A stretch of DNA of 24,000 nucleotides. It comes from Geomobilimonas luticola (GTDB lineage: Bacteria; Desulfobacterota; Desulfuromonadia; Geobacterales; Geobacteraceae). The notes beneath the pieces were generated by a model, which was not told the DNA's origin, did no database searches, and worked only from the letters and a program-made list of their open reading frames with translations. The stretch is from NCBI RefSeq assembly GCF_018476905.1, contig NZ_JAHCVK010000010.1:7806-31805 (forward strand), given 5' to 3'. Shown piece by piece: positions 1 through 24,000 of this stretch. The first letter of the stretch is position 1; each line of letters begins with the position of its first letter. The position numbers and the translations under genes were made by a program.

Positions 1-87
1 CTGCTCAGCCTTCCCATGCTGCTTGCCGGGGGAGGGATGGTCTGGTGGACGGTCCGTCGGGGGTGAAAGCGGATTGGTCAGGAACGC

Positions 88-513
88 TTACTGCAGGCGT
101 TTCGACATCTCCAGCACATTCCCTCCGTCAATCTTCCGGTACCGGACAGAATCCATGATCGACTTTATGATGAAGACACCACGTCCCCGGTCTTCCAGTT
201 TTTCGAAATCGGGTGGCGGTATGGAGTTGATGTCGAAGCCCTGGCCATTGTCGTAGACCCGTATGGTCAGCTCGCTGTCAGCAATGGTGATCATGATGTG
301 CACCATTTTGTCCGGGTCTTCGGCATTTGCATACTTGATGGCATTTACCATCGCCTCGGTAAGGACGAGGTTTATGTGGTAGGCAAGGGTTTCCCTGTCT
401 CCGCCAAACTTGTCCAGTTCCTTGGCGATGTCCTCGCCAATCCTGCCGATAAGGCTCAGGTACCGCGTCTGGTTCGGTACCTTGATGTCTACCTCGATCG
501 CCCGCTTCTCCAT
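88..513 (-). CDS. Anti-sigma-factor-type serine protein kinase (RsbW/SpoIIAB-like, GHKL ATPase)
   Basis: 141-aa ORF with ATG at 513. GHKL motifs present: N-box 'EAMVNAIKYA', G1 'YDNGQGF', G2-like 'GRGVFIIKS'. Lies 14 nt downstream of a STAS gene on the same strand, with GAGG before the ATG. Confidence 0.85.
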   Translation of the reverse strand: MEKRAIEVDIKVPNQTRYLSLIGRIGEDIAKELDKFGGDRETLAYHINLVLTEAMVNAIKYANAEDPDKMVHIMITIADSELTIRVYDNGQGFDINSIPPPDFEKLEDRGRGVFIIKSIMDSVRYRKIDGGNVLEMSKRLQ

Positions 514-527
514 TGCGACCTCGCTTG

Positions 528-863
528 TCAGAAATTTTCCAGCGCTTCCGCGGTGGAAGGAAATATTTCGAATACCCGGTGCAGTCTGGTCAGCTCGAAC
601 ATGGATTTAACCTGGGTCTGCAAGGTGGCGAGCTTGAGATTCCCTTGATGGGAAATGGCGTTCTTGAAGCCGGAAACCAGGGCGCCCAGACCGGAACTGT
701 CGATGAACCGCACATCGTGCAGGTCGACGAGGATGTTTTTCTTCCCCTCTTCAAAGAGCCTTTGCATTTCGCTCTTCAGGTCTCCCGAATTGTGGGCGTC
801 CAGCCGTTCTTCCTTGACGTAGATGACAATGACTTCGTTTCTCGTTTCGATGTTCAGATTCAT
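528..863 (-). CDS. STAS-domain anti-sigma-factor antagonist (RsbV/SpoIIAA-like)
   Basis: 111-aa ORF. Carries the canonical phosphorylatable-serine motif 'FIDSSGLGALV'. Size and position (between a PP2C phosphatase gene and an RsbW-like kinase gene) fit a partner-switching antagonist. Confidence 0.9.
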   Translation of the reverse strand: MNLNIETRNEVIVIYVKEERLDAHNSGDLKSEMQRLFEEGKKNILVDLHDVRFIDSSGLGALVSGFKNAISHQGNLKLATLQTQVKSMFELTRLHRVFEIFPSTAEALENF

Positions 864-924
864 GATGTGCTCCCTGTTGGCCCATGACTTCAGATGCCCG
901 GATTGAATTTCTCATTGAAATCTG

Positions 925-953
925 ATTCTAACCCATAAAGCTGGTTTTCTCGA
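925..953 (-). promoter_or_regulatory. Possible sigma70-type internal promoter upstream of the STAS gene
   Basis: On the minus strand: TCGAGA - 17 nt - TAGAAT, inside the 124-nt gap between the phosphatase stop (988) and the STAS start (863). The -35 element is weak. Confidence 0.25.
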
Positions 954-987
954 CTTTTATTTGAAGGTTTGGCCCATTTTGCCGGAA

Positions 988-3900
988 TCAAAGCACCTTG
1001 ACGACGACGATAGATATGTCGTCCTGCAGCGTGGTGCTTTTGGCGTACCGCGCAACATCCCGCAAGACCCCTTCCAGGATCTTTTCCGCGGTTTCCCCCT
1101 CCATTTTACCGAGAAGATCGCACAGCCTCCCCATGCCATACAGCTCTCCGGCCTCGTTCTGGGCCTCGGTAATACCATCGGTATACATGAGGAGGATGTC
1201 GCCCGGCGAAAGCTGGACTTCCTTTTCCTCGAAGTCAACCACCCTGCGGATGCCGAGGATGAGCCCTTCAGCATCCAGTTCCAGGCAGGAGGGGCTGTTC
1301 CGGCGAAACAGAAGCGGTTGGTTATGTCCCGCATTGGCATAGGTAAGGCGACGGGTAGCGGTTTCGAATGTCACATAAAACATGGTGATGAAAAGTTCCG
1401 CACGACTCAGATCGTCGTGGAGCAGGTCATTCAGGGCAGTGAGGATTTCGCCGGGGCTGTTCTTGGACCGCACCTCGGCACGGAGGACCGTACGGGTCTC
1501 CGCCATGATGAGGGCTGCTCCTACGCTATGGCCGGAAACGTCGGCAATGACGATATCGACTGACGCGTTTTTCGGGAAGAAGTCGTAGTAGTCACCCCCC
1601 ACATGGGCGGCAGGGATACAGCGGCAGGCAAACTGCATGCCTGCAATTTCGGGAGGATTGTCGGGGAGGAGCGACAACTGGATCTGCTTGGCAATCTCCA
1701 TGTCGCGAAGCACCCGGGCGTTTTCCAGTTGTGCCAGTTCTTTTTCCAGCCGTTCCTTGTCCTTTGCCCGGATTTCCGCGTCGATCCTGATGGCCTGGGC
1801 CAGTTGCCCGGCGAGACTGGTGAGGAGCTTGAGAAAGGGTGGCGTGAACTGTCCCACGATGGAACGGGAGAATACGGAAAGAACCCCGAGAGGCGCTTCT
1901 CCCTCCCGGGCTATGGGGATATGGGCAAAGGACTTGATCCCATCGCGAGCCAGCAGTTCCCGGGATTCCGGTTTGGCGTTGTTTTCGGTATCGTTGAGAA
2001 AGCTTGGCCGGTTCCCCAGGAGGGCGTCACCGAGATAGGTGTTTATATCGGGCAAGGCACTCCGGTCGATGATAGCTGATATGTGCTCTCCCCGGTAACT
2101 CTTGACCACCAGCAGATTATGGTCGCTGATGAGCCGGATGATGACCAGGTCGAACTTGAACTCTTTCCGGACCAGATCCACCAGGTCATCCATGATTATC
2201 TGCAGGTCGAGGGTGCGGTTCATGATTTCAGATGCCCTCAGCCGGACGAAGAGGTTTTCGCTGCTCTCGTTGAGGTCTGCCCGGACCTTGCTATAGATGT
2301 CGTACACCGATTCCATCCTGGAGCCTATGTCTGAGAGGTAGCTCTCCACGATGGCTCCTGCGGCGGCGGCACCCACGGAACCGGCAAGGGTCTTTTCCAC
2401 GAACCGTTTGAGGTTGGGGAGCTCGAATTCCGACACTCCCCCTTTTTCATCTATTTCCCGGTCCCCCAGATATTCGCTGATGGCGGTGTGGGCCTGATGC
2501 TCACCGATGAATTTGGTCATCAGGTTGACGAACTGGATGATGGTGACCGGTTTGGAAAAGCGCTTGGCTTCCCAGGGGGCGTCCTGACGGTGAAGGGTGA
2601 AAACATCGACGAACTTGCGGACCTGCTCCTTCTCCCGATCATTCTGCGGCAGGATGATGGAGCAGGCCAGGTAACCGCCTATGTTCAGCAGCAGGCTCCA
2701 GAACAGGGCATTTGTCCAGATGTCGAAACCGCTCAGGCCGAACAGCTCGGTCGGCTTGAGGATGCCGATGCCGAAAGGCCCCTCATCCAGAATGCTGCTC
2801 TGCCACCAGCCGGACTTTACCAGCGAAGGGAGCAGCAGCGTGTAAAACCAGACAAGAAAGCCGAGAAAGATGCCGGTTATGGCTCCCGCCTTGTTTCCCC
2901 TCCGCCAGTAGAGTCCGCCGATAAGGGCCGGTGCGAACTGTATGACGGCGGCAAAGGAAATCAGTCCTATGTTGACCAGCATGTAGGTCTCGCCGACGAT
3001 CTGCTGGTAGATATAGCCAAGGAAGACCACAAGGAAGATCCCCAGGCGTTTGAGGTTTATGAGCATCATGGGAAACCAGGTTCTCGGCTTGAACCTGACC
3101 ACGATCGGCATCAGCAGATGGTTGAGAAACATGGTGGAGATCGCCACCGATTCGACCATGACCATGCCGGCAGCTGCCGAAAAGCCGCCGAGGAATGCCA
3201 TGAGTGCCAGCCACGAGTGGCCGCTTTTCAATGGCAGGGTGAGAACGAAGTAGTCGGCGCCAAGGATGTCGCCGGTATAGAGAATTCCCCCCAGTGCTAT
3301 GGGCATCACGAACATGTTGATGAGGAACATATAGGCGGGGAACATCCACATTGCCTTCTTGATATGTTCTTCACTGGAGTTTTCGATAACCATGATGTGA
3401 AACTGGCGGGGCAGGAGGATGATGGCTCCCATGGAGAGGCAGATCATGGAAAACCAGTTGGAGTAGGATGTCTCCCCCGTATCCCCGAAAGTTACCAGGT
3501 GTCCGAGCATCTCTTCTTTGGCCGCCATCCGGGAAAAGATATCGCCAAAACCGTCAAAAAGTCCGTAGGTGACGTAGATTCCGACGCAGATGAACGCCAC
3601 CAGTTTCAGTATGGACTCGGCAGCAATGGCGGCTACGAGGCCTTCGTGCCGTTCCGACGACACCAGGCGTCGGGCGCCGAAAATGACGCCGAAGATGCTG
3701 AAAAAGAGGGCGGCAAAGAAACTCGTGTGGATGGAGAACGGGTAGTTGCCGTGCATGAAGGGGAGCTGAATGTAGGGATAACCGCAGATTATGTCGAAGG
3801 TCGATGACACCGCCTTGAGCTGAAGGGCGATATAGGGCATGATGCCGACGATGGCGATGAAGGTGATCAGGGCGCCCAGCCACTGCGACTTTCCGTAGCG

Positions 3901-4227
3901 GGAACTGATGAAGTCGGCTATTGAGGTGATGTTGTTTTCTTTGCTGATCCTGACGATTTTGCGCAACAGAAACCACCAGGAAAAAGCGGTGAGCGTCGGT
4001 CCCAGATAGATGAGGCTGAAATCGAGGCCGGTGGTGGCAGCCCGTCCGACGCTACCGTAATAGGTCCAGGTGGTAAGATAGACAGCGATGGAGAGGACGT
4101 AGATATAGGGGTTGGAGATGATACTCCTCCCCAGCATTTTCCGCCTGTCTGCATAGTAGGCAATCGTGACGAGCAACAGCACATAGAGGAGTGCCGCTCC
4201 CACGACGAGTTCAATGCTGAGGATCAA
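988..4227 (-). CDS. Sodium:solute symporter (SLC5/SSF)-like membrane domain fused to GAF and PP2C/SpoIIE serine phosphatase (RsbU-like)
   Basis: 1079-aa ORF with a TTG start at 4227 that overlaps the upstream stop (TTGA); AGAGGGGAG lies upstream. Residues ~1-520 are polytopic and SSF-like. A helical linker follows, then a GAF-like segment (~655-810, '...GVLSVFSRS...LAGQLAQAIRIDAE'). The C-terminal SpoIIE/PP2C region has 'HVGGDYYDFF', 'IADVSGHSVGAALIMA', 'ANAGHNQPLL' and 'LLMYTDGITEA'. Confidence 0.9.
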   Translation of the reverse strand: MILSIELVVGAALLYVLLLVTIAYYADRRKMLGRSIISNPYIYVLSIAVYLTTWTYYGSVGRAATTGLDFSLIYLGPTLTAFSWWFLLRKIVRISKENNITSIADFISSRYGKSQWLGALITFIAIVGIMPYIALQLKAVSSTFDIICGYPYIQLPFMHGNYPFSIHTSFFAALFFSIFGVIFGARRLVSSERHEGLVAAIAAESILKLVAFICVGIYVTYGLFDGFGDIFSRMAAKEEMLGHLVTFGDTGETSYSNWFSMICLSMGAIILLPRQFHIMVIENSSEEHIKKAMWMFPAYMFLINMFVMPIALGGILYTGDILGADYFVLTLPLKSGHSWLALMAFLGGFSAAAGMVMVESVAISTMFLNHLLMPIVVRFKPRTWFPMMLINLKRLGIFLVVFLGYIYQQIVGETYMLVNIGLISFAAVIQFAPALIGGLYWRRGNKAGAITGIFLGFLVWFYTLLLPSLVKSGWWQSSILDEGPFGIGILKPTELFGLSGFDIWTNALFWSLLLNIGGYLACSIILPQNDREKEQVRKFVDVFTLHRQDAPWEAKRFSKPVTIIQFVNLMTKFIGEHQAHTAISEYLGDREIDEKGGVSEFELPNLKRFVEKTLAGSVGAAAAGAIVESYLSDIGSRMESVYDIYSKVRADLNESSENLFVRLRASEIMNRTLDLQIIMDDLVDLVRKEFKFDLVIIRLISDHNLLVVKSYRGEHISAIIDRSALPDINTYLGDALLGNRPSFLNDTENNAKPESRELLARDGIKSFAHIPIAREGEAPLGVLSVFSRSIVGQFTPPFLKLLTSLAGQLAQAIRIDAEIRAKDKERLEKELAQLENARVLRDMEIAKQIQLSLLPDNPPEIAGMQFACRCIPAAHVGGDYYDFFPKNASVDIVIADVSGHSVGAALIMAETRTVLRAEVRSKNSPGEILTALNDLLHDDLSRAELFITMFYVTFETATRRLTYANAGHNQPLLFRRNSPSCLELDAEGLILGIRRVVDFEEKEVQLSPGDILLMYTDGITEAQNEAGELYGMGRLCDLLGKMEGETAEKILEGVLRDVARYAKSTTLQDDISIVVVKVL

Positions 4228-4481
4228 TGGCGCTCCCCTCTGTCGTCCTCGTCTTCAGGCAATTCAATAGCTTTGGTGTAGAGGTAGATGACAAATATGG
4301 AGACCAGCCAGCCGATCTGCAGATAGATGAAGAGCAGGGGGATATGGTATGCCTGATACGGCTTGTTGAAGATGGAAATAAAGGGATGGTTCATCATGAT
4401 TATCCCGAGTATGAAGAAAATAACCCATGATTCCCGGAGCCGCAGGCGTTTCAGTATCAATAGTCTCAATTTGTGCCACAT
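4224..4481 (-). CDS. Small two-TM membrane protein, possible symporter small subunit (DUF4212-like)
   Basis: 85-aa ORF with two hydrophobic helices and an acidic C-terminus. Its ATG at 4481 directly abuts the upstream stop (4482-4484), and its stop overlaps the TTG start of the SSF-domain gene. The family assignment rests on size, topology and position only. Confidence 0.55.
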   Translation of the reverse strand: MWHKLRLLILKRLRLRESWVIFFILGIIMMNHPFISIFNKPYQAYHIPLLFIYLQIGWLVSIFVIYLYTKAIELPEDEDDRGERH

Positions 4482-6044
4482 TCAGAGTAACCCCATACCT
4501 TTGAGAACCCCGTCGACTGCATCGATGACGGGGTGAGTGCAGTCAGCGACGATGAGCATTCCTTCGTCCTTCCCCGGTGATTCGAATTCATCCCGTTGCC
4601 GATGAAACAGTTCCCATCTCCCGTCCGAAATTTCCCCTTCGTTTCCAGCCCGTGCGTCGAGCCGCATCCGGATTGTCCTTTCGGGGCATTCGGTCCTGAG
4701 CATAACGAAGGGGACCTTGTACTGTTCTGCAAGTGCACGGAACGACGAGCGGTCGCTCTTTCTGCTGAAGGTGGCGTCGATGATGACGCTCCGGCCGTTC
4801 CGAAGGGACTCTTCGCCTCTGGTCAGCAATGCTGCATAGGTCGCTTCGTTGAACGACTGATTGTATATCCCCGCGCCGTAATCGTCTTTCTGGTGTTCCT
4901 GGGGTGGGATGGCGGCAATTTCCTTGCGGACCGCATCCGAACTGGCCGTTTCCACCCCCAGTTCAAAGGCGAACTCCCTGGCCAGGGTGCTTTTCCCGCT
5001 TCCCATCAGGCCACAGGTGATGAACAGGGTTGGAGACAGCTTCTGGCGGAGAATGTATCCCCTGGCCAGCCGGAAATAGCGGATCGCCTTTTTCCGTGCC
5101 TCCTGTTTTGCTGCGGTCGTGATCTGCTGGTCCAGAAGCCTGAAGCTCTCCACCTTCCCTCTGACGAAGGCGCGGTATACCTTGTAGAAGTCCAGTACCC
5201 GCATGGCGCCCTGGTCTCCGGTTGCGCCGGTGTACGCCTCCAGAAAGATGTCGGCGAGGGAGCGCCTCCCGTGGAAGTCCAGTTCCATCAGGAGGAAGGC
5301 GATATCCGCCGCGGTGTCGCCGTAACGAAAGCGGCTGTTGAATTCGATGCAGTCGAAGATGCAGACCTTGTCGGTCAGGCAGATGTTTTCCGGATGGATA
5401 TCGCCGTCACCGTCCCTGATGAATCCTCCTGCGATCCTGTCGGCAAAAAGCTCTCCCTTCTCGATGAGAAACCTGTTAACCCATTCTCTTATCACCAGCA
5501 GGTCCTGTTTAGCCAGTGAAATAGTGATGAATTCCTCTGCCTGATGGAAATTTTCCTCCCAGTTGCGCCTTATCGCCTCGATGCTGCCGAAAGCGTCAAT
5601 CTCTTCACCTCTTTCGGCGTTTTGATGAAATGCGGCAATGGTGAGAGCGATCCTGCGCATATCATCGGCACCGACCTTGTCTTCTCTCAGGAGCCGGTCC
5701 AGCATCCGTTCCGCAGGGAGTCGCTTCATTTTAACCGCGTAGTCTATGATTTTCCCTTCACCGTCGAATGTCGCTCCCTCCGCCGACTCGCGAACCTCCA
5801 CCACTCCCAGGTAGATGTCCGGGCAGAGGCGGCGGTTGAGACGAACCTCCTCGTCACAGTAAAAGCGGCGGCGGTCCAGGGTGGTAAAGTCCAGAAAGCC
5901 GAAATCGACCGGTTTCTTTACCTTGTAGACATGGGTGTCGGTTATGAAGAGAAATGAAACATGGGTCTGGAGTAGCTGAACGGTATGTGTCGGTTCAGGA
6001 TACGCCGAGGTCTTCAGTAGTGCACTGATAACCCATGGTTCCAT
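4482..6044 (-). CDS. Bifunctional aminoglycoside-phosphotransferase-like kinase / P-loop (AAA_33-type) kinase fusion protein
   Basis: 520-aa ORF with AAGGAAG RBS before the ATG at 6044. The N-terminal half has an APH/choline-kinase-type catalytic loop 'DGDIHPENICL' and 'FDCIEF...GDTAADIAFLLMEL'. The C-terminal part has Walker A 'GLMGSGKST'. Confidence 0.8.
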   Translation of the reverse strand: MEPWVISALLKTSAYPEPTHTVQLLQTHVSFLFITDTHVYKVKKPVDFGFLDFTTLDRRRFYCDEEVRLNRRLCPDIYLGVVEVRESAEGATFDGEGKIIDYAVKMKRLPAERMLDRLLREDKVGADDMRRIALTIAAFHQNAERGEEIDAFGSIEAIRRNWEENFHQAEEFITISLAKQDLLVIREWVNRFLIEKGELFADRIAGGFIRDGDGDIHPENICLTDKVCIFDCIEFNSRFRYGDTAADIAFLLMELDFHGRRSLADIFLEAYTGATGDQGAMRVLDFYKVYRAFVRGKVESFRLLDQQITTAAKQEARKKAIRYFRLARGYILRQKLSPTLFITCGLMGSGKSTLAREFAFELGVETASSDAVRKEIAAIPPQEHQKDDYGAGIYNQSFNEATYAALLTRGEESLRNGRSVIIDATFSRKSDRSSFRALAEQYKVPFVMLRTECPERTIRMRLDARAGNEGEISDGRWELFHRQRDEFESPGKDEGMLIVADCTHPVIDAVDGVLKGMGLL

Positions 6045-6357
6045 GTGGACTTCCTTAACTTCATGATTTTACGTTAAAATGTATCACAAGAGACTGCGTG
6101 CGCAAGAAGCAACTAAATTGCACCTGATTTGTTTGACGGGTGTAGCGAAGTATGCTAGTTTTTTAAGGTATTGCGAGCAAGCCTGTTTCACTGGTGAAAG
6201 TGCCCTTCAACCTGTCTATTGCATCCCGCCTGATTGTTCTTGCCCCCCGTATCCGGGTTGGCATGACTGATAAGGATACTGCCTTGCAGTCTACTGCCGG
6301 GGGGAAATTGCGACATAGAAAAACGTAATAATTTCATTGCTTCAAAAGGAATTTATT

Positions 6358-7038
6358 ATGTTTAAAAGTTTCGCCGCAAGAACCATCGGGACGATGGCAT
6401 TGACCATTGCCGGAATTATTGTTGTCGGCACGGTTCTTTTCTACTCGGTCATCAAGACCGATGTGATAAACGAGACGATACACTATGCCACCAGGTTGGC
6501 TGACACTATCATAAAGTCCACCCGATATGCCATGCTCACGTCGGACAGGGTCACCCTGGGCAAGATAATCGACAATATCGGCGAGCAGGAAGGGGTGGAG
6601 CATGTGCAGATATTCAATAAAAAGGGGTTGGTCATGTTTTCTTCCCACCACGAAGAGATCAACCGCTTTGTGGACAAGAAGGCGGCTGGCTGCATAGGAT
6701 GTCATGCCGGACCGATTGCCGCCACCATGATGGGGCGCATGGAGCAGGCCAGACGGTATGTGAATGCGCAGGGGAAAAATGTTCTTGCCATAACGGCGCC
6801 GATCTACAATGAGCCGGACTGCTCCAGCGCTCTCTGCCATGTCCATCCCGCCGAACAGAAAGTTCTCGGTACACTGGATATCGGTCTCTTCGAGGAGCCG
6901 TTGCAAAAGGGACTGGTGGTCATGCGGGGAAGGTTAATGGCCTTTAGCGCCATTCTCCTGGTTGTGGCTTGTGCTGCAGTTGTTTTAGTACTCAAACCCC
7001 TCCTGTCGGATCAGACGAGGGATTCCCGGCCCTTGTGA
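6358..7038 (+). CDS. Stand-alone TM-flanked periplasmic sensor domain with c-type heme motifs (resembles the N-terminus of a HAMP histidine kinase; possible gene remnant)
   Basis: ATG at 6358 with AGGA 7 nt upstream (the ORF-track TTG at 6337 is less likely). TM1 is 'MALTIAGIIVVGTVLFY'. The periplasmic region contains 'CIGCH' (CxxCH) and 'CSSALCH' (Cx4CH). TM2 is 'MAFSAILLVVACAAVVLVL'. The ORF stops 14 residues after TM2, with no HAMP, HisKA or HATPase domain in any frame downstream. Confidence 0.7.
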   Translation: MFKSFAARTIGTMALTIAGIIVVGTVLFYSVIKTDVINETIHYATRLADTIIKSTRYAMLTSDRVTLGKIIDNIGEQEGVEHVQIFNKKGLVMFSSHHEEINRFVDKKAAGCIGCHAGPIAATMMGRMEQARRYVNAQGKNVLAITAPIYNEPDCSSALCHVHPAEQKVLGTLDIGLFEEPLQKGLVVMRGRLMAFSAILLVVACAAVVLVLKPLLSDQTRDSRPL

Positions 7039-7119
7039 AGGAGACCGGGCCTGGCGTTTCAACCACGGTTCTTGCGACCCGTTACATACGAAGCTGCTGT
7101 TATCTTGTCAGGACGTCAC

Positions 7120-8835
7120 ATGAAAAATGCATTACTGGCGACACTCGTTCTTTCCTCGCTGCTGTCTGCCTGCACGGCAGGCCAGATCAGAAATGATGAT
7201 GTTTCGGCTGTTTCTCCCCACACGACTCTGAATATCAGCGACTCGCGAGCGATGTACATCTTTTCGCTCGCCCGGATCCATGCCCTGGATGGCGATCTGG
7301 ATGGTGCTCTGGCGCTTATGCTTGCCGCTGCGGAAGCCGACCCGAAGGGGGCTTATCTCCAGACAGCGATCGCAACCGTTTACGCCAAGATGAACCGGTA
7401 CCAGGAAGCCCTGGATGCCTGCGAAAGAGCCATCACACTCGACCCGAAGAGCGCTGAGCCCCACATTCTGGCCGGCGGCATCCTTGTCGGGATGAAGCGG
7501 GACCGGGAGGCGAGTCTCCACTACAAGCAGGCGATCGAAATCGATCCGACCAAGGAGGATGTCTACCTTCAACTGGCTGTCGTGTATGTGAAACTGTTCG
7601 AATACGAGGAAGCGGTCAAGACCCTCAAGGACCTTCTCAAGGTGGTTCCCGATTCGCATCTCGGCAATTATTACCTCGGCAAGACCTACGACCAGATGAA
7701 GCTCTCGAAAGAGGCGATCGGGTATTACCGGAAGGCAGTCGAACTGAAACCGGATTTCGAGCAGGCCCTCCTCGACCTGGCAATCAGCCAGGAAACCCAC
7801 GGCCTCTATGGCGACGCCATTGCAGCCTATAAACAGCTGCTTGAGGTAAATCCCCTCAACTACAATGTCATTCACCACCTGATCCAGCTCTATATCCAGC
7901 AGCAGCGCCTGGAAGATGCGCTTTCACTTCTCTCTGAAATCAAGCACTCGGGGGTGAGCACCCTCGATGTGCAGCGGAAGATCGGCCTGATCTATCTGGA
8001 GCTGGAGCGGTATGACGACGCCATAGCCGAATTCAACGACATTCTCGCTAAGGAGCCGGAGGCGCACCAGGCACGCTTCTACCTCGCTTCCGCCTACGAG
8101 GAGATCGAGGAGAATGAAAAGGCGATTGCCGAGTTCGGCAAAATTCCGCGGGATAGCGCCAGCTACGTCGATGCCCAGGTACACATCGCCTATCTCTATA
8201 AGGATAATGGTGAACCGGCACGTGGTCTGGAAATTCTTGAAGCACTCATCGCGGCCTATCCGGACAAGGTCGAAGTATACCTCAATCTGGCCGGCTACCA
8301 TGATTCTCTCGGCAAACCGGAGAAAGGGCTCAAGACGCTTACCGATGTGGAGAGCCGCTTTCCGAGCGATCCCCGCCTGCAGTTTCGCCTCGGTGTTCTC
8401 TTCGACAAGGTGGGGAAGAAGGATGAGTCAATCGCCCGGATGAAAAAGGTGCTGACACTGGTGCCCGACGATGCCCAGGCCCTCAACTACCTGGGGTACA
8501 CCTATGCCGAACTCGGGACCAACCTGGATCAGGCGCTCCAGTACCTGACACGAGCGGTGGCGCTGCGTCCCGATGACGGCTTCATCCTTGACAGCCTGGG
8601 ATGGGTATACTTCAAGCTCAAGCGTTACGACGATGCCATCGAACAGCTGGAGAAGGCACTGACGCTTGTGGACGACGATGCCACCATCACCGCGCATCTC
8701 GCCGACGTCTATTATGCAAGGCATGACATCCGCAAGGCGCTTGCCCTCTACCGCAAGGCTCTCAGGCTGGACCCGGAGCGCCGGGACGTGGCGGACAGGA
8801 TCAGGAAAATCAAGGCGGAGATCGGCGAAAAATGA
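7120..8835 (+). CDS. TPR-repeat lipoprotein
   Basis: The lipoprotein signal 'MKNALLATLVLSSLLSAC' begins at ATG 7120, an internal Met of the 7072 ORF. More than 12 tandem 34-aa TPR-like units follow (e.g. 'AYLQTAIATVYAKMNRYQEALDACERAITLDPKS'). The stop overlaps the next gene's start (ATGA). Confidence 0.85.
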   Translation: MKNALLATLVLSSLLSACTAGQIRNDDVSAVSPHTTLNISDSRAMYIFSLARIHALDGDLDGALALMLAAAEADPKGAYLQTAIATVYAKMNRYQEALDACERAITLDPKSAEPHILAGGILVGMKRDREASLHYKQAIEIDPTKEDVYLQLAVVYVKLFEYEEAVKTLKDLLKVVPDSHLGNYYLGKTYDQMKLSKEAIGYYRKAVELKPDFEQALLDLAISQETHGLYGDAIAAYKQLLEVNPLNYNVIHHLIQLYIQQQRLEDALSLLSEIKHSGVSTLDVQRKIGLIYLELERYDDAIAEFNDILAKEPEAHQARFYLASAYEEIEENEKAIAEFGKIPRDSASYVDAQVHIAYLYKDNGEPARGLEILEALIAAYPDKVEVYLNLAGYHDSLGKPEKGLKTLTDVESRFPSDPRLQFRLGVLFDKVGKKDESIARMKKVLTLVPDDAQALNYLGYTYAELGTNLDQALQYLTRAVALRPDDGFILDSLGWVYFKLKRYDDAIEQLEKALTLVDDDATITAHLADVYYARHDIRKALALYRKALRLDPERRDVADRIRKIKAEIGEK

Positions 8836-10451
8836 ACCGCTGCCGGCTCGTCTGCCTGGTACTGCTCGTTTTTTCTCTCGCTGCCTGTAATGAAGGGAAA
8901 CAGGCAGTTCCCGCCGGTCCGCGGCTTCCAGGCATCCCTGCCTACGGAGATGCCCTGGTGGCGGGCTCCATCGGTGAACCCTCGACCCTTCTCCCTCTGC
9001 TGGCCTCCGACAGCGCGTCCCGGGATGTTGCGGGGCAAATCTACAACGGGCTGGTAAGGTACGACAAGAATCTGAAGCTTGAGGGTGATCTGGCCGAGAA
9101 ATGGGAGATTTCCCGCGATGGTCTTACCATAACCTTTCACCTGCGCAAGGGTGTAACGTGGCATGATGGCCAACCGTTCACTTCCCGTGATGTTCTCTAT
9201 ACCTACCGGGTCACCATAGACCCCAAAACCCCCACAGCCTATGCCGAGAATTTCAAACAGGTGAAACGGGCTGAAGCGCCCGACCCTTATACTTTCAGGG
9301 TCACCTATGCAAAGCCTTTCGCTCCTGCCCTGGAGTCGTGGGGGGTCGAGATTCTCCCTGCCCATCTTCTGGAAGGCAAGGATGTCACCAGGAGCGAACT
9401 GGCTCGCCAGCCGGTAGGAACCGGCCCGTACCGCTTCAAGGAGTGGATTGCCGGCCAGAAGCTCGTGCTGGAATCCAACCATGACTATTACGAGGGAAGA
9501 CCGTACATCGATCGCTACGTCTACCGGATCATCCCCGATACTGCCACCATGTACATGGAGCTCAAGGCGGGCGGGCTCGACATGATGGGGCTCACGCCGG
9601 TGCAGTACCAGCGGCAGACCACCACGAAGGAATTCCTTTCCCGTTTCAACAAATACCGCTATCCCGCTTCCGCCTATACCTACCTGGGGTACAATCTCCG
9701 CCATCCGCTGTTCAGCGACCGACGGGTCAGGCAGGCCATCACGTCGGCCATCAGCAAGGATGAGATCATCCAGGGGGTGCAGTTTGGCATGGGGCAGGTG
9801 GCCCACGGTCCCTATAAACCCGGCACGTGGGCCTATAATCCCAACGTGCGTGACTTCACCTACAATCCCGACCGGGCCCGAGCGCTTCTGGCAGAAGCGG
9901 GCTGGCGAGACAAGAACGACGACGGCATCCTGGTCAAGGACGGCAAGCCGTTTTCCTTCACCATCCTGACCAACCAGGGGAACGACCAACGTCTGAAAAC
10001 CGCGCTCATTATCCAGCAGCGCCTGAAGGCGGTTGGCATCGAGGTCAAGATACGGACCATAGAATGGGCCTCCTTCCTCAAGAATTTCATCGACAAGGGT
10101 GATTTCCAGGCGATCATTCTCGGCTGGACCATCGGCCAGGACCCGGACCTGTTCGACGTCTGGCATTCCAGCAAGACGGGGCCCCGGGAGCTGAACTTCG
10201 TCGGTTACAAAAATGCGGAAGTTGACCGGCTCATCGAACAGGGACGGGGGACCTTCGATCAGGAGGAGCGCAGGCGCTGTTACTACCGTATCCAGGAGAT
10301 ACTGGCGGAGGACCAGCCCTATACGTTCCTCTATGTTCCCGATGCCCTGCCGGTGGTGAGCGCGCGGTTCCGGGGAATCGAACCGGCTCCGGCGGGGATC
10401 ATGCACAATTTCATCAGGTGGTATGTGCCGAAAGGGGAGCAGGTGTACTGA
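8832..10451 (+). CDS. ABC transporter substrate-binding lipoprotein, family 5 (Opp/Dpp/Nik/Gsi type)
   Basis: 539-aa ORF with lipobox 'LVFSLAAC'. Contains a family-5 SBP-like block '[21 protein letters not shown]'. Size is typical for the family, and the gene is followed by two Dpp-type permease genes. Confidence 0.9.
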
Positions 10452-11440
10452 TGCTCTATTATCTCGCCAAACGTCTGCTGCTGATGATCCCGCTTCTCGT
10501 CGGCATAACCGTCATCACCTTTACGGTTATCCACCTCGCTCCCGGGGAGCCGGTGGAGATGCAGGTAGCCATGAACCCCAAGGTGTCGGCGGAGGCCCGG
10601 GAACGGCTGCGCAAGTTCTATGAACTGGACAAGCCGCTTCACGTGCAGTACGCCAAGTGGGTCTCCCGGTTGGTGCGGCTCGATTTCGGCCGGTCTTTCG
10701 CCCCCGACGGCCGTCCCGTCATCACCAAGATCCGGGAGCGGCTGCCGGTAACCATCTCTCTCAATCTTATCGTTCTCATCCTTGAATTCGCCCTCGCCAT
10801 CCCCATCGGCATCATGGCCGCAACCCATCGCGACGGTCCCCTCGACCGCTGGACCACGGTATTCGTCTTTCTCGGCTTCGCAACGCCGCTCTTCTGGCTC
10901 AGTCTCATCCTCATGTATCTGTTCGGCGTCAAGCTCGACTGGCTCCCCATTTCCGGGCTTCACTCTCTCGGATACGAGGCCCACGGCTTCTGGTGGCGGG
11001 TTGGAGATATGGCAAAGCATCTCGTCATTCCCCTTGGGGTCGCGACCTTCGGCAGCCTGGCCGGTCTGTCCCGCTATATGCGGACCGGCATGATCGAGGT
11101 GCTTGGACAGGATTACATCATGACCGCCCGGGCCAAAGGCCTGCCGGAACGGGTCGTCATCTACCGTCATGCCCTGCGCAACGCGCTCCTGCCTGCCATC
11201 ACCATTCTTGGCCTGTCGATACCGGCGCTCATCGGTGGCAGTGTCATTTTCGAAAGCATCTTCGCCATTCCCGGCATGGGGAAACTCTTCATGGACGGGG
11301 TCATGGCCCGCGATTATCCGCTGGTAATGGGGGTTCTTGTCATCGGTGCCGTGCTGACTCTGCTCGGCAACCTGCTGGCAGACCTGGCCTATGCCATAGC
11401 CGATCCCCGCATACGACACGGGCGGGAGCGTGCGTTATGA
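10451..11440 (+). CDS. ABC transporter permease (DppB/OppB-like)
   Basis: The likely start is ATG 10451 ('[16 protein letters not shown]...'), overlapping the SBP stop (TGATG). Multi-TM protein with the EAA-loop region '[27 protein letters not shown]'. Confidence 0.9.
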
Positions 11441-12297
11441 CCCGGCGTGACAGTTACCTGCGGGACGTGGTCTGGCGGCGGTTCCGGGAAAACCGGTTTG
11501 CCCTGGCCGGAGGTATGGTGGTGCTTGCCCTGTTCGTACTGTCGATCCTGGCCCCGTTCATAACCCCCTACGAACCGAACTCACTCGATGCCTATCATGT
11601 CCTGCTTCCGCCATCATCAGCCCACTGGTTCGGTACCGACGAGGTGGGGCGTGACGTCTTCACCCGCATGCTCTACGGCGCCCAGATATCCCTCAAGGTC
11701 GGTTTTGTCGCCGTCGGCATCGCCACCCTCATTGGCACCGTCGTCGGCCTCGTGTCCGGTTATTATGGCGGCTGGCTGGACAGCCTGCTGATGCGGTTCG
11801 TCGACATCATGTTCTGCTTCCCGACCTTTTTCCTGATTCTGGCAGTGATAGCCCTTCTGGAGCCCTCCATCTGGTACATCATGCTGATCATCGGCCTTAC
11901 GGGATGGATGGGGGTAGCCCGGCTGGTGCGGGCCGAGGTCCTTTCCATCAGGGAACGGGACTATGTCCTGGCGGCCCGGGTGATCGGCTGTTCCGATATG
12001 CGCATCATCTTTCGCCACATTCTCCCCAACGCCGTGGGGCCGGTTCTGGTGTACGCCACCCTCGGCATCGCCGGCGCCATCCTGACCGAGTCGTCCCTCT
12101 CCTTCCTCGGCATCGGCGTTCCGCCTCCTACGCCGAGCTGGGGGAACATTCTGGCATCCGGCAAGGAATTCCTCGAATTCGCCTGGTGGCTTTTCCTCTT
12201 TCCCGGTCTCGCCATCATGGTCACCGTTCTCTCCTACTACCTGGTGGGGGAGGGGATTCGGGACGCCATCGATCCCCGGTTCAGCTCTCGTCGGTGA
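11437..12297 (+). CDS. ABC transporter permease (DppC/OppC-like)
   Basis: ATG 11437 overlaps the previous stop (ATGA). The protein starts '[16 protein letters not shown]...' and has the EAA-loop region '[27 protein letters not shown]'. The 10993 ORF-track start is an out-of-context extension lying inside the preceding gene. Confidence 0.9.
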
Positions 12298-12355
12298 ATA
12301 ATGTGGGTACCATTCGTCACGCACGGATATTTCACGCAAGCAGAGGTAACGCACC

Positions 12356-12859
12356 ATGTCAGCCAGTTATGCGGAACTGAAGATCAATAAAAAGGATTTC
12401 GACCAGGAAACCCTGGATGATGCTCTTCGCGTCGATCGTCTCTGCCAGGATCTCCTGCGGGGGTTCTACGATGCACTCCTGGAAGGGGGGGAGTCTCCCG
12501 AAGCGGCGACCCGCCTAGCGAACGGAGCCGATTACTATGTCCGTGATTTCGTCGTGGACAACCGGTCGCGCAACGTATTCGACGAGCGTCCAGGCCTTGT
12601 TCGCCAGTTTGCCGGTAACTGGTACATCGTGAGCACCATCGAGCCTGATATTGCCCAGCTTGGCCGGTACCTGGAGGGAATTCTCTCCTTTTACCGCTAT
12701 CTCCATGGCCGCAAGCTCGTTTCCGACCGTTTTCTCCGGCAGGTCGAGCAGGAATGTGGCGATCTGGCCTTCTACGAGCGCCGGATCGAGGAGTTCTGGG
12801 CTATCAAGGGGGACGGGTATGTCGCCTGGGAAAAGGGCTGCAGTCTGAAGGAGGATTGA
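12356..12859 (+). CDS. Hypothetical cytoplasmic protein (167 aa), no family recognised
   Basis: ORF with AGAGGT before the ATG. It ends 2 nt before the next gene's start. No TM segment and no motif I recognise. Confidence 0.6.
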   Translation: MSASYAELKINKKDFDQETLDDALRVDRLCQDLLRGFYDALLEGGESPEAATRLANGADYYVRDFVVDNRSRNVFDERPGLVRQFAGNWYIVSTIEPDIAQLGRYLEGILSFYRYLHGRKLVSDRFLRQVEQECGDLAFYERRIEEFWAIKGDGYVAWEKGCSLKED

Positions 12860-12861
12860 CG

Positions 12862-13725
12862 ATGCCGGACCGGTGGGAAACAGTGATAGGGAGGCTTGAG
12901 AGTTTTCTGGCAAAGGCGGAAGTTCTCATGGACCGCTATGGGGTGTCCGAACCGCTGGACGAGACTGTTTTCACCCAGTGCCAGGCGTTCCGCTGGGAAG
13001 GGAAGGGGGGCGCCGGCCGCCTTGTACCGGTTCGGCACCCCCACCTGCCCGATCTGGACGACCTGGTCGGAGTCGATATTGCCAAAGCGGAACTGGTGCG
13101 CAACACCGCCCAGTTCGTCGCTGGCCGGCCTGCCAACAACGTTCTCCTCTGGGGGGAGCGAGGGACCGGCAAATCATCCTGCGTCAAAGGGCTCCTGCGG
13201 CTATTTGCCGACCATGGCCTGCGCCTGATCGAGGTGGAGCGGGGAGAACTCCTGAGCCTGCCACGGATATCGGCACTTGTCCGCTGTGTACCCTACCGGT
13301 TCATTGTTTTCTGTGACGACCTCTCCTTTGCCGCGGGGGACGCCACGTACCAGGAGTTGAAAACCCTTCTTGATGGCGGAATCGAAGCACGTCCCGGCAA
13401 TATGCTCATCTATGCCACCTCCAATCGGCGCCACCTGATGCCCGAAACGATGGGGGACAACCTCCGGGAGGAGATCCATCCGGAGGAGGCGGTTTCCGAC
13501 AAGCTTTCCCTGGCCGACCGGTTCGGCCTCACCCTCAGTTTCCATCCCTTCAGCCAGGATACCTATCTTGCCATCGTTGACCATTACGCCGACAGCCTGG
13601 GACTTGACACAAACCGGGATGACCTGCGACGGGAGGCACTCAGGTGGGCGCTCTACAAGGGGCAACGGTCGGGCAGGGCGGCACGCCAGTTCATCGACGA
13701 CCTGGCGGGAAGGATTGACGCGTGA
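12862..13725 (+). CDS. DUF815-family AAA-type ATP-binding protein
   Basis: ATG 12862 has GAAGGAGGA ending 6 nt upstream. Contains Walker A 'LLWGERGTGKSS', 'FIVFCDDLSF' (Walker B) and 'LIYATSNRRHLMPE', which match my memory of the DUF815 (PF05673) consensus. Confidence 0.8.
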   Translation: MPDRWETVIGRLESFLAKAEVLMDRYGVSEPLDETVFTQCQAFRWEGKGGAGRLVPVRHPHLPDLDDLVGVDIAKAELVRNTAQFVAGRPANNVLLWGERGTGKSSCVKGLLRLFADHGLRLIEVERGELLSLPRISALVRCVPYRFIVFCDDLSFAAGDATYQELKTLLDGGIEARPGNMLIYATSNRRHLMPETMGDNLREEIHPEEAVSDKLSLADRFGLTLSFHPFSQDTYLAIVDHYADSLGLDTNRDDLRREALRWALYKGQRSGRAARQFIDDLAGRIDA

Positions 13726-14891
13726 CACAGAAACCGCTTTCAGCAGGGGGTATTCGTTCCGTGAAACCGGTGGAGCCGTGCTCGAGCGTTTCGCCTGAAG
13801 GGCCGGAGATTGACAAGCCTCCCTGTTGAGGCCCCAAGACACCCGCGGTCAGCGGGTCCATCGACGAGAATGTTCCCGGGTTCATCCGCTGGCTGGAGAC
13901 CCTGGTTGGCAGGGTGCCGGTCATCTCCTCCACCCTCCGTTTCCGCGACCGTGCCGGTGCCTGGAAGGCGCGCTGGGGGATCGGCAGGATGTCCTACCTG
14001 GTGCCGCCGGGGCTCTACGCCATCGGAACCCCCGGCCCCGCCGATCCGGTGGCGGTTACCGCCAACTACAAGATGAGCTACGACCTGGTGCGGCAAGCCA
14101 TGGCGGGACGTGATATCTGGCTTCTGGTGCTGGAGACGTATGGCATCAATGTCTGGTGTGCGGCGGGGAAGGGAACCTTCGGTACCGGCGAGCTGGTACG
14201 CCGGCTGGAGGCGAGCGGCCTGGCCCGGGTGGTGACGCATCGCACCATTCTCCTGCCGCTCCTTGGGGCGCCAGGTGTCAAGGCACAGGAAGTCAGGCAG
14301 CGGACCGGCTTCACCGCCAGGTTCACCACCATCCGGATCGAAGACCTCCCCCTCTACCTCGACAACGGTCAGAAGGCCACCCCGGCCATGGGGGAACTCA
14401 CCTTTACCGCGGGGGAGCGGCTGGTGCTCGTTCCTGTCGAATTGGTTTCCGCACTCAAGGTTTCACTCCCTATCCTTGCGGTCCTTTACCTTCTGGCGGG
14501 TATGGCGTACGGTTTTACAGCTCCGGCTGCTTTTTTCCCTCTCGTGGTCTGGCTTGGGGGTGTGATCGCCGGGGCCGTGGTAACCCCCGTGCTGCTCCCG
14601 TGGCTGCCGACGCCAAGCTTTGCGGTTAAAGGGGCACTGGCCGGATTGCTCTTGGCACTGCTCTTTGCCGGCCTTTCCGCTACGGGGAGACGGCTGGAAT
14701 CGGCGGCGCTTTTTCTTGTCCTGCCGGCGGTGAGCGCCTTTTTCTCCCTTAATTTCACCGGCAGCACCCCCTTTACTTCCCGCTCGGGCGTGAAGAAAGA
14801 GATGCGCATTTCCCTGCCGCTCATGGCCGTAGCCGTCCTCGCCGGTGTTGCGGCATGGGTTGCGGGAATGTTAGCTCCCCTCTACCACTAA
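13722..14891 (+). CDS. hgcA: Mercury-methylation corrinoid protein HgcA; model includes an N-terminal extension read through in-frame TGA 13827-13829 (candidate Sec). The conservative model starts at GTG 13914.
   Basis: Diagnostic cap-helix motif 'GINVWCAAGKGTFGT' (NVWCAAGK at 14148-14171), preceded by 'RWGIGRM...PGLYAIG...VTANYKMSYD'. The C-terminal part is polytopic membrane domain. A GTGA overlap with the DUF815 stop and the GGGAAGGA SD support a start at 13722. The only in-frame stop between 13722 and 14891 is the TGA at 13827. Confidence 0.9.
13841..13857 (+). promoter_or_regulatory. SECIS-like stem-loop 11 nt downstream of the in-frame UGA in hgcA
   Basis: ACCCGC-GGUCA-GCGGGU: a perfect 6-bp stem with a 5-nt GGUCA loop, 17 nt in total, beginning 11 nt after TGA 13827-13829. 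Confidence 0.5.
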
Positions 14892-14904
14892 CAGGAGAGG
14901 CCCT

Positions 14905-15195
14905 TTGAAAGGTTTCAGCTATCTGAAAAACGTGGCAACCCTGGAACTTGACCAAGACACCTGTATCGGTTGCGGGATGTGCGCGGTAGTCTGTCCCCAC
15001 CAGGTGTTTTCTCTCGAAGGAAGAAAGGCAGCTATTCGCGCCTTCGATGCCTGCATGGAGTGCGGTGCCTGTGCCCTCAACTGTCCGGTAAAGGCAATAA
15101 ACGTGGATGCGGGGGTCGGCTGTGCGGCGGGAATGATCAACGAATGGTTCGACAGTCTTAACCTGCGGCGTCGCAGGGGGGATGGCTGCTGCTGA
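14905..15195 (+). CDS. hgcB: Mercury-methylation ferredoxin HgcB (2x[4Fe-4S])
   Basis: 96-aa ORF with a TTG start; AGGAGAGG ends 4 nt upstream. Two CxxCxxCxxxCP clusters ('CIGCGMCAVVCP', 'CMECGACALNCP', the latter containing the HgcB-typical ECGAC). An extra Cys occurs in 'GVGCAAG', and the protein ends in a 'GCC' pair. It lies 13 nt after hgcA. Confidence 0.92.
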   Translation: MKGFSYLKNVATLELDQDTCIGCGMCAVVCPHQVFSLEGRKAAIRAFDACMECGACALNCPVKAINVDAGVGCAAGMINEWFDSLNLRRRRGDGCC

Positions 15196-15273
15196 AACCG
15201 CCTCCACTCCAGCCCTTTATGCCGCTCCGGCTGGCAAGCGGCATCTGTCCCACTTTTAATATCCTGAATGAAA

Positions 15274-15302
15274 TTGACTCGGAAGGGAAAAAGTGTTAAC
15301 AG
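15274..15302 (+). promoter_or_regulatory. Possible sigma70 promoter (extended -10) for the carbonic anhydrase gene
   Basis: TTGACT (15274-15279) - 17 nt - TAACAG (15297-15302), with TG at 15294-15295. It overlaps an inverted repeat GTGTTAA/TTAACAC. Confidence 0.3.
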
Positions 15303-15333
15303 TGTCTAACTTTAACACCATGGAGGAATGGAA

Positions 15334-16032
15334 ATGAAGAGAATGGGAAGAAACGTAATCAAGTATGGTGCCGTAGTGGTTCTGACAGCCTGGAGCGCTG
15401 CGGCAGCGGCATCCGGCGGGGGAGCGGGCATCTCTGCCGATGAAGCGTGGCAGAAGCTGATGGACGGGAATACGCGATATCTTGAAAGCAAAATGACCGG
15501 TGTGAAAAACTGTGACCTTGCGGCTCGCGATACGCTCGCCAAGGGGCAAAAACCCTATGCGATCATCGTCTCCTGTTCCGATTCCCGGGTGCCGCCTGAA
15601 CTGATATTCGACGAGGGGCTCGGCGAAATCTTTGTGGTACGGGTGGCTGGTAACGTTGTGGATCCCATCGTTCTCGGCAGCATCGAATACGCCGCGGAAC
15701 ACCTCGGTTCGCCCCTGGTCGTGGTGCTCGGCCATGAGCGCTGCGGTGCCGTAACCGCGGCCGTCGATGCAAAAGGGAAACCGGAGGGGAATATCGGCGC
15801 CATTGTCAAGGAGATTGCGCCTGCGGTGAAAAAGGCGCGGAAGGAAGCCGCAGGCAAGGAGAAAGCGGAACTGGTGGAAACTGCCATCAACGACAACATA
15901 CGGCTCGTGGCCGCCAATATCCAGAAAAAATCGCCGGTCATCAGGCATATGCTCAAGGAAGGAAAGGTCAAGGTCGTAACCGCCAAGTACGACCTGGATG
16001 ACGGCAAGGTGACGAAGCTGGAAGCAAAATAG
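15334..16032 (+). CDS. Beta-class carbonic anhydrase with N-terminal signal peptide
   Basis: Zinc-ligand motifs 'CSDSR' and 'HERCGAV'. ATG 15334 has GGAGGA 6 nt upstream. The N-terminus 'MKRMGRNVIKYGAVVVLTAWSAAAAA' looks like a Sec signal peptide. Confidence 0.9.
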   Translation: MKRMGRNVIKYGAVVVLTAWSAAAAASGGGAGISADEAWQKLMDGNTRYLESKMTGVKNCDLAARDTLAKGQKPYAIIVSCSDSRVPPELIFDEGLGEIFVVRVAGNVVDPIVLGSIEYAAEHLGSPLVVVLGHERCGAVTAAVDAKGKPEGNIGAIVKEIAPAVKKARKEAAGKEKAELVETAINDNIRLVAANIQKKSPVIRHMLKEGKVKVVTAKYDLDDGKVTKLEAK

Positions 16033-16060
16033 GTTGGTGCCATGTTCGCCACGTTCGACA

Positions 16061-16096
16061 GGACCTGCTCTTTCCGGAGCGGGTCCTGCTTTTTTC
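16061..16096 (+). terminator. Rho-independent terminator
   Basis: GGACCTGCTC / GAGCGGGTCC stem (one G-U pair) with loop TTTCCG, followed by TGCTTTTTTCG. Confidence 0.75.
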
Positions 16097-16200
16097 GTTG
16101 TATGACGCGGTGTTTCCGGTCAGTGACAGTTTGACTAATGGGGAAACGATGGTAAACAGTTAAGGCAGGTTGTTGCTATTCCATGTATGAGGTGATACCC

Positions 16201-16821
16201 ATGAAAAATGTGACGATGGTGCTCGCTGGTATACTGGTGCTGGCAATGTCTTCAGTCTGTTTTGGTGCCGGCGGGTATGTTGGTGGTGCTGCCGGTGTTT
16301 TCATGCCCCAGGACAGCACGGTTACGAACTTCGATGGCACGCGGGGAAACCAGTCGTACGATACGGGGTATGTCCTTACCGCCTTCGGCGGTTATGCGTT
16401 CGACAGCGGTCTTCGCCTGGAAGGAGAGCTGGCCTACCGGGAGGCTGAGCTGGACAGGGCTGCCGGTACTTACAGTTATGGTTATTACGGGTATAACGAT
16501 TCCCTCTGGGCATTCAGCGGCATGGCGAATCTGTTCTTCGACTTGCGTAACAATACGAATGTGACTCCGTACCTGGGAGGGGGGATCGGTTTCGCCACGG
16601 TCAGTTTTGATAATGGGTACTACAATCAGTACTACTATGATTCAGAAGAGGAAACCGTTTTCGCCTATCAGGCCGGGGGCGGGGTGTGCATCGATCTCAG
16701 CAGGAACGTGGCATTGGATATAGGGTACCGCTATTTCGGTACGGAAAACATCCATTTTGACTTCAGAGAGATTGAACTGGATAGCCACAACGTGACCGTT
16801 GGCGTAAAATTCAAATTCTGA
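16201..16821 (+). CDS. Outer-membrane beta-barrel protein (OmpA-N/OmpW-like, PF13505-type)
   Basis: ATG 16201 has GAGGTG 6 nt upstream. Signal peptide 'MKNVTMVLAGILVLAMSSVCFG'. Alternating aromatic/Gly-rich strands, and a C-terminal 'VGVKFKF' ending in Phe. Confidence 0.8.
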   Translation: MKNVTMVLAGILVLAMSSVCFGAGGYVGGAAGVFMPQDSTVTNFDGTRGNQSYDTGYVLTAFGGYAFDSGLRLEGELAYREAELDRAAGTYSYGYYGYNDSLWAFSGMANLFFDLRNNTNVTPYLGGGIGFATVSFDNGYYNQYYYDSEEETVFAYQAGGGVCIDLSRNVALDIGYRYFGTENIHFDFREIELDSHNVTVGVKFKF

Positions 16822-16846
16822 TATCAGCAGCATTCTTGCAGGCACG

Positions 16847-16880
16847 AAAAAGCCGGTGCGGTCGCACCGGCTTTTTTTTT
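16847..16880. terminator. Bidirectional rho-independent terminator between convergent genes
   Basis: AAAAAGCCGGTGC-GGTC-GCACCGGCTTTTTTTTT: a perfect GC-rich stem flanked by an A-tract and a T-tract. It sits between the OMP stop (16821) and the pepF stop (16888). Confidence 0.85.
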
Positions 16881-16887
16881 GTGCGGG

Positions 16888-18663
16888 TCAGACCAGCCTC
16901 TTCAGTTCTTCGATCAGCTCCCGCAGCACATCATATCCGCTCTGCCAGAAATCCGGGGCCGTCAGGTCAACGCCGGCCGGTCGTACCGTGTCGGCCGGCG
17001 ACAGGGAACCTCCGCTGGCGAGTATGGTGCGGTAGCAGGGGATGAATGACTCGCCCTGTACCAGGTAGTTGCGGTAGAGGGAGAGCACAAGCAGTTCGGC
17101 AAAGGTGTAGGAGTAGCAGTAGAAGCGGGCGTGGATGAAGTGGGAGATGTAGCTCCACCCCCAGCGGTACGGTTCGATCATGGTGACGGCGTCGCCATAC
17201 AGTTTTCCGTTCTCTTCCCACCAGATATCACCGATGCGGCCGGCGGTCAGAAGGCCCGTGGCGCGCTCCCGGTGAAGCCGCTCCTCGAAGCGGGTCAGGA
17301 CGTTCTGGCGGAAGGTGGTGGCGATGATGTCCTCGATCTTGGCGCAGAGAAGGGCGATCTTGACCGACGGGTCATTCTCCCGGGCCAGCAGGTAACGGGT
17401 CAGGAGCATCTCGCCGAACACCGACGCCGTTTCGGCAAGGGGGAGCGGTGCGTGGTAGTTGACCATGGTCTGCTGCTGGGCGAGGACGAAGTGAATGCCA
17501 TGTCCCAGTTCGTGGGCCAGGGTCGCCACGTCCCGGAGGTTGCCGGTGAAGTTGAGGAGAACGTAGGGAGACAGGTGGGGGGTCATCCCCATGCAGAAGG
17601 CGCCACCCCCCTTGCCGGGGCGGGGGAGGACGTCGATGTGCCGCTCCCGGAAGAACGTGGCGGCGATGTCGCGGAACTCGGTGGAGAAATCGCCGTAGGC
17701 AGCCAGCACCAGCTCCTTCGCCTCATCGAAGGAGTAAGTCCTGCCGGTCTCTCCCACCGGCGCATAGATGTCGGTGTTTTTCAGCTGCGGCAGCCCGAGC
17801 AGGCGCGCTTTCAGCCGAAAGTATTCCTGGGCCAGCGGGTAGTTGGCCTCGCTGACCGACATGAGACGCTCCACCACCTCCGCCGACAGCTCGTTCCCCA
17901 GGTTGGTCGGCTCCATGGGGTAGCGGTAGCTGCGTAACTCCATGTCCTGACCGTGGTCGAGGGCGACATTGTTGAAGACCGCCGCATACACTATCCCGTG
18001 CTCGGCGTGACGCTCCAGAAATACGCCGAAGGCACGTTCCCGAACGTCGGGGGACGGATGGTGGAGGAGCCCCAGAAGCTCTTCGCCGGTGTAGTCCCGT
18101 TCCTCCCCATCCACCTGGAACCGGAAGGTGAACGATGCGGAAAGCTCGTCGAAGAGGCGGTTGAAGGCCTCGACTCCCGTGAGGTTCTTCTGTTTGAGGA
18201 GGCTTTCTTCCCTCTCCGCCAGGGTGTGGGGGCGGAACTTTCGCAGGCTGGCCAGGTAATGGCGGTAGCCGGCAAAGCGGGTGTCTGAGGTCAGGGCAGC
18301 GTACCGGTCATCGGGCAGATGGATGAGTTCCAGGTCAAAGAAGAGGAGTTCCCGGCTCATCCGGTTGCCGAATTCGGCCGCCCGTTGGGAGAGGCGCTTG
18401 ACGGTATCGTCACCCGAGTCGGCGGCGAAAAGGAGATAGGCATAGAGCTGGGGCTTGACGAGGAACTCTTCCAGAGTCTCGTAGGCGGACAGCGCTTCCA
18501 GCAGCGCATCGTCGTCGAGGCCGGCTATTTTCCCCTGGTACTGGGTGCGGAAAGCCTCGGCCCGGGTTCTGCCCGTGGCAAAATCGGCGTCAAGTTCGGC
18601 TGCTGCGGGACCCGGGTAGAGGCGGGTGGTATCCCAGGTCATGCTGGTGATGTCGGTTGTCAT
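16888..18663 (-). CDS. pepF: Oligoendopeptidase F family (M3B metallopeptidase)
   Basis: 591-aa ORF with zinc motif 'HELGHGIH' (HEXXH). Length and overall pattern are typical of PepF/M3B. AAAGGA RBS precedes the ATG. Confidence 0.85.
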   Translation of the reverse strand: MTTDITSMTWDTTRLYPGPAAAELDADFATGRTRAEAFRTQYQGKIAGLDDDALLEALSAYETLEEFLVKPQLYAYLLFAADSGDDTVKRLSQRAAEFGNRMSRELLFFDLELIHLPDDRYAALTSDTRFAGYRHYLASLRKFRPHTLAEREESLLKQKNLTGVEAFNRLFDELSASFTFRFQVDGEERDYTGEELLGLLHHPSPDVRERAFGVFLERHAEHGIVYAAVFNNVALDHGQDMELRSYRYPMEPTNLGNELSAEVVERLMSVSEANYPLAQEYFRLKARLLGLPQLKNTDIYAPVGETGRTYSFDEAKELVLAAYGDFSTEFRDIAATFFRERHIDVLPRPGKGGGAFCMGMTPHLSPYVLLNFTGNLRDVATLAHELGHGIHFVLAQQQTMVNYHAPLPLAETASVFGEMLLTRYLLARENDPSVKIALLCAKIEDIIATTFRQNVLTRFEERLHRERATGLLTAGRIGDIWWEENGKLYGDAVTMIEPYRWGWSYISHFIHARFYCYSYTFAELLVLSLYRNYLVQGESFIPCYRTILASGGSLSPADTVRPAGVDLTAPDFWQSGYDVLRELIEELKRLV

Positions 18664-18673
18664 GGGGTCCTTT

Positions 18674-18702
18674 CAAAAAAATGGGAGCGTCAGTGCGCTC
18701 CC
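18674..18702 (-). terminator. Rho-independent terminator (minus strand) after the DUF4410-like gene
   Basis: On the minus strand: GGGAGCG-CACTGA-CGCTCCC followed by ATTTTTTTG. The T-tract ends ~10 nt before the pepF ATG. Confidence 0.7.
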
Positions 18703-18728
18703 GTCAGGTGCCAAGTAATGTATAAAAA

Positions 18729-19328
18729 TCAGTAAAGTTTTTGAATGAAGTTGGCGATGTTTTCGCCGAGGCTTTTGGCCTGGTGGGGGAAGAGCCCGTC
18801 GAAGCTCTCAAGCGAAGCGACCCCTTTGTAACCGGTTTCCCGGTCCTCGAATGTCGCAAGCTGTTTGCCGGTCTCGGCGTCGATCAACTGTCCCTTTACC
18901 TTCAGATACGTTTTCCCTGCGCCGAAGCCAACCCAGAACCTTGCTGCACGGTTCCCACCGTTGAATTCGGTAAATGACCCCTCGAGTATAATGGCCTTTC
19001 CCTGCGGGGTACCATTTTTGAGTATGGTCTTGAAAAGCTTGCGCAGTTTGAGTTCCATTTCGAGACTGTCGGTCACGGTTCTGGCGAGCATCGGTTTCAT
19101 TGCCTCGAATTTGGGCATCTCTTCGTCGTCGATGTTTGTGAGCTCTGCCCCCTCGAGTTTCAGGTCGCGGATGACGATGGTATCATAGCTGGAAAGTTTC
19201 TGCGAGGTGAACACCTCTTCTTCGGTCAGGACATCAGGCTTTGCAAGCGGTTTTTCCTCTGCCAAAACCGGCGCAGCCGCAACAAGAAATGCCATTCCCA
19301 CCAACAGCCCCATTATCTGCCGTTTCAT
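18729..19328 (-). CDS. Secreted/periplasmic protein of unknown function (DUF4410-like)
   Basis: The likely start is ATG 19328 ('MKRQIMGLLVGMAFLVAAAPVLAEE', a signal peptide), preceded by GAGGAGGAG. The family call comes from the 'NRAARFWVGFGAGKTYLKVKGQLIDAETGK' region and is tentative. Confidence 0.6.
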   Translation of the reverse strand: MKRQIMGLLVGMAFLVAAAPVLAEEKPLAKPDVLTEEEVFTSQKLSSYDTIVIRDLKLEGAELTNIDDEEMPKFEAMKPMLARTVTDSLEMELKLRKLFKTILKNGTPQGKAIILEGSFTEFNGGNRAARFWVGFGAGKTYLKVKGQLIDAETGKQLATFEDRETGYKGVASLESFDGLFPHQAKSLGENIANFIQKLY

Positions 19329-19360
19329 ACGCTCCTCCTCAATAAAAATAGATGCTGGCA

Positions 19361-19389
19361 AGGATAATCCCATTGCCGGTGCGTGTCAA
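19361..19389 (-). promoter_or_regulatory. Likely sigma70 promoter for the DUF4410-like gene
   Basis: On the minus strand: TTGACA (perfect -35) - 17 nt - TATCCT, about 30 nt upstream of the RBS. Confidence 0.45.
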
Positions 19390-19449
19390 GGAGCGATGAG
19401 GGTGGAAGGCCCCTCAGCCCGATGTCCGAGAATACGGCTGCACAGGGTG

Positions 19450-20309
19450 TCATGCGGCGTGGAGTACGCCGACCACCGCCTCCCGGATAGTGGCGAGCTT
19501 GGCCGGCTTTTTCAGCTGTGATGCCCCGGTGCTTTTGATGAAGGAGAGGTCTTTTGACCGCGTGGTGCCGGTCAGGAAGAGGAAATGTCGGCGGATGGCA
19601 GGATCGATGGAGATGGCCTGCCGATAAAACTCGACGTCGTCCATTTCCGGCATCTCCACATCCGAATGATTGCGTCGAAATGCTTCTGGCGCAGACGTGC
19701 AAGGGCCTCACTGCCGCTATGGGTGACAACCAGCTTGCCATAGGGCGACATGATGATGGTGAGGAGCCGGGTCATGTCCGGGTCGTCCTCCAGTATCAGT
19801 ATGCGTTTTTGCCAGAGGGGGGCGAGATTGCGGATGATCTGGAGGTAGTCGTCGTGTTCCGGCTGCTCCAGAAGATAGTCTTCGATTGTCCGGCGATGGT
19901 GTTCAATTTCGGCAACCATTCGCTGAAATTCACGGTCCTCACCCGCAGCCCACCCCATCACATAGAGGAACAGCGAATTCCACTCGGAAAATTCGAGGGC
20001 GGCGATGAGTTCTATCATCCCTTTCTTGGTAAGGTGCGGGTCGGCGATGCGATGTCGTGCCGTTCTCAGCATGCCCTCCATGTTTTCGCCGGTGACAGTG
20101 CCGAACTGCTGCTTGAGTTCTTCCAGGGGAGGACAGGTATCGCTCTCCGCAATGGTATGGAAAAAGTCGCCATGGTCGTTTTCCTGGGCGGCAAGGGTCT
20201 TCAGGAAACGGGCAAAATCGTGATCATCGGCGAAAAGCAGGGAGGCGGTGTGGTAGATTGCCGCGATGTCCAGTTCCCGCTCTTCCAGCCAGGTCATGAG
20301 TTGGTTCAT
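19450..20309 (-). pseudogene. Response regulator with N-terminal ferritin-like (ExxH x2) domain and C-terminal receiver domain, interrupted by a 1-nt frameshift
   Basis: Two overlapping ORFs (19572-20333 and 19450-19659) join into one protein if one base is restored near 19664-19667: '...KRILILEDDPDM...HFDAII|SDVEMPEMDDVEF...LFLTG...KKPAKL', a complete REC domain. The minus strand reads ATCATTCGGATGTGGAG where ATCATTTCGGATGTGGAG would be in frame. The probable start is ATG 20309 (GAGGAG 6 nt upstream); the alternative is ATG 20333. Confidence 0.75.
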
Positions 20310-20349
20310 GTTCCGCTCCTCGTATTCAGGCATAAAAATTAATAATTAA

Positions 20350-20378
20350 ACCATACCAACAAATACGTTATTTGACAA
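20350..20378 (-). promoter_or_regulatory. Possible sigma70 promoter for the response-regulator gene
   Basis: On the minus strand: TTGTCA - 17 nt - TATGGT, in the AT-rich intergenic region. Confidence 0.35.
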
Positions 20379-20536
20379 GCATGTATTGCGGAGAAATTTC
20401 TGGCGCTGGCTGCAACCCAAACGGGCAGTGGACGGGATAAATGAAATATGATGCTTTCAAAAGAGGGGTTATACGAGGCAAGTGTCGCTTAAAGACCTAC
20501 AGGTAGAGCATTAACGGTTGCAAATGGCGTAAAAGC

Positions 20537-21325
20537 TCACCGGTTACGACTTTTGACGAGAATGGGATAGGGATTTACAGGGAGGAGACTGCCGTTTTTG
20601 TACTTCAGCCAGGTGAGATGCAGATGGGTGGGAGAACGTTTTTTGGCGGCATTGTAGCCGCTTCTGCCGACGGTGGCGATTACGTCGCCCGGTTTGACAA
20701 TCGTGCCGATGGTGGCGGCAAGTTGCCGGTTGTGGGCGTAGTAGAGGAGGGAGTCGGTTGACGGATCGTATATCCAGAGGTACTTGCCCCCCCGCAGCCT
20801 GCTGCCGGCCTGCCATTCGGCTGCCGTGGCCACGACGATGCCGCCGGTCATGGAGAGCACCGGGACATGGTCGCCGGTCCGGTCGTCCCGTTCATCCTGG
20901 TTCCGGTCGCGGATAAAGATATCGAGAGAAGGGTGGGCGGCATGGCGGTTACCGGCAAACCAGTCATAGCCGCGAGGTTCGTAGCCGTGCCGTTTGCCAC
21001 CCGCGATTGCACGCGGTGTGTAGCCGGCAAGGGGGAAGACCCAGTCGTCAGGGGTGTACTCCTTGCCGCCATGGGCATAATAGTAGTCACGAATGAGGGG
21101 GAGGAGTCGCTGCAATTCAGCGGCTGCCGCCGCTTTTCCGGTAAGTCCGTCCCGGACCCGGGTGTTGAGACGGTCGAATTCCGTGCAGGCTACGCAGGAT
21201 GAGTCGTTGTCGACAATCGCTGACGGGGTGTCGGCGCTGGAACAGAGATTGCCGTGGAGCACGATGAACAGCGCAAGAAGGCAGGCGGAAAACCGGCTGA
21301 ACAAGGGGGTGTTGGCATGTGGCAT
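20537..21325 (-). CDS. M23 family (LytM-type) metallopeptidase, secreted
   Basis: 262-aa ORF with a hydrophobic N-terminal signal ('FSACLLALFIVLHGNLCSS'). M23 zinc motifs 'HPSLDIF' (HxxxD) and 'THLHLTW' (HxH). Starts 7 nt after the NUDIX gene stop. Confidence 0.85.
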   Translation of the reverse strand: MPHANTPLFSRFSACLLALFIVLHGNLCSSADTPSAIVDNDSSCVACTEFDRLNTRVRDGLTGKAAAAAELQRLLPLIRDYYYAHGGKEYTPDDWVFPLAGYTPRAIAGGKRHGYEPRGYDWFAGNRHAAHPSLDIFIRDRNQDERDDRTGDHVPVLSMTGGIVVATAAEWQAGSRLRGGKYLWIYDPSTDSLLYYAHNRQLAATIGTIVKPGDVIATVGRSGYNAAKKRSPTHLHLTWLKYKNGSLLPVNPYPILVKSRNR

Positions 21326-21332
21326 GTTTGTA

Positions 21333-21785
21333 TCACTCCGGCCGGTCGGTGGTGTGCACCTGGTAGGGGGAGGTGGTGTAGGCGTGGAATTTCACCGTTC
21401 CCCCAAAGTCGAGCAGTGCCAGGAGACGGTCACGGGTCACCGGGTGGGTGACACGAGCGAGCGCTTCGTCGGTGGGGAACCAGCCTGCTTCGGGTGTTTC
21501 CTCGCTCGGGCGCGGGACTCCTGCTCCATGACGGGCGATAAAGGTGCAGATGAGGGCGGCGGGTGGGGACAGTTTCGACCAGACGCAGGCAAGGATGGCG
21601 GATTCAATCGTGACGCCGGTCTCTTCATGCACCTCCCGGTGAAGGGCGGTAATCAGGTCCTCACCTTCCTCCATCCGTCCCTGGGGGAGCTCCCACCCCC
21701 GCTTGCGATGGCGTACGAGGAGCACCTCGCCACTGTCATTGCGCACCAGGCAGCCGACGACTACGATATGTCTCGGATTGTCCAT
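21333..21785 (-). CDS. NUDIX hydrolase
   Basis: 150-aa ORF with a full Nudix box 'GRMEEGEDLITALHREVHEETGV' (Gx5Ex7REUxEExGU). Confidence 0.9.
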   Translation of the reverse strand: MDNPRHIVVVGCLVRNDSGEVLLVRHRKRGWELPQGRMEEGEDLITALHREVHEETGVTIESAILACVWSKLSPPAALICTFIARHGAGVPRPSEETPEAGWFPTDEALARVTHPVTRDRLLALLDFGGTVKFHAYTTSPYQVHTTDRPE

Positions 21786-21955
21786 GAATATCCCCGTTAG
21801 AGTGATGCATCAATGGTAGCATGGCCGCGACAGGTGTCCACGCGGTCATCGTCGTGATGATTTAGGCAGTCGCCATCCGCGGGCGATTGTGGTAAGGTTA
21901 CCGGACGGGGAGCGATACAGGATAGAGTGCTCCCTGTCCACCGGGAGGAGATGGC

Positions 21956-22309
21956 ATGAAACAATTGATTGTGAGATGGATCATCAACAGCACGGCGCTC
22001 CTTGTCGTAGCCCATCTTGTTTCGGGGGTATCCCTCGACAACTGGATGACCGTCTTTGCCGCCGCCGTCGTTCTCGGGCTTCTGAACGCGTTTCTCCGGC
22101 CGATCCTCATCTTTCTCACCCTGCCGGTAACGGTGGTTACCCTCGGTCTCTTCACCCTGGTCATCAACGCTTTTCTCTTCTACCTGGCGTCCCTGCTGGT
22201 CAGCGGATTCCATGTCGCCGGCTTCGGACAGGCCTTCATTGCCGCTTTTGTCTTCAGCATCGTCAGCTTCCTGTTAAGCCTCTTCATCGGTTCGAACGAC
22301 AACAGGTAA
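21956..22309 (+). CDS. DUF360 / phage-holin-4-2 family small membrane protein (YvlD-like)
   Basis: 117-aa ORF with GGGAGGAG RBS and four predicted TM helices. The sequence 'LLNAFLRPILIFLTLPVTVVTLGLFTLVINA' matches my memory of the DUF360 family. Confidence 0.75.
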   Translation: MKQLIVRWIINSTALLVVAHLVSGVSLDNWMTVFAAAVVLGLLNAFLRPILIFLTLPVTVVTLGLFTLVINAFLFYLASLLVSGFHVAGFGQAFIAAFVFSIVSFLLSLFIGSNDNR

Positions 22310-22357
22310 CGAGGTGTCGGTTCTGGCCAACCCATGGTCGGCTGGAGAGTATCGTGA

Positions 22358-22389
22358 ATGGAAAAGCCTGCGTAAGCAGGCTTTTCCAT
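22358..22389. terminator. Strong hairpin between convergent genes (probable terminator, no clear U-tract)
   Basis: ATGGAAAAGCCTGC-GTAA-GCAGGCTTTTCCAT: a perfect 14-bp stem with a GNRA-type tetraloop, between the stop at 22309 (+) and the stop at 22428 (-). Confidence 0.55.
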
Positions 22390-22427
22390 TGTGAGGCAGG
22401 GAGAGATTTGTCTGGCTGTGGGGGACT

Positions 22428-22913
22428 TCATTTCCGGCAACAGTCGTCGAGGAACTGCTGCAATGCCCCCTCCGGCACGTTCGCCAGAGAGGCTATCCTC
22501 CCGAGTCGCGGGAATGCCCAGGTACTCTCACCTTCCGCCAGTAACGTACCGTCGGTTGAATGGATGGTGGAGCGGACGACGGCGCTCCGGTCGTCGCTGC
22601 TCATGATTGTCCCTTCCACCCGGATTTCCGTGTTGGTAGGCACCGGCTTCAGGTAGCGGGTCGTCATTTCCCTGGTTACGCCGAGCCGGCCGATGCGGGC
22701 AAACAGCGACCATCCCGCCGCCTCGTCCAGCAGCGTGGCGATTATGCCGCCGTGAACCAGTCCTTCGAAACCGCAGTAGGTGTCGGGAATCGTGCAGCTG
22801 GTTACACATCCTTCATCCGTGTGGGAAAAGCGGAGCTGAAGTCCCTTTGGATTTCCGCTTGAACAGCCGAAACAGGAGCCGGGCCAGTGTCCCTGGACTT
22901 CGTTATTTCCCAT
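22428..22913 (-). CDS. PaaI-family (hotdog fold) thioesterase
   Basis: 161-aa ORF. N-terminal 'CFGCSSGNPKGLQLRF' and catalytic-region 'LVHGGIIATLLDEAAG' are typical of PaaI/4HBT-type thioesterases. Starts 18 nt after the upstream gene's stop. Confidence 0.85.
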   Translation of the reverse strand: MGNNEVQGHWPGSCFGCSSGNPKGLQLRFSHTDEGCVTSCTIPDTYCGFEGLVHGGIIATLLDEAAGWSLFARIGRLGVTREMTTRYLKPVPTNTEIRVEGTIMSSDDRSAVVRSTIHSTDGTLLAEGESTWAFPRLGRIASLANVPEGALQQFLDDCCRK

Positions 22914-22931
22914 GGGAATTCCTCTCTAGAA

Positions 22932-24000
22932 TCATTGGTACTGGATATAGACCGGCTTCGGGTGGAGTTTGAGCACGTCCTGGGGAGTAAGCAGCGGATC
23001 CCCCTTCTTCGTATCGTTGTGGTAGAAGAGCTTGAAGCCGGTGTACTGCACCGGTTCGGCAACCACGTAATCCTTGTATGAATCCCGCTTCAGCCAGGGG
23101 GCGCCCCAGCCGTCCATGTTCATGACGATCTGCACCTCGGGGCGCAGCACGATGTTACGGGAATTCGTCACGCCGTTGCGGGTAAAACGGTGCACGACGA
23201 ACACCTTGGGGGGGAGATTGTATTTCTTTACCAAGTCTTTCAGGTAACCGGAGGCATAGTTTATGTCTGCCGCATCATACGTGCCGATCTTGGTCCCCGG
23301 TTTCTTCTTGCTCGCAATAAGGTTGAATTCCGGGTCGATCCCAAGGTGCACGTCCGGATTTTTCAGCAGCCATTCGAAGCGGGGGAGTATGGTCCGGATG
23401 TCGTCGTGCCCGGTCTGGATGTCGATGAACAGGATGGCGTTCGCCTCTTTGGCCCAACCGTACACCTGGTTTACGATGGCGTCGGGAATGATCATCCGAT
23501 ACTTGCCCGCCTTGCCCGGCTCACCCTGTGCCACGACTGCGATCAGGTGTAGCGCCGGCTGTACCGGGGTAGAGGGGTCCGCTTTCTCCCACCGGGCCGC
23601 TTCTTCCTTCAGGCGGCGCAGCATGTCGTCCTTGGGAAATTCTCCCAACGCTCCCATCTTCTTGGAAAGGGGATTGCCGTAGTAGGCAACGATTCGCTTC
23701 TGGGGCAGGATCGAGCCGGGGAGAGGCGTCGGGCACTTAACCGGCCAACCGCATTTGCTGGCAAAATCGGGGTCTTCTCCAGCATTGTACTTTATCTTGG
23801 GGGCCTTGTGCGCGGCAGAGGTTTGCGCGGCAAATGCTGTCGCTTTGCGGGATGCGGCGGTGTTTTGGGCCTGAACTGCCGAAGGTGTCGGGGTGCTTGC
23901 GGTACTTGTTGCCGGAGGCTGCGTGGTGTTTTGGGTTTCGCAGCCGGTCAGGGCAAGCGTAGCAAGTAACAGGGTGATACAGGTCCTGACGAAAGGGGGG
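22932..24000 (-). CDS. Conserved lipoprotein of unknown function (5'-partial; start lies beyond the window end)
   Basis: The frame is open from 24000 down to the stop at 22932. My translation of 23658-24000 gives '...PFVRTCITLLLATLALTGCETQNTTQPPATSTAST...' (lipobox LTGC, then a Thr/Ala/Pro-rich linker), continuing into the 241-aa ORF-track protein. I recognise no catalytic motif. Confidence 0.7.
   Translation of the reverse strand, partial: PPFVRTCITLLLATLALTGCETQNTTQPPATSTASTPTPSAVQAQNTAASRKATAFAAQTSAAHKAPKIKYNAGEDPDFASKCGWPVKCPTPLPGSILPQKRIVAYYGNPLSKKMGALGEFPKDDMLRRLKEEAARWEKADPSTPVQPALHLIAVVAQGEPGKAGKYRMIIPDAIVNQVYGWAKEANAILFIDIQTGHDDIRTILPRFEWLLKNPDVHLGIDPEFNLIASKKKPGTKIGTYDAADINYASGYLKDLVKKYNLPPKVFVVHRFTRNGVTNSRNIVLRPEVQIVMNMDGWGAPWLKRDSYKDYVVAEPVQYTGFKLFYHNDTKKGDPLLTPQDVLKLHPKPVYIQYQ

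Follow-up and report, generated by a model that had tools for sequence, protein, structure and literature searches.

A putative selenocysteine codon and SECIS hairpin in the hgcA gene of Geobacter luticola

Introduction

Where does the hgcA gene of Geobacter luticola begin, and is the single TGA inside its extended reading frame a stop or a selenocysteine (Sec) codon? HgcA is the maker of the neurotoxin methylmercury, and a Cys–Sec N-terminus bears on the annotation of the protein, on the design of expression constructs and on the influence of selenium. Many database hgcA entries are truncated, including that of G. luticola, and constructs built from the old start, apparently including that of strain ND132, omit the tail together with strand 1 of the domain beta-hairpin. 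The implications for annotation, expression and selenium were already pointed out by Haft & Gwadz in 2022–2023.

The locus was analysed within a stretch of 24,000 nucleotides (the window). The reading that we prefer, with a probability of about 0.9, is that hgcA of G. luticola is a selenoprotein gene in which SECIS-directed decoding of UGA would yield an HgcA of 389 aa.

The hgcAB locus

12862..13725, + strand: DUF815 (AAA-type) gene, Pfam PF05673 (E 4e-104), with its TGA stop at 13723–13725
13722..14891, + strand: full-length hgcA coding sequence from translation, 389 aa, predicted Sec at codon 36, TAA stop at 14889–14891
14157..14159, + strand: codon of the cap-helix Cys C146 (full-length numbering) of NVWCAAGK, from translation
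14905..15195, + strand: hgcB, a ferredoxin of 96 aa, scoring 128.7 bits with NF040864 (cutoff 99)

The product is identified as HgcA by the NCBIfam equivalog HMM NF040863 (435.4 bits, cutoff 275), whose match spans residues 65–382 of 389. Its NVWCAAGK sequence (residues 143–150) fits the N(V/I)WCA(A/G)GK motif, and N143, V144, W145 and C146 show no variation among 54 sequences. C146 of the cap helix is taken to be the corrinoid ligand, a role established for this Cys in HgcA (Parks 2013; Smith 2015). For a Cys-type homologue (P0018, 60% identical), AF2 models five long helices at 229–385, a region over which the window protein aligns, so that model and alignment together predict a C-terminal multi-helix transmembrane domain in the window HgcA.

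The DUF815 gene, which is likely to start at ATG 12862 rather than at the longest-ORF start 12754, directly precedes hgcA in 13 related loci as well. Downstream, HgcB ends in CC followed by a TGA stop. Its GVGC position is Cys (codon TGT), and this codon is TGC or TGT in all 74 HgcB sequences in which the motif was found, the window included; the GVGU (Sec) form, which 6% of HgcB proteins are reported to have, is absent from the window and from all 74. A reassignment of the UGA codon was ruled out, since two genes of this operon, DUF815 and hgcB, have TGA as their normal stop.

Reading frame and translation start

13707..13714, + strand: Shine–Dalgarno-like GGGAAGGA, 7 nt upstream of GTG 13722, from the sequence
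13824..13829, + strand: TGT-TGA, predicted Cys–Sec dyad, residues C35–U36 in PPCUGP
13872..13913, + strand: conserved block VPGFIRWLETLVGR, residues 51–64, cut off by the old annotation
13914..13916, + strand: GTG, annotated database start (325-aa product), the internal Val65 codon of the full-length protein

The frame is open from GTG 13722 to the TAA ending at 14891, which amounts to 389 codons plus TAA, and the TGA at 13827–13829 is its sole internal stop, read within PPC-TGA-GPK at 13818–13838. The GTG overlaps the TGA stop of the DUF815 gene (GTGA, 13722–13725). The original prediction described this overlap, the Shine–Dalgarno sequence with its 7-nt spacing, the TGT before the TGA and a hairpin 11 nt after it, and all of these statements about the sequence hold. 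It also stated that 13830–13913 contains no ATG, GTG or TTG; this is right in frame, whereas ATG and TTG do occur out of frame.

The arrangement of the start is common to the three closest species (L001, L002 and L003), in which translation would begin 35 codons before the TGA, at ATG in L001 and L002 and at GTG in L003 and the window. The start overlaps the upstream stop in all four (ATGA or GTGA), and the Shine–Dalgarno equivalents GGGGAGG, GGAAGG and GGGAGG are found in L001–L003 with a spacing identical to that of the window. More broadly, an in-frame upstream start with no intervening stop is present in 64 of the 64 TGA loci that could be assessed. Initiation at either of two further in-frame GTGs, at −22 and −19 relative to the TGA codon, is unlikely: the closest relative, L002, has only the ATG at −35, and a conserved I-R-S motif lies upstream of both.

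GTG 13914 lacks a spaced Shine–Dalgarno sequence, as GGCAGG directly abuts it. The database protein that begins there (P0001, 325 aa, 100% identity, named "acetyl-CoA synthase subunit gamma [Geobacter luticola]") is still the truncated form. Across the TGA loci, the nearest in-frame start past the TGA varies from codon +7 to +82, often within the conserved domain, and thus there is no conserved internal start. Almost certainly, the true start of hgcA is 192 bases before the annotated one and UGA is decoded as selenocysteine, aided by a conserved RNA hairpin.

Comparison of the TGA codon among relatives

One codon column was compared in the 80 genomes, taken at species level, that encode the closest relatives of this HgcA. 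At the second position of the C–C dyad, 67 species loci have TGA and the other 13 have TGC or TGT. This column sits in a near-invariant PC(U/C)GP motif and aligns with the second Cys of PCCGP in full-length Cys-type homologues. The best 120 protein matches fall into 79 full-length proteins (373–434 aa) with CCG(P/A/T) and 41 proteins annotated in truncated form (298–349 aa), with none of intermediate length; at 389 aa, the full-length window protein lies within the range of the Cys-type full-length homologues.

Both flanks of the TGA carry conserved protein sequence. The dN/dS ratio is 0.11–0.38 upstream of the TGA, 0.06–0.19 from the TGA to the old start and 0.09–0.14 in the gene body, values that point to purifying selection at the protein level on either side of the codon. 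In the block of residues 51–64, P52, G53 and W57 do not vary among 54 sequences, and V51, F54, T60 and G63 hardly do; the AF2 model of P0018 places its equivalent in strand 1 of a beta-hairpin with pLDDT 83–94. The original prediction had named a conserved block ahead of RWGIGR, and the alignments bear this out as VPGFxxWLxTxxGRVPxxS. The N-terminal tail of the Cys-type homologue is predicted to be disordered (pLDDT below 50), and additional tail Cys residues average 3.08 in Cys-type homologues versus 1.05 otherwise.

The putative SECIS hairpin

13841..13857, + strand: predicted SECIS hairpin ACCCGC-GGUCA-GCGGGU, 6-bp stem and 5-nt loop, starting 11 nt 3' of the UGA

The hairpin appears in the centroid structure and not in the MFE structure, and the 76-nt fold has z = −0.05 versus shuffles. 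Folding energy does not single it out, and its significance therefore rests on position and comparative data. Perfect Watson–Crick hairpins with a 6-bp stem and a 5-nt loop start at 11 of the 23,983 window positions (0.05%).

Sixty-five TGA-carrying sequences, including the window, were compared with 12 Cys loci. The offset of the hairpin from the UGA is identical in the 65, and all six pairs form in 55 of them and in none of the Cys loci analysed. Pairing is found in 97.2% of cells, versus 40–70% in slid controls, and none of 500 shuffles attains such values. Compensatory changes occur at pairs 12–28, 13–27 and 16–24 (counted after the UGA), in 38 cells in total, and RNAalifold independently predicts the same helix from the 65 sequences. 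The loops are G-rich in every one of them (GGUCA/GGUCG in 22, CGGNG-type in 39, others in 4), and many orthologues carry a second version of the hairpin, a 7-bp stem CUCCGCC/GGCGGAG with a GGN triloop. Stem conservation is partly confounded by codons, as Gly-Gly and Ala codons give four of the six pairs in most Cys loci. By this comparison, the hairpin is conserved, with covariation, in UGA orthologues and incomplete in Cys ones, with coding constraints contributing to its conservation.

No SECIS-type match was returned by Rfam at the gathering threshold on the whole window, and at E <= 10 on 13780–13920 there were chance matches only, none of them SECIS-type. Bacterial SECIS elements are poorly covered there, which makes this result uninformative.

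Stop codon, error or selenocysteine

The claim of the original prediction, a Sec-containing HgcA with an fdhF-type SECIS, is supported by the alignment of the TGA with Cys, the TGA in 67 of 80 species, selection on the flanks, the upstream starts in 64 of 64 loci and the covariation of a hairpin that accompanies the TGA and is never complete in Cys loci. On the comparative checks proposed with it, orthologues have TGA or TGC/TGT at this column (67 versus 13 of 80), the hairpin covaries in the TGA loci, and dN/dS upstream of 13914 (0.06–0.38) indicates purifying selection. Its own two alternatives, a coupled uORF and a degraded N-terminus, are contradicted by the same body of data on Cys alignment, TGA distribution, selection, starts and hairpin conservation.

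If the TGA were a genuine stop, 13722–13829 would be a 35-codon uORF coupled to DUF815, and HgcA would be made from GTG 13914 by re-initiation. The database annotation does begin there, the NF040863 profile also begins at the old start, and HgcA made from the annotated start was apparently active in a heterologous lysate, if the construct is so read. Such re-initiation would, however, have to occur at a GTG with no spaced Shine–Dalgarno sequence, and the 28 codons that separate the TGA from 13914, with their low dN/dS and invariant residues, include a beta-strand that is confidently modelled in a homologue. The scatter of downstream starts among TGA loci and the straight translation of Cys-type homologues through the TGA column weigh in the same direction, leaving this explanation very improbable. 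Only a single base separates TGA from TGC or TGT, as would suit a mistake in sequencing or a nonsense mutation of recent origin with a degraded N-terminus. The same TGA nevertheless recurs in 67 of 80 independent species assemblies, its flanks are intact and under purifying selection, and it comes with a position-specific hairpin that the Cys forms lack; this explanation is effectively refuted by the comparative data.

A model for HgcA synthesis

Under the preferred selenoprotein reading, initiation would take place at GTG 13722, coupled to the DUF815 stop and served by the upstream GGGAAGGA. The ribosome would not terminate at the UGA of 13827–13829, because the 17-nt hairpin downstream, with its GGUCA loop, would act as a bacterial SECIS and recruit SelB-GTP-Sec-tRNA(Sec), so that selenocysteine is inserted. 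For G. luticola, SelB binding and Sec insertion are what the sequence leads us to infer. The first ~45 residues of the 389-aa product would form a flexible tail with Cys20 and the vicinal Cys35–Sec36 pair (PPCUGP), followed by the beta-hairpin (VPGF...VPVISS) of the corrinoid-binding domain, the cap-helix Cys146 and the five-helix membrane domain.

No selA, selB, selC or selD lies within the 24-kb window. Sec machinery is found near hgcAB in some relatives with a TGA-containing hgcA: a tRNA-SeC (L017), SelB (L076) and a Sec-containing SelD (L057). A search with the Geobacter SelB fragment of L076 returned only partial SelB proteins of other organisms, with none from G. luticola among them, and confirmed that L076 encodes SelB.

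Possible roles of the Cys–Sec tail

The Cys–Sec pair may bind Hg(II), another soft metal or an organometallic and hand it to the methyl-corrinoid site or to the C-terminal Cys pair of HgcB, a proposal that we regard as plausible at somewhat less than even odds. A heavy-metal-binding role for the tail has already been suggested in the literature; here, the extra tail Cys in Cys-type homologues and the predicted disorder of the tail are counted in its favour. ND132 HgcA with an N-terminal His6-tag, "full-length" according to its authors, methylated Hg in E. coli lysates. This construct apparently starts at the previously annotated start and would then be devoid of the Sec extension, in which case its activity speaks against the tail being essential for catalysis. 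A more specific version, which we consider rather unlikely, is that Cys35–Sec36 is the physiological Hg(II) acceptor and that selenium supply and Sec-decoding efficiency set the level of functional HgcA, and with it the rate of methylmercury formation, in most Geobacter-type methylators. Such gating would follow from HgcA being completed only through SECIS/SelB-dependent decoding of UGA. If it were true, the occasional tRNA-Sec, selB or selD beside hgcAB would reflect selenium dependence.

Alternatively, Sec would be inserted and the tail would not be an Hg(II) acceptor: it could form a redox-active selenylsulfide that, for instance, reductively activates the corrinoid or the HgcB clusters or protects them, or it could bind a native substrate, or tie HgcA abundance to selenium supply. 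This has a real chance of being correct, at odds distinctly below even. Vicinal Cys pairs on flexible tails are nevertheless the classic Hg(II) hand-off device of MerA, HgcB possesses one, and the tails of Cys-type homologues are rich in additional Cys. According to Haft & Gwadz, the CU motif is also common to MerB-like SaoL, SaoB/SaoC and some MerT proteins, which speaks for metals, and the same text notes CU/CC motifs in redoxins too, which speaks for redox chemistry. Further points favouring a role apart from Hg(II) are that the physiological function of HgcAB is described as unknown, with Hg methylation perhaps a side reaction (as far as the accessible literature goes), that an HgcA apparently lacking the tail, if the ND132 construct is so read, still methylates Hg in lysate, and that HgcA is very scarce in cells (about 0.0004% of protein), which would fit inefficient UGA decoding.

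Comparison with known systems

The tail may be likened to the C-terminal CC of MerA, to NmerA and to the C-terminal CC of HgcB, which likewise carry adjacent chalcogen ligands on a segment predicted to be flexible. The likeness is a matter of functional inference only; unlike these, the HgcA tail is N-terminal and one of its ligands would be selenium.

The putative SECIS resembles that of E. coli fdhF (a minimal upper stem-loop of 17 nt, GGUUGCAGGUCUGCACC, whose sequence matched at 100% on checking) in lying within the coding sequence, in its length of 17 nt, in its distance of 11 nt from the UGA and in the GGUC of the apical loop. It differs in its perfect stem, without a bulged U, and in a GGUC that starts one nucleotide earlier. 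The bulged U is particular to E. coli fdhF/fdnG, and bacterial SECIS elements generally do not require it.

That HgcA is a selenoprotein has been described before, and the literature came to this conclusion for the family independently. In the account of Haft & Gwadz (bioRxiv 10.1101/2022.07.06.499078; J Bacteriol 2023, 205:e00259-22), most HgcA proteins are selenoproteins with a PCUGP motif, which was present in 20 of the 20 short HgcAs examined, all from species with Sec machinery; Geobacter sulfurreducens GSU1440, one of the 20, and Pseudodesulfovibrio mercurii DND132_1056 are given as examples. A 2026 review enters HgcA (NF040863) with the motif CU. No report of selenium labelling or mass spectrometry of HgcA was found in the literature searched. 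Since the Sec feature was published in 2022–2023, the window represents a correct rediscovery and not a new finding.

The Sec-HgcA of Haft & Gwadz and the window protein share the single UGA upstream of the old start, the PCUGP motif and the extension to 363–400 aa (389 here), with no essential difference, the window holding the orthologue of another species. The peptide of GSU1440, ...DRPPCUGPKTPAVSGTINENVPGFLRWLDTPAGR, is almost the same as ...IDKPPCUGPKTPAVSGSIDENVPGFIRWLETLVGR in the window. The accessible text of Haft & Gwadz describes no SECIS for HgcA, and neither selenium gating nor the anatomy of the hairpin was found in it. The contribution of the window is confined to a further orthologue and a documented SECIS consensus, with the position of the hairpin, the two principal classes of its sequence and the covariation of its pairs.

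Reading Frame of hgcA

The in-frame UGA of hgcA very probably encodes selenocysteine (Sec), with a probability of about 0.9. The original prediction of a Sec-containing HgcA is supported by the alignment of the TGA with Cys codons, by the coding character of its flanks and by a conserved, covarying hairpin. The features of the window are as follows:

13722–14891, + strand: full-length hgcA coding sequence (start GTG, stop TAA, single internal TGA)
13827–13829, + strand: in-frame UGA, directly preceded by TGT (Cys)
13841–13857, + strand: candidate SECIS hairpin ACCCGC/GGUCA/GCGGGU, 11 nt after the TGA

The window sequence bears out the arrangement that had been described. From GTG 13722 to TAA 14891 the TGA is the only interruption and TGT stands before it; the GTG and the TGA that ends the DUF815 gene upstream share bases (GTGA), and GGGAAGGA lies 7 nt 5´ of the GTG. 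The peptide across the TGA reads ...IDKPPC-U-GPKTPAVSGSIDENVPGFIRWLETLVGR-VPVISS.... The product of ORF 13914–14891 is 100% identical to the annotated 325-aa HgcA of Geobacter luticola (P0001), which identifies the source of the window; the start of that annotation (GTG 13914) is referred to here as the old start. The claim that 13830–13913 contains no start codons holds in the hgcA frame and fails in the other frames. A reassignment of UGA in the genetic code was ruled out, since TGA is an ordinary stop in DUF815 and hgcB of the same operon.

Conservation across the UGA

With Cys in place of U, the 389-aa read-through product matched thousands of HgcA proteins, the best 120 of which fall into two length classes with none between. 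The longer class (79/120; 373–434 aa) always carries a near-invariant ...DKPPCCGP... followed by ...VPGFxxWLxTxxGRVPxxS.... The other 41 of these 120 database matches, of 298–349 aa, are truncated and start at varied points past the dyad. In the alignment with full-length Cys-type homologues, the window TGA falls exactly on the second Cys of the dyad; the comparison proposed in the original prediction thus finds Cys at this column in 79 full-length homologues. C35, C36, G37, P52, G53 and W57, all upstream of the annotated start, are invariant in a 54-sequence alignment.

Among species-representative genomes, one scan retrieved the 80 loci whose HgcA is most closely related; most belong to Geobacteraceae, Desulfuromonadales and Syntrophales. 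The second codon of the dyad, read in frame, is TGA in 67 and TGC/TGT in 13, with the peptide conserved on both sides. All 64 assessable TGA loci have an in-frame upstream start without an intervening stop, while the first in-frame start downstream varies from codon +7 to +82, leaving no conserved internal start. The three closest species (L001–L003) share with the window a start placed exactly 35 codons ahead of the TGA and the spacing of its Shine–Dalgarno sequence; two use ATG and one GTG, and in each the start overlaps the DUF815 stop. Nei–Gojobori dN/dS values among these three and the window are 0.11–0.38 in the 35 codons preceding the TGA, 0.06–0.19 in the 28 codons from the TGA to the old start and 0.09–0.14 in the 300 codons past it. 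These low values on each side (0.06–0.38) show that both flanks are protein-coding and agree with the protein-level conservation expected for 13722–13913.

Hairpin Downstream of the UGA

The hairpin lies where it had been predicted. It is thermodynamically unremarkable (region z = −0.05; present in the centroid fold only). Perfect Watson–Crick hairpins of 6 bp with a 5-nt loop start at 11 of 23,983 window positions, so chance occurrence at exactly the 11-nt offset is unlikely, but the main argument is comparative.

Across 65 TGA-carrying sequences (the window and 64 loci), the stem occupies positions 12–17/23–28 after the UGA, either as a Geobacter type (NCCCGC-GGUCA/G-GCGGGN, coding K-T-P-A-V-S-G) or as a wider type (CUCCGCC-GGN-GGCGGAG, coding P-T-S-A-G-G-G). 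RNAalifold gives the same helix unprompted. The expectation that the hairpin is kept and covaries in TGA-carrying relatives was confirmed: 97.2% of cells are paired, with compensatory changes at pairs 12–28, 13–27 and 16–24 (38 cells in total). In pairing, covariation score and number of pair types alike, none of 500 column shuffles came up to the real alignment, and slid controls gave only 40–70% pairing. All six pairs form in 55/65 Sec sequences versus 0/12 Cys loci. The signal is partly coding, since conserved Ala/Gly codons already yield 4/6 pairs in most Cys loci. Pair 12–28 joins a synonymous third-codon position with a non-synonymous first position, a link for which coding alone hardly accounts.

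The Cys-type locus L058 (4064–4110; TGC TGT) encodes GPKTSAGGG and keeps 5/6 pairs, which suggests that Cys replaced Sec recently and that the SECIS is decaying.

Rfam holds no model matching the hairpin. The layout is like that of the E. coli fdhF SECIS, whose sequence was confirmed against E. coli genomes: a stem-loop of 17 nt with a GGUC-containing loop, set off from the UGA by 11 nt. The bulged U of fdhF is missing.

Sec Machinery and Neighbouring Genes

No tRNA or sel genes were found within the window, and G. luticola was absent among the matches listed in a SelB protein search. Haft and Gwadz (bioRxiv 10.1101/2022.07.06.499078; J Bacteriol 2023, 205:e00259-22) describe Sec machinery as encoded in all 20 species examined. 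As indirect support, Sec-machinery genes lie within about 4 kb of hgcAB in 3/80 loci, all with TGA-hgcA, a marginal excess over a rough expectation below 1:

L017 (Geotalea sp. SG265), 4001–5146: hgcA; 5160–5450: hgcB
L017, 5806–5903, − strand: tRNA-SeC gene, about 350 nt downstream of hgcB
L076, 8499–9107: SelB fragment (N-terminus)
L057 (Geobacter MAG), 5772–8737, − strand: methyltransferase, SelD and class-V aminotransferase, just downstream of hgcAB

In the L057 SelD, too, an in-frame TGA occupies the column of the active-site Cys (..SCAG*AAK..). The aminotransferase beside it is NifS- or selenocysteine-lyase-like, and in L017 a small CMD/AhpD-like ORF (5489–5788) separates hgcB from the tRNA-SeC gene.

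At the GVGC position, the window HgcB (14905–15195) has a Cys codon, TGT. Sec has been reported there for about 6% of HgcB proteins; TGA occurs in 0/74 HgcB sequences with the motif found, window included. The closest Geobacter clade keeps the order DUF815–hgcA–hgcB–beta-carbonic anhydrase (window 15328–16032), and DUF815 lies upstream of hgcA in 13/80 loci. The longest DUF815 ORF (12754–13725) shares about 100 nt with the preceding 167-aa ORF (12356–12859), for which Pfam gave no match; ATG 12862 is the likelier start, because Pfam matches the DUF815 product from residue 75 onward and this ATG comes straight after the neighbour's stop. Upstream of this neighbourhood lies an oligopeptide-type ABC importer (8832–12297; SBP_bac_5 binding protein and two permeases), with no ATPase gene among the window ORFs examined.

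Structure and Possible Role of the Extension

A 60%-identical Cys-type homologue (P0018) was modelled with AF2 from a 53-sequence alignment (mean pLDDT 77.9). Residues 1 to about 40, CC dyad included, have pLDDT below 50, which predicts a disordered tail, and the membrane domain is modelled as five long helices. VPGF...VPxVSS forms a beta-hairpin (E53–59, E62–67; block pLDDT 83–94). A start equivalent to 13914 would remove strand 1, which also speaks against the old start.

A role of the Cys–Sec tail in Hg binding is possible, although tentative. That the Cys–Sec pair is a soft-metal ligand carried by a flexible arm is favoured by its resemblance to vicinal-Cys hand-off tails (MerA; HgcB C-terminal CC) and by the greater number of extra Cys in the tail of Cys-type homologues (mean 3.08 versus 1.05 in the 35 residues upstream), also remarked on by Haft and Gwadz. 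In a 2024 PNAS paper, N-terminally His6-tagged ND132 HgcA, "full-length" per the authors, methylates Hg in E. coli lysate. The construct appears to begin at the previously annotated start and, if so without the extension, its activity argues against an essential catalytic role of the tail. HgcA is very scarce in cells according to the same paper, and inefficient UGA decoding could add to this scarcity.

Relation to Known Selenoproteins

Sec-containing HgcA has already been described by Haft and Gwadz. It is listed among prokaryotic selenoproteins in a 2026 review (NF040863, motif CU), and the prediction is cited in the 2024 PNAS biochemical paper; no experimental confirmation was found in the literature searched. 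The accessible text of Haft and Gwadz reports PCUGP as perfectly conserved in 20/20 re-examined hgcA genes and reference data supplied to NCBI PGAP, through which RefSeq re-annotation corrects such genes; it mentions no HgcA SECIS. The hairpin consensus and covariation are a small addition to this work. Likewise small is the finding that NF040863 (NCBIfam HgcA profile, 325 positions) still starts at the old N-terminus: it matches residues 65–382, leaving the conserved CU/CC extension (window 13722–13913) outside the model, which may contribute to the survival of truncated calls in annotations made without PGAP. At most, the window contributes another orthologue whose database entry is outdated and truncated, and the extension peptide in the window is nearly identical to that given for GSU1440 by Haft and Gwadz (MSQPGPDVDRPPCUGPKTPAVSGTINENVPGFLRWLDTPAGR).
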